Source: a virus (lineage: Duplodnaviria > Caudoviricetes). Taken from it: a stretch of DNA of 64,000 bases. The notes under the pieces are model-generated. The model was not told the DNA's origin and did no database searches. It saw nothing but the letters and a program-made list of their open reading frames with translations. Positions 1 through 64,000 of the stretch are shown here, one piece after another. The translations under genes and the position numbers were made by a program. How positions within the stretch are numbered: the first letter of the stretch is position 1; each line of letters begins with the position of its first letter. Location of the stretch: positions 234 through 64,233 of the IMG/VR virus record IMGVR_UViG_3300030104_001945. One strand, written 5' to 3'.

Positions 1-135
1 ATGTATGGAATCTCTAATTTCTTATATGAATGTATATGAATCTAAACCTGAAGAATATAAAAAAAATCTTAAAACCCAAGGATATTGTTTACCCTTTGAA
101 TCATTTCCTATAAAAGGTATACATAACTTTAATTT

Positions 136-1647
136 ATGAAACAAGAACTCGTAGAGAAAGCTAGGAATATTCTTTTAGATCCGAAAGTATCTAAAAACGT
201 AAAAGAACAAGTTTTCGAAATACTAGAAAAACAAAGAACAAAAGCTACTAATAGTGCTGCGCATTCTGGAATTTTGGATTATGCTAAACATATGTATCCG
301 GGATATAGTGATCCTGCACATATAAAACTTATTGGACAAAACCTAGAAAGTTTAGAGAAAGGCGAGATTGATAGATTAGCTATCTTTATGCCACCACGAC
401 ATGGCAAGTCCATGCTTTGCTCGGAATTTTTTCCAGCGTGGTATCTTGGACGTAACCCTAGAAATTTTGTAATTCAATCCACTTATGCTCAAGAACTAGC
501 TGATGATTTTGGACGCAAGGTGCGTAACCAATTAAAATCAGAAGATTTCATGAGAGTATTTGAGGGTGTAGGATTAAGAGATGATTCAAGCTCAGCGAAA
601 CGTTTTCACACAGTACATGGCGGGACGTATAGCGCAGTCGGTGCTGGTGGTGCTATTACAGGTAGAGGTGCACATTTATTAATTATTGATGATCCTATAA
701 AAGGGCGTGAAGAAGCAGAGTCCGGGCTTCAGAGAAGAAACTTAATCGAATGGTACAAAGCAGTCGCTTACACGAGATTACAGCCGGGAGGTAAAGTTAT
801 ATTAATTCAAACTCGATGGCACGAAGAAGATTTAGCTGGATGGATATTAGAGAACTCAGGTGAAAACTGGAAAGTTTTAGACCTACCAGCAATAAATGCG
901 AATGGTGATGCGTTGTGGCCAGAAGCATATCCCGTGTCTAAGTTAGAAAAAATTAAAGCGACAGTTGGAGATAGAGTATGGGAGTCATTATACCAGCAAC
1001 GTCCTACAGCAGAACAAGGTGCTATACTCAAGAGAGATTGGTGGCGAAAATTGGATCACGAACCTCAATACGATTTTATCGTTCAAAGTTATGATACTGC
1101 TTTTAGTACGAGAGAATCTGCTGACTTTTCAGCGAGAACGACATGGGGAGTATTCTCTCGTGTAAACGAAGATGGTCAAATAGAAGCATGTATACATTTA
1201 ATTGAAGCATGGAAAGACAGAGTAGAGTATCCTGATTTAAGAAGAATAGCCCAAGAAGCATATTGGGATATGAAACCTAATTTAGTATTAGTCGAGAAAC
1301 GTGCATCAGGACAATCATTACTTCAAGATTTAAGACGTGCAGGTATTCCTGTTCATGAATTTAGACCAGATAAAGATAAAGTTTCAAGAGCACATGCAGT
1401 CGCTCCCATGTTAGAGAGTGGTCTAATATGGATTCCCGATAAAGAAATATGGGTTGATGAACTTCTCGCAGAATGCGCAGCTTTCCCTTATGGAAAGCAC
1501 GATGATTACGTTGATACATGTACTCAAGCTTGGCAGTTAATAAAAGAACAGTATTTAGTAGCGCATCCGCTAGATCCAGATTTATTTGACGAATGGGACG
1601 ATAAACCGATAAAAACAAATTTAATAGAAAAGAGATATTATAGTTAG
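136..1647 (+). CDS. terL: Terminase large subunit
   Basis: Walker A MPPRHGKS, Walker B LLIIDDP, coupling motif IQTRW, C-terminal nuclease SYDTAF...HDDYVD. Confidence 0.96.
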   Translation: MKQELVEKARNILLDPKVSKNVKEQVFEILEKQRTKATNSAAHSGILDYAKHMYPGYSDPAHIKLIGQNLESLEKGEIDRLAIFMPPRHGKSMLCSEFFPAWYLGRNPRNFVIQSTYAQELADDFGRKVRNQLKSEDFMRVFEGVGLRDDSSSAKRFHTVHGGTYSAVGAGGAITGRGAHLLIIDDPIKGREEAESGLQRRNLIEWYKAVAYTRLQPGGKVILIQTRWHEEDLAGWILENSGENWKVLDLPAINANGDALWPEAYPVSKLEKIKATVGDRVWESLYQQRPTAEQGAILKRDWWRKLDHEPQYDFIVQSYDTAFSTRESADFSARTTWGVFSRVNEDGQIEACIHLIEAWKDRVEYPDLRRIAQEAYWDMKPNLVLVEKRASGQSLLQDLRRAGIPVHEFRPDKDKVSRAHAVAPMLESGLIWIPDKEIWVDELLAECAAFPYGKHDDYVDTCTQAWQLIKEQYLVAHPLDPDLFDEWDDKPIKTNLIEKRYYS

Positions 1648-1691
1648 ACAAGTGAATGTAACTAGTATAGATATTTTATAATAAGGAGGTC

Positions 1692-1907
1692 ATGATGACT
1701 GCAATGTATAAACCAACGAAAGACAGACCGAGTAGAGGCTTGCAATATGCTGCAGCTTATAACGAAGCTGAAAATCGTTTTTATTCAAAACATCCTGAAA
1801 GAAGAAAAGATAATTCAATGATTCAAAAAGCAATGAATAATCCAGGCTTACTTGTTGAGGAAGTTGAAGATAAAAAAATTAACACTGTTCCATATGGAAA
1901 GGACTAA
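1692..1907 (+). CDS. Hypothetical protein
   Basis: ORF with strong SD (AAGGAGGT) immediately upstream. Confidence 0.7.
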   Translation: MMTAMYKPTKDRPSRGLQYAAAYNEAENRFYSKHPERRKDNSMIQKAMNNPGLLVEEVEDKKINTVPYGKD

Positions 1908-1910
1908 ACT

Positions 1911-2063
1911 ATGAAAAAACAAGGTTATAATGCTCGTAAAGATGAGCAACTAGGAATGACTAGAGGTAAACAAGCTGGCAAAAAAATGTCAATGGCTGGA
2001 AGAAGAAAAGTAGCGAAAGCAACTCGTAAACCTAAAGGCTCTTACGGATTCAAAAAGAAGTAG
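1911..2063 (+). CDS. Small basic protein (50 aa)
   Basis: Read by eye: MKKQGYNARKDEQLGMTRGKQAGKKMSMAGRRKVAKATRKPKGSYGFKKK; fills gap between flanking ORFs, AAGGA upstream. Confidence 0.65.
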   Translation: MKKQGYNARKDEQLGMTRGKQAGKKMSMAGRRKVAKATRKPKGSYGFKKK

Positions 2064-2070
2064 GTATAAC

Positions 2071-2295
2071 ATGATGAGAGGATATAAAAATCCCGACACT
2101 CCACAAAAGTTTAGGGAAAAACATGCGAATCAATTAGATTCTCAAAAAAGAAAACTTCAGAATGGTTATTCTTGCGATGTAGGAAGTGCAAAGATGAATG
2201 TGATGGGATTAAGTCTAGGAGGTTCAGCTTCGACTGTTACTCCAGCTAAACCTCGTAATGCGAGTGCTTCTATATTTAAAACAACTAAAGTTTAA
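2071..2295 (+). CDS. Small basic hypothetical protein
   Basis: Tightly packed ORF in operon. Confidence 0.6.
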   Translation: MMRGYKNPDTPQKFREKHANQLDSQKRKLQNGYSCDVGSAKMNVMGLSLGGSASTVTPAKPRNASASIFKTTKV

Positions 2296-2296
2296 C

Positions 2297-2383
2297 ATGG
2301 ACCCTACGGAGTGTTGTCCTGTATGCGGTTGTGATAAAACTAAATGCATTTGTGGAGATGAATGCGAATCTTGCGGTGCATAG
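2297..2383 (+). CDS. Cys-rich micropeptide (28 aa, metallothionein-like)
   Basis: MDPTECCPVCGCDKTKCICGDECESCGA, 8 Cys; exactly fills gap between flanking ORFs. Confidence 0.6.
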   Translation: MDPTECCPVCGCDKTKCICGDECESCGA

Positions 2384-2509
2384 ATGCCATTTAAATCCAA
2401 AAAACAACGATCATTTCTATATGCAAATAAACCAGAAATCGCAAAGAAATGGTCAAAAAAATATGGGAGTAAAATAGCTAAAAAAGAAACCAAGAAAAAA
2501 AGGAAATAA
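2384..2509 (+). CDS. Small basic protein (41 aa)
   Basis: MPFKSKKQRSFLYANKPEIAKKWSKKYGSKIAKKETKKKRK; ATG directly follows previous stop. Confidence 0.7.
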   Translation: MPFKSKKQRSFLYANKPEIAKKWSKKYGSKIAKKETKKKRK

Positions 2510-2513
2510 TATT

Positions 2514-2762
2514 ATGGCACTTAGCGATAAAGAATTAAAAAAATTAAAACAAATGATGCCTGGTGCGGCAGCATCAGCTTTAAAAAATATCATGAAAGGA
2601 CAACGTGAACGTAATAAAGCAGATAGACATCCACCAAAATCAAAGTTAAAGACAGTACCACGAACTAAACAAAAAACAAAAAAAACAGCGCCACGAGCAG
2701 GAGCAGGAAAAGCTAAAAAATCTGACATTATGGCTCTATATAAAAGAATGAAAAAAAGATAA
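2514..2762 (+). CDS. Lys/Arg-rich small protein
   Basis: ORF track; highly basic. Confidence 0.65.
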   Translation: MALSDKELKKLKQMMPGAAASALKNIMKGQRERNKADRHPPKSKLKTVPRTKQKTKKTAPRAGAGKAKKSDIMALYKRMKKR

Positions 2763-2938
2763 TGGTTACTAAAAAATTTGATAGACGATATGGTCAACCA
2801 GTTTTTGTAGGACTTGCGGGAGAAGGTGCTCTTGGAAATTTATTAGCAGATCATTATAATAAGGGAAAATTAAGTAGAGCTGATGTAAAAGAAATTTTAG
2901 ATTACAAAAAATCATTAAACAAGAAAAAGAAAAAATAA
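2762..2938 (+). CDS. Small hypothetical protein (58 aa)
   Basis: TAATG coupling at both ends; Lys-rich tail. Confidence 0.6.
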   Translation: MVTKKFDRRYGQPVFVGLAGEGALGNLLADHYNKGKLSRADVKEILDYKKSLNKKKKK

Positions 2939-3114
2939 TGGCAAAAAATTGGATTCAAAAAGCAATTAAAAAACCAGGTGCTTTACGAAAATCTTTAGGA
3001 GTTAAAAAAGGTAAAAAAATTCCTAAAAGTACTTTAAATAAAGCAGCTAAGTCTAAAGGTAAATTAGGTCAACGTGCACGATTAGCTAAAACCTTAAAAG
3101 GTTTTAAAAAGTAG
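2938..3114 (+). CDS. Small basic protein (58 aa)
   Basis: MAKNWIQKAIKKPGALRKSLGVKKGKKIP...GQRARLAKTLKGFKK; coupled to portal GTG start. Confidence 0.75.
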   Translation: MAKNWIQKAIKKPGALRKSLGVKKGKKIPKSTLNKAAKSKGKLGQRARLAKTLKGFKK

Positions 3115-5447
3115 TGGTAGAAGAAGTAATAAGTTTAGAGGAAGTACAAGTTGAACTTCCAGAAGAAGATATATTAGAAACTGGTGTTGAAATAAATCTT
3201 GAAGAAGAAGAAGAATTTGTAAATCCGTTAGATACAGATCATTATTCAAATCTCGCAGAGAGTATGGATAAAAATAAATTAGGTCGTATTGCTGCAGATT
3301 TATTTGATAAATATGAAAGTGATGTATCCAGTCGAAAAGATTGGGCAGATCAATATTCAAAAGGTTTACGCATGCTCGGTGTTATTACTGAAGATAGGTC
3401 AGACCCATTTCCAGGTGCATCGGGTGTTCATCATCCCCTAATGGCAGAAGCTGCTACGCAGTTTCAAGCAAGAGCCATTGCGGAGATGTTTCCTCCTGGC
3501 GGACCTGTAAAGACACAGATCATAGGAAAAGTAACTGATGAAAAAATGAAACAAGCATCAAGAGTTCAGGAATTTATGAATTATCAACTGACTCAAGAAA
3601 TGCCTGAATATTTTGGAGAGTTAGACCAGTTATTATTTTATTTGGCAGTGTCAGGGTCCGCATTTAAAAAAGTTTATTATGATTCAACATTAGAAAGAGT
3701 ACGTTCTTCTTTTATACCAGCAGAAGATTTTGTAGTATCTTATGGAAGTAATGATTTAGAAACTTGTGAAAGATATACTCAAGTGATGAAAATAACTTCA
3801 AATGATTTAAGAAAACAAATAGCTTCTGGTTTTTATAAAGAAATAAAAATTAATAGTGATACTAATGATGATGAAGTTAATACAGTAGCTTCAACTATTC
3901 ATAGATTAGAGGGAGTATCTGATACATTAGGTGAAAATATTCATACTGTTTTAGAAATTCACTGTGATTATAATATAGAAAATGAAGATGATGAAAATGC
4001 AATAGCACTTCCTTACATTATTACTATTGATAGTGCATCACAACAAGTATTAGCTATCAGAAGAAACTGGAAAGAAGATGATAAGTTACAGAAAAAAAGA
4101 ACTTATTACATTCATTATAAATATTTACCAGGTTTAGGTTTCTATGGCTTTGGTTTAATTCACATGATTGGTGGATTACAACACGCTGCGACAGGAGCAT
4201 TACGAGCATTACTCGATTCTGCAGCATTCGCTAACTTAAATGGTGGATTTAAAGCAAAAGGAGCACGAATAGAAGGTGGAGATATGACTGTTTCCCCTGG
4301 AGCATGGCTAGAAGTAGAAGCATATGGCGATGATTTAAAAAAATCGTTTATGCAACTACCATTTAAAGAGCCTTCTCCTACTTTAATGCAACTTTTAGGA
4401 ATTTTAACTGAATCTGGAAGACGTTTTTCAAGTATTGCTGATGCTATGGTAGGTGATGCAGCGGGAACTTCACCAGTTGGAACGACTATTGCACAAATAG
4501 AACAAGGAAGTAAGATATTTTCTGCTATTCATAAGAGAGTACATCACGCTCAAGGCTTAGAATTAAAATTAATAGGCGAATTAGATGGTGAATATCTTCC
4601 AAATGAATATCCATATGAAGTAGTTGGCGATGCTATGTCAGTAAGACGTGCTGATTTTGATAATAGAATAGATATTATACCAGTTTCTGACCCAAATATT
4701 TTTTCTCAAGCACAAAGAATAGCTTTAGCACAGACTACACTTCAAATGGCTCAACAAGCACCTCAAATTATAGATATAAAAGAAGCATATAAAAGATTAA
4801 TAACAGCTTTATCTTTACCAGATCCAGATTCTTTAATAATTGATGACGATGATATTATGCGACGTGATCCAGTGTCAGAGAATATGGCATTATTAAATGG
4901 AAAACCAATAAAAGCTTTTTTAGATCAAAATCATGCTGCTCATATGGCGGTTCATGAACAATTTATTTCTGATCCTCGTTATGGTGGAAGAAAAGAAGCA
5001 CAAGAAGCTTTATTAGGACCAATGTTAGCGCATATAGGCGAACATTTAGCTTTCCAATATCGTCAACAAATGCAACAATTAGTCGATCAAGTTTCAGGAC
5101 AACCAATTCAATTACCAATTCCTGATTTTGATGATGATAATAAAAATGAAGATGAACAAGAACTGCCAATAGAAATGGAAAATGAATTAGCTGCATTTGA
5201 AGCACAATCTGCTCAAATGTTGGCAGAATCACAACCTCAAGATCCAGCTCAAGTTAAAGAACAACGTATGGCAGCAAGTGATGAGGCTAATATTGCCATA
5301 AAACAAGAAGAAATGAATATTAGAAAAGAACGATTTGTTGCAGGTGAAAAAAATAATGAAAGAACACAAAATAGAAAAGACAGAGAGCTTCAGTTAAAAG
5401 CAGTGGAAATAATGGATAAACAAAAAAATAAAAAAAGTGGAAAATAA
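3114..5447 (+). CDS. Portal protein (P22-like podovirus type)
   Basis: 777 aa downstream of TerL; helical, GFYGFGLIH segment, long Q/E-rich C-terminal barrel. Confidence 0.88.
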   Translation: MVEEVISLEEVQVELPEEDILETGVEINLEEEEEFVNPLDTDHYSNLAESMDKNKLGRIAADLFDKYESDVSSRKDWADQYSKGLRMLGVITEDRSDPFPGASGVHHPLMAEAATQFQARAIAEMFPPGGPVKTQIIGKVTDEKMKQASRVQEFMNYQLTQEMPEYFGELDQLLFYLAVSGSAFKKVYYDSTLERVRSSFIPAEDFVVSYGSNDLETCERYTQVMKITSNDLRKQIASGFYKEIKINSDTNDDEVNTVASTIHRLEGVSDTLGENIHTVLEIHCDYNIENEDDENAIALPYIITIDSASQQVLAIRRNWKEDDKLQKKRTYYIHYKYLPGLGFYGFGLIHMIGGLQHAATGALRALLDSAAFANLNGGFKAKGARIEGGDMTVSPGAWLEVEAYGDDLKKSFMQLPFKEPSPTLMQLLGILTESGRRFSSIADAMVGDAAGTSPVGTTIAQIEQGSKIFSAIHKRVHHAQGLELKLIGELDGEYLPNEYPYEVVGDAMSVRRADFDNRIDIIPVSDPNIFSQAQRIALAQTTLQMAQQAPQIIDIKEAYKRLITALSLPDPDSLIIDDDDIMRRDPVSENMALLNGKPIKAFLDQNHAAHMAVHEQFISDPRYGGRKEAQEALLGPMLAHIGEHLAFQYRQQMQQLVDQVSGQPIQLPIPDFDDDNKNEDEQELPIEMENELAAFEAQSAQMLAESQPQDPAQVKEQRMAASDEANIAIKQEEMNIRKERFVAGEKNNERTQNRKDRELQLKAVEIMDKQKNKKSGK

Positions 5448-5694
5448 AATAAGACCTACAGGAGAAGAAATAAGAAAAGCAAAAAAATTTCTTCGTAATA
5501 AAAAAGTACCACTTAGTTTATTTAAACCTAATTTATTTGCAGCATCAAGTAAAGAAATTGGACAAAATTTTGATGGTACATTTAGTACTTTAATGAATGT
5601 ATATACATCAGGAAACCCATACTACAAACGGAGATTAAAAAATGGTAACAATACCGCCGATACAAGCGATACTACAAGAAATAAAAAAGTATAA
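5437..5694 (+). CDS. Hypothetical protein
   Basis: ORF overlapping portal stop. Confidence 0.55.
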   Translation: MENKIRPTGEEIRKAKKFLRNKKVPLSLFKPNLFAASSKEIGQNFDGTFSTLMNVYTSGNPYYKRRLKNGNNTADTSDTTRNKKV

Positions 5695-5848
5695 AAAAGA
5701 ATTAGCTAGTAAATCACTAGCACCAGGTTTTGATACGTTTGAGGCGTATCAGAAAGCAAAAGGAATAGCTGAAGGTTTAGATAAAGCTTCAGATATTTGT
5801 TTAGAAATTGAAAAACGTTATATTCAAGGAGATGATACGGATGATTAG
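5642..5848 (+). CDS. Hypothetical protein upstream of GroES
   Basis: Short helical ORF (FEAYQKAKGIAEGL) in the position usually preceding phage GroES. Confidence 0.65.
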   Translation: MVTIPPIQAILQEIKKYKKELASKSLAPGFDTFEAYQKAKGIAEGLDKASDICLEIEKRYIQGDDTDD

Positions 5849-6215
5849 AAATGAAGAATGGTTTACTGATGACGACATAGCCGATCCTAGTAGTAAAGAT
5901 TTACCAAAACCTTGTGGTTGGAGAATTTTAGTTCGACCTGCAGGAATGGTAAAAAAATCAAAAGGTGGAATTATTTTAACTGATAAAAATGTACAAGAAC
6001 AACAATACTTAAATTCTAAAGGTAGAATAATTGCTATGGGAAGTGAATGTTATAATAATAGAAGCACAAATTGGTGTACAACAGGGGACCATATTGTATA
6101 TAGTAGATATGCAGGATCAAAAATTGACGTTAAAGGCGTTAAGTTGCTCTTGCTCAATGATGATGAGGTATTGGCTGTATTACCAAATCCAGATGCAATA
6201 ACTCAAAATCTTTAA
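5808..6215 (+). CDS. groES: Co-chaperonin GroES/Cpn10 (true start probably 5832 or 5841)
   Basis: KPCGWRILV, KSKGGIILT mobile loop, GDHIVYSRYAGSKI, LLNDDEVLAV. Confidence 0.93.
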   Translation: MKNVIFKEMIRMIRNEEWFTDDDIADPSSKDLPKPCGWRILVRPAGMVKKSKGGIILTDKNVQEQQYLNSKGRIIAMGSECYNNRSTNWCTTGDHIVYSRYAGSKIDVKGVKLLLLNDDEVLAVLPNPDAITQNL

Positions 6216-6253
6216 TACGCACTTGTTGCGACAATACATAGGGAGAAAAAACT

Positions 6254-7168
6254 ATGACAGACGATGTGAAAGATATTACACCCGATAATGAAATCGAGGT
6301 AAAAATAATCGAAAGTGAAGTTGATCAACTAAAAGAAGAATCTAATCCTCTTGAAGTTAATCAAGAAGAAAAACCTCAACAGTCCGCCGAACCAGAAGAT
6401 TTAAGTAAAACAGTTGAATCTCTACGAAGTGAATTAGAGGAAATAAAAAAGGAACCTTATAGTGCTCGTGTTAAAACTCGAATTGCTAAAGAAGTTTCAA
6501 AAAGAAAAGCAGAAGAAGATAAATCTAAAATGCTTGAAGAAAGGTTAGCTAAATTAGAAAGTGCTGCACAACAACAAGATAAGAGTAGTCTTGAAAATCA
6601 ATATCAAACAGTTTCAAAAGATTTAAAAGAAGCTATTGAAGGTGGAGATACTGAAAAACAAGTAAGACTAATGGACGAGATGGCTGACGTAAGAAGTAAA
6701 ATTCAAAACGTTCAACAACCTGCTCCTGAAGTTAAACCACCAGCACCTCAAATCCCTGAAATAACTCAACAATGGATTCAAAATAATTCTCATTGGTGGA
6801 ATAAACCAGGGCATAGAGCAGCAACCCAAACAGCATTTGGAATTGACGCTGATTTAACAGAAGAAGGATATGATGTCGCTGATCCTGAATATTATACAGA
6901 AATGGATAAAAGAATGAGCAAATTATACCCTGACTTAGTTAAAACAGCAGAAAGTTCTGTTCAAAACCAAGAAAAAGATGTAGAAAATAAACCAAGAGTG
7001 CAATCACCTGTAGCCGGTGTTTCTCGATCAAATCAAGGAACCGCTAAAAGTGTAAGATTGACATCTGATGATTTACAGAACGCTGTTACGTTCGGTATTG
7101 ATATTAATGATCCATCCGCACTAAAGAGATACGCAAAAGAACTTGCAAATCTCAACACGGGAACATAG
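6254..7168 (+). CDS. Probable capsid scaffolding protein
   Basis: Acidic coiled-coil protein between portal and capsid genes. Confidence 0.7.
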   Translation: MTDDVKDITPDNEIEVKIIESEVDQLKEESNPLEVNQEEKPQQSAEPEDLSKTVESLRSELEEIKKEPYSARVKTRIAKEVSKRKAEEDKSKMLEERLAKLESAAQQQDKSSLENQYQTVSKDLKEAIEGGDTEKQVRLMDEMADVRSKIQNVQQPAPEVKPPAPQIPEITQQWIQNNSHWWNKPGHRAATQTAFGIDADLTEEGYDVADPEYYTEMDKRMSKLYPDLVKTAESSVQNQEKDVENKPRVQSPVAGVSRSNQGTAKSVRLTSDDLQNAVTFGIDINDPSALKRYAKELANLNTGT

Positions 7169-7640
7169 GAGCCTGATTATGACAAAAGAAAAAAGCACTT
7201 CTCTAAAAATAGAGAGAGAAACACGTGATGAAAGTACACGAATAAAAGAGTGGAAACCACCTTCTTTATTAGAAGCACCTCCAGCTAGGCCTGGCTACAA
7301 GCAGAGATGGGTTGCAACTAAAATACTTGGGGTAGATAATCCTACTAACTGGGCAAAACGCCGACGTGAAGGTTGGGAGCCAAGAAAACCTGAAACTATG
7401 GAAGGTTTTCATGCACCAACAATTGAACATGGGCAATATGCAGGGTTTATAGGAATCGAAGGTATGGTACTGTGCGAAATGCCAGAAGAAATGGTTAACC
7501 AGCGAAACGCTTACTATCAGAACAAAACAGATGCTCAGATGGAAAGTGTTAAAAGTGACTTACATAGAGCTGAGTCCCCTGGGAATCCAATTCATCGAGA
7601 CCATAAAACCAGTGTTACTAGAGGTGGAATCAAAGAATAA
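7143..7640 (+). CDS. Conserved head-module protein (start probably 7179)
   Basis: WKPPSLL...RWV...REGWEP; AGGAG precedes ATG 7179. Confidence 0.6.
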   Translation: MQISTREHRSLIMTKEKSTSLKIERETRDESTRIKEWKPPSLLEAPPARPGYKQRWVATKILGVDNPTNWAKRRREGWEPRKPETMEGFHAPTIEHGQYAGFIGIEGMVLCEMPEEMVNQRNAYYQNKTDAQMESVKSDLHRAESPGNPIHRDHKTSVTRGGIKE

Positions 7641-7668
7641 TAACGTAGCATAGCTAAAAGGAAATATT

Positions 7669-8238
7669 ATGGCTAATACAGACGCACCTAGTGGTTTTAC
7701 ACCACTAAGACACCTTACAGGTGGCGTTATACGTGCCAACGAATATGAAATTGCCAACTCGCAGGCAGATACTTTTTCTTATGGTGACATAGTCACTATG
7801 GATGCATCTGGCCAACTTGATGGTTTTGCCAATAACAAAAATGCTATTGGTATTTTCTATGGCGTTGAGTACATTGATGACGCAACAGGTAATGTTGAGT
7901 TCGTTAAACGTTGGAAGGGCGGTTCTACAGTAAAATCTGGAACTACTCCTAAAGCATATGTTTATGACGATCCAAACATTACTTTTTCAGTACAAGCAGG
8001 CAATGGGGCCATTACACAAGCAAACGTGGGAGAACTTTGCAACGTGTTATTAACAGCATCAACAACTCCTTACTTCCATTCAAGACACGAAGCAGATATG
8101 GATACTTTAGCCACTACTGCAAAAGTGTTAAGAATTTTAAGAGTTGAACCGATACCTGGGAACGAAACAGCAGAAAATGCTAAAATAGAGGTTGTAATTA
8201 ACAATCACTTATTCGGTACTCAGAATGCAGGAATATAG
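7669..8238 (+). CDS. Capsid decoration/auxiliary protein
   Basis: Beta-rich protein immediately upstream of the major capsid gene. Confidence 0.65.
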   Translation: MANTDAPSGFTPLRHLTGGVIRANEYEIANSQADTFSYGDIVTMDASGQLDGFANNKNAIGIFYGVEYIDDATGNVEFVKRWKGGSTVKSGTTPKAYVYDDPNITFSVQAGNGAITQANVGELCNVLLTASTTPYFHSRHEADMDTLATTAKVLRILRVEPIPGNETAENAKIEVVINNHLFGTQNAGI

Positions 8239-8247
8239 GGGTATAGC

Positions 8248-9165
8248 ATGGCATTAAATAGATCATTATTTACAAAACAGCTAAACCTCGGTCTAAACAC
8301 TATTTTTGGTATGGAATACGATATGTACCCAGAACAGTGGAGACAAGTATTTAGCACAGAGTCATCCAAAAAAGCATTTGAAGAAGATGTTCAAATGTAT
8401 GGATTCGGAGCAGCTCCGGTTAAAGCTGAAGGCGCAGCTATCTCTTATGATAGTGGTGCTGAAGGTATCGTTGCAAGATACGTTCATGAAACTATCGCAC
8501 TTGCTTTTGCAATTACTGAAGAAGCAGAGGAAGATGGTCTTTATGGATCACTTGGAGCAAAATATGCGAAAGCACTTGCTCGTTCAATGCAACATACTAA
8601 AGAAATCAAAGGTATGAACGTTCTTAATAACGGTTTTTCTACTTCTGCAAGTCCAGTACTTGGTGGAGATGGTAAAACGTTAATGGCTACTGATCACCCT
8701 CTAGGTGGCGGTGGTACAGGTTCAAACCAACTAGCAACTAATGCAGACTTAACAGAAACTTCTCTTGAAGCAATGTTAATTCTAATTTCTGAGATGAAAG
8801 ACGATAGAAGTATTCCGATTGCAGCTCAGGGCATGAAACTAGTGGTTCCACCTGAACTAATGTTCATAGCTGAAAGAATTGTTGCAAGTAACCTACGACC
8901 AGGTACTGCTGACAATGACGTCAACGCAATGAAAAATATGGGAATGATCCCACAAGGTGTTGCAGTTAACCAAAGACTAACTGACCCTGATGCGTACTTC
9001 ATGATTACTGATGTACCTGATGGACTAAAACACTTTGTAAGACGTGCTATCAAAAAATCCGTTGAAGGAGATTTTGAATCAGGCAACTTGCGTTACAAAG
9101 TTTCTGAAAGATACTCATTCGGTTTCACTGACTGGAGAGGTTGTTTCGGAACTCCGGGCGCATAG
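8248..9165 (+). CDS. Major capsid protein (HK97 fold, Mu gpT-like)
   Basis: 305 aa; KAEGAAISYD, ALAFAITEEAEED, LVVPPEL, ERYSFGFTDWRG; followed by a terminator. Confidence 0.9.
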   Translation: MALNRSLFTKQLNLGLNTIFGMEYDMYPEQWRQVFSTESSKKAFEEDVQMYGFGAAPVKAEGAAISYDSGAEGIVARYVHETIALAFAITEEAEEDGLYGSLGAKYAKALARSMQHTKEIKGMNVLNNGFSTSASPVLGGDGKTLMATDHPLGGGGTGSNQLATNADLTETSLEAMLILISEMKDDRSIPIAAQGMKLVVPPELMFIAERIVASNLRPGTADNDVNAMKNMGMIPQGVAVNQRLTDPDAYFMITDVPDGLKHFVRRAIKKSVEGDFESGNLRYKVSERYSFGFTDWRGCFGTPGA

Positions 9166-9178
9166 ATTAATAATTTAT

Positions 9179-9205
9179 AAAGGGGCGAAATGGTTTCGCC
9201 CTTTT
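9179..9205 (+). terminator. Intrinsic terminator after capsid gene
   Basis: AAAGGGGCGAAA-TGG-TTTCGCCCTTTT hairpin. Confidence 0.75.
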
Positions 9206-9246
9206 ATCCCCAAAGACTTAAACGACTACTAATAAGGAGGTAGACA

Positions 9247-9723
9247 ATGGGAACAACTACTTTTTCTGGTCCTATAAAGGCTGGAACAATTAAAGAAACT
9301 ACAGGTACTACATTAGGTACCGATGTAAAAAACACAGGTCAAGTTGTAATGGCACAAACATTTTCAACTGGAACTGCACTTTCAAGTGGTGCTTCAGCAG
9401 CTAATACAACTACTGTTGTAATACCAGCTAATTCACAAATCATTGATATAGTACTTGATAAACCAACTGTAATGGCGGGTGCTACATGTACTTTTAGCAT
9501 CGGTGATACTGTTGGTGGAAACGCTACTTTTATCAATGCATATGATGTCACAATCGCTTCTGGCGTTGGAAGAGCATATCCAACAACACAAGCTGGTGGT
9601 GCTTTAGCATGGGCTGATACAGGAACTGCAGATAAAAAAATAACATGGACTAGTACTGGTGCTACAAGTGCTGGTGAAATTAGAGCTACTATTTTGTATC
9701 AACAAAATAATAACTTAGCATAG
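9247..9723 (+). CDS. Virion structural protein
   Basis: Thr/Gly-rich beta protein, strong SD AAGGAGGT. Confidence 0.7.
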   Translation: MGTTTFSGPIKAGTIKETTGTTLGTDVKNTGQVVMAQTFSTGTALSSGASAANTTTVVIPANSQIIDIVLDKPTVMAGATCTFSIGDTVGGNATFINAYDVTIASGVGRAYPTTQAGGALAWADTGTADKKITWTSTGATSAGEIRATILYQQNNNLA

Positions 9724-9733
9724 AATAAAGGGA

Positions 9734-9756
9734 GTGGCTCTTCGGAGCCACTTTAA
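9734..9756 (+). terminator. Hairpin with UUCG tetraloop, probable terminator
   Basis: GTGGCTC-TTCG-GAGCCAC-TTTAA. Confidence 0.6.
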
Positions 9757-9760
9757 TATT

Positions 9761-10177
9761 ATGGCAAAACAACCAAGATTTTCAAAAATTTCAACTTTAA
9801 TTAATGCTATTTTTAACAATACTACTCCAGATCAATCTATACCTGGAAATGAAATGTCAGAACTTGATACGATAGCAGAAACTAATAATAATAAAAAAAT
9901 TCGTAAAGATACTTTTAAAAGATTATTAGCAGCTTCTCAAAAAGCTACAGAAGAAGAATCAAATGAAATGATTAAAGGAGTTAAAGTTCAATTAGGGGGA
10001 AATCCTTATGATTTAAGTGCAGTAAAATTAAAACCAATGGAAAGTAGAAACAGTCCTTTATTTGCAAGCTTAAATAATATACAATCGGGTAATATGAAAA
10101 ATTTGGGAGAGAATCAAGGAAGTTTAATGAAAGCTTTATATGGTGAAAATCTTCCAAGAACAGTGAATAGGAGATAA
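9761..10177 (+). CDS. Hypothetical protein
   Basis: Track ORF 9734..10177; ATG 9761 preferred because the upstream GTG lies in a hairpin. Confidence 0.55.
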   Translation: MAKQPRFSKISTLINAIFNNTTPDQSIPGNEMSELDTIAETNNNKKIRKDTFKRLLAASQKATEEESNEMIKGVKVQLGGNPYDLSAVKLKPMESRNSPLFASLNNIQSGNMKNLGENQGSLMKALYGENLPRTVNRR

Positions 10178-10179
10178 GT

Positions 10180-10491
10180 ATGATTTCAGACGTTAAACAA
10201 GCAACTTTAGTTGCAGATGGACGTTTTCAAAATAACCATGCTGGTGCAGGAACATATATTGGTAGATCACGTTTAAAAGGTGTAACTGGAAGATGTGATT
10301 CTGCAGCAACTGCTCAAATAAAATTATATGATGGTACTGATGCGACAGGCGTTTTAAAATATCATTTATATTGGGGAGCAGCAGCAGGAGATATGTATCA
10401 AGAATATATATCTGACGATGGCATATTATTTGAAAATGGCATCTACGCAGATTTAACTAACTGTAACGCAGCATCAATTATTTGGGGTTAA
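10180..10491 (+). CDS. Small virion structural protein
   Basis: Beta-rich, GILFENGIY C-terminal motif; structural operon. Confidence 0.6.
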   Translation: MISDVKQATLVADGRFQNNHAGAGTYIGRSRLKGVTGRCDSAATAQIKLYDGTDATGVLKYHLYWGAAAGDMYQEYISDDGILFENGIYADLTNCNAASIIWG

Positions 10492-11178
10492 ATGGCTACT
10501 TCAGGAACAACTGCATTTAGCTTATCAGTTAATGATTGTATTGTTGAAGCTTTAGATAGAATAGGTGGATCACCAATTCTTGGATATGACGTAAAGTCAG
10601 CTCGAAGAAGTTTAAATTTAATGTTTACTGATTGGGCTAATAGAGGTCTTAACCAATGGACATTAGATAAACAAACTGTAACTATGGTTACAGGTGACGT
10701 TACATACTCTCTAGGATCGAGTACTATCGGACTAGTTGACGTCTATATCACACGAGATTCCACAGATTATGGAATGAACGAAATTTCTCTTACAGATTAT
10801 AACGTTTATCCTAATAAAGCAGAGCAAGGTAGACCAAGTCAATATTATTTACAAAAAGATATTGATCCAGTTTTATATGTTTATCCAGCTCCTGAAAATA
10901 ATACTGATGTTATTACTTATTGGAGATTAAAAAAAATAGATGATATTACAGCTTCTACAGTATCTGGAACTGAACAAACATTTGAAGTACCATCAAGATT
11001 TTATGAAGCTATGACTGCAGGACTAGCTTATTATATGAGTTTAAAACGTGCGGGAGTTGACCCTAATAGAACATTAATGTTAAAACAAATGTATGATGAA
11101 TGTTTTGCTAGAGCTAGAGATTCTGATTTAAATGCATCGGTAAATATAGTTCCAAATTATGGCGTCAATTTCTACTAA
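10492..11178 (+). CDS. Head-tail adaptor/neck protein
   Basis: ARRSLNLMFTDWANRG, GRPSQYY, LYVYPAP motifs typical of adaptors. Confidence 0.7.
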   Translation: MATSGTTAFSLSVNDCIVEALDRIGGSPILGYDVKSARRSLNLMFTDWANRGLNQWTLDKQTVTMVTGDVTYSLGSSTIGLVDVYITRDSTDYGMNEISLTDYNVYPNKAEQGRPSQYYLQKDIDPVLYVYPAPENNTDVITYWRLKKIDDITASTVSGTEQTFEVPSRFYEAMTAGLAYYMSLKRAGVDPNRTLMLKQMYDECFARARDSDLNASVNIVPNYGVNFY

Positions 11179-11551
11179 AAAAGGAGGTAAAGCTCCAACA
11201 CAAAAATATGCTAATGGCAGATGGGCAAAAGCTATATCTGACAGAAGTGGTTTAGAATTTCCTTACAATGAAATGGTTAAGGAATGGACAGGGGCGTTAG
11301 TTCATACGTCAGAGTGGGAAGAAAAACAACCTCAACTTGATCCAATTGTATATACTGATGCGACAGCTTTAAAAAATCCTCGACCACCAGTAAATATGTT
11401 TACAGGGAATATTCCTGAACCTACAGGAGTTCCTAATCAAATAACGAATGTTTTTCCAGGCACATTTGGTGCTACAGGAATTTCATTCCCAATGTCTACA
11501 GGAGAACAAATAAATGCAAACATCGGAAACGTCACAGTTGTCATTAGCTGA
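11159..11551 (+). CDS. Hypothetical virion-module protein
   Basis: AISDRSG...EWTGALVH...KQPQL; position. Confidence 0.55.
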   Translation: MASISTKKGGKAPTQKYANGRWAKAISDRSGLEFPYNEMVKEWTGALVHTSEWEEKQPQLDPIVYTDATALKNPRPPVNMFTGNIPEPTGVPNQITNVFPGTFGATGISFPMSTGEQINANIGNVTVVIS

Positions 11552-12350
11552 CGAAGTTTATGATTTTAAAAAAGCAATAGTAATGATAGGAACCCCATGT
11601 TATGGCGGTCTTTTACATGAAGCTTATATGCACTCTTTTTTAAGAACTCAAAAAGAAGCTGAAAAAAAGGGATATAGACTTCATTTAAACTCAATGGGAA
11701 ATGAAAGCTTAATAACTAGAGCTAGAAATACCATAGTTTCTCAATTTTTAAATCAAGAAAATCTAACTCATTTATTATTTATCGATGCTGATATAGCTTG
11801 GCAAGCCGAAACTGTTACTCGTATGTTATCAGTAGATGAAGAAGTAGTAGCCGCTATATATCCCAGAAAAGGTTTAGAGTGGCAGCATGTAAAAAAGTAT
11901 GTTAATTCTGCTCCAAATGATTTAGAAAATTTAGAACAAAAACTATTAGGTTATAATTTAAATTTTAAAGATCCACATAATATACCAATGTATCAAGGTG
12001 GATTTGTAGAAGTATTAGATGCAGCTACTGGTTTTATGATGATAAAAAGAGAAGCGATATTAAAAATGATAGAAGCATACCCTGATTTAAAATATACATC
12101 AGATCAGATGTTAAATGGTAAATTATATGATAGTGATAATTGTTACGCTTTTTTTGATACTATGATTGATCCAGTAAGTAATAGATATTTAAGTGAAGAT
12201 TATGCTTTTTGTCGTTTATGGCAAAAAATAGGAGGAAAAATATACGCAGATGTAGCGAGTTCATTAACACATTATGGAACATATTCTTTTAAAGGAAATG
12301 TCTCGCATAAATTTGCAGAACAAGATAAGATAGAAGATAATGGCGACTAA
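11514..12350 (+). CDS. GT-A fold glycosyltransferase-like protein
   Basis: GTPCYGG, SLITRARN, DxD motif LFIDADI, ATGFMMIKR, SEDYAFC. Confidence 0.8.
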   Translation: MQTSETSQLSLADEVYDFKKAIVMIGTPCYGGLLHEAYMHSFLRTQKEAEKKGYRLHLNSMGNESLITRARNTIVSQFLNQENLTHLLFIDADIAWQAETVTRMLSVDEEVVAAIYPRKGLEWQHVKKYVNSAPNDLENLEQKLLGYNLNFKDPHNIPMYQGGFVEVLDAATGFMMIKREAILKMIEAYPDLKYTSDQMLNGKLYDSDNCYAFFDTMIDPVSNRYLSEDYAFCRLWQKIGGKIYADVASSLTHYGTYSFKGNVSHKFAEQDKIEDNGD

Positions 12351-12996
12351 TTATACAACATTAAAAAGTGATATACAAACTTGGGCTCAAAATACAGGGA
12401 CTGATTTTACTGCTCAATTAGATACTTTTATTACTAATGCGCAACAAGAATTAATACGATTAATTGATCCTGAACAATTAACTTTTCATGCATTTAGTAC
12501 ATTTAATACAGGTACTGAATTTTTAACTACTCCAGCAAATACTTTAATAGTTAAAAGTTTACAGTACACTAATGCTAGTAGTGAAAGAGTTATGATGGAG
12601 ATTCAAACTGATGAATTTATAAGAGAATATTGGCCTAATCCTACTCTTACAGGTGATCCTAAATACTTTTCTAATTATAATGATGGTAATGTTTTAATAG
12701 CACCTACGCCAGTTTCAAATTATACTGTATATATGGAATATGTACAAAATATTGCTGATTTATCGCCAAGTAATACCACTAATTATTTAACTGATAATGT
12801 ATCAGATTTATTATTGTATTCTTGTTTAGCAGAAGCAGCAGTTTTTACTAAAAGTTTAGAGGATTATAGTATATATAAATCTAAAGTTACGGAGTCAGTC
12901 GCTACTCTCAATAATGAGGCTAGGAGACGAAGAAGAACTGATTATAAATTCCCTGCTAGTCCAGCTGGCACGGATACATTAACAGGCGGCCAATAA
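12340..12996 (+). CDS. Tail adaptor (tubular protein A-like)
   Basis: GDPKYFS...IAPTP...DLLLYSCLAEA pattern; position. Confidence 0.65.
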   Translation: MATNYTTLKSDIQTWAQNTGTDFTAQLDTFITNAQQELIRLIDPEQLTFHAFSTFNTGTEFLTTPANTLIVKSLQYTNASSERVMMEIQTDEFIREYWPNPTLTGDPKYFSNYNDGNVLIAPTPVSNYTVYMEYVQNIADLSPSNTTNYLTDNVSDLLLYSCLAEAAVFTKSLEDYSIYKSKVTESVATLNNEARRRRRTDYKFPASPAGTDTLTGGQ

Positions 12997-13012
12997 AGGA
13001 GGGCTAAATACT

Positions 13013-13435
13013 ATGGCAATAGACCAAGCAATATGCACAGTATTTAAAGCTGATTTAATGAATACTGCGTCTAATTTAGAAGCAGATACTCTTAAAATGG
13101 CATTATATACATCGAGTGCAACACTATCTCAAACTACACCATCTTACAGTGCTACTGATGAAGTACCTAATTCTGGAACTTATACTGCAGGTGGAAAAAC
13201 TTTAACTAATGTAGCAATTTCAGTTGTAGGTAATACAGCAATATTCGATTGTGATAATGTTACTTTTACAAGTGCAACTATTTCTGCACAAGCAGCGGTT
13301 ATTTATAATAACTCATTAGCTAATGCAGCAATATGTGTATTAGATTTTAATTCAGTTAAATCATCATCTAGTGGAACATTTGAAGTTCAAATACCAAATC
13401 CGGATGCAACTAATGGATTAATCAGAATACAATAA
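13013..13435 (+). CDS. Tail/baseplate structural protein
   Basis: LKMALYTS, YTAGGKTL, AVIYN. Confidence 0.6.
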   Translation: MAIDQAICTVFKADLMNTASNLEADTLKMALYTSSATLSQTTPSYSATDEVPNSGTYTAGGKTLTNVAISVVGNTAIFDCDNVTFTSATISAQAAVIYNNSLANAAICVLDFNSVKSSSSGTFEVQIPNPDATNGLIRIQ

Positions 13436-14230
13436 ATGGCATTTATTTTAAATGATAGAGTAAAAGAAATTACCACAACTAGTGGTAATGGTGTTATTAC
13501 ATTAGGCGGAGCAGTAACAGGTTTCGAAAGTTTCGGTACAGGAATAGGTAATAGTAATTCTACTTATTATGCTATTGTTCATCAAACAGCTAATGAATGG
13601 GAAGTTGGTATAGGAGACCTTAATGGGTCTAGTACTACTCTTACACGTACTACTGTTATAACTAGTTCTAATAGTGACGCAGCAGTTAGTTTTAGTACAG
13701 GAACAAAAGATGTATTTTGTACTTTACCTGCGAGTAAAACTACAGATATGGTTTTAACTACAGCGGGCGATACACTCTATGCTTCTTCAAATAATACACC
13801 AGCACGATTAGCAAAAGGAAGTTCTCTTGAAGTTTTACAAATTAATGCAGGTGGAACAGCTCCCGAATGGGCATCATCTCCTCAATCTGTTATGACAGCA
13901 GCGGGAGATATTTTATATGCTTCTGGGGCTAACACATTAGCAAAATTAGCGGCAGGAAGTGATACTGAAGTATTAACATTAGCTTCAGGAATTCCTTCAT
14001 GGGCTGCACCTACAACAGGAGATATTACAGGAGTAACAGCGGGAACAGGATTAAGTGGCGGCGGAACATCGGGAGATGTAACTTTAAATATAGCAGCTAC
14101 GGCAGTCTCAGCTGGATCATACACAAATTCAAGCATCACAGTTGATGCACAAGGAAGATTAACAGCAGCATCATCAGGAACAGCGGGAGCAACTGCGGGT
14201 TTTGCAATAGCAATGGCGATTGCTTTATAG
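13436..14230 (+). CDS. Tail fibre protein
   Basis: DRVKE N-terminus, Gly/Thr repeats, VDAQGRLTAA motif. Confidence 0.7.
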   Translation: MAFILNDRVKEITTTSGNGVITLGGAVTGFESFGTGIGNSNSTYYAIVHQTANEWEVGIGDLNGSSTTLTRTTVITSSNSDAAVSFSTGTKDVFCTLPASKTTDMVLTTAGDTLYASSNNTPARLAKGSSLEVLQINAGGTAPEWASSPQSVMTAAGDILYASGANTLAKLAAGSDTEVLTLASGIPSWAAPTTGDITGVTAGTGLSGGGTSGDVTLNIAATAVSAGSYTNSSITVDAQGRLTAASSGTAGATAGFAIAMAIAL

Positions 14231-14244
14231 TATAAGGATAATAT

Positions 14245-14577
14245 ATGGCTCAAGATTTTAAACGATATTCACAACCAGCTGTAGGAACATCACCAGCAAC
14301 AGTTCATACATCTAATTCAAATGATGCACTTGTAGGAATTTCAATTTCAAATATTTTAGGTAGTACTATTTTAGTAGATTGTTATATGACAGGTGGAACA
14401 GGAGGGTCAGAAACTGTTTATTTAGTTAAAAATGCTCCTATTCCTTCAGGAGGTGCTTTACAAGTTTTAGCTGGAGGAGCAAAATTTAATATGCAAAGTG
14501 GGGACGCCATTTTAGTAAAATCAGATACGGCTTCTTCTGCAGACGTTTGGGTCTCGGCAGTAGATGCGATAAGTTAG
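14245..14577 (+). CDS. Tail structural protein
   Basis: Small beta protein in fibre module. Confidence 0.55.
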   Translation: MAQDFKRYSQPAVGTSPATVHTSNSNDALVGISISNILGSTILVDCYMTGGTGGSETVYLVKNAPIPSGGALQVLAGGAKFNMQSGDAILVKSDTASSADVWVSAVDAIS

Positions 14578-14585
14578 GAATTTAA

Positions 14586-15989
14586 ATGCCCTATGTAGGT
14601 AATATTCCAGCAGAAAAATATGCAAGTTTTGCAGTACAACATTTTACAACAAGTGCTACTACAAGCTACACGCTTGATCATTCTGTAGTAAATGAAAATG
14701 ATATACGTCTAGTAATAAACAATGTAATTCAACAACCTGGTGGCTCGTATGCATATACAGCGGCGAATACAACACTTACACTTTCATCAGCAACGTCTGG
14801 CACAGACACAATGTATTGTGTTTTCTTGGGAAAGGCAGTTCAGACTGTTAACCCTGGTTCAGGATCAGTAGGGACTTCACAACTTGCAGATGAATCTGTA
14901 AATGAAGCTAAATTAAAAGTATCAAATTCACCAACTAACGGTTATGTTCTTAGCGCACAATCAGGCGCAGCTGGCGGTCTTACATGGGCGGCAGATGCAG
15001 GAGGAGCAGCTTTAACAGGTTCTACTGATAATACAGTTACAACTGTTACAGGAGCAAATGCAATTCAAGGCGAAACTAATTTTATTTACAATGGAACAAT
15101 AGTAGGTTGTGGGGCAGATGGAGCAAATGCTGATTTAGGAGTTGGACTTCATATTAAATTAGGAGATTCTAGTGCATCTGCACAAGATGATGCAGACGCT
15201 TTAGTTATTGAAGATACTCATGGTTCTGGGATGTCAATACTAAGTGGTAATGATGATGAAGGAAAAATAAATTTTGGTGATGATGGTGATAATGATATAG
15301 GTGGAATTATATATGCTCACGCTAACAATGATATGACTTTGAGGTGTAATGCAGGTACAGCTTTTAAACTAACAGATGGTACAGCAAAATTTTTTACTAC
15401 AACAGATTTTGGTGGCACAAGATGTCATATTAAAGGTAATTTTTATGCTCAAAGAGGATTAGGTTTAAATTCTTCTGATGGTGCAAGTAGTGGTAACCAA
15501 GTTAATATGGTTTATTTTGGTGTTGAAAATGCAGCACAAGGTAGCATTACAGCAGGAGCTGGTAGTGTTGTTTATAACACTTCATCTGATTACAGAAGAA
15601 AAGAAAATGTTTCAAATTTAATAGGTGCTATTGATAGAGTTAAACAATTTAAACCTTATAGATTTAATTTTACAGACGACCCAAGTAAAAAAGTAACAGA
15701 TGGATTTTTTGCACATGAAGTAACATCTATTGTACCACAAGCAGTTACAGGAGAAAAAGATGCAGTAGAAAAATATAGAGAAGGTCAAGACATACCAGAA
15801 GGTAAAAGTGTTGGAGATAATATTTTAGATGATTCTGGAAATACAATTCCAGACTATCAAGGTATAGATCATTCAAAATTAGTTCCTTTACTGACAAGTG
15901 CTTTACAAGAAGCAATAACAAAAATAGAAACTTTAGAAACTGAAAATACAGATATTAAAGCAAGACTAACAGCATTGGAGAACGCATAA
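14586..15989 (+). CDS. Tail fibre with intramolecular chaperone (peptidase S74) domain
   Basis: TSSDYRRKENV...GFFAHEV...GIDHSKLVPLL plus terminal coiled coil. Confidence 0.88.
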   Translation: MPYVGNIPAEKYASFAVQHFTTSATTSYTLDHSVVNENDIRLVINNVIQQPGGSYAYTAANTTLTLSSATSGTDTMYCVFLGKAVQTVNPGSGSVGTSQLADESVNEAKLKVSNSPTNGYVLSAQSGAAGGLTWAADAGGAALTGSTDNTVTTVTGANAIQGETNFIYNGTIVGCGADGANADLGVGLHIKLGDSSASAQDDADALVIEDTHGSGMSILSGNDDEGKINFGDDGDNDIGGIIYAHANNDMTLRCNAGTAFKLTDGTAKFFTTTDFGGTRCHIKGNFYAQRGLGLNSSDGASSGNQVNMVYFGVENAAQGSITAGAGSVVYNTSSDYRRKENVSNLIGAIDRVKQFKPYRFNFTDDPSKKVTDGFFAHEVTSIVPQAVTGEKDAVEKYREGQDIPEGKSVGDNILDDSGNTIPDYQGIDHSKLVPLLTSALQEAITKIETLETENTDIKARLTALENA

Positions 15990-16681
15990 TGGCACTAAGT
16001 AAAATAGATTTAGATAAAGCAGGAGTAACAGGTACATTACCAACAAGTAATTTAGACACTGTTGGTGTAGCACAAGGAGGCACAGGAATAACCTCTGGTA
16101 CAACAGATCAGTTCTTAAAGTTTACTGGCTCAACTACTATTGCAAGTGCAGCAGATAATGCTGGTACTTTTGATAAATTATTAGGTGGTAGTGCTGGTAG
16201 TGCAGTAAATCATGAGTTTACAGGATTTATAGATAATACAAAATACGATAATTATTTAGTACAAATTAATAATCTTGTTGGTACTTTAGGTAATGATATG
16301 AGGTTTCAATTTGGAGATTCAGGTGGTTGGGAAGATACAAGTAATTATTGGTATGCAGCAGCAGGATTTAGAAGTAGTGATAATACTATTTCAATCGGAG
16401 CAGAAGGCGTAGGTGCAGCACAATTAGGAAGTGCATTCGCTTCAACAGTAAATGCACCAGCTAGTTATTTATTTTATTTATATTTAAAACCAGAAAATAA
16501 AACTTTTGGAAACAGTGTTTATGGACATAGTTGGGGTTATCGTTCAGATTTAGGTGATTATTATTTTACTGATTATACACTTTCTTACAATGTAGCAATA
16601 ACAGTAACCAAGTTTAGAATTTATGCTAGTGGTAATGACGCAACAACATTTGATTATGTATTATATGGAATAAAAAAATAA
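15989..16681 (+). CDS. Short fibre/receptor-binding protein (paralog of 20226..20990)
   Basis: Shares SGTTDQFLKFTG..T.AS..DN with 20226..20990. Confidence 0.6.
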   Translation: MALSKIDLDKAGVTGTLPTSNLDTVGVAQGGTGITSGTTDQFLKFTGSTTIASAADNAGTFDKLLGGSAGSAVNHEFTGFIDNTKYDNYLVQINNLVGTLGNDMRFQFGDSGGWEDTSNYWYAAAGFRSSDNTISIGAEGVGAAQLGSAFASTVNAPASYLFYLYLKPENKTFGNSVYGHSWGYRSDLGDYYFTDYTLSYNVAITVTKFRIYASGNDATTFDYVLYGIKK

Positions 16682-17013
16682 TGGTAGATTATAATAATGT
16701 AATAACACCAGAAGGTGTAACAAGAACAGAAATAACTGGAGAAGAATTAACAAAACTTCAAGCTGATAAAACAACTTTTGCTAACAAATCAGGGGAAAGA
16801 AAATTAGAAGTTATTAAACAATTACGATTAGAAAGATTAAAAGAAACAGATTGGATGTCTAACTCTGATGTAACAATGCCTGATAATATAAAAACTTGGA
16901 GACAAAGTTTACGAGACATCCCTGCAAATCACACAGATGAAGCAGCATACGATTTATTATTAGAAAGAGATAATAATAATAATTTAACTCATTCAATATG
17001 GAGTAAACCATAA
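16681..17013 (+). CDS. Tail fibre assembly chaperone
   Basis: RLERLKETDW...WRQSLRDIP motif. Confidence 0.75.
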   Translation: MVDYNNVITPEGVTRTEITGEELTKLQADKTTFANKSGERKLEVIKQLRLERLKETDWMSNSDVTMPDNIKTWRQSLRDIPANHTDEAAYDLLLERDNNNNLTHSIWSKP

Positions 17014-17462
17014 TGCCATACGTAGGACGAGATTTAAATATAGGTGATAGAAAAATATTGACGCCAACAGGCTCAACACCAGCGACAACATATACTTTAC
17101 AAAACAATTCACAAGATTATCATCCATCAGCAGCTCAAAATTTAATAGTTTCTGTAGGAGGAATTATACAAGCACCTATAACAGCTTATACAATTTCAGG
17201 AGCTACGATAGATTTTTTAGGAGTATCAGTCGCAGCAGCGAATATTGACTTTATTGTTGCAATGGGTGAAGATGTTGATGTGGGAACTCCATCAGATGGA
17301 ACTGTATCTGCAGCAAAATTGTCCTCGACTTTTTATGTAGAAAACCCTATAACTTATAGTAATATATCTATTACAGCAAGTTCTAATGGAATGGCAGCAG
17401 GACCTATTACTGTAACAGGTACTTTAACAATTCCTTCGGGATCAACCTTTACGGTAGTATAA
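17013..17462 (+). CDS. Tail structural protein
   Basis: MPYVG N-terminus shared with 14586 fibre; AGPITV...TIPSGS. Confidence 0.6.
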   Translation: MPYVGRDLNIGDRKILTPTGSTPATTYTLQNNSQDYHPSAAQNLIVSVGGIIQAPITAYTISGATIDFLGVSVAAANIDFIVAMGEDVDVGTPSDGTVSAAKLSSTFYVENPITYSNISITASSNGMAAGPITVTGTLTIPSGSTFTVV

Positions 17463-17463
17463 C

Positions 17464-18165
17464 ATGAGTGAAATATTAGCTAATAAATTATCACCTTCAA
17501 CAGGAACTGCAGTTCAGATAGGAGATTCAGGGGATACAATCACTGTACCTACAGGCGCAGGATTAACTGTAACAGACGAGGTAAAAACTAATAAAATTTC
17601 TCCATCATCTGGCACTGCATTTACTCTAGGTGATTCAGGTGACACATTTACAATTCCAGCAGGAGCAACAATTACAAACAGTGGCACTGCTACTGGATTT
17701 GGTGGAGATAATACTCCTAACTTTGGAGCTAAAGCTACCTCAAACCAAACGGGTGTATCAAGTGGAGCTTGGACTAAAGTTCAATTTGATACAGAATATT
17801 TTGATGTAGGTGGTGGTTATGATGCAACTAACGATAAGTTTGTTGTACCTGCAGGAGAAGGTGGTAAATATTATTTTACTGCTTCTGCAAAAATTAATCC
17901 TGCAACATCTGGTGGACTTATTGGTTCTGGCATGAGATTAACAGTAGGTGGATCTGCTTCTGCTGGTTTAGAGGAAATTCATTTTATGAATGCTAATCCA
18001 AGTAACTCAGAAGGAAAAAATGTAAATGGAATTTTAAATTTATCTGCCGCTGATGAGGTAGAAGTTTATGCTTATTATCAAGATAGTGGTGGATCGGCTG
18101 GAACAATAACAGGAGTAACATCTGAAGTAGATACATTCTTTTTTGGATATAAATTGGTGGAATAA
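17464..18165 (+). CDS. C1q/TNF-like domain fibre protein
   Basis: KVQFDTEYFD...KFVVPAGEGGKYYF...LSAADEVEVY...FFGYKL. Confidence 0.75.
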   Translation: MSEILANKLSPSTGTAVQIGDSGDTITVPTGAGLTVTDEVKTNKISPSSGTAFTLGDSGDTFTIPAGATITNSGTATGFGGDNTPNFGAKATSNQTGVSSGAWTKVQFDTEYFDVGGGYDATNDKFVVPAGEGGKYYFTASAKINPATSGGLIGSGMRLTVGGSASAGLEEIHFMNANPSNSEGKNVNGILNLSAADEVEVYAYYQDSGGSAGTITGVTSEVDTFFFGYKLVE

Positions 18166-18195
18166 TGATAATAATAATTTTAAAAGGAGGTCTAT

Positions 18196-18534
18196 ATGGC
18201 AAGTCTATCAACTAAGATAAAGCTTTACTGTGAAGCAAACAGCAAAACGGCTGATTTCAATCCCAGTACAGGTAATGTAGCTTTACAAGATGACTCTGAC
18301 GGTAATGGACCGTACATAAAAAGCTGGAACGTTGACGGATTGGCACAGCCATCTAACTCCGACCTAGCAGCACATGATACGGCTGGAAACACAGAAGAGA
18401 CAAACAATACTGTAAGAGCTACAAGGAGAGAGGCTTATGGCGATATTGGCGATCAGCTTGATGAGATATTTAAGGATATGGATGCGTGGAAAACACGTAT
18501 TCAAGGGATCAAAGATGCTAACCCTAAATCGTAA
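18196..18534 (+). CDS. XkdW-like tail chaperone
   Basis: LQDDSDGNGPYIKSWN...QP; follows C1q gene. Confidence 0.65.
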   Translation: MASLSTKIKLYCEANSKTADFNPSTGNVALQDDSDGNGPYIKSWNVDGLAQPSNSDLAAHDTAGNTEETNNTVRATRREAYGDIGDQLDEIFKDMDAWKTRIQGIKDANPKS

Positions 18535-18551
18535 AGGATAAATAAAAAACT

Positions 18552-19229
18552 ATGAGTAAAATATTTGTAGATCAAGTAGATCCAAAGACAGCTACTTCGC
18601 TAACACTTGGTACATCTGGTGATACAGTAACAGTTCCTACAGGGGTAGGACTAACTGTAACTGATGAAGTAAAAACAAACAAGATTTCACCTGCTACAGG
18701 AACTGCTTTTACATTAGGTGATTCAGGGGATACGTTTACAATTCCAGCGGGAGCGACCATAGCAAATAGTGGAACTGCTACTGGATTTGGTGAATCTAAT
18801 ACTCCTTATTTTAAAGCATATACTTCAGGGAGCACACAACAAGGTAGTAGTGGAGCTTATACAGACCCAGTACTCTTTGCAACTGAAATGTTTGATTCGG
18901 ATAGTGCATTTGCAAGCAGTATTTTTACTGTACCTGCAGGTAAAGGTGGAAAATATTTCTTTCATGCACAAATAGAATTTTATCAAAATATGTATGACTG
19001 TTATCTTTTATTAGTTAAAAATTCCACTAATGTTTCAGTAGCAAGAAACAAAAGACAAACTGATAGTTCATTATGGAATTTAAGAACTGTAACAGTATCT
19101 ACAATTTTAGATATGGCAGCTGGAGATACAATGAAAGCTAAAGTCTATGCAGAAACAAGTGATTCAGATTATAATATATTTGCAAGTGAAACATCAAATT
19201 ACTTTGAAGGATTTAGAATAGCAACATGA
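18552..19229 (+). CDS. C1q/TNF-like domain fibre protein
   Basis: N-terminal ~80 aa nearly identical to 17464; FTVPAGKGGKYFF. Confidence 0.75.
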   Translation: MSKIFVDQVDPKTATSLTLGTSGDTVTVPTGVGLTVTDEVKTNKISPATGTAFTLGDSGDTFTIPAGATIANSGTATGFGESNTPYFKAYTSGSTQQGSSGAYTDPVLFATEMFDSDSAFASSIFTVPAGKGGKYFFHAQIEFYQNMYDCYLLLVKNSTNVSVARNKRQTDSSLWNLRTVTVSTILDMAAGDTMKAKVYAETSDSDYNIFASETSNYFEGFRIAT

Positions 19230-19558
19230 TGAATTTATTAAATAAAAAAATAGAATTATATCTTGGAAGAAAACCAGATTTTATTGATGAAGTGCAAGTA
19301 GTTGATGATGGTAAAGGTAATCTTTCTATTGCTGTTTGGAATGCAACAGATAAAACAATACCTACTGATGAACAATTAAATGCTTTTACTGATGAAGCAA
19401 CGAAACAATATAATAATAGTAAAGCAGATGAAAAAAGAAAGATAGAATATTTATCTTGGCAACAACAATTTGAAATGATTTATAAGGATCAAAAAAATGG
19501 AACAACAACTTACAAAGACCACTGCGATAAAGTTCGTAGTGATAACCCAAAGGAGTAA
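19226..19558 (+). CDS. XkdW-like tail chaperone
   Basis: DDGKG...WN...PTDEQL; paralog of 18196. Confidence 0.6.
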   Translation: MMNLLNKKIELYLGRKPDFIDEVQVVDDGKGNLSIAVWNATDKTIPTDEQLNAFTDEATKQYNNSKADEKRKIEYLSWQQQFEMIYKDQKNGTTTYKDHCDKVRSDNPKE

Positions 19559-19564
19559 ACGGTA

Positions 19565-20221
19565 ATGGCAAGTACAATACAAGTAGATAAAATTACAGAC
19601 CTTGGCGGCAACACCATAATATCAAGCAATGGCTCAGGTACGTTCACGAGTAATTTACCAGCGTCTGCACCAAATGTATCTACTGCTACTGGTACACTAC
19701 CTATAGCTAACGGTGGCACAGGTGCAGCTACTCTTGCTGCTGCAGGGTTGGCTAATACTCCAGTTTTTGCAGCTTACTTATCTAATGATTCAGACCAATC
19801 TATTTCTGATTCTACTACAACTAAAATAGAATTTGATGCAGAAAGAATTGATACTGCTGGTGCTTTTGATACATCAAATTATAAATTTACTGTTCCCGCA
19901 GGGCAAGGTGGAAAATATTATATTGTTGTAAAAGCTAAATGTGGTTCTTCTCAACAAAATGATATTGTAGGAGTTTTTGTTCATATTTACAAAAACGGAA
20001 GTACATATCATAGTGTCGGATATACAGGAGCTGGTTTTATTTCTGGAACTAAATATCCTATATTAGGAATGGGTATACTTTGTTCTTCAGTTTTAGAATT
20101 AGCAGCAGGAGATTATGTAGAAGGTTATGGATATATTAAAACCAATGGTGCTGGTACGCCTAAATTTCAAGAAGGCAATGACCAAGCAACATATATGGAA
20201 GGGTTTAAATTAATAGGATAA
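19565..20221 (+). CDS. C1q/TNF-like domain fibre protein
   Basis: KIEFDAE...FTVPAGQGGKYYI...LAAGDYVE. Confidence 0.72.
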   Translation: MASTIQVDKITDLGGNTIISSNGSGTFTSNLPASAPNVSTATGTLPIANGGTGAATLAAAGLANTPVFAAYLSNDSDQSISDSTTTKIEFDAERIDTAGAFDTSNYKFTVPAGQGGKYYIVVKAKCGSSQQNDIVGVFVHIYKNGSTYHSVGYTGAGFISGTKYPILGMGILCSSVLELAAGDYVEGYGYIKTNGAGTPKFQEGNDQATYMEGFKLIG

Positions 20222-20225
20222 TAAT

Positions 20226-20990
20226 ATGACACTAACAACAATTAATCTTGCAGCTTTAGGCGATACAATAAATTTAGGAACTGAAGTTACTGGCACACTA
20301 CCTACAGGTAATGGTGGCACTGGCTCAACAGCAACAACGTTTGTTAATGCAGCTACTAATGTGACGGGTACGCTCCCTGTTCCTAATGGTGGTACAAATT
20401 TAACATCAGGAACTACAGACCAGTTTTTAAAATTTACTGGCACAACTACTTTAGCTAGTTCAGTCGATAATTCTGGATTAACTTTTTTACAAACTGCTTC
20501 TGGTTCTAGTACAGCAAGTGTTGCTTTTACTGGATGGATTTCTGCTACTTATAGATATTACAAAGTTTATTATGAAGCTACTCCAACTGAGAATACTGAT
20601 TGTATTTTTACTTTTTATAAATCAAGTGGAGCAATAACAGGAGCTAATTTTGATAATGCTCATGCTGGTTTAAATGACGCTGGAAATTCAGAAACCTCTT
20701 ATAGTCGAAATGGAACATCAGTTCAAGTAGGTCATGGATTATACAAGAATACTGAAATTGATGATCCCTCTATTGTTGGGTGTATAGAATTTATAAATCC
20801 AGCAGACACTTCTAACACAACTTTAATGCTTAATCACTTTGCTACAAGAAATTCTTCTGGAGATTTTAGAAGTTATGCAGGTGGTATTTTATATGAAGAT
20901 CAAAATGCTTTAACAGGTTTTGCTTTGTCGTTTGCTAGTGGAAATGTTCATAGTGCCAAACTAACAGCTTATGGAATGAAAGATAGTTAA
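20226..20990 (+). CDS. Short fibre/receptor-binding protein
   Basis: VTGTLP..NGGT repeats; paralog of 15989. Confidence 0.6.
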   Translation: MTLTTINLAALGDTINLGTEVTGTLPTGNGGTGSTATTFVNAATNVTGTLPVPNGGTNLTSGTTDQFLKFTGTTTLASSVDNSGLTFLQTASGSSTASVAFTGWISATYRYYKVYYEATPTENTDCIFTFYKSSGAITGANFDNAHAGLNDAGNSETSYSRNGTSVQVGHGLYKNTEIDDPSIVGCIEFINPADTSNTTLMLNHFATRNSSGDFRSYAGGILYEDQNALTGFALSFASGNVHSAKLTAYGMKDS

Positions 20991-20991
20991 A

Positions 20992-21306
20992 ATGAAAATA
21001 ACAGAAAATAATGTAATTAGAGATATGACTTCTGAAGAAGAAGCACATCATACAAAAATACAAAGTGATTATGTTGCTAATGCAAGTAATAGAAAATTAG
21101 CTGAAATAAGAAAAATTAGAAATAAAAAACTTTCTGAAACAGATTATCTTGGATTATCAGATAATTCAATGTCTAGTGATTGGGTTGCAAAAAGAAAATC
21201 TTGGAGAGATATACCACAAGATTATACAACAGAAAGTCAATACGATACACTACTTGAAAAAAATGATGATGGTAGTTTAAAACATTCAATTTGGAATAAA
21301 CCCTAA
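20992..21306 (+). CDS. Tail fibre assembly chaperone
   Basis: RNKKLSETDY...RKSWRDIPQ; paralog of 16681. Confidence 0.72.
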   Translation: MKITENNVIRDMTSEEEAHHTKIQSDYVANASNRKLAEIRKIRNKKLSETDYLGLSDNSMSSDWVAKRKSWRDIPQDYTTESQYDTLLEKNDDGSLKHSIWNKP

Positions 21307-22040
21307 TGTTTTTTGGAGCAACTCCTTTTTCTGAAGTTGCATTCAGTGAAGATCCATTTCATAATGCAATTGTAGCTGTTTCAGGGCAGCAAGCAACTAT
21401 TACTCTTGGAAATGTTACAGTAGGCGCTGGAACAGTAGTTATACCTAGTGCTCAATTATTAAATGCTACTCTTAATAATGTAGCAGGAGTTACTGGCACT
21501 GCTTTATTTACTGCACCAGACCAACAGTTAAATATAGGACAAGGAGATGTTCTTCCTATTATTGATGGCCCGGCTGCAGCACAAGGACAGCAATTAAATA
21601 TAGCAGCATCTACTACTTTTTCTGTTAATACAGGACAAACCATATTATCTTCAGGGCAACAACTTTCAACTGCTGCTGGAAATGTTTTAGTTAATATTCC
21701 AAGTAGTGTTTTACTTAATGGACAGCAATTAGGAACGAGTGTTGGAAATGTAACAATAGCGGGTGGAGTAGTTTTAACTGCTATTGGAACACAAGCAACT
21801 ATAAGTGTAGGAGATGTTACTCAAGCTACTAATCAATTCATTACAGCGGGAAATCAAAATTTAAGTGCATTAACAGGAAATGTTACTATTAAACGTGATC
21901 AAATACTGTCAATTTCTGGAATTTCTGCTAATATAAGAGTTAGTTCAGCAATTTTCTGGGATCCAGTTATACCGGGTGTGAATAACTTATGGACGAATGT
22001 AAATGCGACAACTACTAATACTTGGACTAAAATAAATTAA
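21306..22040 (+). CDS. Tail structural protein
   Basis: MFFGATPFS N-terminus and GQQL...GNV repeats. Confidence 0.6.
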   Translation: MFFGATPFSEVAFSEDPFHNAIVAVSGQQATITLGNVTVGAGTVVIPSAQLLNATLNNVAGVTGTALFTAPDQQLNIGQGDVLPIIDGPAAAQGQQLNIAASTTFSVNTGQTILSSGQQLSTAAGNVLVNIPSSVLLNGQQLGTSVGNVTIAGGVVLTAIGTQATISVGDVTQATNQFITAGNQNLSALTGNVTIKRDQILSISGISANIRVSSAIFWDPVIPGVNNLWTNVNATTTNTWTKIN

Positions 22041-22052
22041 GGATAAATAACA

Positions 22053-22838
22053 ATGGCATCAACATATACCGCAAGATTAAAAATGGAAGTTATGGAAGCC
22101 GGTGCCAATTCTGGTACTTGGGGAAATAACACAAACGACAATTTAAAAGTAATAGACGCATCAATAGGAGGATATTTAAGTAAATCAGTATCTGGTAGTG
22201 CTAATGTTACTTTAACTACAGCTAATAGAGACCCTGATGTAGAAACAACAAATGAAGCTGGAAATGCAATCATTGATTTTAATGGAACACTATCTGGAAA
22301 TATTTATGTTTTTTTACCAGCTATTGAAAGAGAATATATACTTTACAATAATACCTCAGGATCTTACACATTACAAGTAGCGCCTACCGGGCATGCTGCA
22401 AATAATATAACTTTAACTCAAGGATCACATACTATTGCTTACATTCAAAATGGAGATAAAGTAAAAGATTTATTTGCTTCTTCTTTAGGAAATCTTTCAG
22501 TTTTAGGAAATGCATCAGTTGCAGGAATTTCAACTTTAACTGGAAATGTTGCAATGTCAGCTAACGCAACTGTAGGAGCTAAACTTACAGTAACAGGAGA
22601 TATAATTGCTTCAGCTAATGCTAATGTTACTACTAATGTTAATGTCACTGGAAATATTTCAGCGCATACCACAACTTCAAATGTTAATGTAACAGGTAAA
22701 ACTTTAACTCTTGATGATGATCAAATAGGTTTTGCAAAAGTAAATAACACTGGTAAAAATGCATTTGGAACAAGAACATTAAGTTCTTCTGCTCCAAGTG
22801 GTGGAGCAAGTGGTGATATTTGGTATAAATATTCTTAA
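22053..22838 (+). CDS. Tail fibre/baseplate protein
   Basis: GANSGTWG..TN.N N-terminus; PSGGASGDIW C-terminus. Confidence 0.65.
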   Translation: MASTYTARLKMEVMEAGANSGTWGNNTNDNLKVIDASIGGYLSKSVSGSANVTLTTANRDPDVETTNEAGNAIIDFNGTLSGNIYVFLPAIEREYILYNNTSGSYTLQVAPTGHAANNITLTQGSHTIAYIQNGDKVKDLFASSLGNLSVLGNASVAGISTLTGNVAMSANATVGAKLTVTGDIIASANANVTTNVNVTGNISAHTTTSNVNVTGKTLTLDDDQIGFAKVNNTGKNAFGTRTLSSSAPSGGASGDIWYKYS

Positions 22839-22843
22839 ATTAT

Positions 22844-23716
22844 ATGGCAACATATGTTAATGATAGTGGAACTTGGAGAGAAATAAATAATTTATATGTA
22901 CATGATGGAACATCATTTACTAATAAAACTATTGATAATGTCTATATAAATGATAGTGGGACTTGGAGAGAAGTCTTTACTCTTTTTACTACAACAGCTT
23001 ATTCTACATCTACTGGAAGTATAGTAGTTCCTGCGGGAGCTAATGCTATTCACGTACAATACGCTGTAGGTGGCGGTGGAGGTGGATTTCAAGGAGCTGA
23101 TTATGATAAAGCTGGTGGTGAATCCGCTGGATCTGGTGGAGCAGGTGGAGCATATATTTCTGATAAAGTATTTAGTATAACTGGTGGAGAAACACTAACT
23201 ATTGCTGCGGGAGCTGCTGGTGCAGCCGATACAAGTGGTAATAGATATTCAGGTTCATCTAGTTCTGGAGCAACTACTTCTGTTGTAGGAGGAATTACAG
23301 GGAGTTTATTTACTTTAGGAGGAGGTGGCGGTGCTTCTGCTGCTGGAGGAGGAGTTCAAGGTCCACTTCGTAGTAATACTGCTGGAACTGGGGGAACTGC
23401 TACTATTTCTACTTCTTTATCTTCGGGAACTACTACTGATGGAATAAATATAACAAGTTTAAATGGAGGACCTACAGGAACATTTAATCAAGGCGGTGCT
23501 GGAGGTGATGGTACTACAAATGGAAATTGTAGTGGAGATAACTGTAGTATTGGAGGAAGTACAGGTGGTACTTCATATAATGGAAATATAGCTGGTGGCG
23601 GTGCTGGAACTGCTGGAACTCGTGGCTCTGGAGGAGGAGGTGGAGGTCATCCATACTCTCTTGGAGGTGCGGGTGGTGCTGGTGAAATTAATTATAGATT
23701 TATGAGAATTACCTAA
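22844..23716 (+). CDS. Glycine-rich tail protein
   Basis: Multiple GGGGG tracts; duplicated YVNDSGTWRE. Confidence 0.7.
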   Translation: MATYVNDSGTWREINNLYVHDGTSFTNKTIDNVYINDSGTWREVFTLFTTTAYSTSTGSIVVPAGANAIHVQYAVGGGGGGFQGADYDKAGGESAGSGGAGGAYISDKVFSITGGETLTIAAGAAGAADTSGNRYSGSSSSGATTSVVGGITGSLFTLGGGGGASAAGGGVQGPLRSNTAGTGGTATISTSLSSGTTTDGINITSLNGGPTGTFNQGGAGGDGTTNGNCSGDNCSIGGSTGGTSYNGNIAGGGAGTAGTRGSGGGGGGHPYSLGGAGGAGEINYRFMRIT

Positions 23717-25566
23717 TGGCATATACTAATGTAAAATTTATTGGAGGAATTAATAAAGAAACGACAGAGTATGGCGCTGAAGGTCAATGGGTTGATGGTG
23801 ATAAAATTCGTTTTAGATATGGACTTCCTCAAAAAATAGGGGGTTGGGTTAAAGCTTCTACTTTTGCTTTATTAGGAGTAGCGAGAGGTTTATTTAGTTG
23901 GTTTGATTTAAGTGGTACTCGTTATGCAGCAATAGGAACTAATAGAAAAGTTTATTTATTTGAAGGCGATAACTTTTATGATATTACACCAATAAGAACA
24001 ACTAAAGCAAGTCAAACTAACTGTTTTACAAGTACTAATGGATCAGCGACAGTTAAATGTACAGTCGTTAATCATGGGTCAGTAGCTGGAGAAGTTGTTA
24101 TAATTTCTGCAGTATCAAGTTTAGCTGCTACTACTTCTTTTACTGTAGCTAATTTTGAAAATCAATTTGAAATACAATCCGTTATAGATTCAGATAATTT
24201 TAATATTACTATGCCTGCAACAGAAACAGCCGCTGGAATAACTGCAAATGGAACTGCAACTTTTGCTTTTCAAATAGAAGTAGAGCCAGCAACTCAAACT
24301 TATGGATACGGTTGGGGAACTAATACTTGGGGAACTTCAACTTGGGGTACAGCTCGTTCTACCTCTAACGTTATTCTTGATGCAGGGATATGGCATTTTG
24401 ATAATGCCGGTGAAGATTTATTTGCATGGCAAAAAAATGGAGGATTATATAAATGGGATGTTACTACAGGAGTAAGTACACCTTTAACGATAGTAACGAA
24501 TGCTCCCACTAAATCTGTAACTGGATTAATTTCTACTCCTGATAGACACGCTATTTGTTTTGGAACTACTTTAATTGGAACTACTGATCAAGATAAAATG
24601 TTTATTCGTTGGTCAAGTCAAGAAGATTTTACTAATTGGACTCCAGCGGTTGCTAATACTTCAGGCTCTCAACGATTAGGAGAGGGAAGTAGAATTATCG
24701 CAGCGCAATCTACACGTGGTGAGATATTAGTTTGGACTGATACTGCATTACATTCAATGCAATTTATTGGTCCTCCTTATACTTTTGGATTTAGATTACT
24801 AGGAACAGATTGTGGACTCGTTGCTTTAAACGCAGCGGTAGTAGTTAATGATAAAGCTTATTGGATGGCCGATGGTAGATTTATGACTTACTCGGGAGCA
24901 ATACAAGAAATACCTTGTAGTGTAAAACAGTATGTATTTAATGATATTAATAGAACACAATACTCACAAGTATATGCAGGAGAAAATAATCAATTTAATG
25001 AAGTAGTTTGGTATTATTGTTCTGCTAGTAGTAGTGAGATAGATAGATATGTTATTTATAACTATGTAGAAAATGTGTGGTATATAGGTAATCTAAATAG
25101 AACTGCATGGATAGATAATTCAGTTTTTCAACAACCTATGGCGTTAAATTATGACTCTACATCTACTGCAGCAACGCAGACGATAGTTTATGGTGCAAGC
25201 CCTGGACGTTCCTATCTCTATGATCATGAATCAGGGACATCAGATGATGGTGCTATTTTAGAATCAACTTTAACGAGTGGTGATGCTGATATTGCAGATG
25301 GAGATACTTTTACTTTTATTAGAGGGATAATTCCTGATTTTAAAAACTTAACAGGGACTGTAAAGATGGTTGTTCAATCTCGTGATTTTCCTGCGGATTC
25401 TCAGACGACTACGAGTAACTTATCCGTTACTTCTTCTACTAGATTAGTGAATATGAGATCACGTGGACGTCAAGTTTCGCTTAAAATATTTAACGATACT
25501 TCTACTAGTGATAACTGGAGATTTGGGACTTTACGACTAGATACAAAACAAGATGGTAAAAGATGA
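23716..25566 (+). CDS. Tail nozzle/DNA stabilisation protein (P22 gp10-like)
   Basis: 616 aa beta-propeller-like, IRWSSQED..W, precedes ejection genes. Confidence 0.75.
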   Translation: MAYTNVKFIGGINKETTEYGAEGQWVDGDKIRFRYGLPQKIGGWVKASTFALLGVARGLFSWFDLSGTRYAAIGTNRKVYLFEGDNFYDITPIRTTKASQTNCFTSTNGSATVKCTVVNHGSVAGEVVIISAVSSLAATTSFTVANFENQFEIQSVIDSDNFNITMPATETAAGITANGTATFAFQIEVEPATQTYGYGWGTNTWGTSTWGTARSTSNVILDAGIWHFDNAGEDLFAWQKNGGLYKWDVTTGVSTPLTIVTNAPTKSVTGLISTPDRHAICFGTTLIGTTDQDKMFIRWSSQEDFTNWTPAVANTSGSQRLGEGSRIIAAQSTRGEILVWTDTALHSMQFIGPPYTFGFRLLGTDCGLVALNAAVVVNDKAYWMADGRFMTYSGAIQEIPCSVKQYVFNDINRTQYSQVYAGENNQFNEVVWYYCSASSSEIDRYVIYNYVENVWYIGNLNRTAWIDNSVFQQPMALNYDSTSTAATQTIVYGASPGRSYLYDHESGTSDDGAILESTLTSGDADIADGDTFTFIRGIIPDFKNLTGTVKMVVQSRDFPADSQTTTSNLSVTSSTRLVNMRSRGRQVSLKIFNDTSTSDNWRFGTLRLDTKQDGKR

Positions 25567-25817
25567 GTTTTAAACCACCTCCTAGTTTACCTATCGCAAT
25601 AGAAGGTCAAGATTTAGTAACTACTCTAAATGTTACTACTAGCACATTAGAAAGATATTTGACTGAAATAACACAAGCTGCAGCTATTGGATATTCAACT
25701 TCTAATATCACTGAAACAAAAACATTAAATGGCTCTACAGCAAGTTTAGCTGACGTTATTAATGTACTTGGAACCCTAATAGATGTATTAAAAACTAAAG
25801 GATTATTAGATGATTAA
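25563..25817 (+). CDS. Small virion protein
   Basis: Coupled ORF; position. Confidence 0.55.
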   Translation: MSFKPPPSLPIAIEGQDLVTTLNVTTSTLERYLTEITQAAAIGYSTSNITETKTLNGSTASLADVINVLGTLIDVLKTKGLLDD

Positions 25818-26253
25818 ATTAAGAATAGCTAAAGATACTGATACACATCAAATACGAGAACTTTTAAAAAAATGGTTAATTGAGACAAAACTTAACTTTG
25901 GGCAAACAAACAATAGCAAAGCCAGTGAAAATATATTAGAATACATACGTCAACACTTTGTGGTAGTAGCAGAGCAAGACGATAAGATTATTGGAAGTAT
26001 AGCAATGGCAAATTGTGATACTTGGTATACCGATAAAGCTTTTTATAGAACGTTATGGTTTTTTGTAGATGAAACGAAAAGAAATCCTAATATCGCTAAA
26101 AGTTTATTGGATTTTGCAAGAGAGTATGCAAAAGGAAGAAATACACCAATGATTTTAGAGATTATGCAAGGAAAAGATATGGAGAGAAAACATCAATGGG
26201 TTACACGCCAAAATCTTAATTATCTAGGTGGAACTTATTCAGAGGGAATATAA
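25810..26253 (+). CDS. GNAT acetyltransferase-fold protein
   Basis: LRIA...VVAEQDDKIIG...FFVDETKRNPNIAKSLL. Confidence 0.8.
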   Translation: MIKLRIAKDTDTHQIRELLKKWLIETKLNFGQTNNSKASENILEYIRQHFVVVAEQDDKIIGSIAMANCDTWYTDKAFYRTLWFFVDETKRNPNIAKSLLDFAREYAKGRNTPMILEIMQGKDMERKHQWVTRQNLNYLGGTYSEGI

Positions 26254-27152
26254 TGGGAAGTATATTTAAACCACAATCATCAGTCGTACCAGCAAGTTCT
26301 TCGGGAGAAACTAAATACGAAATACCAGAATATTTTAAAAAAGCACAAGAAGCATTATTTAAAAGAGCTGAAGCTGAATCACAAAGACCTTACGAATCAT
26401 ATAGTGGAAAAAGAATAGCTGATTTTACTAAAGGTCAAAAAGATGCTATGGGAGTTGCTTATGGTAATTTAGGAGCGTTTGAAAAATCAGGAGCTACTAA
26501 AGAAGCAAGAGGAATACTTGATCAAATGAAAGCTGTTGGTGAAGAAAGATTTGAAGGATCAACTGTAGATCAATACATGAATCCATATATTCAAAATGTA
26601 GTTGATAGGTCAATGGCAAGTTTAGGAGAAATAGCAGGACAACAAAGAGGAGCACGAGCAGCAGGACAAATATCTGGAGGAGCTTATGGTGGATCAAGAG
26701 CAGCAATTGAAAATGCTTTAGCACAACAAGGAGAGATGAAACAAGCAGGAGATTTAACTGCTCAATTAATGGCTTCTGGTTTTGAATCAGGAAGAGGAGC
26801 ATTTCAACAAGATAGAAATACAAGAATGAGTAATCTTGGTGCATTAGCGCAAGCAATACCAGCTCTTCAATTACAAAAACAAGGCACAGCGATGAATGAA
26901 GCACAAGCTGCTATGCAATATGGCGGGCAAGAACAAGCTCTTAATCAAGCTAACTTAAATGAATTATATAAAGACTTTATAGAAAAACAAGGATTTGGAA
27001 GAGGTCAATTAGGTTTCTTATCTCAAATTTTAGGGGCTGCACCTATAAGAAGTTATGGACAGTCATCTACTGGTATGCAAGAAAATGTAATTGGTGGAAC
27101 TTCACCATTTGCTCAAATAGCTGGCGCAATGATGGCTGGAATGAAATTATAA
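26253..27152 (+). CDS. Internal virion/ejection protein
   Basis: Gln/Ala/Gly-rich helical, YMNPY, GAYGGSR. Confidence 0.7.
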   Translation: MGSIFKPQSSVVPASSSGETKYEIPEYFKKAQEALFKRAEAESQRPYESYSGKRIADFTKGQKDAMGVAYGNLGAFEKSGATKEARGILDQMKAVGEERFEGSTVDQYMNPYIQNVVDRSMASLGEIAGQQRGARAAGQISGGAYGGSRAAIENALAQQGEMKQAGDLTAQLMASGFESGRGAFQQDRNTRMSNLGALAQAIPALQLQKQGTAMNEAQAAMQYGGQEQALNQANLNELYKDFIEKQGFGRGQLGFLSQILGAAPIRSYGQSSTGMQENVIGGTSPFAQIAGAMMAGMKL

Positions 27153-27164
27153 ATTTAAATTAAT

Positions 27165-29531
27165 ATGGCAATAGCTAATTTTTTTAACCCTAATGGAACT
27201 GCTACAGATGATATCATGCAGTTAAAAATGTTATCAGATGATAATAATGGAGAATTAGAAACAGTCGTTAATGAACAACTTATTAGTAAATATGGAAGTT
27301 TAGATAAACTTTACGATCAATATCAAGCTGAACAATCAGCTGGTGCGGGCGCTGGAATTGGAGCTTTACCAGAAAGTGATGTAGCTTATAATGAAAAAAT
27401 AGCTGGATTAATTGCAGAAAGTGGAGCTGGTTCAGGGAATGATATGATGGTTGATTATTATAATAATCAAACCGATGCTGTTGGTCAAATGCAAAAACTT
27501 GTAGATCAATCAGGGAGTGGAGGAGAAGTTATAGCAGCTTCTACTACAGCAACAAAAGATCCACCAAAAGATCCAGGAGAAGATTTAACTTTTGGTAAAG
27601 TAGTTTCACAAATAGTAGGAATACCTTTTCAAGCTGTTGAGGGAATGTATAATAAAGTAGGAAGTACATATGAAACTCTTACTAATGAAGATAAATTTGC
27701 TTCATGGTTACAATCTCCTCAAACACAAGCTGGATTACGAATGATACAAGCAGGGGGAACACCAAGTTTCGCTTCTCCTTTTGCTAAAATGTCAAAAGCT
27801 TTAATAGACACTTCTACTTATTTATCTGCAGCTGCAGAAGCAAAAGCTGGAAGTAAAGGAACTAATAAAGTTAGTGACTTATTATATATTCCAGGACAAA
27901 ATCCCGCTGTAGACATGTTATTAAAAATGCAACCACATAGTGAAGGTGAGGGGTCAATGTATGATTTCTTAATTAGTGAATCTATGAAAAATAATTATTT
28001 TAAAATTGGAATGATTACTAATAACGGTCAAATGGTAGGAATTGATGGAGTGTTAAAACCAAATGATGCTAATTATAGTGATGAAACATTTGAAAATTAT
28101 ATTGTAGGAGATAATGAAGAAATAGATAAATTACTTACAAAAGCTGGACTTATTGATAAAATAAAAAATAGTAAAACTAATAAAATAAATATTACTATGG
28201 GTCCAATGGATAAAATGTTTGCTATTGAAAATATAGAAACTGATGGAGTAGAATATAAATCAGGGGAATTCTTTGAAACATATGATCCAGATACAGTTCT
28301 AGGTAAAAAAATAGAAGCACGTTATCCTAATCAATTTAAAAAAGGAGATCAAATAAAAGTTGAAGCATTTACAGGAGAGATTAATGGAGAAATTCAATGG
28401 GGAGATTTAATCTCTGTAGTGGACGCAGCTAATCCTAAAACACAAAGTACATTAGAACATTTAGCAGATATGCCTCGTTCTGTATCTGCCAGCGCAGATG
28501 TAACTACTTTTAAAGATCAATTAGATTCTAGTAGAAAACAAGCTGTTTCATTAAATAACGCAACTGGTGCGTTAATGACATTAGATAATCCTAAAGATAC
28601 TTTAGGTGCATTACAAAATTTCTTTACTCCTTTTGCCAATGTTATTGATAGATTAATGGGTAATACTGCAGCTGGAGATTTTATTTTAAAAGCATTAGTA
28701 GGATCAAAAGACGCATTTCAAGCACGAGAAGAAGCTGCTGCATATTTAAATAGTACCGTTATTCCTAAATTAAAAGATTTTTATCCAGTTTCAGATAAAG
28801 ACGTTGCATTCATTAAACAAACAATGGCTAATCTAGGAACAAAATCTTACTTTAAACTTGCTGCTTTTTATAATGGTATGTACGCATTTGATGAAAGAAT
28901 GAATGACGGACTTCAAGTATTTTATCAACGTATGAAAGATGAACAAGGTATTACAGGGTACGACTTTAGTCCTGATGGAATTAAATTTGATGGAAAAACA
29001 TATAATGAAGCATTAAGATTTGCTCGTGCATGGGCTAATAAAAGTATTGAAGAAGAATGGGAAGAAGCTATTAAAGATCAAAAAATTATTGATGCCGCTA
29101 AAAATATGAGAGGTATTAAAGAGTCAGATTTATTAAGTGGTGATATTGGAAATACAACTAAACTCGCTATTATTAATTATGCAAATTCAGCAGATAAAAT
29201 GGTAGTAGATTCTGAAAAAATTAGAGCCAATAATAAAGCTGAACTTCAACAAATATTTATGGGAACAGGAACTGCAGATAGAGCAACTGAATTAGCTAAT
29301 AATATAATGAATAGAAGATTTGCTATTCTTGGATTAATAGAAACTTATAAAAAAGCTGGAAAGCTTAATAAAGATAATCAATGGGCGCTAGATCAAATTA
29401 CACAACAAATAGAATCTTTTGAAGATACTTATGGATTAGATTATGGAACTATTGGAAAAGAAGAATGGATAGGCGTAGAAAAAGATCCACAAAATTTCTA
29501 CACATATGTATTTAATGAATTGAACGCATAA
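27165..29531 (+). CDS. Large internal virion/ejection protein
   Basis: 788 aa, position after small ejection protein. Confidence 0.6.
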   Translation: MAIANFFNPNGTATDDIMQLKMLSDDNNGELETVVNEQLISKYGSLDKLYDQYQAEQSAGAGAGIGALPESDVAYNEKIAGLIAESGAGSGNDMMVDYYNNQTDAVGQMQKLVDQSGSGGEVIAASTTATKDPPKDPGEDLTFGKVVSQIVGIPFQAVEGMYNKVGSTYETLTNEDKFASWLQSPQTQAGLRMIQAGGTPSFASPFAKMSKALIDTSTYLSAAAEAKAGSKGTNKVSDLLYIPGQNPAVDMLLKMQPHSEGEGSMYDFLISESMKNNYFKIGMITNNGQMVGIDGVLKPNDANYSDETFENYIVGDNEEIDKLLTKAGLIDKIKNSKTNKINITMGPMDKMFAIENIETDGVEYKSGEFFETYDPDTVLGKKIEARYPNQFKKGDQIKVEAFTGEINGEIQWGDLISVVDAANPKTQSTLEHLADMPRSVSASADVTTFKDQLDSSRKQAVSLNNATGALMTLDNPKDTLGALQNFFTPFANVIDRLMGNTAAGDFILKALVGSKDAFQAREEAAAYLNSTVIPKLKDFYPVSDKDVAFIKQTMANLGTKSYFKLAAFYNGMYAFDERMNDGLQVFYQRMKDEQGITGYDFSPDGIKFDGKTYNEALRFARAWANKSIEEEWEEAIKDQKIIDAAKNMRGIKESDLLSGDIGNTTKLAIINYANSADKMVVDSEKIRANNKAELQQIFMGTGTADRATELANNIMNRRFAILGLIETYKKAGKLNKDNQWALDQITQQIESFEDTYGLDYGTIGKEEWIGVEKDPQNFYTYVFNELNA

Positions 29532-32500
29532 TGAATGAAATTTTAAATAATTTAGATAAATCTGTTTTAGATGAAGATACATTAAAATTACTAGAATTAG
29601 ATACAGATTCTATTAAACAACAGGACACTGTACCTGGAGATAATATTTCTCAAGAAGATATTATACTAGATGATAATGAATATGTAAAAAGTGAATTAGG
29701 AATTGATATGAACGCAATTCAAAAAGGTCTTGAGTTACGAAGTAAAAGAGAAACAGATGGATTAGATACATATTATGAAGATGTATTTACAAATATAATT
29801 AAGCCTAATAAAAATTGGAGTAATATAGTTTATCAAAATGGATTAGAATTAATGAAAGAAAAACATGGAGAAGGAGCAACTCCAGGATTTGTTGATGAAG
29901 AAACTTTATTTGAAGCAGGGAAAATATTCATTGATAATATGTATGAGTATAATCCAGATGTTCAATCAGCTTTTTTAAATTATAAAACCATGATTGAAGA
30001 TACTACTTCTGGAGAAGAAGCAATGCTTTTAAGTGGAATTAGTAATGAAGTATCCATGGATGTTTGGCCTAGACTTATAGTTGAAACATTAGGACCTAAT
30101 GCTGATATAGATTTAAAAAAATCTTTACTTACCACTGTACTTGAAAATCAAAATCCAAATTCTTCGGTAGAAGTAGGAACATTTGCAGAATTAACTCAAG
30201 GTATATATCAAGGAGATACTCCAGATGCATTAGCTTATAGAATTGATGGAAAAGCTATAACTCCAGTGAATGTTCCCGGGTTTGATACTAAAGATTTATC
30301 TCTTTTTTTAAGAGAATTACCAAATGTAGCGGCGAGTATTACAGCGGGAGCTAGTATGATTGCTTCGGGATATGGTATACCAGCTACAGCTGCGGCATCA
30401 GCATCAGCGGTAGCAATAACAGAATTAGCTACTAATGGTTTTGGATTTGCTTATGAAAAATATTATACTACAGGGGAAGTTACTGAAGAAGAAATAATCG
30501 ATTTTTTAAAAAATGCTTCTAAAGATGTTGCTTTTGCAGCAGCATTAGAAGGTACATTTGGAGTAGTTATTCCAGGTATGGCGACAGTAATAAAAAGAAT
30601 AATAAATAGAGGAGCAGTTGCTCCTCAAAAATTAAGGTCTGCATATCATCAGAGCCTTAAAGGAGGAGATAAAACGAGTGAAAAAGCTGTAAAAGATTTA
30701 GCTAAAATAAATAAAATAATGACAGATAGATTAGGTAAAAATCCTAATAGCCCTGATGGCACTTGGATAGATTTAAATATTCTTCAAACATTTAAAGGAG
30801 CAATTCCAGCAACTCAAAAAGCTTCTCAAGTGTTAAGTAATAAAGGATTAACAGCTACTGATATAGCAGCTACTAAAATAGTACAAGACACTTCTGAGGC
30901 ATTTCAATTAATATTTGCAAAAAATATTGATGACGGTATGATTACTCCGGGAATGCTTCCTAACTTTACTGCAAGCCCTAGTATTTTATTTGGAGATGCT
31001 TTTCAAAAAATAGCTGGTCAAATGGGAGAAGCAAATCTTAAAGAAGTTGAAGCTTTATTTACTAAACCATTAGATGAACTTACTGCTATTTTAAATGTTT
31101 TTAATAAAAGTAATGTATTGGAAAATCCTAATGCAGTATTTGATAAAAGTATGATTAGTGGCAGTGGTCAAGAAATTTTAGAAAAACTTATTCAAAATGG
31201 AAATACTAATATAGCTTCTGTATTTGAAATAGCTGGAGTTAAATTAACTGACGAAATTATTAGACCAGCTAATTTAAGAAGTTCTGCGTATCAGTTTTTA
31301 AAAAGTATTGATGATGGTCTCTTAAAAAATTTAGATGAACCTCAACAAAAAGCTTTAAAAGAAATAGTCAAAAAACTTTCTGTCTATACAAAAAATACTC
31401 CTGGACGTGGTAAGTTAAAAGATTTATCTTATAATCAAGTAGATGCTATTTTAAATCAATTAAATGAAATGATAGATAATCCTGCACTTTATGGAGGACT
31501 AGGAAAAAATAATAAAACTCTAGTAATGGCAGGAGCTTTACGAGAAGATTTAGAAAAGGGATTAAGAAAAGCTTTAGGTGATGATAACTGGTTAAAAATA
31601 AAAGGACAACGTTCTGAATTAAAAGCAATAAATGATTTAAGAAAAGGAGAGTTGTTTAAAAAAATACTTAAATCAGATGAATTTTTTACTGATCAAAATG
31701 GAGGAGCTTTTTTCAAAAGTGTTAAAAATAATTCTAAAGTTTTATCACAAATGAATTCTGTCTTTAATAGAATGCCATCTTTAGGAGATCAAAAAAGATT
31801 ATTTAAAATGGGAATTATTGACGATTTAACTGATGCTATTAATGGCCCAACTGGAGACGCATTAGAAATGGCGATTAAAAATAAAGATTTTAAATTCGTT
31901 AATGCAGCATATAAAACTTGGATGAAAGCTAATAGAAAAAATATATCTCAATTTTTTACTAAAGAAGAAATGAAGTTATTAGATACTAATGCAATTAAAG
32001 CCACTAATTTATTAGAAACTCTTACGAAAAAAAGAGGTGCTGAAATGGATCTCGTTAAACAATTCACTGGAAAATTACAAGCAATGGATCCTCAAGCTTT
32101 ATTAGGTTTTTTTAAGAAAAATCCAAAGCAATTTAAAAAATTTTATGAAGAAGGTATAAAAAAAGGAATCTTTGATAAAGAAGCTATGACTAACTTTAAA
32201 AAATATGTTGCTATGAGTTTTAATAATAAAACCCTTGCAACCCAAGGCGATGGTTTATTTTTATATGATCCTGATGCAATGATTAAAGAAATTTTAGATG
32301 CTCCTGATTTTTATAGAAATGTATTTGGAGAACAATGGTTAAAAGACGCATCAGAAATGGCTAATTTTTTACAACAATATTATTCTCCTATCAAAACTTT
32401 AATTAGTGGTGGAGATAATCAAGCTGCAAGGGCTGCTTTGCAAAATGTTTTTATGGGACAACTTGATAGAAAAAGAACTTTTTTTAGAGGTACTTTAAAT

Positions 32501-32776
32501 TTATTAGGAATGTTTGATGCTAGAGATTTTGCTAAATATGTAAGTTGGAAAGATTTTAAAAAAGGATACGATAATGCTTACTTATCTAAAACTTCTCGAA
32601 TATTCCTTGAACCAATAAATTCTTTATATGCTACTGAACAACGAGTTTTTGAAGATAAAGGTGAAGCTACATTAAATACTATAGGAGAAACAGCAGTTCA
32701 ACTTACTGGATTAGGAGTAGGGGCAGTAGATACATTAGCTGGCGCTGGAGCAAATATTTTAGGGTTAGGTGAATAA
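29531..32776 (+). CDS. Large internal virion/ejection protein
   Basis: 1081 aa helical with Ala-rich hydrophobic segment. Confidence 0.6.
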   Translation: MNEILNNLDKSVLDEDTLKLLELDTDSIKQQDTVPGDNISQEDIILDDNEYVKSELGIDMNAIQKGLELRSKRETDGLDTYYEDVFTNIIKPNKNWSNIVYQNGLELMKEKHGEGATPGFVDEETLFEAGKIFIDNMYEYNPDVQSAFLNYKTMIEDTTSGEEAMLLSGISNEVSMDVWPRLIVETLGPNADIDLKKSLLTTVLENQNPNSSVEVGTFAELTQGIYQGDTPDALAYRIDGKAITPVNVPGFDTKDLSLFLRELPNVAASITAGASMIASGYGIPATAAASASAVAITELATNGFGFAYEKYYTTGEVTEEEIIDFLKNASKDVAFAAALEGTFGVVIPGMATVIKRIINRGAVAPQKLRSAYHQSLKGGDKTSEKAVKDLAKINKIMTDRLGKNPNSPDGTWIDLNILQTFKGAIPATQKASQVLSNKGLTATDIAATKIVQDTSEAFQLIFAKNIDDGMITPGMLPNFTASPSILFGDAFQKIAGQMGEANLKEVEALFTKPLDELTAILNVFNKSNVLENPNAVFDKSMISGSGQEILEKLIQNGNTNIASVFEIAGVKLTDEIIRPANLRSSAYQFLKSIDDGLLKNLDEPQQKALKEIVKKLSVYTKNTPGRGKLKDLSYNQVDAILNQLNEMIDNPALYGGLGKNNKTLVMAGALREDLEKGLRKALGDDNWLKIKGQRSELKAINDLRKGELFKKILKSDEFFTDQNGGAFFKSVKNNSKVLSQMNSVFNRMPSLGDQKRLFKMGIIDDLTDAINGPTGDALEMAIKNKDFKFVNAAYKTWMKANRKNISQFFTKEEMKLLDTNAIKATNLLETLTKKRGAEMDLVKQFTGKLQAMDPQALLGFFKKNPKQFKKFYEEGIKKGIFDKEAMTNFKKYVAMSFNNKTLATQGDGLFLYDPDAMIKEILDAPDFYRNVFGEQWLKDASEMANFLQQYYSPIKTLISGGDNQAARAALQNVFMGQLDRKRTFFRGTLNLLGMFDARDFAKYVSWKDFKKGYDNAYLSKTSRIFLEPINSLYATEQRVFEDKGEATLNTIGETAVQLTGLGVGAVDTLAGAGANILGLGE

Positions 32777-33000
32777 TGGCAACTAAATTAGAAATTCATG
32801 AAGCAAAAGAGGACGAGAAATGGACTCGCCAGAACGAAATTAATGCTAGACTTGAGGAATTAGTCGAGAAGAATACCGAAGCTATTAACAGTTTAAATGT
32901 TACGATAGCTAATAGTAAAGGCACATTAAAAGCTTTAGGTATTATCAGTTTGATAGTAGGTATATTAATATCTATATCAAACATGTCATGGCCGAAATAA
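32776..33000 (+). CDS. Small membrane protein
   Basis: Coiled coil plus C-terminal TM. Confidence 0.6.
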   Translation: MATKLEIHEAKEDEKWTRQNEINARLEELVEKNTEAINSLNVTIANSKGTLKALGIISLIVGILISISNMSWPK

Positions 33001-33299
33001 GTAAAGTTAGATTAGGAATAATTGCGGAACATTATGCGATTCAATGGTTATTGAATCAAGGACATCAAGTATTTTATAATACCGTACATACTGGACCAAT
33101 AGATATAGTTATACTAGAAAAAGATAAATTAATTCCTATTGATGTTAAAGTAGTAAGCCTTCGAAAAAATAAAAATTTATTAGAGTGTCAACGTAAAGTA
33201 TTTAGGTCTCCTAATGCAAGACAAAAAGAGCTAGGGGTTAGAATTTTAAACGTTGATTTGGTTAATAATTTATGTTATTGGAACGAAAATAGTGTATAA
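32988..33299 (+). CDS. PD-(D/E)XK endonuclease
   Basis: GIIAEHYA...GPIDIV...IDVKV. Confidence 0.75.
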   Translation: MAEISKVRLGIIAEHYAIQWLLNQGHQVFYNTVHTGPIDIVILEKDKLIPIDVKVVSLRKNKNLLECQRKVFRSPNARQKELGVRILNVDLVNNLCYWNENSV

Positions 33300-33457
33300 T
33301 CAAATAACAACAAAGGAGGTTTCTGTGAAACTTTTATCAGACGTTTGGGCGTGGCTCAAAGAATGGAATGATTGGCAAATGAAAGATTGGATTAAAGCTG
33401 GTATTGTAGCTATTGTTATAATAGTAGTTTTAAGTAAAATGACAGGAGCATAGTTTA

Positions 33458-33850
33458 ATGTTAGGGCTACTTTTAAAACCATTATTAGGTGTTGCAGGCG
33501 ATGTCGTTAAAGGTGTCGTAGATACAAAAAAAGCTAAAGCTGTACAGAAAATAACAAAGATTAAAGCAGAGACAGAGTTATTAAATAAACAGATAGCAGG
33601 GGAAGTATCTTGGGAAGCATCAGCTGTGAATCAAATGAAAGGATCATGGAAAGATGAGGTAGCCCTCATTGTTTTGCTAGTCCCTGCAATTTTAGTGTTC
33701 ATTCCAGGAATGACAGAACACGTAGAAAAAGGATTTATTGCTTTACAAAAATTACCAACTTTTTATCAACACTTATTATATATTGCAATTAGTGCTTCTT
33801 TTGGAATAAAAGGAGTAGGAGGAGCAATGAAAATGTTGAAGAAAAAATAA
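33458..33850 (+). CDS. Holin-like membrane protein
   Basis: SWKDE motif and TM helices, near lysozyme. Confidence 0.6.
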   Translation: MLGLLLKPLLGVAGDVVKGVVDTKKAKAVQKITKIKAETELLNKQIAGEVSWEASAVNQMKGSWKDEVALIVLLVPAILVFIPGMTEHVEKGFIALQKLPTFYQHLLYIAISASFGIKGVGGAMKMLKKK

Positions 33851-34016
33851 TGGTTAATAAACATTACAATTCGTTTTTAATTAAACGTAAGAGAATGATG
33901 AAAAAAAATACTCCCACTGTAAAAGATAATAATGATTTTTATACTCACATGAAAAAAGAACAAGAAATTTTAGATATATCTATGAAAGAATCTATAAAAC
34001 AAAAAGAACAAAGAAA

Positions 34017-34247
34017 ATGATGACTCCTGAAAGATTATCGGCATGGAGAATATTTCCACGATTATTAATTACATTATATGGAATTTCATTTTGGAGAACA
34101 ACAGAATGGTTTATGAATTTACCTGATCCTACTAATGCTCAATCAGCTTTTGTATCAGTAGTAGTTGGAGCAGGGGCGGCATGGTTTGGTTTATATGTTG
34201 GAGGAACTAAACACGCAAGTGTTAAAATTGAAAATAAAGAACAATGA
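34017..34247 (+). CDS. Small two-TM membrane protein
   Basis: WRIFPRL...GAGAAWFGLY. Confidence 0.6.
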   Translation: MMTPERLSAWRIFPRLLITLYGISFWRTTEWFMNLPDPTNAQSAFVSVVVGAGAAWFGLYVGGTKHASVKIENKEQ

Positions 34248-34672
34248 ACGACTTAGAAAAAAGAATAAAACATCATGAGGGTTATAGAAATATGGTATAT
34301 AAAGATACCCTTGGAAAAAGAACAATAGGGTGGGGACACTTATGTCGTTCAGATGAAACATGGGAAGATGACGTTGAATATTCTAAAGATGTTCTTCAAC
34401 ATTATTTTGACATTGATTTTGATTTGGCCATTTCTGGCGCTGATAGTCTTTGCGGCCATATGGGTATTGATGAAAGAGCTGAAGAAATACTTATTGAAAT
34501 GTGCTTTCAATTAGGAAAAACAGGTGTTTCTAATTTTAAAAATATGTTAAAAGGATTACAGGAAAAAGATTATAATAAAGCTGCGGATGAAATGTTAGAT
34601 TCTAGATGGTATAAACAAACACCAAATAGAGCTAAAGAATTAAGCGATATGATGAGGAATATACATGGCTAA
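34244..34672 (+). CDS. Endolysin (T4-type lysozyme, GH24)
   Basis: HEG-x-YKDT-x-TIGWGH catalytic E/D/T; SRWYKQTPNRA. Confidence 0.92.
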   Translation: MNDLEKRIKHHEGYRNMVYKDTLGKRTIGWGHLCRSDETWEDDVEYSKDVLQHYFDIDFDLAISGADSLCGHMGIDERAEEILIEMCFQLGKTGVSNFKNMLKGLQEKDYNKAADEMLDSRWYKQTPNRAKELSDMMRNIHG

Positions 34673-34802
34673 ACGAGGACTATATGCAAATATTAATGCA
34701 AGAAAAAAAGCAGGGACAAGTAGGTCTAAGAAAAAATCAACTATAACACCTAAAGCATATGCTAATATGAAAGCTGGATTTCCTAAGAAAAAGAAAAAGT
34801 GA
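34665..34802 (+). CDS. Small basic protein (45 aa)
   Basis: MAKRGLYANINARKKAGTSRSKKKSTITPKAYANMKAGFPKKKKK; GAGGA upstream. Confidence 0.7.
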   Translation: MAKRGLYANINARKKAGTSRSKKKSTITPKAYANMKAGFPKKKKK

Positions 34803-35068
34803 AAAAAATACATAAGAATCCTAAGGGAGGTTTATCCGCTAAAGGTAGAGCACACTTTAATTCTAAAGGTGCTAATTTAAAACCCCCTGTTAAGAAAGGA
34901 ACTAATCCTAGACGAGTTTCATTTGCTGCAAGATTTGCAGGTATGAAAGGTCCTATGAAAAAACCTAACGGAGAACCTACGAGAAAAGCTTTAGCCCTTA
35001 AAAAATGGGGATTCGGTAGTGTAGAGGCTGCTCGTAATTTTGCAAATAAAAATAAAAAGAAAAAGTAA
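34799..35068 (+). CDS. Basic conserved marine-phage protein (DUF6321-like)
   Basis: KNPKGGL...NLKPPVK...RRVSFAAR...ALKKWG. Confidence 0.65.
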   Translation: MKKIHKNPKGGLSAKGRAHFNSKGANLKPPVKKGTNPRRVSFAARFAGMKGPMKKPNGEPTRKALALKKWGFGSVEAARNFANKNKKKK

Positions 35069-35514
35069 TGCTTAAATATTTTGCTTCTATCCCGATAGTT
35101 TTATCGGTGATTGCCGGTGCCTATGGTACTTTAAATTATATCAATAAATTAACAACACAAATTGATAATAGTGCAGATACTATTGCTTTATTACAAGTAG
35201 AAGTAGAAAATTTAGAACAACGTGTTTATGGAGATATGGATAATATCCATGCTATCTTTACTGATAAAACTGGTAGAAATAGTGAAGCATACACAGAAGC
35301 AAGAGAAGAACTTGTAAAAGAAATGGCAAACTTTAGTGCTTGGGTAGGACGTATTGAAGGTGTAGTAAATGCACTTCGTGATGCTTCTTATAAAATGGCA
35401 GCAGATTCAGAACTACGAGCCCTAGAAGAACTTGTACGAAGTAATGCAGATGCTATAAGACAATATAAATATGACTTGGAGGAAGTAGAAAGAAAAGCGA
35501 CCGGAGGATATTAA
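35068..35514 (+). CDS. Membrane-anchored coiled-coil protein (spanin-like)
   Basis: N-terminal TM plus coiled coil in lysis region. Confidence 0.5.
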   Translation: MLKYFASIPIVLSVIAGAYGTLNYINKLTTQIDNSADTIALLQVEVENLEQRVYGDMDNIHAIFTDKTGRNSEAYTEAREELVKEMANFSAWVGRIEGVVNALRDASYKMAADSELRALEELVRSNADAIRQYKYDLEEVERKATGGY

Positions 35515-35933
35515 TGAGGACTCTCTTTTTTGTATTGAGTTTAATACTTATTATGTCTGCTATTACTAGTGATGCTGGTGCTATTAATCAATATTTAGGA
35601 TCAAGTAATAGTAGTTGTGAAAGAGGGCGAATAGAACTATACACTGAATTGAGAGGTGAAGATGGAAAATATTCGTATCGTGATGGTGATAATGATCCTA
35701 ATAATAGTTATAATACCTATGATGATGATATTAATGGAACTATCGGGTTGCGTTTTTCGTGGCCTTTACAATCTACTTGTAATAATGATACCATAGACTT
35801 ATTACGAAAAAATGATAGATTAAGACAAGAATTAGAATTATTATCTGTTTGTGGTAAATATAAAGAGTTAGAATTAGGCGAGGAATTTGCTACAGTCAGA
35901 GAAATATGTAAAGGAGTAAATAAAGTCGAATGA
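35514..35933 (+). CDS. Secreted/periplasmic hypothetical protein
   Basis: Signal peptide, four Cys. Confidence 0.55.
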   Translation: MRTLFFVLSLILIMSAITSDAGAINQYLGSSNSSCERGRIELYTELRGEDGKYSYRDGDNDPNNSYNTYDDDINGTIGLRFSWPLQSTCNNDTIDLLRKNDRLRQELELLSVCGKYKELELGEEFATVREICKGVNKVE

Positions 35934-36322
35934 AAGTTAGTGATAATACTTCAGTAAGTATGCCTATGAGAAACTTGCTCAGCATACTTGCAGCTGTTGG
36001 AATTGGCGTATGGAGTTACTTTGGAATTGTAGAAAGATTAAACAATATTGAGACTAATGGTAAACTAATGATTGCAGATGTTGAAAAGAATACAGAATTT
36101 AGAATTAAATGGCCTAGAGGTGAAATGGGATCACTTCCTGCTGACGCACAACAAGATATGCTAATTGAATTTATGGCTACACAAATTGAAGCTATGCAAG
36201 AAGAAATGGAAGGTATGATGAGTAATACTGTAAATATAAAAAGAGCACAACAAGATATTGAAAAATTAATTTTAGATACAGAAAAGTTAGAAGATAAAGT
36301 GAGGCAAAATGGAAGTCATTAG
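35930..36322 (+). CDS. Membrane-anchored coiled-coil protein
   Basis: TM plus coiled coil. Confidence 0.55.
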   Translation: MKVSDNTSVSMPMRNLLSILAAVGIGVWSYFGIVERLNNIETNGKLMIADVEKNTEFRIKWPRGEMGSLPADAQQDMLIEFMATQIEAMQEEMEGMMSNTVNIKRAQQDIEKLILDTEKLEDKVRQNGSH

Positions 36323-36614
36323 TGTAATTCTTATGTTTGTTTTTGGTAACATGAATGACCAAGCAAGTCAAATGACACAGTATATTCCTATGAAGTCGTT
36401 ATCATCTTGTATGAAAGAAGTAAGATTACTGAAAAAGAAAAATACTGGATATGATAAAGATGCTTTTTGTGGACCAGGTATTGTACATATAGAAGATGGT
36501 GAAGTTATCGCATTATATAATGAAGTACCAGATGGTGCTAAATTAGTTAAAAAAGATATAGATGCTGCAGCTTTTGAAAGATGGTCTTTAAGAGCGAAAG
36601 CGAAGTGGGATTAA
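36309..36614 (+). CDS. Hypothetical protein
   Basis: Overlapping ORF in operon. Confidence 0.5.
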   Translation: MEVISVILMFVFGNMNDQASQMTQYIPMKSLSSCMKEVRLLKKKNTGYDKDAFCGPGIVHIEDGEVIALYNEVPDGAKLVKKDIDAAAFERWSLRAKAKWD

Positions 36615-36837
36615 TGGAACCAGTAAGTATAGCTTATATTATTTTTGGAACATTATGGGTAATGGGAGCAATTACTTATTTATGATTATAAAAATTATTT
36701 TTTTATTATTATTCTCATTACTTATAGCAATAGAATTTGGACATTTGTTTATTTATTATACACAAATATGGGGAGCAATGTGTTAGGAATAGTTTATTTT
36801 TATACTCAAAGAAATATAACTTATAAAAGTTATAGAC

Positions 36838-38307
36838 CTAAATCCATTCTTTCCAGTTATCGCCGGTTATTGAATTGGCTAAAGAAAGTTTGTTTTTTAA
36901 ACTACTAAATATTTTTTCATCAATAGTTTTAGGAGTAACAAAATCAATATATGTTACATTATTTTTTTGACCAATTCTATGGGGTCTATCTTCTGATTGT
37001 AATCTTGCTTCTAAATCGTATGTATTAGCATAATAAATTACAGTTTTAGCTGCAGTTAAAGTTATTCCATACCCACCCATACGAGGATTAGCTACAATAT
37101 ATTTAAATTTACCATCTTGAAATTCATTAATAATTTTTTGTCTATCTTCTGATTTAGTTTCTCCAAAATAAGTTGCTACTGGTATTTTAAAATGTTCTAT
37201 TAATTTAGATTGTATTTCTTTTATAGACCTTTTATAATTAGCCCATATTATTACTTGACCTTCAGTTTCTTCTAGTACTTGAATTAATTCATTTAATCTA
37301 GGATTAGTACCAGGTATTGCTTCTTCAGTACCATCATCATGTTTAACAAACCCACATAAGACTTGATGAAGTCGTAGCAATCTAGTTATGACTAAAGGAG
37401 CAGTTATAGATTTTTCTTTAGATAATTCTACATAGGCTTTTTTACGAAGTGTTTCATATATTCTTTTTTGTTCTGGAGAAAATTCTATTTCTCTCTTTTG
37501 ATATAATTTATCGGGTAAATCTAAACAATCTTCTTTTGTTACTCTAAACATATGAGATTTAATAGATTGTTGAAGTTCATCTAAATTTTGATAATCGACT
37601 ACTTCGTGAAATGTTTTCATATTAATAGTTCTTCTGCGTAGTACACAGTATCTATTTCTAAACCCATAAAAACTACAATTTAAAACATACTCTGATAAAA
37701 AAGTCATTTGAGTATAAATATCAATAGGACTTTGTGTTATTGGAGTTCCTGTTAATACTCTCCTAAATTTAGATTGCTTTGATAACTTTAAAATATTTTT
37801 AGTTCTTCTCGCAGTTCTATGTTTAATGGTACTTGACTCATCAACTACGACTAATGATTTATGCACATTAAGAAAACGTTGAGTATAATTTAATCCTTTA
37901 GTTGTACTAAAAGCTTCTACATTAATAATAAATATTTTTAATTTATGAGTATCTTCTCTTAAAAAATCTTTCAATCTTTTTATATTGGATTTAGTTTCAA
38001 CTGGTTTCCAAAGTTCAATATGAGAATATTCTAGTACATCATCTGGCATATGAATTGGTATTTCTGATTGTTCCCAGTTTCTATATACACCTTTAGGAGC
38101 TATAATTACGGCTGCATTAATAGAACCTTTTCTATATAAATAAGCTATATTATCTACTATTACTTTAGATTTACCAGTACCTTGTTCCATAAACAAAGCA
38201 TAATATTCTTTATCCCTACTAATATTAAAAGCATCAAGTTGATGTTTAAATGGTTCAGTTTTAAATTTAAAGTCCTTAACTTTATCGTCACTAAATATGA
38301 TTTTCAT
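36838..38307 (-). CDS. SNF2-family (SF2) helicase
   Basis: MEQGTGKS, VVDES, LTGTP, GGYGITLT, QSEDRPHRIGQ; only credible minus-strand gene. Confidence 0.93.
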   Translation of the reverse strand: MKIIFSDDKVKDFKFKTEPFKHQLDAFNISRDKEYYALFMEQGTGKSKVIVDNIAYLYRKGSINAAVIIAPKGVYRNWEQSEIPIHMPDDVLEYSHIELWKPVETKSNIKRLKDFLREDTHKLKIFIINVEAFSTTKGLNYTQRFLNVHKSLVVVDESSTIKHRTARRTKNILKLSKQSKFRRVLTGTPITQSPIDIYTQMTFLSEYVLNCSFYGFRNRYCVLRRRTINMKTFHEVVDYQNLDELQQSIKSHMFRVTKEDCLDLPDKLYQKREIEFSPEQKRIYETLRKKAYVELSKEKSITAPLVITRLLRLHQVLCGFVKHDDGTEEAIPGTNPRLNELIQVLEETEGQVIIWANYKRSIKEIQSKLIEHFKIPVATYFGETKSEDRQKIINEFQDGKFKYIVANPRMGGYGITLTAAKTVIYYANTYDLEARLQSEDRPHRIGQKNNVTYIDFVTPKTIDEKIFSSLKNKLSLANSITGDNWKEWI

Positions 38308-38384
38308 TTTTTACTTTCTTTAAAAATTTATTTATATATAAAAGATTATTATTATAAAGTAAAATTTTAATAGAAAGGAAAGAA
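38308..38384. promoter_or_regulatory. AT-rich divergent promoter region
   Basis: Between divergent helicase and replication operon; TATTAT/TATAAA boxes and AGAAAGG SD. Confidence 0.55.
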
Positions 38385-38726
38385 ATGAAAAAAGGTAAAG
38401 TATATGTTGTTCAAGAGAATCCTAAGTTTAGTGTTCTTACTGCTGGGCAATATGGAGAATTAAGTGTTCTACTTCCTTTTGGCTCTCAAGTCGTTTTAAG
38501 CGTAGCACCTACATTACAGGTGATTAGAAAAAAGTTAAAAGATTTTTCTGATGACGATTATCTAGTTGCTATTGGCGACCCTACTGCAATAGCTATTGCA
38601 TGTATGGTAGCGGCAGAAGTAAATAGAGGTGTAGTAAATATGCTTAAATGGGATAAGCGAGAAAAGATGTATTATCCAGTAACAATTGATATGCTAGGAC
38701 GAAAGGAGAAAGAGAAAAATGGCTGA
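38385..38726 (+). CDS. Hypothetical protein
   Basis: DDYLVAIGDP...LKWD; strong SD. Confidence 0.7.
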   Translation: MKKGKVYVVQENPKFSVLTAGQYGELSVLLPFGSQVVLSVAPTLQVIRKKLKDFSDDDYLVAIGDPTAIAIACMVAAEVNRGVVNMLKWDKREKMYYPVTIDMLGRKEKEKNG

Positions 38727-39300
38727 TGTAGATATTTTTCAATCACTAGAAGAAGATGCTAAACGTCAAAAGGAAATTCCTAATGACGAGAAGTTTAAAC
38801 AACTCAATACTCTTGCGAAAAGTTTAGTTGATACAAAAAACGATATTTCTGTAGCAGAAGAAAACGTAAGTAAGTTAAAAGAGAGTTATAAACAGATTAG
38901 GGAGAATGACCTTCCTGATATGATGAATTCTTTAAATATGGATCAGTTTAAACTGACAGACGGTACAGTTATCTCAGTAAAAGATGACGTATTTGCTTCA
39001 ATTAAAGCTGATAAGAATGTCGAAGCATTACAATGGCTAGACGATAATGGACTTGGAGATATTATTAAACATAAAATATCTATATCTTTTAATCGTGGAG
39101 AACATGAAGATGCTGAGAAATTTAAAGATATGTTTGACAAATCGTTTAAACAAGAGTTAGATGAGAAGTCGACAGTCCACCCTCAAACATTAAAAGCAAC
39201 AGTTAAAGAAATGGTTAATACCGGACAAACTTTACCTGATAATCTTTTCAATGTATATGAGGCGAAGATTGCTAATGTGAAAATACCGAAAGGAGAATAA
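38719..39300 (+). CDS. Conserved replication-module protein
   Basis: WLDDNGLGDIIK...VHPQTLKA motif. Confidence 0.7.
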   Translation: MADVDIFQSLEEDAKRQKEIPNDEKFKQLNTLAKSLVDTKNDISVAEENVSKLKESYKQIRENDLPDMMNSLNMDQFKLTDGTVISVKDDVFASIKADKNVEALQWLDDNGLGDIIKHKISISFNRGEHEDAEKFKDMFDKSFKQELDEKSTVHPQTLKATVKEMVNTGQTLPDNLFNVYEAKIANVKIPKGE

Positions 39301-39301
39301 A

Positions 39302-40060
39302 ATGGCCGATACACAAGTAGCGAAGAAAGCAAACTCAGCACTAAGTATTCCTGCAGAGGATTTACTCGCTGACGTTGGAAGAGGACTTGAAAAAGTTTCT
39401 TCTGACGATATGACGATACCGAGATTAGCTATCATACAAAGTGGTAGTCCTCAACGAAAAAAGAAAGACGATAAATATATAGATAACGCAGATGAGGGAA
39501 TGGTATTCAATACTGTTTCTAATGCTCTATATAAAGATACTTTCTATGTAGTACCGTGCGAATTTGAGAAATTATTTATCGAATGGGTACCACGAGAAAG
39601 TGGAGGTGGTTTAGTGACAATATATAACGCCTCTAATAAACCGCAGGCAAAAAAAGAAGAAAATGGCAGACGTTTTTTACTAGAAAATGGTAATCAATTA
39701 GTCGATACTGCTCAGCATTACGTTATGGTAATAGGAAAAGATGGTTCATATGAGCCAGCAGTAATGTCAATGTCATCTTCTTTATTAACAGTATCTCGTA
39801 ATTGGGTAACTAGAATGAAGTTACAACGAGAGAATGTTAATGGAAAGTTAATCGAGCCACCTACTTTTTATTACAAGTGGCCAGTAACTACTATTGAGAA
39901 AACAAACTCAGATGGCTCGTGGTTTATTTATAAAATAGGAAACCCCGAACCTGTAGGAGATGCTGATTTATATCAAGCAGCTAAAAGTTTATCCGATTCT
40001 GTAAGAAAAGGAACAGCTACTGCTGATGTAAGTTCAGATAACGATAATATACAATTTTAA
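39302..40060 (+). CDS. Probable single-stranded DNA-binding protein
   Basis: IPRLAIIQSGSPQ; acidic tail ending DNDNIQF; precedes primase. Confidence 0.65.
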   Translation: MADTQVAKKANSALSIPAEDLLADVGRGLEKVSSDDMTIPRLAIIQSGSPQRKKKDDKYIDNADEGMVFNTVSNALYKDTFYVVPCEFEKLFIEWVPRESGGGLVTIYNASNKPQAKKEENGRRFLLENGNQLVDTAQHYVMVIGKDGSYEPAVMSMSSSLLTVSRNWVTRMKLQRENVNGKLIEPPTFYYKWPVTTIEKTNSDGSWFIYKIGNPEPVGDADLYQAAKSLSDSVRKGTATADVSSDNDNIQF

Positions 40061-41560
40061 ATGTTATCTCAAGAGTTCTTTGACTTATTCAAGGGTCTTG
40101 AGCGTGCTCATGGCCGTTACGATTTAGCAACAGAAAATCAAGACGGCCAGAAGCAAGGGGGAACTGCACGTACAGTTCAAGAAACACTTACATTACACGA
40201 ATGGGATTTACACTTAAAAGGTGAACGAGGTCTCGGAGTTATACCGATTCGTGATGATAATAAAGTTTATTGGGGAGCAATAGACATTGACGTATATGAT
40301 TTAGATTTAGAAGAATTTAGCAAGAGCCTAGGCTCATCACCAATTATACCATGCAGGACTAAAAGTGGAGGATTACATTTATATGTTTTCTTTAAAGAAT
40401 CAATATTAGCTAAAAGTGTAGTTCCTAAATTAAGAGAAATAGCTACATTATTAGGATATGCTAGTGCAGAAATATTTCCTAAACAAATTAAAATAATATC
40501 TGAAAGAGGAGATGTTGGTAACTGGATAAATATGCCATATTTTGGTGGAGAATATTCTACAAGATATGCTTTTTACAATGGAAAAAGATTAAATTTAGAA
40601 GAATTTATAAATACAGCAAAAGAGAAAAGATTAAGTAATGTTAACGAAATTAAAATACCTAATTTTAAAAAAGAAAATAGTGAACTATTACCAGACGGTC
40701 CACCATGTTTACAGTATTTAGTTAAAACAGGGATACCAGCAGGATCAAGAAATAACGCACTATATAATTTAGGAGTGTATGCTAAAAAAGCTTATGCAAA
40801 TGATTGGGAAGAAAAAGTAGAAGATTATAATTTAGACTTTTTAAATCCTCCATTAAAATCAAGAGAAGTACAAACTGTTATAAGTTCTTTAAATAAAAGG
40901 TCTTACAATTATATGTGTAGCGAACCACCTATTCAACCTTTCTGTAATAGGTCGCTATGCGTATCTTGTAAGTTTGGAATATCAGAGAATGGAACTATGC
41001 CTAGAATAACTGGGATAACTAAAATAGTAACAGACCCTCCTACTTATTTTTTAACTGTTGACGATTTAAGAATTGGTCCACTCGAATCAATAGATATTCT
41101 TAATCAGAAAAACTTTCAACGTGTGGTATTTGAGCATATAGATAAAGCTATTCCTTTAGTTTCTCCTCATTTATGGATTGAAATGATGAACGATTTAATC
41201 GCTAAAGTAGAGATAGTTGAAGCAACTGCTGATTCTTCTAATAAAGGTAGACTATGGGAATTGTGCGAAAGATTTTGTACTGGCTCTAGTTCTTCAGATG
41301 CTATGGAAGATATATTAAGAGGTCAAGCTGTTACGATAGATAATAAAACATTATTTAGAATTAACGATTTTATGGAGTTTCTTGAGAAACACCGATTCAA
41401 AGAATTTAAATTGCATGAAGTTACTGCACATTTAAAAGAACGAGGAGCCAAACATGAAGCTAAGAAAGTAAAAGGTAAGCATGTTAACATATGGATTATT
41501 CCAGAGTTCGAAAAACAACAAGAAGATTTTACGGAGCCAAACATTGAGGAGGTATTTTAA
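40061..41560 (+). CDS. Primase (AEP/PrimPol type with PriCT domain)
   Basis: GAIDID, RTKSGGLHLY, NWINMPY, GPPCL...GSRNNAL. Confidence 0.85.
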   Translation: MLSQEFFDLFKGLERAHGRYDLATENQDGQKQGGTARTVQETLTLHEWDLHLKGERGLGVIPIRDDNKVYWGAIDIDVYDLDLEEFSKSLGSSPIIPCRTKSGGLHLYVFFKESILAKSVVPKLREIATLLGYASAEIFPKQIKIISERGDVGNWINMPYFGGEYSTRYAFYNGKRLNLEEFINTAKEKRLSNVNEIKIPNFKKENSELLPDGPPCLQYLVKTGIPAGSRNNALYNLGVYAKKAYANDWEEKVEDYNLDFLNPPLKSREVQTVISSLNKRSYNYMCSEPPIQPFCNRSLCVSCKFGISENGTMPRITGITKIVTDPPTYFLTVDDLRIGPLESIDILNQKNFQRVVFEHIDKAIPLVSPHLWIEMMNDLIAKVEIVEATADSSNKGRLWELCERFCTGSSSSDAMEDILRGQAVTIDNKTLFRINDFMEFLEKHRFKEFKLHEVTAHLKERGAKHEAKKVKGKHVNIWIIPEFEKQQEDFTEPNIEEVF

Positions 41561-41787
41561 TGACTGAAAGAAAAGATGTAGTAGTGAAAGTCAAAGGACT
41601 TTCAGTATTTGGAGAAAATAAATCTAAACCAAAGGAGAAAGAAAATGCAAAAATTATCAACAGGGATGATAAGAAAGACAGTACCGAGAAAAAAGAGTCT
41701 ACACATGGGAAAACATAATCCTATCTACACTAAACATAGAAAAGGAAAAGGACAATTTAAAAGAAAACAAACTCATTGGAGTCAATT

Positions 41788-42576
41788 ATGAAATATTTAT
41801 TTTTTGACGTAGAAACAACAGGATTATGGAGAAGGGATTTGGCACCAACTGATCCTAAACAACCTAAAATAGTTCAAATAGCTGCTCAGTTAGCAAGTGA
41901 AGATGATAAAGTTACTGCACAACTAGCTTGTATAATTCAACCAGATAAATGGACTATTCCAAAAGAAGCATCAGATATTCATCACATAACTGATAATATA
42001 GCTTTGCAACACGGCGTTCCTCTGATAAATGTATTAGCTATGTTTAATTCTTTAGCAGCACAAGCTGACGTATTAGTGGCTCACAATACATCATTTGATT
42101 TACAAATGGTATTAAGAGAATTTAATGCGATAGGAAAAAGTTTTAGAATTCCTAAAGAGCAACACTGTACGATGATGACTGCTAAAGATATTTTAAAATT
42201 AGAAAGTGATTTTGATGATTATAAGTTTCCTAAATTAGAAGAAACATATAAACATTTTCTAGGATCAGGAGGTTATCATAATTGGCACGATGCTTTAACT
42301 GATATAATAATATGCCGAATAATTTACTTCCACATGAAAGCGAAAGGAATAAAAATGGAAAAACCACGTGCAATGCCTAAAGCATTAATTAAAAATCTTG
42401 ACGAAAAAATATACAAAGAGTTTTTAAATCTTATAGAATCTATTAATGAAGATAATTTAAATGATTGGGAGAAAGGTTTTTTAAAAGATCAAAAAGAAAG
42501 ACACGAAAAATATAAAGAAAAAATACTTATGAGTGATAAACAAATGAATATTTTAAGAAAGATGAAAGACAAATGA
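41788..42576 (+). CDS. DEDDh 3'-5' exonuclease
   Basis: FDVETTG, AHNTSFD, HDALTD; ATG at 41788. Confidence 0.9.
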   Translation: MKYLFFDVETTGLWRRDLAPTDPKQPKIVQIAAQLASEDDKVTAQLACIIQPDKWTIPKEASDIHHITDNIALQHGVPLINVLAMFNSLAAQADVLVAHNTSFDLQMVLREFNAIGKSFRIPKEQHCTMMTAKDILKLESDFDDYKFPKLEETYKHFLGSGGYHNWHDALTDIIICRIIYFHMKAKGIKMEKPRAMPKALIKNLDEKIYKEFLNLIESINEDNLNDWEKGFLKDQKERHEKYKEKILMSDKQMNILRKMKDK

Positions 42577-43523
42577 ACATTTTAGTAACAGGTTGTGCTG
42601 GTTTTGTAGGATCACATCTTACAGAGCATTTAGTTAATAGAGGGCATACTGTTTATGGTATAGATAATTTATTAACTGGGCAAGAAAAAAATATAGGTAA
42701 TATACATAGATTTATTGAGGGTGATATATCTAATTCTTCTGATATAAATAAAATAGATATGGGAGGTCCTATTGATCTCATTTATAATTTAGCTTGTCCT
42801 GCAAGTCCTGATCATTATATAAAACATTCTATAAAAACTTTAGACACTTGTTATACCGGTACTAAAAATATTTTAGAGTTAGCTAAAACACATAATTCAA
42901 TAGTTATTCATACTTCTACATCAGAAGTATATGGTAATCCTGATCATACACCTCAAGAAGAAGATTATTATGGAAGTGTAAATTCTTTTGGACCACGAGC
43001 CTGTTATGATGAGGGAAAGAGAGTAGCAGAAGCATTAATTTATGAGTATATTAGATTATATAAATTAGACATCAAAGTAGCAAGATTATTTAATACTTAT
43101 GGGCCTCGTATGTCTGTTAACGATGGACGTGTTGTATCTAATTTTATATGTGCTGCATTACAAGATAAAGAATTATTACTTTATGGAAATGGTATGCAAT
43201 CTCGTTCTTTTTGTTATATCTCCGATACTATACACGCATTATTAGATTTAGCAGAAACTACTAAATTAAATAAACCTGTTAACATTGGTAATCCTGATGA
43301 GAAAAAAATATACAATATAGCAGAATTAATTATAAGAATGACTAGTTCTAAATCAGGAATAATGACAGTAGCACATAAAAAAGATGATCCATTACAACGA
43401 TGTCCTAATATAGAAAGAATTAATATGTTAATAGGCTGGCACCCTAAAGTAACATTATCAGAGGGACTAGAGAAAACCATAGAGTATTTTAGAGAATGTT
43501 TAACAAATCAAACACAAACGTAA
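42573..43523 (+). CDS. UDP-glucuronate decarboxylase (UDP-xylose synthase), extended SDR
   Basis: TGCAGFVG, LACPASP, STSEVYG, GPRACYDEGKRVAE, FNTYGPRM, DGRVVSNF, RSFCY, DDPLQR: UXS-specific motifs. Confidence 0.92.
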   Translation: MNILVTGCAGFVGSHLTEHLVNRGHTVYGIDNLLTGQEKNIGNIHRFIEGDISNSSDINKIDMGGPIDLIYNLACPASPDHYIKHSIKTLDTCYTGTKNILELAKTHNSIVIHTSTSEVYGNPDHTPQEEDYYGSVNSFGPRACYDEGKRVAEALIYEYIRLYKLDIKVARLFNTYGPRMSVNDGRVVSNFICAALQDKELLLYGNGMQSRSFCYISDTIHALLDLAETTKLNKPVNIGNPDEKKIYNIAELIIRMTSSKSGIMTVAHKKDDPLQRCPNIERINMLIGWHPKVTLSEGLEKTIEYFRECLTNQTQT

Positions 43524-45010
43524 TACTAGGTCCACCTGGAACTGGGAAAACTACTTCGTTATTAAATAAGCTTGAAGCTGAAATAGAGGCAGGAGTTAAA
43601 CCTCGAACTATTGGTTTCGTTAGTTTTACTCGTAGAGCAATTAAAGAATCAAGAGAAAGAACTATTACTCGATTTGATATAAATGAAGAAACAGATTTAG
43701 ATTATTTTAGGACACTTCATAGCATTTGTTTTCGTTCTTTAGGATTAAATGGAGAACAAATATTTAAGGGAAGTCATATTACTGAGTTTAAAAAACTTTT
43801 AAAAATAGATATGTCTGGTGGAATAGAAGAAGATGAAATAGTCGCATCAGGAATTAAAATAGGTGATAAGATGCTTTTTTGCGATCAGTTATCTAGGGCA
43901 ATGATGAAGCCACTAAGAGATACTTGGAGAAGTTTAGATTGCGAATACTCTTGGAAAGAACAAGAATTATTTTCTAATACATTTAGAAAGTTTAAAGAAA
44001 AAAGAGGTTTATCGGATTTCACTGATATGCTTATAACTTTCTTAAAAGATGGTGTAGCACCTCCATTAAAAGTTTTATTTGTTGACGAAGCACAAGATTT
44101 AACTATACTGCAATGGAAAGTAGTAAGTAAATTAGTTGAGAACTGTGATAGATTATATATTGCAGGAGATGATGATCAAACTATTTATAAATGGGCAGGA
44201 GCTGATATTGATACATTTTTAAATCTTCAAGGCAATATTGAAGTGTTACCTTATAGTTATAGATTACCTTCTAAAGTTTATGATTTAGCAATCGAGATTA
44301 GCTCACGTATTAAAAACAGATTCGCAAAAGAGTGGAAAAGTAGAAAAGAAGAAGGCACTGTTAATTATGTATCTGCAGTAGAATATATAGACATGAAAGA
44401 AGGATCATGGCTCATCCTCTCTCGGTATAACTATCAACTTTATGCTATACAAAAGTTTCTAAAAACTCAAGGATTTGTGTTTGAAAATAAGTATGGAGGG
44501 TTTAAAGCTAATAAACATGTTCAAGGAATTAGAGCATGGAAGAAATTACACGCAGGGGAAAAAATATGTTATGACGAAATTAAAAAACTATATTCTTGCT
44601 TACGTACCGGAAGTGGTATAGAAAGAGGATTTAAGAATTTAAAAACGATTGATGAAAAAGAAGAATATGAATTAGAAACTTTAGTCATGCATCATGGTTT
44701 AAAAGCTAGTGGTACTTGGCAAAAAGCATTAGAAATGATTCCAGAAGAAGATAAATATTATTATGAAGCACTTGAAAAGACAGGGGATATTGATGAAGAT
44801 AATCCTAGAATTAGATTGAGCACTATACATGGTAGTAAAGGTGCTGAAGCTGATAATGTAGTTTTAATGACAGATGTTTCTTATAAAACTTGGAAGAACT
44901 TAGTTAAAGATGACGATGATGAGCATCGTGTTTTTTATGTTGGAATTACAAGAGTAAAAAATAATTTATTTATTGTAAATCCTCAAACTGAATATAGCTA
45001 CAGGATATAA
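43496..45010 (+). CDS. UvrD/Rep-like SF1 helicase
   Basis: GPPGTGKT, FVDEAQD, AGDDDQTIY, TIHGSKGAE, FYVGITR. Confidence 0.93.
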   Translation: MFNKSNTNVILGPPGTGKTTSLLNKLEAEIEAGVKPRTIGFVSFTRRAIKESRERTITRFDINEETDLDYFRTLHSICFRSLGLNGEQIFKGSHITEFKKLLKIDMSGGIEEDEIVASGIKIGDKMLFCDQLSRAMMKPLRDTWRSLDCEYSWKEQELFSNTFRKFKEKRGLSDFTDMLITFLKDGVAPPLKVLFVDEAQDLTILQWKVVSKLVENCDRLYIAGDDDQTIYKWAGADIDTFLNLQGNIEVLPYSYRLPSKVYDLAIEISSRIKNRFAKEWKSRKEEGTVNYVSAVEYIDMKEGSWLILSRYNYQLYAIQKFLKTQGFVFENKYGGFKANKHVQGIRAWKKLHAGEKICYDEIKKLYSCLRTGSGIERGFKNLKTIDEKEEYELETLVMHHGLKASGTWQKALEMIPEEDKYYYEALEKTGDIDEDNPRIRLSTIHGSKGAEADNVVLMTDVSYKTWKNLVKDDDDEHRVFYVGITRVKNNLFIVNPQTEYSYRI

Positions 45011-45011
45011 T

Positions 45012-45680
45012 ATGGATATAAAATTAAAATATTTAAATAATTTTGAAAAGAAAATAGATAATGATATTTATAGTGAACCTAAATCTAAATTACATTATGG
45101 TGTAATAGAACCTCAAACTCAAAAATTTTTAGATACATTTGAAATTAAAGAAGATAAATCAGTTATAGATATAGGTTGTGGAGATGGATATTTTTTATCA
45201 CTATTACAAAAAGCAGGGTTTAAAAATTTAGTTGGAGTAACTAAACATGATGAAGATATAAAAAATTGCAGTAACTATGGATTAAAAGATATTAGAAAAA
45301 CTGATATGACTTTTACAGGGATAAAAGAAAATTTTGATGCTTTATGGTGTAGACATGTATTAGAACATAGTCCATATCCTTATTTAACTTTACATGAATT
45401 TAATCGTTTAGTTAAAATGGGAGGTAATGCTTATGTAGAAGTTCCTGAAGCTGAGGGATATATTAAACATGAAAATAATGCAAATCATTACTCTATGTTA
45501 ACGAAAAGAAATTGGGTATCTTTAATTTTACGATGTGGTTTTGATATAAATAAAATACAAGATATTGATTTAAGTATAAAAAATCCAGAATTTCAAGATG
45601 GGAATCCTTACCCAGAGCAATGGTGGGCTTTTTATTTAACTAAAACAGTCGAATTAAATTTTATGAAAGGAGAGTTATGA
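45012..45680 (+). CDS. Class I SAM-dependent methyltransferase
   Basis: VIDIGCGDG, FDALWCRHVLEH, LVKMGG. Confidence 0.88.
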   Translation: MDIKLKYLNNFEKKIDNDIYSEPKSKLHYGVIEPQTQKFLDTFEIKEDKSVIDIGCGDGYFLSLLQKAGFKNLVGVTKHDEDIKNCSNYGLKDIRKTDMTFTGIKENFDALWCRHVLEHSPYPYLTLHEFNRLVKMGGNAYVEVPEAEGYIKHENNANHYSMLTKRNWVSLILRCGFDINKIQDIDLSIKNPEFQDGNPYPEQWWAFYLTKTVELNFMKGEL

Positions 45681-46735
45681 AAGCAATAGGAAGTTATATA
45701 TTTGCTGGTGGATTCACTATCGGCGTTAAAAAACATTTTGATATTGAAGCACATTTAGAAGGTGATGGATATGGAGCTGATACATTTAGTTTAAATTATC
45801 CAGAAATACCAGTTTTTGTTGGTCCAGAAGATTGGCCTACAGAAAAATATAAAGATAAAATAGATTTTATATATGGTAATCCTCCATGTGCTCCTTGGAG
45901 TACGTTAGGTTCTGGAAGTAAAGGTGCAGATGCATGGAAAACTGATCCTCGTATTAGTTGTTGGAACGATGTATTTTCTTTACTTTATAAAATAAAACCA
46001 AAAGCTTTAGCTATTGAGTCAGTTCCTCGTGTTTATTCAGAAACAGGAGGTAGACCAATGATAATGGATTTTACAAGAAAAGCTAATGAAGAAGGATATG
46101 CAGTTACTCATTTACTAATAGATGGTCAATATGCTGGACTTCCTCATTCAAGAAAAAGATTTTTTTTCATAGCGCATAAAGGAAATTTTAATCCCCCTGC
46201 TCCTAACTGGAATCCTGCGCCAACTGTAGGAGAAGTGTTAGATGAATTAAAAGCAGATGGAATTGAAGCAGGACACACAGCAACGTTAAGTGAAAATGAA
46301 ATGAAATTAACTAAACTGGCTAAACCTGGAGAATCTTTAAGAAATATATGGGAAAGTTTAAACCCACCAGAAACTTGGAAAAGGTCTACTAAAGGAAGAA
46401 AAGGAGTTATAGGTAGACCTCAATTTATGAAATGGAGATTAACTAGAGAACAGATAATGGGAGTTATTGCTGGAAGTTTTTCTATACATCCAGAAGAAGA
46501 TAGGCTTTTAGGAATACAAGAATTATGTGCTTTCTCTGGATATCCAACAGATTATAAATTTGCTGGAGCAAAATCAGGGTGGCCTAGTTTATTAGCTAGA
46601 GGAGTAATGCCTCCAGTAGGTGAATGGGTAGCTAGAAATGTAAAAACAATGATTGAGTCAAATCAACCTTTCGAAGTTAATCATAAAATTATTGATTATC
46701 GTAAACCAACAACAGGAGATTTATTTAATGCTTAG
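45677..46735 (+). CDS. DNA cytosine-C5 methyltransferase homolog with altered SAM-binding motifs
   Basis: Catalytic GNPPC, IESV (motif VI), PHSRKRFF (motif VIII); motif I YIFAGG and motif X ARGV are atypical. Confidence 0.82.
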   Translation: MKAIGSYIFAGGFTIGVKKHFDIEAHLEGDGYGADTFSLNYPEIPVFVGPEDWPTEKYKDKIDFIYGNPPCAPWSTLGSGSKGADAWKTDPRISCWNDVFSLLYKIKPKALAIESVPRVYSETGGRPMIMDFTRKANEEGYAVTHLLIDGQYAGLPHSRKRFFFIAHKGNFNPPAPNWNPAPTVGEVLDELKADGIEAGHTATLSENEMKLTKLAKPGESLRNIWESLNPPETWKRSTKGRKGVIGRPQFMKWRLTREQIMGVIAGSFSIHPEEDRLLGIQELCAFSGYPTDYKFAGAKSGWPSLLARGVMPPVGEWVARNVKTMIESNQPFEVNHKIIDYRKPTTGDLFNA

Positions 46736-47108
46736 AGATATTGAAGAGTTCCATAAAAAATTTGGATTTAAAAAAAGACAAGGTATCAAAAATAATAAAG
46801 ATTTGGTAGACTTTCGGATTAAATTCTTAGAAGAAGAATTAAGAGAATTTAAAGAAGCAATTAAAGAAGAAGATGATGCGAAAGCATTAGATGCTTTAGT
46901 TGATTTAACTTATGTAGCTATAGGAACGGCTTATCTATTTGATTATCCTTTCTGGGTTGCATGGTCAGAAGTACAGAAAGCAAATATGGCAAAAGTAAGA
47001 AAAGAAAGTGAACGTTCTAAATTTGATGTAACTAAACCTAAGGGTTGGAAAGCACCTAATATAGAACAAGTTCTTCACACATTTAAAAAATGGAGCGCAT
47101 GGTCATGA
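46728..47108 (+). CDS. MazG-like nucleotide pyrophosphohydrolase (possible dCTPase/dUTPase)
   Basis: EEELRE...DALVDLTYVAIG...EVQKANMAK...KPKGW; AGGAG before ATG 46728. Confidence 0.85.
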   Translation: MLRDIEEFHKKFGFKKRQGIKNNKDLVDFRIKFLEEELREFKEAIKEEDDAKALDALVDLTYVAIGTAYLFDYPFWVAWSEVQKANMAKVRKESERSKFDVTKPKGWKAPNIEQVLHTFKKWSAWS

Positions 47109-48151
47109 AAGTATTAGTAACAGGATTTACTGCGAAAGGTATTGGCAGTGGTAAAAATGTATTAGAGATTGCGACAGCAGCTAATTGTTTACCAAGAGCA
47201 TTAAGAGAATGTGGAATAGAAGTTGATCATAAACCAGTTATACCTGGAGAAGATATATCAGAATATGATAAAGTAGTTGTATTTGCTTTTGCTCCTAATT
47301 CTTTACCATCATCTTATTTATATGGAGGTCTTTATACTTTATTGAAAAGACCTGACGCATACATAGCATTAGATGATTGGCAAACTAAAGATATAAAACA
47401 AGGGTGTGGTACTTTCGCACGTGATGGCCATTGGCGATTATGGAAAAGAGTAAGTAAAGCAGGTAACTCTGTTGGTAAAAAATTCTTTAATGAAGCACAG
47501 CCCTATAAAAAAGAAATGGAAGATTTAATTACGCAATTAGCTTTCGAACAGTGGCCATATAGAGTTCTAGCACCAGTTTATAAGGGTGGAGACGTATCTC
47601 AACTAGGAATAGATTCCGCAGAAATTATACCATGGGATCCAACTCCTGTTACCGATAGCTATAAAGCAGGAAGTAAATATAATCAATCTTTATTCTCAAG
47701 AATAGATTCACATGATGGACCTAAAAATAAAGAATGGATAATGGCTTCGTTAATTCAAAAACAGAGTTGGTTTAAACGTCAACATTTCGAGTGGAAAGTA
47801 ACTTGCTACGGTAATCCTAATTTAGGTCAAGAACGATTAACTGAACCAGAATTATATAATGAATACCTAAGAGTAAGAGGAATATTAATACCTCCTCATT
47901 ATCATACGATAAAAGGTAGTGGTTGGTGGAGAGTTCGTTATGGCATGATAGCAGACGCAGGTTGTATTGCTTATGGAGAACAAGAAGAAACTAAACTTTT
48001 TGGCGATGCATATAGAATTCATCATAGTGATATAGAAAAAATGAACGACAATGAATTAGATGATTTAGCTAAAGCGCAGAAAGAAGATTTTAATTCTACA
48101 GTATGGAATAAAAATAGATTAAATACGTTTATCGGAGATTACTTTTTATGA
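47105..48151 (+). CDS. GT-B DNA glycosyltransferase-like protein (T4 beta-glucosyltransferase-like)
   Basis: DISEYDKVVVFAFAPN resembles BGT DVNDYDRLIVVNSSIN; WWRVRYGMIADAG resembles BGT TLRVWETMASDA; similar length; context. Confidence 0.62.
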   Translation: MKVLVTGFTAKGIGSGKNVLEIATAANCLPRALRECGIEVDHKPVIPGEDISEYDKVVVFAFAPNSLPSSYLYGGLYTLLKRPDAYIALDDWQTKDIKQGCGTFARDGHWRLWKRVSKAGNSVGKKFFNEAQPYKKEMEDLITQLAFEQWPYRVLAPVYKGGDVSQLGIDSAEIIPWDPTPVTDSYKAGSKYNQSLFSRIDSHDGPKNKEWIMASLIQKQSWFKRQHFEWKVTCYGNPNLGQERLTEPELYNEYLRVRGILIPPHYHTIKGSGWWRVRYGMIADAGCIAYGEQEETKLFGDAYRIHHSDIEKMNDNELDDLAKAQKEDFNSTVWNKNRLNTFIGDYFL

Positions 48152-48753
48152 AAGACAGGAAGAATATAATTAGAGGTATAATTATAGTAGAAGGTGCAGA
48201 CTGTACTGGTAAAACTACTCTAACAGATTTACTTCGTAAAAAGTTTAAAGCACGTTATATGCATTTACGAATCCATAAAAGAATGGAGATATGGCATAAA
48301 GCAACTGTTCGTAGAGCAATAAGATTAGCTAAAGATGAGTTAGTTGTAATAGATAGGCATTGGCCATCAGAAGAAGTTTATTCTTACGAAAGAGCAGATG
48401 GCCCTGAATATAATCCTATTAAGTTGTATAAAAAATTAAAGAAAGCAAATACGTTATATGTATGGTGTGCGCCAGAAGATAGTGCTAGAGTTATAAAAGT
48501 ACATAGAAAAAAGAAAGAAGAACGACATGAAGAATATAGTGATATTACTCGAATTGTCGATAGATACAAACGTTCATGGTATGGTTTAAACTATGAGCAC
48601 GATAATTTTCTTAAATCTCTAGGAGAGTTAAGATGGCGAAAAAACTTCATACGATATGATGTTTTTAAAGAAGGTCATAAGATTGATAGTAAAACTTATG
48701 ATATAATTAATCGATTACGATATTTGAGAGGAGAAGCAGTATGGACGGTTTAG
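48148..48753 (+). CDS. dNMP kinase (thymidylate kinase-like)
   Basis: P-loop VEGADCTGKTT, VIDRHWPSE. Confidence 0.85.
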   Translation: MKDRKNIIRGIIIVEGADCTGKTTLTDLLRKKFKARYMHLRIHKRMEIWHKATVRRAIRLAKDELVVIDRHWPSEEVYSYERADGPEYNPIKLYKKLKKANTLYVWCAPEDSARVIKVHRKKKEERHEEYSDITRIVDRYKRSWYGLNYEHDNFLKSLGELRWRKNFIRYDVFKEGHKIDSKTYDIINRLRYLRGEAVWTV

Positions 48754-49595
48754 CAGCTTTAGCAGCAGATAATGTTTGGAATGATGCTATTTTAGATATT
48801 CAAGGTGGAGTAGAATCCGCACCTCGTGGTTTAGTAACACGAGAAAAAATAAATCATACAACGATGTGCGATATGAGATATCCTATCGTTACTAACACGA
48901 GAAGATTATTGGGTTATAAGTTTATGATTCAAGAAGCTATTTGGATATTAAGAGGGGATAATAGATTAAGTACAATAGAACCTTACTCTAAGATGATTGG
49001 TAAATTTAGTGATGATAAATATTTCTTTCGAGGTGCATATGGTCCTAAAATTATAGATCAACTTCAATATATATGTAAGTCATTAAAAGAAGATAGAAAC
49101 ACGAGACAAGCAGTTATAAATATTTGGAGAGAAAGTCCTCATGATACTAACGATGTACCTTGTACTGTATCTTTTCAATTTTTAATTCGTCAAGATAAAT
49201 TACATATCATAGCTAATATGCGTTCAAACGATTTGTGGTTAGGTTGGCCTTATGATAATTTTAATTTTTCTATGCTTGGCGCATACGTTGCTTTATTACT
49301 ATATGATATTTATAAAGTAGAAGTAGGATTAGGAATAACAACTATTAATGCTGGTTCACGTCATTTATATAAACCAAATTTTGAGTCAGCAGATATGTGT
49401 ACTCGTTCTAATTATGAAGATTATGTGAACTATAAACCATTGAATTTAAAGGATTATAGTAGTGCAGAAGATTTCTTAGAGCATTTAGAATTTGTATCTT
49501 TAGATAAAGGTCAAATTAACGAAATGAAAGTAAAAGCATTAGACCGTGAATATGGAAAAGGATTTGCCCATGAACTTTTCAACAAGGCCAAGTAA
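48741..49595 (+). CDS. Thymidylate synthase homolog, predicted dCMP hydroxymethylase-type
   Basis: GAYGP, RQAV, catalytic DVPCT, MRSNDLWLGWPYD with Asp at the E. coli TS Asn177/T4 gp42 Asp179 position. Confidence 0.82.
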   Translation: MDGLAALAADNVWNDAILDIQGGVESAPRGLVTREKINHTTMCDMRYPIVTNTRRLLGYKFMIQEAIWILRGDNRLSTIEPYSKMIGKFSDDKYFFRGAYGPKIIDQLQYICKSLKEDRNTRQAVINIWRESPHDTNDVPCTVSFQFLIRQDKLHIIANMRSNDLWLGWPYDNFNFSMLGAYVALLLYDIYKVEVGLGITTINAGSRHLYKPNFESADMCTRSNYEDYVNYKPLNLKDYSSAEDFLEHLEFVSLDKGQINEMKVKALDREYGKGFAHELFNKAK

Positions 49596-50031
49596 GCACG
49601 AAACTTTTTTAGAAATTGCTAAGACTGTCTCGGAACAAGCAACATGCATCCGGCGTAATGTTGGATGTGTGTTAGTTAATTCTAAAAATCATATTCTTGC
49701 AACTGGATATAATGGAGTTCCTGCAGGAGCAGTGCATTGTTTAGATTTACCTTGTAGTGGAGCAGAGTTTCCATCAGGAGAAGGATTAAATTCTTGCGAA
49801 GCGATTCACGCAGAACAAAACGCATTACTTCAATGTAAAGATATTTATGATATTGAAAAATGTTATTGTACAGTAAGTCCGTGTATGACGTGTGTAAAAT
49901 TATTATTAAATACTTCTTGTAGTATTTTAATTTTTCCTACTTTATATACAGACGTAGAGCCATTAGAACTTTGGAAAAAATCAGAAAGAGAGTATATTAT
50001 TTATGAACGACCTATTCAAACCCGCCAGTAA
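49570..50031 (+). CDS. dCMP deaminase
   Basis: ATGYNG, HAEQNA, SPCMTC zinc motifs. Confidence 0.92.
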   Translation: MNFSTRPSKHETFLEIAKTVSEQATCIRRNVGCVLVNSKNHILATGYNGVPAGAVHCLDLPCSGAEFPSGEGLNSCEAIHAEQNALLQCKDIYDIEKCYCTVSPCMTCVKLLLNTSCSILIFPTLYTDVEPLELWKKSEREYIIYERPIQTRQ

Positions 50032-51874
50032 CTGGAGACCTCCTGAGGTTTTAATTAATTACAGCGAGTCAAAAGCTTTAGCTATTGACACTGAAACGTA
50101 TGATCCTAATTTAAAAAAGAATGGACCTGGTGGATTTCGTAACGATGGATTCGTAGTAGGTATTTCTCTATGCGATGAGGAGGGAAGAAAATGTTATTTA
50201 CCCATAGCACACCAAGATGGCGGTAATCTCCCTAAAGACTTAATCGTATCGTATTTAAAAAACGCACTGGGGACGCCTAAAACGAAGATTTTCGCTAATG
50301 CATTATATGATTTAGAGTGGTTATCTACTCTAGGAATAAATACTCAAGGAAAAATATATGACGTTCAAGTAGCAGAAACTTTACTTAATGAGAATAGAAG
50401 GTCATTCTCTTTAGATAATATATCAGCAGATTATTTAGGTGAAAGAAAAGATGAATCACTTTTAGAAGATGCTGTTCGTTCACATTTCTCTGGAAGAGCA
50501 AATGTTAAAAGTAATTTATGGAGATTACATTCGTCATACGTTGGTCCTTATGCTGAGAAAGATGCTGAGCTGACTATGGAAGTTTTTAAAAAACAACACC
50601 CTTTATTAAAGCAAGAAGAATTACTTCCCGTTCTTGATATGGAATCTCGTATGATTCCTCTTCTGTTATCGATGAGAAAGAAAGGTGTTCGAGTTGACAT
50701 TGAGAAAGCATCGAAGCTAAAGGATACGATTTACTTAAAACAAAATGAAACGCAAAGACAGTTAGATACGATAATAGGATCAGAAGTAAATGTATGGGCT
50801 AATGAAAGTATTGCGAAAGCTTATGATTCGCAGAATATTAAATATACATACACGGCCAAAGGATCACCATCATTTACTCAAGACTGGTTAAACACTGCAG
50901 AAGATAATATTAGTCCTTTAATTTTACGAGTGCGAAAACTTTATAAGTTGAGAAGTACATTTATCGAAAACATGATCATTGAGAAATCAGTTAATGGAAG
51001 ATTGCATTGTCAATTACATTCTACAGGAACAGTAACAGGTAGATTTAGTTCATCACATCCTAATCTTCAACAAGTCCCTGCGCATGATCCTGAGTTAGCA
51101 CCTTTAGTAAGAGGTTTATTTATTCCTGAAGAAGAACACGATTGGGTATGTGTAGATTACGCACAACAAGAGCCACGATTACTCGTTCATTTCGCAAGTA
51201 AGACGAATAATGAATCAGCAAAATTGGCACAAAATTTATACAAAAATGATACACAAACTGACTTCCATACGATGGTTGCAGAGATGGCTGGAATCAAGAG
51301 AAAACAAGCAAAAACTATTAATTTAGGCTTGACTTATGGTATGGGAAAAAAGAAATTAGCAGCAGAATTAGGATTAAGTTTTGATGACGCAGAATCTCTA
51401 TTTGAGAAGTATCATCGCAACGTTCCTTTCGTTCAAGCATTAAACAATCAAGCTATCGCATTCGCTTCGACTAAAGGTTATATTAAAACTTTATTAGGAA
51501 GGCGCAGACATTTTAATTTATTCGAACCCACTGGTTGGGATAATTTTGGGAAGCCAGCATATCCGATTGAGAAAGCGAAAGAGATGTATAAAGGAATGAT
51601 ATTGAAAAGAGCACAAACGCATAAAGCTTTAAATTGCTTGATCCAAGGATCAGCCGCTGATGTTACAAAAGCAGCTATGTTAAAAGTATGGGACAGTAAT
51701 ATTATGGATATAGGATTAACGATACATGATGAGTTAGACTTCTCAGTACCTCGCACGAAAGAGGGCGAAGAAAAACTTAATGAAGTAGTTAATCTCATGA
51801 AGAACGCAGTTGAGTTAAATGTTCCATTAGAGGTAGACGTTGAGAGAGGAGCAAGTTGGGGAGAGATTAAGTGA
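50003..51874 (+). CDS. polA: DNA polymerase family A with 3'-5' exonuclease
   Basis: IDTET, TGRFSS..PNLQQVP, DYAQQEPR, KTINLGLTYG, IQGSAAD, IHDEL. Confidence 0.96.
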   Translation: MNDLFKPASNWRPPEVLINYSESKALAIDTETYDPNLKKNGPGGFRNDGFVVGISLCDEEGRKCYLPIAHQDGGNLPKDLIVSYLKNALGTPKTKIFANALYDLEWLSTLGINTQGKIYDVQVAETLLNENRRSFSLDNISADYLGERKDESLLEDAVRSHFSGRANVKSNLWRLHSSYVGPYAEKDAELTMEVFKKQHPLLKQEELLPVLDMESRMIPLLLSMRKKGVRVDIEKASKLKDTIYLKQNETQRQLDTIIGSEVNVWANESIAKAYDSQNIKYTYTAKGSPSFTQDWLNTAEDNISPLILRVRKLYKLRSTFIENMIIEKSVNGRLHCQLHSTGTVTGRFSSSHPNLQQVPAHDPELAPLVRGLFIPEEEHDWVCVDYAQQEPRLLVHFASKTNNESAKLAQNLYKNDTQTDFHTMVAEMAGIKRKQAKTINLGLTYGMGKKKLAAELGLSFDDAESLFEKYHRNVPFVQALNNQAIAFASTKGYIKTLLGRRRHFNLFEPTGWDNFGKPAYPIEKAKEMYKGMILKRAQTHKALNCLIQGSAADVTKAAMLKVWDSNIMDIGLTIHDELDFSVPRTKEGEEKLNEVVNLMKNAVELNVPLEVDVERGASWGEIK

Positions 51875-52269
51875 GTGAGAAAAATCTTTGGACTGCTTGT
51901 CGAAAGAAATGGCCTGACATATTTCTTCAACGAATTGAAACTGCAGTTGAAAGAGGAATCCCTGATTTGTTTTATTGTCACGATGGCGTCATGGGTTGGG
52001 TCGAAGGTAAATACATCGATAAGCCAGTTCATGAAACCAGTAAGTGTAGGACGAAAGTATCAGTAGAACAGATAGCTTGGCACAGATCCTTTAAACGAAA
52101 TAAAGGTGCGGTATTTCTCCTAGTAAAAGTATCGAGAGAAGTTTATTTATTCGACACAGACGAAGCAGAGAAGCTAAATTCTGGCGTTGTTTATACTAAA
52201 TTAAGAGAATTAGCTTTAGCTGAAGGGTGGGAAGATATTAAAGAATATTTGATAAAAAAGAATAATTAA
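51871..52269 (+). CDS. VRR-NUC/Holliday junction resolvase-like nuclease
   Basis: RIE...GIPD...WVEGK...QIAWH. Confidence 0.8.
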   Translation: MSEKNLWTACRKKWPDIFLQRIETAVERGIPDLFYCHDGVMGWVEGKYIDKPVHETSKCRTKVSVEQIAWHRSFKRNKGAVFLLVKVSREVYLFDTDEAEKLNSGVVYTKLRELALAEGWEDIKEYLIKKNN

Positions 52270-52326
52270 CTGTTTTTTTGTTCTTAAAAATAATTAATAT
52301 ATTAAAGTAACAGAAAGGAAAAATTT
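52268..52326 (+). promoter_or_regulatory. Early promoter plus SD
   Basis: GTTTTT-17-TAATAT then AGAAAGG. Confidence 0.6.
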
Positions 52327-53091
52327 ATGGATAATAAAGAATCTATAAAAAGCAAAATACAAAAGCTATTAGCTTTATCTCGTGACGAAGGTGCGAGTGA
52401 AGCAGAAGCTGCTTTTGCATTTAAGAAAGCTCACGAACTTCTGGCAACTTACAATTTAGATTTATCGGATATTAAACAAGTTAATGCTGACGAAATTCTA
52501 CATGAAAAGTTAATAGAAGCCATGCGAGATGAATGGATTAAAACTTTATATACCGCTACTTCCAAATTATATTTTTGTAAATATTTTTATGGCACTAAAA
52601 GAGTAGTAGATAATATGTATAAAGAATCCAATAAAGTAGTACATCATATAATTGGTAGAGATCATAATATTGAGATTACTAAAAGTATGGTAACTTATTT
52701 TGTTGATACTATAAAACGAATGGGAGAATCACATATCGCTCCTCTACCAGGCGATGGTAGACAATTAAATAAGATAAGACGAAATTATGAATTAGGTATC
52801 GCTCACCGATTGCGTGAACGTATTATAGAACTCTGGGCAGCTAGTGTTCGTCATGATCCCTCTGATAAAGTAGAGAATCAAAATAAAAATCTTCCTGCTC
52901 TCTATAAAACAGAATTACAACTCTGTGAAGATAGATTAAAGAAAGATGGAATAAGGTTATCTTCAAGAAGAAGTGGCTCAAGTATAACAGCCGGCGCAGC
53001 TTATAATAATGGTAAGCGTGACGGTAATAATGTTAATCTAAGTGGTCAGATAACCGGAGGGAGGGCGTCACGTCATCTTCTAAGCAATTAG
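52327..53091 (+). CDS. DUF2786-like protein
   Basis: KIQKLLALS...ASEAEA..A..KA.ELL..YNL N-terminus. Confidence 0.75.
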   Translation: MDNKESIKSKIQKLLALSRDEGASEAEAAFAFKKAHELLATYNLDLSDIKQVNADEILHEKLIEAMRDEWIKTLYTATSKLYFCKYFYGTKRVVDNMYKESNKVVHHIIGRDHNIEITKSMVTYFVDTIKRMGESHIAPLPGDGRQLNKIRRNYELGIAHRLRERIIELWAASVRHDPSDKVENQNKNLPALYKTELQLCEDRLKKDGIRLSSRRSGSSITAGAAYNNGKRDGNNVNLSGQITGGRASRHLLSN

Positions 53092-53108
53092 ACATAAATA
53101 AGACACCG

Positions 53109-53372
53109 ATGGTTCGTATCACGTGGTTAGATGCACGTGATACGGAAACCGGGTGGCTTGATATAAAAGATGTCATTGAAGCACCTTTAGCAATATGCCA
53201 AGAAGTTGGTTGGATGGTCGTTAATAATAATGAGAAAGTTGTTATTATGCGTTCTTACAGTAAAGATAAAGATGAAGTATCTGGCGGTGGGTCAATTGCT
53301 ATCCCTAAAGGTTGGATAACTAAAATAGAATACTTGGAGGTATCATATGGAGAAAGAAGCGATAATAGGTAA
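53109..53372 (+). CDS. Conserved small phage protein
   Basis: ITWLDA...GW...VGW...IPKGWI. Confidence 0.65.
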   Translation: MVRITWLDARDTETGWLDIKDVIEAPLAICQEVGWMVVNNNEKVVIMRSYSKDKDEVSGGGSIAIPKGWITKIEYLEVSYGERSDNR

Positions 53373-54051
53373 TGTATTCGGCAAAACTATTTATAAATCG
53401 TCAATCAAGGATCATCAATATTTAAATGGTAAAGTTGGACCTCTTATTAAGAAATTTGTAAAACAGAAACCAGGAAGTGTAGCTGCAACGACAGATGTAG
53501 AAGGTAATCTTAAAGCAACGATATTAGAAAATGCAGTTGATAATTTACATTTACAAGATGACTATAAAGAATTGTTTGATGCATTATCTTTTGATATAAA
53601 AGGATTTATGGCAGCGAAATCTTATGACGATAGTAAGTTTGATATAAACATTACTAAAGCATGGGCAACTTATACGAGTAAGGGACAAAATATCCCTTCA
53701 CATAAACATACTGCGTCACATTTTAGTTGTGTATATTATGTGCATAACGAAGGTATGGGCGATATTAAATTTGAACAGGAACTTTATTCTCATGATGGAT
53801 TTTTTATTCCACCAACAGAGGCTTATATAAAAGAATGGAATCAATTTAATTTTGCAAGTTATAAATTTGAAGTAAAGTCAGGGGATTTTATTATATTCCC
53901 CAGTAGTTTACTTCATCAAACTGAAACTAATAATAAAGATGATGCTAGAATAAGTATTTCAGCAGATATTCTTTTAACAATGAAAGAGGGGGTTAGTACA
54001 GAGCACTGTATTCCAAGTCCAAAAACTTGGAAAACAATATATACTTCATAA
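53347..54051 (+). CDS. 2OG-Fe(II) oxygenase (TIGR02466-like)
   Basis: HKH...SCVYY...GDFIIFPSSLLH...RISIS. Confidence 0.82.
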   Translation: MEKEAIIGNVFGKTIYKSSIKDHQYLNGKVGPLIKKFVKQKPGSVAATTDVEGNLKATILENAVDNLHLQDDYKELFDALSFDIKGFMAAKSYDDSKFDINITKAWATYTSKGQNIPSHKHTASHFSCVYYVHNEGMGDIKFEQELYSHDGFFIPPTEAYIKEWNQFNFASYKFEVKSGDFIIFPSSLLHQTETNNKDDARISISADILLTMKEGVSTEHCIPSPKTWKTIYTS

Positions 54052-54287
54052 GAAGTTTATATTATAGTGAGTGATGTCGTTTTTAGTCGCTCACAAAGTG
54101 AAAGTTACTTACACAGATTTTAGAGATAAAATAAAAACATATAGTTTTGAAGAGTATGATAGTCCTCTATTGTATCCTCGCATTTCTTATATTGTTAATC
54201 TTATTGAAGATGTTAAGTACATCATGGATATTAATATCGTTCCTGATATTAATAAGAAAGTCAAAGACTATCCATTCGATGAGTTAA

Positions 54288-54596
54288 ATGGAAGTCCCAC
54301 AATACATTAGGAGAAAAATGAGCAATATATTTTATGCGAATAAAGAATTATTACAGACGTACAATAAATATAACAGAGATAAATTTAATCATGGTTACTC
54401 TGATAAAGAATTTGAAGATTTAGACGAGACAGTTATGTATCCAGTATCGAGAGTTGATAAAAGTAAAAAAGATAAGAATCATAGAGTTTACCAGTTTTTA
54501 TTGAACGATAAGGGTAAATTCTGCGTTTTCTATTTAGATGAAGATAATTCAGCGAAGCTTCAGTCAATGGAAATACCGAACAAATTAATTAACTAA
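54288..54596 (+). CDS. Hypothetical protein (start probably 54318)
   Basis: AGGAG precedes ATG 54318. Confidence 0.55.
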   Translation: MEVPQYIRRKMSNIFYANKELLQTYNKYNRDKFNHGYSDKEFEDLDETVMYPVSRVDKSKKDKNHRVYQFLLNDKGKFCVFYLDEDNSAKLQSMEIPNKLIN

Positions 54597-54659
54597 TTTG
54601 TTTAACGTGTTTTAAAAAAGTTTATTATAAGAAATAACCATAAAGAAAGGAAAAACATT
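54596..54659 (+). promoter_or_regulatory. Early promoter plus SD
   Basis: GTTTAA(54600)-17-TATTAT, AGAAAGG. Confidence 0.75.
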
Positions 54660-55004
54660 ATGGCAGAAGAAAAAATGAGAAGGTATCTTGTTATCCACGA
54701 ATCTGGAGGTGTTACGCACGAAGCCATTCCCTTTAAGAAGAAGTGGGATTTAGCTACACTTCAAAGTAAAGTTAAAGGCGATGCCCCTACAGGATACATC
54801 GAGAGTGTAAAACTTAAAATCCAAGGTAAAAAGTATCAATGTTGGGCTAACGAAGAAGGTCGAGATTACTTAAAACCTAATCTTAAAGCCAGTAAATACT
54901 ATCACTCTTATCATTTCGGTGAAGAAAAAGTCGCTGACGGTACAGCTGGTATTTGTGGTCCTGTTATCGTAGAAAACTTTAAGGGCGATCACTTGAGTGT
55001 ATGA
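54660..55004 (+). CDS. DUF3846-like hypothetical protein
   Basis: LQSKV.G...GYIE...NEEG...L.PN..A...ICGPV. Confidence 0.6.
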   Translation: MAEEKMRRYLVIHESGGVTHEAIPFKKKWDLATLQSKVKGDAPTGYIESVKLKIQGKKYQCWANEEGRDYLKPNLKASKYYHSYHFGEEKVADGTAGICGPVIVENFKGDHLSV

Positions 55005-55264
55005 CACGAGAAGAAAGAAAATTAACTATGAAAGTCGACCTCTTAGAAGGTCGGCTATCCATTAAAGACCATGAGATAAAAGGTCTCAATTTAATGCTAG
55101 ACGAGAAAATTAAACAATGCATTATGCTACGAAAAGAATTATTTAAACTGAGAGGAAAACATAATGATAACTAATATTTTATTAGGACTAATTTTATTAT
55201 CATTAATTGCTATCGCTTTCATGGTGTTTGTCATGGGACGTATGATAGATGAAAGGAGTAAAAA

Positions 55265-55678
55265 ATGATTCCCTTCTGCGAGAACTGCAAAGATTTATAT
55301 AAAGTAAAAGTCGTGTTTGAAGGTGAAGAAAGCGAGATAGATTGTAATAAATGTACTTATGACCGTTTATCTCGCCAATTAGAATGTGGAACTATCACTA
55401 AATTATTTGACGTGTTAAAAGGTGATCGCATCCAATTTCTTGATCATTGGCATGCTATTGAAAATGATGAATTAGATTACTCATTTAAAAGAGGTATCGT
55501 GAAAGAGTATCAACGAAATTATAGAAATGGACATCTGATAGGATATTCGATAGAAGTTCAACTTCTTGATTACCACGAAGAATTAGATGAGTGGGATAAT
55601 AAATTAATCTTTATGGACGTTGATGCAAACTGGCACGATAGACTTTATGAAAACATGAAAGTTATAGTCTATGAGTGA
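55265..55678 (+). CDS. Hypothetical protein with zinc-finger
   Basis: CENC...CNKC; AAAGGAG SD. Confidence 0.6.
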   Translation: MIPFCENCKDLYKVKVVFEGEESEIDCNKCTYDRLSRQLECGTITKLFDVLKGDRIQFLDHWHAIENDELDYSFKRGIVKEYQRNYRNGHLIGYSIEVQLLDYHEELDEWDNKLIFMDVDANWHDRLYENMKVIVYE

Positions 55679-56135
55679 TGACATCTTAGAAATCCCTGAG
55701 TTCTTACGCAACTTAGATGACGGACCGAAAGTTAAAAGAGTATGGGTCAATCCTATTACTGAAACGAAAGAGACAAAACGAGATGATGGCACTATTCTCA
55801 TTCGACATATCACGATAGAAGAAGGATATTATATGGTCGATGGAGTAAGAGAGGAGAAAGAAAAACCTAAAACTAAGTGGACTGATAAAAAACCTAAGAG
55901 GAGTAATGGCAAGAAACGAGAGCAGTGGCTCACGGACATCATATGCAATAATCCTGACTTAACTCGTGTCGAACTTTATAAACATATTAGAGATAATCAA
56001 TTAGAGCCTCATGAAGGATTTGTTAATCATAAGAATTTCCAAGCACATTTAAGAAGTATTTTGATAAGATTAAAAAAGAATGGTATCTTAAGGTTAGAGA
56101 ATAATAGATATTTAATTAGAAGCAGAAAAAAGTAG
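55671..56135 (+). CDS. Hypothetical protein, possible winged-helix
   Basis: LEIPEFLR N-terminus; basic helical C-terminus. Confidence 0.55.
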   Translation: MSDDILEIPEFLRNLDDGPKVKRVWVNPITETKETKRDDGTILIRHITIEEGYYMVDGVREEKEKPKTKWTDKKPKRSNGKKREQWLTDIICNNPDLTRVELYKHIRDNQLEPHEGFVNHKNFQAHLRSILIRLKKNGILRLENNRYLIRSRKK

Positions 56136-56460
56136 CGTTTGACTAGTTGTCACCGGTAACTGCTTCGAGCAAGGGGACTACGAGTGTTTCTTGATCAGAT
56201 GGCTCATCCCTTTGCGAAGCTCGTAGTAAGCGGCACTGAGGGCCTTTCTATAAACGAGGATAAATAAATAAGCAAAGCGCAGAACCTTACTTGAGCAGCT
56301 GAGACACTGCGCAAGGTAGAGTGGAGTTCAAGTCCCTGATTGACACTTGCTCCACTCATTAAAGGGCGACTGAGAGTTTGTACTTGGGAGAAATCCTATT
56401 GGCACAGCTTCACTGTAAGGAGTACATTCACCACTAGAAGGGGAGGTCGCCCTTAAACAA
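56136..56460 (+). ncRNA. Candidate structured non-coding RNA
   Basis: GC-richer 325 nt gap with many helices (e.g. 56319-26/56350-57, 56362-70/56446-54). Confidence 0.55.
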
Positions 56461-56475
56461 TAGAAAGGAAAAAAT

Positions 56476-56760
56476 ATGCCTAATGATGATTTAGATTTAG
56501 TTGATAAAATTAGAGAGTACATTGAGTATGATGTAAGAGATGGTTCACAAACAGATAATCTTTATTTTGGTAAAGATAAAGGTTCTATTTATTGGGTACC
56601 TGGAGCTGAATGTTGGTGTTATTTATGTGGAGATAAGACTGAATGGGGCCAAGTTGATGATTTATTAGATGAGATAGATGATAAAATAATTTTATTTTAT
56701 TATGAAGAAAATAAAGAGGATATTGCCGATTGGGCGAGAGGAAGAGGATATACATTGTGA
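56476..56760 (+). CDS. Acidic hypothetical protein
   Basis: AGAAAGG SD; D/E-rich. Confidence 0.65.
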   Translation: MPNDDLDLVDKIREYIEYDVRDGSQTDNLYFGKDKGSIYWVPGAECWCYLCGDKTEWGQVDDLLDEIDDKIILFYYEENKEDIADWARGRGYTL

Positions 56761-57413
56761 TAATTACAAAACAAAAAGTTTTTGACCCAAGGTTAAATCG
56801 TTTTAGAGATATTACAGACAAAGAAGAATTGGAGAGGGATTTAGATTTTTATCTGAGATATAGAACTGGTAATACTTGCGAGATTAAAAAAACAAAAAAG
56901 AAATTAAAAGAGGTTAAAAAAGAACTTCAAGAGACATTAAAAAATCTTTTTGAAAAGAGGAAGTTTATAAACAATAAGGTTAAAACTCTCAGAAATAAAC
57001 AGAAGAAAGGATAAATTATGACAGAAAAAACATATACAATTACAATTACTGAAAAAGAATTAAATGTTATTAAAAATGATATAACTTTAAAAGCTATGGC
57101 AGGGAAATTAGAGTTTGATGAAAGTCTTATGATAATAGGTAAAGCTATTCATAAGCAAATAATAAACAAAGATAAGAAAAAATAGGTATAATTAGGTATA
57201 AAATTAGATTATCTTTTAAGAAACAATAGAAAGGAAAATTATGTTAAAAGTTATAGCAGTATTTAGTGTTAGTATAACAATGTCGTTATCAATATATTTA
57301 TTTAGTTATGATATATTTAATATCGCTCACGTAGCCTGGATTCATTATATTATACCCTTCACTGTCGGTGTAGTATTCGCAGCAAGTAGTATAATGATGT
57401 ATGTAGATAGTCA

Positions 57414-57908
57414 GTGAATATATTTTATTTACACTCTCACCCTTTAGTTGCAGCACATTATCATTGCGATAAGCACGTACCGAAGATGATTTTAGAGTCA
57501 GCTCAAATGTTAAGTATAGTCGCACGTTCTAATGGCTTTGACGTTGGCTATAAGATGAATATCAATGGCGCTTTCTCCAAGCATCCAGCTACTTTATGGA
57601 CAGGTCAATCACGTAGGCATTACGATTTCTTATGCGAATTAGGTGATTATTTATGTGACGAGTTTTATATGCGATTTAATTCTAAAGAACATAAAACTAA
57701 ATCCCTTATTGCAGAACTTACTGCTGATGATATACGCCAAAAAATACCAGATACTGGTTGGCATCCTCCACCTCAATGTATGCCAGAGCAATATAAAGGC
57801 GTAGATCCTGTAGAGGCTTACAGAAAGTATTATCAAGCAGAAAAATCTTATTTCGCTAAATGGAATAAAGGTCGTAACGCACCATATTGGTGGGTGGATA
57901 TAGAATAA
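57414..57908 (+). CDS. Pyrimidine-dimer DNA glycosylase (DenV-like) family protein
   Basis: MNIFYL...HCDKHVPKMILESAQML...HPATLW...PQCMP...AYRKYY. Confidence 0.8.
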   Translation: MNIFYLHSHPLVAAHYHCDKHVPKMILESAQMLSIVARSNGFDVGYKMNINGAFSKHPATLWTGQSRRHYDFLCELGDYLCDEFYMRFNSKEHKTKSLIAELTADDIRQKIPDTGWHPPPQCMPEQYKGVDPVEAYRKYYQAEKSYFAKWNKGRNAPYWWVDIE

Positions 57909-57966
57909 ATAGGTTTTTAGTGAATTAAAAAAATAGTATAATAGATTTTAACCAGAAAGGAAAAAT

Positions 57967-58314
57967 ATGTTAAACGATGTAGATGTAAAAGAAATGCGAT
58001 TCAAGCAGTTATTAGAGTTGAATGCTAAAGCACTTCATGGAGGTAAAAATAGATATATCTCATTAGATTGGATTAAAGAAAACGAAGATAAATTGTTTCC
58101 TATAGGAAAAGTAGAAGGTGTTATGTCTTACACTAAACTAAAAGATATGAACTTTCTTATACCTTGGAAATTCGTTCATAATGAAGAACATTGGCGTTGT
58201 GAGATAATGTATTCTTCCGACCCAAGCGATACACCCCTATTTTTAGATATTGAATTCGAAGATTACAATAAATTACCATCAGCAACGAAAGGAGAAAAAC
58301 ATGAAACCCATTGA
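57967..58314 (+). CDS. Hypothetical early protein
   Basis: Own promoter (TATAAT at 57937) and AGAAAGG SD. Confidence 0.65.
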   Translation: MLNDVDVKEMRFKQLLELNAKALHGGKNRYISLDWIKENEDKLFPIGKVEGVMSYTKLKDMNFLIPWKFVHNEEHWRCEIMYSSDPSDTPLFLDIEFEDYNKLPSATKGEKHETH

Positions 58315-58454
58315 TCAATTTTGGAATCACGTAAGAATTTTACAGGAAGCGATGCGAAGGGCTTCGTCACCAGAACAAATACATTGGTGGCGTTTAAGGC
58401 TATCTAATTTTATGTTAAAATTAGAATCATACGAAAATAAGGCGTTAAATTAAC

Positions 58455-58660
58455 CTGTATATATAGAGAGCGAAATGATTTTACTGATTTTTTATTTTAC
58501 TAAATGGCAATCCCTAATCTCAATCCTCAATTCTCTATATCCACTACTAAAAACTAGGGATTACTAGTGATATTTACAAGTAATCCCTCTAATCTCCCGA
58601 GGCTAGACGCAATCTTAGGTCATTAACTCTGAGTTGTGAATTGGTCTCTATATAATAAAG
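58455..58660. repeat. Intergenic region with inverted repeats and AATCY iterations (candidate origin)
   Basis: TATATAGAGA 58460-69 / TCTCTATATA 58645-54; AGGGATTACT / AGTAATCCCT; repeated AATCC/AATCT. Confidence 0.45.
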
Positions 58661-58668
58661 GAAAAACA

Positions 58669-58734
58669 ATGGATTTTTTTACTATTTTGACTATATTAAT
58701 TGTCGGCGGTATCATATTAATGTTTAATTCGTAA
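58669..58734 (+). CDS. Hydrophobic micropeptide (21 aa)
   Basis: MDFFTILTILIVGGIILMFNS with AAAGGA SD. Confidence 0.45.
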   Translation: MDFFTILTILIVGGIILMFNS

Positions 58735-58798
58735 AATAAAGGTATTAAATGGATTTAATAAATTTTATAATTAATTATACGCAGAAAGGAGAATCAAT

Positions 58799-59149
58799 AT
58801 GCAAACACAATCTGCTGTAACTAGCTCCGGACAAAAACCCGCAGTTAGAAAGACTAAAGCAAAGCCAAAAGTAATTAGTACACCTAGTGATAAGACTGGT
58901 GTTTTAAAGTACGATGGCGATGCGAGAATACAACTACTAGCTCCTAAAAATCCTAAAAGAGTAGGGTGCGAGGGCTGGAAAAGATTTAATCTTTACAAAA
59001 ACGGTATGAAGATTAAAGATTTCATAAAAGCTGGTGGAAAAACAATAGATTTAGACTGGGACAGAGATAGAGGCTTTATCGCTACTGAAGATAGAGACAA
59101 AGTCGGGTCGCAGAGTAAGTCGCCTAAATCAACTTTTGATATGAAATAG
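58799..59149 (+). CDS. Basic protein, NPK...RF..YK family (distant paralog of 62671 and 63429)
   Basis: KNPKRVGCEGWKRFNLYKNGMKIKDFIKAGGKTIDLDWD; promoter and AGAAAGGAG SD. Confidence 0.75.
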   Translation: MQTQSAVTSSGQKPAVRKTKAKPKVISTPSDKTGVLKYDGDARIQLLAPKNPKRVGCEGWKRFNLYKNGMKIKDFIKAGGKTIDLDWDRDRGFIATEDRDKVGSQSKSPKSTFDMK

Positions 59150-59186
59150 TTGTGTACATGGCGTCAAAACATATTAATCTTGTTTT

Positions 59187-59385
59187 GTTAAAGGTATACT
59201 ACTGTACCTTTTTCCTCCGTAGAGTAGGGGGTTCCATGGTGGAGCCCTCTACAATTAGAGATTCGCAAGAAACTGTGCTTGCGAGGTCAAGGGCAGCAGA
59301 CGTGCTGTTAGCTGAAAATGACCATTAGGAAAGTTGAAACGATACATACTACCTATAAAAGCCCTAAGAGTTTTTCAGAAAGGAT
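59187..59385 (+). ncRNA. Candidate structured RNA or long leader
   Basis: Promoter-like GTGTAC-17-TAATCT at 59152-59180 followed by consecutive hairpins with G-U pairs. Confidence 0.45.
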
Positions 59386-59388
59386 ATT

Positions 59389-59613
59389 ATGACTATACAA
59401 AATAAAGATTACGAAATAGGATCCATTCAAGTCAAAGATAACGATTACATTGGAGAAGTTCAAGATTACAGATGTCCAAGTTGTGGAAACTATTCTGTTA
59501 TTGTAGATACTAGTGATAAAGATAGTGAATCTAATGGAAAACCTGGACACGAAACTTGTTTACATAATTGCGGGCCTTTATCGTTAAGCAGACTTTTAGC
59601 AATAGGAAGTTAA
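59389..59613 (+). CDS. Small zinc-ribbon protein
   Basis: CPSC...CLHNC; AGAAAGG SD. Confidence 0.6.
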   Translation: MTIQNKDYEIGSIQVKDNDYIGEVQDYRCPSCGNYSVIVDTSDKDSESNGKPGHETCLHNCGPLSLSRLLAIGS

Positions 59614-59674
59614 TTTTGGTTTAACTTGTTATTAAAAAGTTTATTATTAATAATAACAATAGAAAGGAAAACAT
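59613..59674 (+). promoter_or_regulatory. Early promoter plus SD
   Basis: GTTTAA(59619)-17-TATTAT, AGAAAGG. Confidence 0.75.
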
Positions 59675-59956
59675 ATGGCTTTATTAGTGTTTAGAAAGAT
59701 TTCAAGAGTGACTATTTATGAGCAGCATAAATTACCTTGCCATGTCTTTAATATAGAATATTATGACGGTACTCATGGCAGACTTACCGAAGAAGATTTT
59801 AACAGACTTAAAGAAGAACATACTAAACAATTACAAGATGATAAGAAAAAGGCTGATAAGATTTATCAAGAAGATATGGAAAGAGGCGAATTAGCAGGAG
59901 AAGCAGGAATGCTACACGGTATAGATGCTTATAACGAAATGAATGGAGATAGTTAA
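59675..59956 (+). CDS. Hypothetical early protein
   Basis: Promoter and SD. Confidence 0.65.
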   Translation: MALLVFRKISRVTIYEQHKLPCHVFNIEYYDGTHGRLTEEDFNRLKEEHTKQLQDDKKKADKIYQEDMERGELAGEAGMLHGIDAYNEMNGDS

Positions 59957-60326
59957 AATGGGATACACAAATTATTGGCACCAAAAAAGAAGTTTCACTG
60001 ATGCCGAGTGGAAAGAGTTAACACAAGAATATGACTACTTAAAAGATTGTGGTAGAATAGAGCCGTATGATGAGAATCCAGATCAGATAGCTTTTAATGC
60101 AAAAGGTAATGGTTGCGAGACCTTCGTGTTAAATAAAAATTTAGATGAGTATTTTAAGAGTGAGCACATGGGCTCTTATCGCAAAGAGAGATATGAAAAA
60201 GAAGGCCATCATTTTGATTTCTGTAAAACTCGTATGTTTAGCTACGATATAGATGTTTGGCATATGTTAACAGTAGCACGTGTAGTTGCTCCAGAAACTA
60301 TAACCGAAATATCAAGAGATAGATAA
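59943..60326 (+). CDS. Conserved hypothetical phage protein (start probably 59958)
   Basis: MGYTNYW...ETF...FDFCKTR...YD. Confidence 0.7.
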   Translation: MEIVKMGYTNYWHQKRSFTDAEWKELTQEYDYLKDCGRIEPYDENPDQIAFNAKGNGCETFVLNKNLDEYFKSEHMGSYRKERYEKEGHHFDFCKTRMFSYDIDVWHMLTVARVVAPETITEISRDR

Positions 60327-60550
60327 ATGACTAATAAAATTAAATGGATAGATGAAGAAAATTTAAACAATAGCTTTATTAATAAAGGTTATTTTTATAG
60401 TGCTTCTAAATTATATATTGAAGTCTGTGTTACTAGGATTAACAGGTTTGTTAGTAAACAAATTTTAGAGAAATTTTACAATAGACCTATTAGAGTTAGA
60501 GTTAGAACATGACTGAAATAAATACATATATAAGAACACAATTATAAATA

Positions 60551-60612
60551 AATTGTTTAATCGTGTTCTTAATAGTTTATTATTAAGAATAACAAAAAGA
60601 AAGAAGAACAAA
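60551..60612 (+). promoter_or_regulatory. Early promoter plus SD
   Basis: GTTTAA(60555)-17-TATTAT, AGAAAG. Confidence 0.75.
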
Positions 60613-60840
60613 ATGACTTTTAAATGGACTTCTAAAGAATCATATAGCGAAGAAAAAGGTCAAGAATACCACTTCGATACTCATTGTCCTATGTGTAAGT
60701 CAAAAGATACTATCACAGTTAAAGGACCAGACTTATTTAATTACAATATGGGAAAGCCTATTCAAGACGCCTTCCCTTATCTTAATAGCAATAAACGAGA
60801 AAAATTAATGACGGGCATCTGTTGTATGGAGGAAGATTAA
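60613..60840 (+). CDS. Small zinc-binding protein
   Basis: CPMC...IQDAFPYL...RE.LMTGIC; start reassigned to ATG 60613. Confidence 0.7.
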   Translation: MTFKWTSKESYSEEKGQEYHFDTHCPMCKSKDTITVKGPDLFNYNMGKPIQDAFPYLNSNKREKLMTGICCMEED

Positions 60841-60841
60841 A

Positions 60842-61195
60842 ATGGATAGTTTAACATTAAAAAAACCAAGTGATTTAAAAGAATTAGTTAGCACTCAAAA
60901 AATTAAGGGCTACATAGTTTTAGACGCATACGCAGAAGATTTAAAACCTAAATATAAAAACAAATTAGAAGAAAGAACATTGCATATGGGTCGATATAAT
61001 TTAGTTAATGACAAAATGTCAGACATTTATAATAAAGAACTTCAACCTATATTTAGAACATACGAAGAAGCATTTGGTTTCGCAGAATTTTCTTATGGAA
61101 ACCATCCATCGGGTGCTACCCATACAGTACACGAAGTAGAGATAACAGTTAAACCTACAATATTAGATATAAATGGTGGGAGGGACGAAGATTAA
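60842..61195 (+). CDS. Hypothetical protein
   Basis: GGAGG SD; ORF track. Confidence 0.6.
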   Translation: MDSLTLKKPSDLKELVSTQKIKGYIVLDAYAEDLKPKYKNKLEERTLHMGRYNLVNDKMSDIYNKELQPIFRTYEEAFGFAEFSYGNHPSGATHTVHEVEITVKPTILDINGGRDED

Positions 61196-61490
61196 AATGA
61201 CACCAGAAGAAATACAAAATCTAGTTCTCAGTGCATCTAAACAGCTAGACGATATTGATGTAAGTAAAGCAAAAGAAATAGGAAAAGGTCGAAGTGCTCA
61301 AGAATATTCATTTATCGTCTATCACGATAAAGCTCCTCTTACACCTAAAACTCAATTAGGAGAGGATATCACAATCGTAGATATGTATGATGGTTGTTTC
61401 AATGTTATATTCTACATTAGAACACACATACCATTTAAAGACATTAAAATCTATATGGACAGATACGAAGATATCCTTATAAATAAATAA
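61173..61490 (+). CDS. Hypothetical protein (start probably 61197)
   Basis: ORF track. Confidence 0.55.
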   Translation: MVGGTKIKMTPEEIQNLVLSASKQLDDIDVSKAKEIGKGRSAQEYSFIVYHDKAPLTPKTQLGEDITIVDMYDGCFNVIFYIRTHIPFKDIKIYMDRYEDILINK

Positions 61491-61552
61491 ATTGTTTAAT
61501 TATGTTTTAAAAAGTTTACTATTAATAATAACAAAAAGAAAGCGAGAATGAT
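61489..61552 (+). promoter_or_regulatory. Early promoter plus SD
   Basis: GTTTAA(61494)-17-TACTAT, AGAAAGCG. Confidence 0.75.
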
Positions 61553-61810
61553 ATGAAAGAAGGACGATTAAAATATGCCGAACTTTCTAATTATGACGAA
61601 GAAGCCGGACCTTTACTTTTTGAGGGAGAAGTCGTTGGAGATTGGAGAGAAGAACACGATAGTGCTTTAGGGACATATAAATATATTAGCCTTAACACTG
61701 AATTACCCATTAGACCTGGGGATAATATACAAGCTCATTTTCACGATCATTATTTTAGTGAGCAAGATATTATTGATAACATCTTAAAAATAAAAGGAAA
61801 AACAAAATGA
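61553..61810 (+). CDS. Hypothetical early protein
   Basis: Promoter and SD. Confidence 0.6.
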   Translation: MKEGRLKYAELSNYDEEAGPLLFEGEVVGDWREEHDSALGTYKYISLNTELPIRPGDNIQAHFHDHYFSEQDIIDNILKIKGKTK

Positions 61811-62015
61811 ACGCCTTAACAAATCTATTAAAAAAGAATAAAGACAAAACTGAATTACTTGTTTTTATTCTTCAAACTTTGGATAAAGAATTTAATGCTG
61901 AAGTTCAATCAACTGATAACCCTATTGGATTAATTAGGGATAAAATTGATAGAATATTAAATAAATAAAAACCTATACATTTAACCTCCGATAAGATAAA
62001 TTGGAGGTTAATTAT

Positions 62016-62453
62016 ATGGATAACATTATAGAATTTTCTGAGGTCGAGAATAAGATTTTATCAGACAAAGAAAAAAAGTTCGTCAATAACATTATAGCAG
62101 GTTTAACCAAGAAAAGAGCGGCATTAGAAGCTGGTTATGCCGAATCGTCAGCTCACGTACAAGCCACCCGCCTACTAAAGAAGGATAAAATCCTGAGGGC
62201 GGTGAGCCGAGGGCGGGCGGTCCATGCCCAACAGTCCATTCACACTCTCGACAAGGAGGTTGAGAAGCTGGACGTGTTGTATGAGGCGGCAGTTGCGAAG
62301 AAGCAACTCGGAGCAGCGGTGCAGGCTGCACGGTTGAAGGCCCAACTCTTGGGGTACTTGGTTGAGAAGAAAGAAGTCAAACACTCCGTCCTTGACACGA
62401 TGAGTGATGATGAGTTGATCACCTACCTTGACAAGTTAGCCTCCGCAGGTTGA
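62016..62453 (+). CDS. terS: Terminase small subunit
   Basis: LSDKEKKFV...AALEAGYAESSAHVQATRLL HTH typical of TerS; GGAGG before ATG 62016. Confidence 0.85.
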   Translation: MDNIIEFSEVENKILSDKEKKFVNNIIAGLTKKRAALEAGYAESSAHVQATRLLKKDKILRAVSRGRAVHAQQSIHTLDKEVEKLDVLYEAAVAKKQLGAAVQAARLKAQLLGYLVEKKEVKHSVLDTMSDDELITYLDKLASAG

Positions 62454-62600
62454 GTGTTGTTGCGGGATGCAGGCGGCATCAGCCTTCCTCCACCGTCCTC
62501 CGCCCGCTAGGCGGCGGTAGGATGCGGCGTGAGGCGGAGCCGATTATATATATTTCATCGACCTGGACTCCTAACAAAGTTATTAACATTTATTATTTTT

Positions 62601-62670
62601 AATTGTTTCTTTTTGTTCTAAAAAATCGTATTATAAGCCATAGCAAAAAAGCTATAGAAAGCGAGAACTT
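62601..62670 (+). promoter_or_regulatory. Early-type promoter plus SD
   Basis: TTGTTT...TATTAT(62629), AGAAAGCG. Confidence 0.65.
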
Positions 62671-63057
62671 ATGTCTCAGAATAAAAAATTTCCGACTTCA
62701 CTTAAAGTCCTGGAAAATCGCGCAATTATGTTTCTTTATGTTAATCAAAAGAAACCGTCAGGAAAAGCCTTTGCACGATACGATAAATACAAAACAGCGA
62801 ACAGTATTACAGAAGCCGTGGACCGTGGGTGGACACCGCTAGACATGCAATACGAAACGAAAAGCAATAACCGCTTTAAAAAGTTCGTGACTATGTGTTT
62901 CATCGAGGGTGTCAATATAACGAAAGAAACCAAGGACATCCTAGAGTTCGTTATCAAAAAGAATAGAGAGGTACTCAAAGACCTACCGAAAGCTATTCAA
63001 GAAAAAGCGAAAGCGAACATCGACAAATTCGATAAATTAGCACAATCAATAAAATAA
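62671..63057 (+). CDS. Hypothetical basic protein, paralog of 63429..63824
   Basis: NKKFPTSLKVL, YETKSNNRF, TKETKD match the downstream ORF. Confidence 0.8.
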   Translation: MSQNKKFPTSLKVLENRAIMFLYVNQKKPSGKAFARYDKYKTANSITEAVDRGWTPLDMQYETKSNNRFKKFVTMCFIEGVNITKETKDILEFVIKKNREVLKDLPKAIQEKAKANIDKFDKLAQSIK

Positions 63058-63065
63058 ATAATTAC

Positions 63066-63098
63066 AGGGGGCGTCACACCGGCGCCCTCGTTTTTTTT
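63066..63098 (+). terminator. Intrinsic terminator
   Basis: GGGGGCGTC-ACACC-GGCGCCCTC followed by T8. Confidence 0.8.
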
Positions 63099-63132
63099 AT
63101 TGAGCATTGAGCCACAGCACTCCGCCGCCCTG

Positions 63133-63178
63133 CGGGTGAGTTGAGCATTAAGCTTCGGGTGAGTTGAGCATTAAGCTT
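63133..63178 (+). repeat. Perfect 23-bp tandem duplication
   Basis: CGGGTGAGTTGAGCATTAAGCTT at 63133-63155 and 63156-63178. Confidence 0.95.
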
Positions 63179-63327
63179 CGGTTATATATGCATAAGCATA
63201 TATATAGATAATAAAAAATAGAGATAATATATTATAAAATACTTAAACCAAACTAAAATTTTAACGATTTTATAGTTGTTTATAGTGATTTTACGATAGA
63301 TTATTAATAGATATAGAAAGGAAAATT

Positions 63328-63384
63328 ATGACGATTTTAATTATAATTATCGCTTATTTTATAGTTTTAAGCTTTACTTTTTAA
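63328..63384 (+). CDS. Hydrophobic micropeptide (18 aa)
   Basis: MTILIIIIAYFIVLSFTF with AGAAAGG SD. Confidence 0.5.
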   Translation: MTILIIIIAYFIVLSFTF

Positions 63385-63428
63385 TAAATAATCTATAATA
63401 ATATAGATAGAAAGGAGAAATATAGAAA

Positions 63429-63824
63429 ATGGAAAATAGTAATAAAAATAAAAAATTTCCTTCTTCGCTTAAAGTATTAGCGTCTAATAAAATTCTTTTT
63501 AGATTAATAAATATAAAAAGAGAAAATACTAGATCGTACGATATATTCGAAGAAAGTAAATTTTCGACTACTATTAAAGATTTATTTACTTTAACGAATT
63601 ATCGTAAAGTAGATTATTCTTACGATACTAAAGAGAATAATCGCTTTTCTACTATAAGATTAATAGTAGAAAATAAAAACGATACTAAAGAAAATAAAGA
63701 CGAATTAATTTCTATTATCGAAGAAAATAAAAAGTATTTAAACGATAAAGAAAATAATATTCGTAATAGAAAAGCTATCGAAGAAAATATTTTATTCTTC
63801 GAAGAAAAAATTTCTAATCTTTAA
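63429..63824 (+). CDS. Hypothetical protein encoded without CA/TG/CC/GG dinucleotides
   Basis: AGAAAGGAG SD; protein lacks Q, H, C, W, G and internal M and has a single P; paralog of 62671. Confidence 0.8.
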   Translation: MENSNKNKKFPSSLKVLASNKILFRLINIKRENTRSYDIFEESKFSTTIKDLFTLTNYRKVDYSYDTKENNRFSTIRLIVENKNDTKENKDELISIIEENKKYLNDKENNIRNRKAIEENILFFEEKISNL

Positions 63825-63847
63825 TTACTAAATATATATTTAATAAT

Positions 63848-63883
63848 AAATCTCTCTAATTAATTTTAGAGAGATTTTTTTTT
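63848..63883 (+). terminator. Intrinsic terminator
   Basis: AAATCTCTCTAA / TTAGAGAGATTT plus T-run. Confidence 0.75.
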
Positions 63884-64000
63884 ATTTTTAAAATTAGTAA
63901 TCGAATAAAAAAATAAATCGTATTAAGTTTAATCGTAAAAAAATCGTATAAGTTTCTTTTACGATTTCGAGAAAGTTCGTGGGGTACGACTAAGCTTTAT

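What the first reader, a model, noticed from the sequence alone, without database searches (positions are those of the whole stretch)
63200..63979. Gene island purged of CA, TG, CC and GG dinucleotides
Seen: in 63461-63979 (519 nt) every C (about 48) is followed by G or T and every G is preceded by C or A, so CpA and CpC are absent on both strands. In 63288-63460 the only exceptions are functionally forced: two Shine-Dalgarno GG, two ATG starts and one conserved Pro codon. The constraint covers coding DNA, spacers and even the terminator stem (built from TCTCTC/GAGAGA). The 131-aa protein therefore lacks Q, H, C, W, G and internal M, residues its paralog uses freely. CG is abundant, so this is not simple AT-richness. 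Inference: the phage hypermodifies C in CpA/CpC context and keeps this transcription unit free of bulky modification so that host RNA polymerase can read it first. An alternative is blanket evasion of host nucleases by first-entering DNA. Either would be a sequence-encoded bootstrap for a modified genome, which I have not seen described.
Basis: partly seen in the sequence, partly recalled or inferred. Interest (0 to 1): 0.95.

Follow-up and report, generated by a model that had tools for sequence, protein, structure and literature searches.

The report
Phage gene cassette purged of CA/TG/CC/GG
A family of uncultured marine phages keeps one small self-contained gene cassette next to its DNA-packaging genes almost free of four of the sixteen DNA dinucleotides, which points to an unidentified factor, probably tied to the phage's own cytosine modification, that reads C followed by A or C.

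Summary
Window 63460-63980 is a 521-nt run without CA, TG, CC or GG; about 52 are expected from base composition. The longest such run elsewhere in the 64-kb record is 72 nt, outside the island and its overlap copy.

The purged unit is a whole transcription unit: a sigma70-like promoter, an 18-aa hydrophobic micro-ORF, a 131-aa gene (P2) and a terminator. P2 carries 3 forbidden dinucleotides, the minimum its protein allows; synonymous resampling gives 28.7.

The purge is conserved. All 46 relatives' loci with upstream DNA listed (TerL 65-98% identical) have a depleted island upstream of TerL, as do 2 further records (TerL 64-66%). There is one island per genome, beside a paralog of normal composition. 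Substitutions that would create a forbidden dinucleotide are filtered out. One subclade purges only CA/TG.

The phage encodes a T4-like hydroxymethylcytosine and glycosyltransferase gene set plus an odd C5-methyltransferase homolog. Nothing here shows that the mark depends on context, or that the cassette is expressed or injected first.

Best reading (about 0.35): exemption from the phage's own C[A/C]-context mark. Main rival: evasion of host nucleases by exposed leading DNA.

This scan found CA/TG-only purged cassettes before in other phages. The CC/GG extension and the switch of rule between subclades are new here.

The parts
63276..63304 (+). Sigma70-like promoter TTGTTT-N17-GATTAT. The TG inside its -35 TTG is a conserved exception to the purge.
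   Evidence: Alignment of 11 upstream regions from three subclades: TTG, the T's of the -35 and A/T/A/T of the -10 are 90% or more conserved. The pattern occurs only twice in the window, which is chance level. Function is inferred.
63329..63385 (+). 18-aa hydrophobic micro-ORF (MTILIIIIAYFIVLSFTF) with its own Shine-Dalgarno (GG at 63320)
   Evidence: A 17-24 aa hydrophobic ORF behind an SD-like sequence lies upstream of P2 in all 16 loci examined, from all three subclades. Its SD and ATG are among the few exceptions to the purge.
63429..63824 (+). P2, a 131-aa protein of unknown function; the purged paralog of P1
   Evidence: ORF. It carries 3 forbidden dinucleotides, which is the minimum achievable; synonymous resampling gives 28.7, sd 4.1. 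Orthologs in relatives. AlphaFold2 pLDDT 90.6. No Pfam or PHROG family and no fold match: best Z 4.0.
63848..63887 (+). Intrinsic terminator whose stem is built from TCTCTC/GAGAGA, followed by a T run
   Evidence: sequence read.
63888..63979 (.). Purged non-coding tail with three AATCGTA repeats and one inverted TACGATT. The purge ends at TGGGG (63980).
   Evidence: 0 forbidden dinucleotides in 63825-63979.
63100..63180 (+). GC-rich left border block with TTGAGC-type repeats, including two copies of a 23-bp unit. Possibly a terminase-binding or packaging region.
   Evidence: 4 of the 8 plus-strand TTGAGC sites of the window lie in 63100-63169. Similar TTGAGC/TTGAC arrays stand at this place in relatives. 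A role in packaging is inferred only.
62671..63057 (+). P1, a 128-aa paralog of P2 with ordinary composition (61 forbidden dinucleotides)
   Evidence: 32% identical to P2 in alignment A1.
62001..62453 (+). Terminase small subunit gene (context)
   Evidence: PF03592, E 5.3e-9.
136..1647 (+). Terminase large subunit gene. It follows the island across the circle junction (context).
   Evidence: PF03237 and PF17289. Record 1-96 equals window 63904-63999.
45677..49595 (+). Candidate writers of the mark: C5-MTase homolog, MazG-like protein, BGT-like glycosyltransferase, dNMP kinase-like protein and dCMP-hydroxymethylase-like TS homolog (context)

Best explanation
The island is an autonomous transcription unit read by host RNA polymerase: promoter, micro-ORF, P2, terminator. 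Purifying selection keeps it free of 5'-CA and 5'-CC on both strands, which is why TG and GG are absent too.

The most likely reason is that C followed by A or C is the context in which this phage clade places a bulky post-replicative mark on its hydroxymethylcytosine DNA. The candidate writers are the BGT-like glycosyltransferase and/or the C5-methyltransferase-like base flipper. The cassette would thus be the one piece of the chromosome that never carries the mark. It can then be read by unmodified host machinery and cannot be recognised by anything that senses the mark.

Shown: the purge, its limits, its conservation, the filter on substitutions, and the gene set. Inferred: that the mark depends on context, which enzyme sets the context, and why exemption pays.
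For: 1. The constraint acts on DNA, is strand-symmetric and runs from promoter to past the terminator with sharp borders in all relatives examined.
2. Codon choice in P2 is at the theoretical minimum: 3 of 3 unavoidable, against 28.7, sd 4.1, by synonymous resampling.
3. 43% of possible substitutions in the 519-nt core would create a forbidden dinucleotide. Among 8 close relatives, at most 10 of 114 variant alleles do; 2 of these (L046, A>G) lie well inside the core and the other 8 lie in the last ~50 alignment columns at the right border. Binomial p = 1.6e-15.
4. There is one island per genome. In 4 complete or near-complete records the minimum is 0-6 forbidden dinucleotides per 300 nt, against a mean of about 50, sd 10-11.5. 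All 46 loci with upstream DNA listed have a depleted island, weaker in L015 and L019, as do G008 and G009.
5. The forbidden set is exactly one short motif, C[A/C], plus its reverse complement. One subclade has the narrower set, CA/TG only, as expected if an enzyme's neighbour preference drifts.
6. The gene set for hmC plus glycosylation is present in all three subclades. The C5-MTase homolog is found in 5 of 5 and the TS homolog in 4 of 5 relatives' records.
7. Context-dependent phage hypermodification has precedent: GpC[C/T] through C5-MT, TET and GT (PMC8256090, passages); TG for Pbunavirus thymine (PMC12191111, passages).
8. The conserved exceptions are the -35 TTG, the SD GG, the ATG and one Pro. 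This is what a trade-off with expression predicts.
Against: 1. In the T4-type pathway every C is replaced before replication, so a context rule needs a second, unproven step.
2. 6-mer palindromes that contain CC or CA are avoided genome-wide about as strongly as those without: CCTAGG 0.25, CCATGG 0.28 and GGTACC 0.34 of expectation. Of the 14 most avoided words, 10 lack and 4 contain a forbidden dinucleotide, from a tested set of 31 and 25. C[A/C] sites therefore do not look shielded.
3. ACGT is at expectation in the genome (132 observed, 138 expected) but depleted in the islands (6 observed, 25.2 expected). Its C lies in a CG context, so a C[A/C] mark does not explain the difference.
4. Phage 14-1, with a reported TG-context mark, has no TG/CA-free island: longest run 85 nt.
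5. The accessory sugar and methyl genes vary among subclades without tracking the rule.
6. A later check of a sister finding of this scan priced 'dodges own mark' at 27 in 100 (an AI note, not evidence).
Confidence: 0.35

Rival explanations
1. Exposed leading DNA. The cassette lies at or near the chromosome end that enters the cell first, or is otherwise exposed before the phage's protection is in place. It has been stripped of the half-sites of a host nuclease that reads C[A/C], in modified or unmodified form, much as McrBC reads a two-base half-site (R-mC; recalled). P2 and/or the micro-peptide would be the pre-early counter-defence.
For: The island sits between TerS and TerL beside repeat arrays that look like a packaging site.

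The islands are also poor in GATC (2 observed, 19.0 expected) and ACGT (6 observed, 25.2 expected), more so than the rest of the genome. This fits DNA that must avoid restriction by its sequence alone.

The promoter is host-type.

Published precedent: T5 and BF23 are restricted only through sites in the first-step-transfer region (PMC10644984, passages), and motif position in the leading region decides Type I sensitivity in marine Murciavirus (PMC12455610, abstract).

A subclade-specific rule also fits different hosts.
Against: The physical ends are unknown. The record closes into a circle by a 96-nt overlap. Contig ends near the island are scattered, not stacked at one place. Only contigs could be laid.

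The genes that follow the island are late ones (TerL, structural genes), an odd order for a leading end.

I can name no nuclease with C[A/C] specificity.

Other allowed palindromes are at expectation in the islands: TCGA 65 observed, 79.8 expected; AGCT 20 and 26.2; CTAG 23 and 24.9; GTAC 9 and 6.7. 'Blanket' evasion is therefore not what is seen.
Confidence: 0.28
2. Exemption from a reader made by the phage itself. The phage makes a host-shutoff factor, a nuclease or an Alc-like transcription blocker, that recognises unmarked C[A/C] in host DNA. The cassette has no such sites, so it keeps working whatever the modification state of its DNA, for instance on freshly replicated DNA that is not yet marked.
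For: Same anatomy as above. T4 offers the analogy: EndoII, EndoIV and Alc act on C-containing DNA (recalled). This reading needs no ordered entry of the DNA.
Against: No candidate gene was identified in this work. It does not explain why only this cassette is exempt. It does not explain the extra loss of GATC and ACGT.
Confidence: 0.1
3. A physical or packaging role. DNA without the CA/TG and CC/GG steps has special mechanics needed next to the packaging start, and the genes merely live there.
For: Position beside TerS, TerL and the repeat arrays.
Against: The borders coincide with a transcription unit, from -35 to past the terminator, not with a fixed distance from the repeats. In some relatives other genes lie between the island and TerL. 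The rule differs between subclades that share the same terminase.
Confidence: 0.07
4. A footprint of mutation. A RIP-like or deaminase-type process turned C into T at CA and CC in one copy of a duplicated gene.
For: P2 is the duplicate of a neighbouring gene. If all CA, CC, TG and GG of P1 were mutated, its GC content would fall from 37.5% to about 22%, close to the island's 20% (arithmetic). The phage has a C5-MTase homolog with an altered cofactor site.
Against: The ORF is intact and conserved across three subclades. The purge persists while P2 has diverged to 43-67% amino-acid identity. The variant spectrum is led by A/T transversions (49 of 114), not by C>T plus G>A (16 of 114). At conserved residues CA was removed by changes such as TCA>TCG and GTC>GTA. 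P1 is untouched.
Confidence: 0.04

Closest known systems
CA/TG-purged phage cassettes noted earlier by this scan (for example e1-179886, e1-142970, e1-5932430); Wifcevirus ECML-117 checked here
   Same: Strand-symmetric loss of a dinucleotide step over a small promoter-to-terminator cassette, conserved in relatives. In ECML-117 I confirmed a CA/TG-depleted block at 6574-8512: minimum 6 per 300 nt against a mean of 43, sd 7.2.
   Different: In this window CC/GG are purged too and the purge is complete (521 nt). The phage carries cytosine-modification genes and no thymine-type ones were found. The rule switches between subclades. ECML-117 keeps CC/GG and its longest CA/TG-free run is 118 nt. I did not test where its block lies relative to the physical ends. 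My searches found no published description.
Site-free first-injected regions: T5/BF23 first-step-transfer DNA and the Murciavirus leading region
   Same: A small part of the chromosome must lack recognition sites, while the rest may carry them (PMC10644984, passages; PMC12455610, abstract).
   Different: Those cases concern particular 5-13 bp restriction sites and a proven order of injection. Here two whole dinucleotide steps are missing and the order of entry is unknown.
Context-specific phage DNA hypermodification: C5-MT/TET/GT at GpC[C/T], and the Pbunavirus thymine mark at TG
   Same: Phage marks limited to a 2-3 base context. The gene clusters hold a C5-MT, a glycosyltransferase and an epimerase/dehydratase-family enzyme (PMC8256090, passages; PMC12191111, passages).
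   Different: No TET was found here, though that search had an uninformative control. hmC probably comes from a dCMP-hydroxymethylase-like enzyme. No exempt island is described in the passages I read. Phage 14-1 has none.
T4 glucosyl-hydroxymethylcytosine system
   Same: dCMP-hydroxymethylase-like TS homolog with Asp at the Asn177 position, dNMP kinase-like and MazG-like genes, dCMP deaminase, and a glycosyltransferase of BGT fold.
   Different: T4 is not known to keep a purged cassette (recalled). The clade here shows strong avoidance of palindromes, including CGCG at 6 observed against about 158 expected.

Membership tests
Dinucleotide-purged phage cassette (this scan's CA/TG class) | Strand-symmetric near-absence of a dinucleotide step over several hundred bases | tested here: met
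   0 CA/TG and 0 CC/GG in 519 nt; run of 521 nt.
Dinucleotide-purged phage cassette (this scan's CA/TG class) | Covers a complete transcription unit, with exceptions only at expression signals | tested here: met
   Promoter, SD, ATG and Pro are the exceptions; terminator inside the unit.
Dinucleotide-purged phage cassette (this scan's CA/TG class) | Conserved in diverged relatives | tested here: met
Dinucleotide-purged phage cassette (this scan's CA/TG class) | Lies near a physical genome end or in a terminal repeat | not testable with these tools
   Only contigs were available. The record closes by a 96-nt overlap.
First-step-transfer or leading-region site avoidance (T5, BF23, Murciavirus) | The region is injected first | not testable with these tools
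   No raw reads and no host.
First-step-transfer or leading-region site avoidance (T5, BF23, Murciavirus) | The avoided words are recognition sites of host restriction systems | tested here: inconclusive
   GATC, ACGT and CGCG are depleted in the islands. TCGA, AGCT, CTAG and GTAC are not. The dinucleotide purge itself matches no site that I know of.
T4-type hmC plus glycosylation pathway | TS-family enzyme specific for cytosine (Asp in place of TS Asn177) | tested here: met
   PYD aligned to PFN of TS; best solved relatives are CMP hydroxymethylase, E 1.2e-18. Asp is present in all 8 orthologs. Activity was not tested.
T4-type hmC plus glycosylation pathway | DNA glycosyltransferase | tested here: met
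   Model pLDDT 80.3. The top four Foldseek hits are T4 BGT entries, E 6.5e-6 to 2.2e-5, TM 0.52-0.61. This is fold only.
Context-specific hypermodification (C5-MT/TET/GT type) | C5-MTase with intact catalytic motifs | tested here: inconclusive
   PF00145, E 5e-28. The PC, ESV and RKR motifs are kept. The first Gly of motif I is Phe, and the region aligned to DNMT1 GNAVPPP reads ARGVMPP.
Context-specific hypermodification (C5-MT/TET/GT type) | TET/JBP dioxygenase | tested here: inconclusive
   No PF12851 match, but the control rang in no genome.
Context-specific hypermodification (C5-MT/TET/GT type) | The mark is limited to a short sequence context | not testable with these tools
   Needs modification mapping of virion DNA.
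RIP-like or deaminase hypermutation | Changes dominated by C>T and G>A | tested here: not met
   C>T plus G>A make up 16 of 114 variant alleles; A>T plus T>A make up 49 (changes not polarised).
RIP-like or deaminase hypermutation | Both repeat copies are hit and the genes decay | tested here: not met
   P1 is normal, with 61 forbidden dinucleotides. P2 is intact and conserved.

The most novel reading that the evidence does not exclude
Phages with context-dependent DNA hypermodification write an 'unmarked bootstrap cassette' into their genomes. The set of dinucleotides missing from that cassette would directly report the sequence context of the mark: C[A/C] in two subclades here, CA alone in the third. 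Modification motifs of uncultured phages could then be read from sequence alone, and P2 with its micro-peptide would be a first-acting factor, either a counter-defence or an adaptor for the marked chromosome.
Probability: 0.25. Interest if true: 0.9.

Novelty: new variant of a known kind. Interest (0 to 1): 0.8.

Why it matters
If the purge mirrors a writer or reader of C[A/C], it gives a sequence-only handle on DNA modification contexts in uncultured marine phages. It would also point to a new layer of genome organisation: a cassette kept chemically 'plain' inside a marked chromosome.

The constraint is strong enough to remove seven amino acids (Q, H, C, W, G, and all but one M and one P) from a conserved protein. 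In one lineage it has even replaced the family's conserved proline.

The difference between subclades (CA/TG alone against CA/TG plus CC/GG) is a ready-made prediction for modification mapping. The CA/TG-depleted block in culturable coliphages (Wifcevirus) offers a laboratory model for the general phenomenon.

Tried and rejected
- Similarity of 62400-64000 to GenBank phages (blastn, distant mode), and tblastn of P2: no match.
- Pfam and PHROGs for P1, P2 and P3: nothing.
- Fold searches of the P2 model: Foldseek had no hit at E <= 0.001; the VIA wide search gave best Z 4.0.
- ESM Atlas for P1: only unnamed viral clusters, scores 0.84-0.87.
- Profile search of the P1/P2 family: 329 proteins; none of the 120 listed carries a functional name or a Pfam domain.
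- TGT/DpdA family: absent, with a working control.
- T7-type RNA polymerase and TET/JBP families: no match, but both controls were uninformative.
- Read laying: all four runs were contigs, so ends, strand and timing cannot be read. Contigs of RNA libraries touch P2 at 63327-63655, 63568-63718 and 63702-63850, but this does not show transcription.
- Contig starts near the island are scattered, so they mark no terminus.
- The AATCGTA/TCGTAT motifs and the promoter pattern are not enriched in the genome. The sigma70 scan of 61800-64000 gave 12 sites against 8.2, sd 3.2, expected.
- Test of whether restriction avoidance is limited to words without C[A/C]: inconclusive; 10 free and 4 forbidden-containing words among the 14 lowest, from 31 and 25 tested.
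- Test of whether the anti-END gene of phage 14-1 sits in a TG-free cassette: no such cassette exists.
- Search for gene gain or loss that tracks the CC/GG rule: none found among the 15 window genes compared.
- Records G006, G007 and G010 lack the DNA upstream of TerL, so they say nothing.
P1 is not partly purged: 61 forbidden dinucleotides against 49.9 by synonymous resampling.
- Supplementary files of the papers were closed. Those of PMC8256090 and PMC12191111 may hold motif data that I could not see.
Full report
**What is there.** The window is bases 234-64233 of a 64,233-nt virus record. The record's first 96 bases repeat window 63904-63999, so the map closes into a circle. The flagged stretch lies between the terminase small subunit gene (62001-62453, PF03592) and the large subunit gene (136-1647, PF03237 and PF17289), across that junction.

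In 63461-63979 there is no CA, TG, CC or GG; 21.2, 20.3, 4.4 and 6.3 are expected from composition. CG is 24 against 5.3 expected. Mononucleotide shuffles give 52.0, sd 5.1, minimum 31 of 5000. The forbidden-free run is 521 nt. Outside the island and its overlap copy, the longest run in the record is 72 nt.

**Anatomy.** The purged stretch is a transcription unit. It holds:
- a conserved sigma70-like promoter, TTGTTT-N17-GATTAT, at 63276-63304;
- a Shine-Dalgarno sequence and an 18-aa hydrophobic micro-ORF at 63329-63385. A micro-ORF of 17-24 aa is present in all 16 loci examined;
- a second Shine-Dalgarno sequence and P2 at 63429-63824;
- a terminator whose stem is TCTCTC/GAGAGA;
- about 100 further purged bases, ending at TGGGG (63980).

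From 63279 to 63979 there are seven exceptions: TG 63286, two SD GG, two ATG, the GG formed by ATG-GAA, and one Pro CC.

P2 carries 3 forbidden dinucleotides, the minimum its protein allows. Synonymous resampling with the genome's codon usage gives 28.7, sd 4.1, minimum 14 of 5000. P2 lacks Q, H, C, W and G and has one M and one P. Where P1 has such residues, P2 has K, L, I, E, T, N, Y, S or R.

**Conservation.** The TerL search returned 80 loci. All 46 loci with upstream DNA listed (TerL 65-98% identical) carry an AT-rich depleted island upstream of TerL. The depletion is weaker in L015 and L019. Loci of more distant phages (TerL 32-40% identical) have no run above 50 nt.

In four whole records there is exactly one island each: minimum 0-6 forbidden dinucleotides per 300 nt, against means of 49-51, sd 10-11.5. 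Two further records (TerL 64-66%) have it as well. Three others lack the relevant DNA. The roughly 0.85 Mb around the C5-MTase gene in 54 loci has no run above 73 nt.

Wherever both genes are on the contig, the upstream paralog P1 has 50-77 forbidden dinucleotides. P2 has 1-3 in most loci, 5 in L046, 11-18 in one subclade and 14-25 in L013, L015 and L019. L052 and L058 have even lost the family's conserved proline and carry a single forbidden dinucleotide, the ATG.

**Selection, not a single event.** P2 DNA is 92-99% identical among close relatives, much like TerL DNA at 89-95%, so the island is not evolving unusually fast.

In the 519-nt core, 666 of 1557 possible substitutions (43%) would create a forbidden dinucleotide. 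Among 8 close relatives, at most 10 of 114 variant alleles do. Two of these (L046, A>G) lie well inside the core; the other 8 lie in the last ~50 alignment columns at the right border. p = 1.6e-15. A/T transversions lead the spectrum (49 of 114). C>T plus G>A account for 16. This is a purifying filter and argues against a deaminase or RIP-like origin.

**A switch of rule.** A TerL tree gives three well-supported subclades. In A (the window's) and B, P2 has CA+TG at 1 against about 32 expected and CC+GG at 0-2 against 8-11. In C, CA+TG is 5-9 against about 31, but CC+GG is 6-9 against 7.5-9.4, which is no depletion. So the thing being avoided is C[A/C] in two subclades and CA in the third.

**The phage's modification genes.**
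- The TS homolog matches CMP 5-hydroxymethylase best (E 1.2e-18, against 9e-13 for the best TS). It has PYD where TS has PFN, that is, Asp at Asn177, in all 8 orthologs.
- The 353-aa protein (model pLDDT 80.3) has T4 beta-glucosyltransferase as its best fold match: four entries, E 6.5e-6 to 2.2e-5.
- A C5-MTase homolog keeps the PC, ESV and RKR motifs but has Phe for the first Gly of motif I, and ARGV where DNMT1 has GNAV.
- MazG-like, dNMP-kinase-like and dCMP deaminase genes, and a family A DNA polymerase, complete the block.
- This core is in all three subclades. The epimerase/dehydratase and SAM-MTase genes vary and do not track the rule.
- No TGT/DpdA was found.

**Evidence bearing on the mechanism.**
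- For a context-specific own mark: the forbidden set is one short motif plus its complement; it drifts between subclades; context-limited phage marks have precedent (PMC8256090 and PMC12191111, passages).
- Against it: palindromes containing CC or CA are avoided genome-wide like the others. The clade almost lacks CGCG (6 observed, about 158 expected) and CGWCG, so the DNA is clearly not a universal shield. Phage 14-1 has no exempt island.
- For 'exposed DNA': the islands are additionally poor in GATC (2 observed, 19.0 expected) and ACGT (6 observed, 25.2 expected), while ACGT is at expectation in the genome. The island abuts TTGAGC repeat arrays beside TerS. Published work shows that only sites in first-injected DNA matter for T5/BF23 and for Murciavirus (PMC10644984, passages; PMC12455610, abstract).
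- Against that reading: the ends are unknown, the genes that follow are late ones, and TCGA, AGCT, CTAG and GTAC are not avoided.

**The protein.** P2 folds with confidence (pLDDT 90.6) into a small alpha/beta head and a C-terminal helical hairpin. It has no relative in Pfam or PHROGs, among solved structures, or in the Atlas. The family has 329 members; none of the 120 listed has a functional name.

**Comparison and novelty.** Notes of this scan describe CA/TG-only purged cassettes in other phages. I confirmed one lead: ECML-117 has a CA/TG-depleted block with CC/GG left alone. I found no published description of such cassettes in four searches. The passages on Wifcevirus that I read do not mention one.

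New here are the four-dinucleotide rule, its completeness, its link to a phage with cytosine-modification genes, and the switch of rule between sister subclades.

**Verdict.** The alternative it named (exposed first-entering DNA) is nearly as likely, and the two readings are compatible.

Noticed in passing
whole window and records G001, G002, G006-G010: The clade almost lacks CGCG (6 sites against about 158 expected over 8 records) and CGWCG (6 against 127, both strands). Many 6-mer palindromes stand at 0-0.3 of expectation, for example AGCGCT at 0 against 11. This suggests strong restriction pressure despite the modification genes.
   Followed up: partly
window 63329-63385 and the orthologous places in 15 loci: A conserved 17-24 aa, very hydrophobic micro-ORF with its own Shine-Dalgarno sequence precedes P2 in all three subclades. 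It is probably a real membrane micro-peptide co-expressed with P2.
   Followed up: partly
window 62192-62542 and 63060-63180: GC-rich blocks dense in the forbidden dinucleotides flank P1. The right one holds TTGAGC repeats (4 of the window's 8 plus-strand copies within 70 nt), and relatives have TTGAGC/TTGAC/TTGAT arrays at the same place. This may be the packaging site.
   Followed up: partly
12 islands (window, L005, L009, L011, L013, L016, L025, L034, L038, L052, G008, G009): Besides the four dinucleotides, the islands are poor in GATC (2 observed, 19.0 expected) and ACGT (6 observed, 25.2 expected), more so than the rest of the genome.
   Followed up: partly
L015:2878-3249, L013:1536-1946 and 2266-2682, L019:2909-3319: In these lineages P2 carries 14-25 forbidden dinucleotides. 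L013 has two P2 copies, and L015 differs from its sister L016, which has 3. They are natural cases of a relaxed purge that could be set against gene content if longer contigs were found.
   Followed up: no
L011:2416-2685: An extra 89-aa gene with no family match sits inside the purged island of this relative and obeys the same rule. With it, the island holds one forbidden dinucleotide in about 864 nt.
   Followed up: no
L038:9379-10029, L052:1267-1920 and 1959-2819: In subclades B and C, extra genes lie between the island and TerL: a 216-aa protein matching phrog_3704 (labelled ferredoxin) and, in L052, a glycosyltransferase-like protein. Both have ordinary composition.
   Followed up: no
window 58799-59149: The gene that a sister note calls the third paralog is not detectably related to P1 or P2 by phmmer; it matches only its own orthologs.
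   Followed up: partly
window 45677-46735: The C5-MTase homolog keeps its catalytic motifs but has altered SAM-pocket motifs. In a genome that probably carries hmC it may have no plain cytosine to methylate, so it may do something other than methyl transfer.
   Followed up: partly
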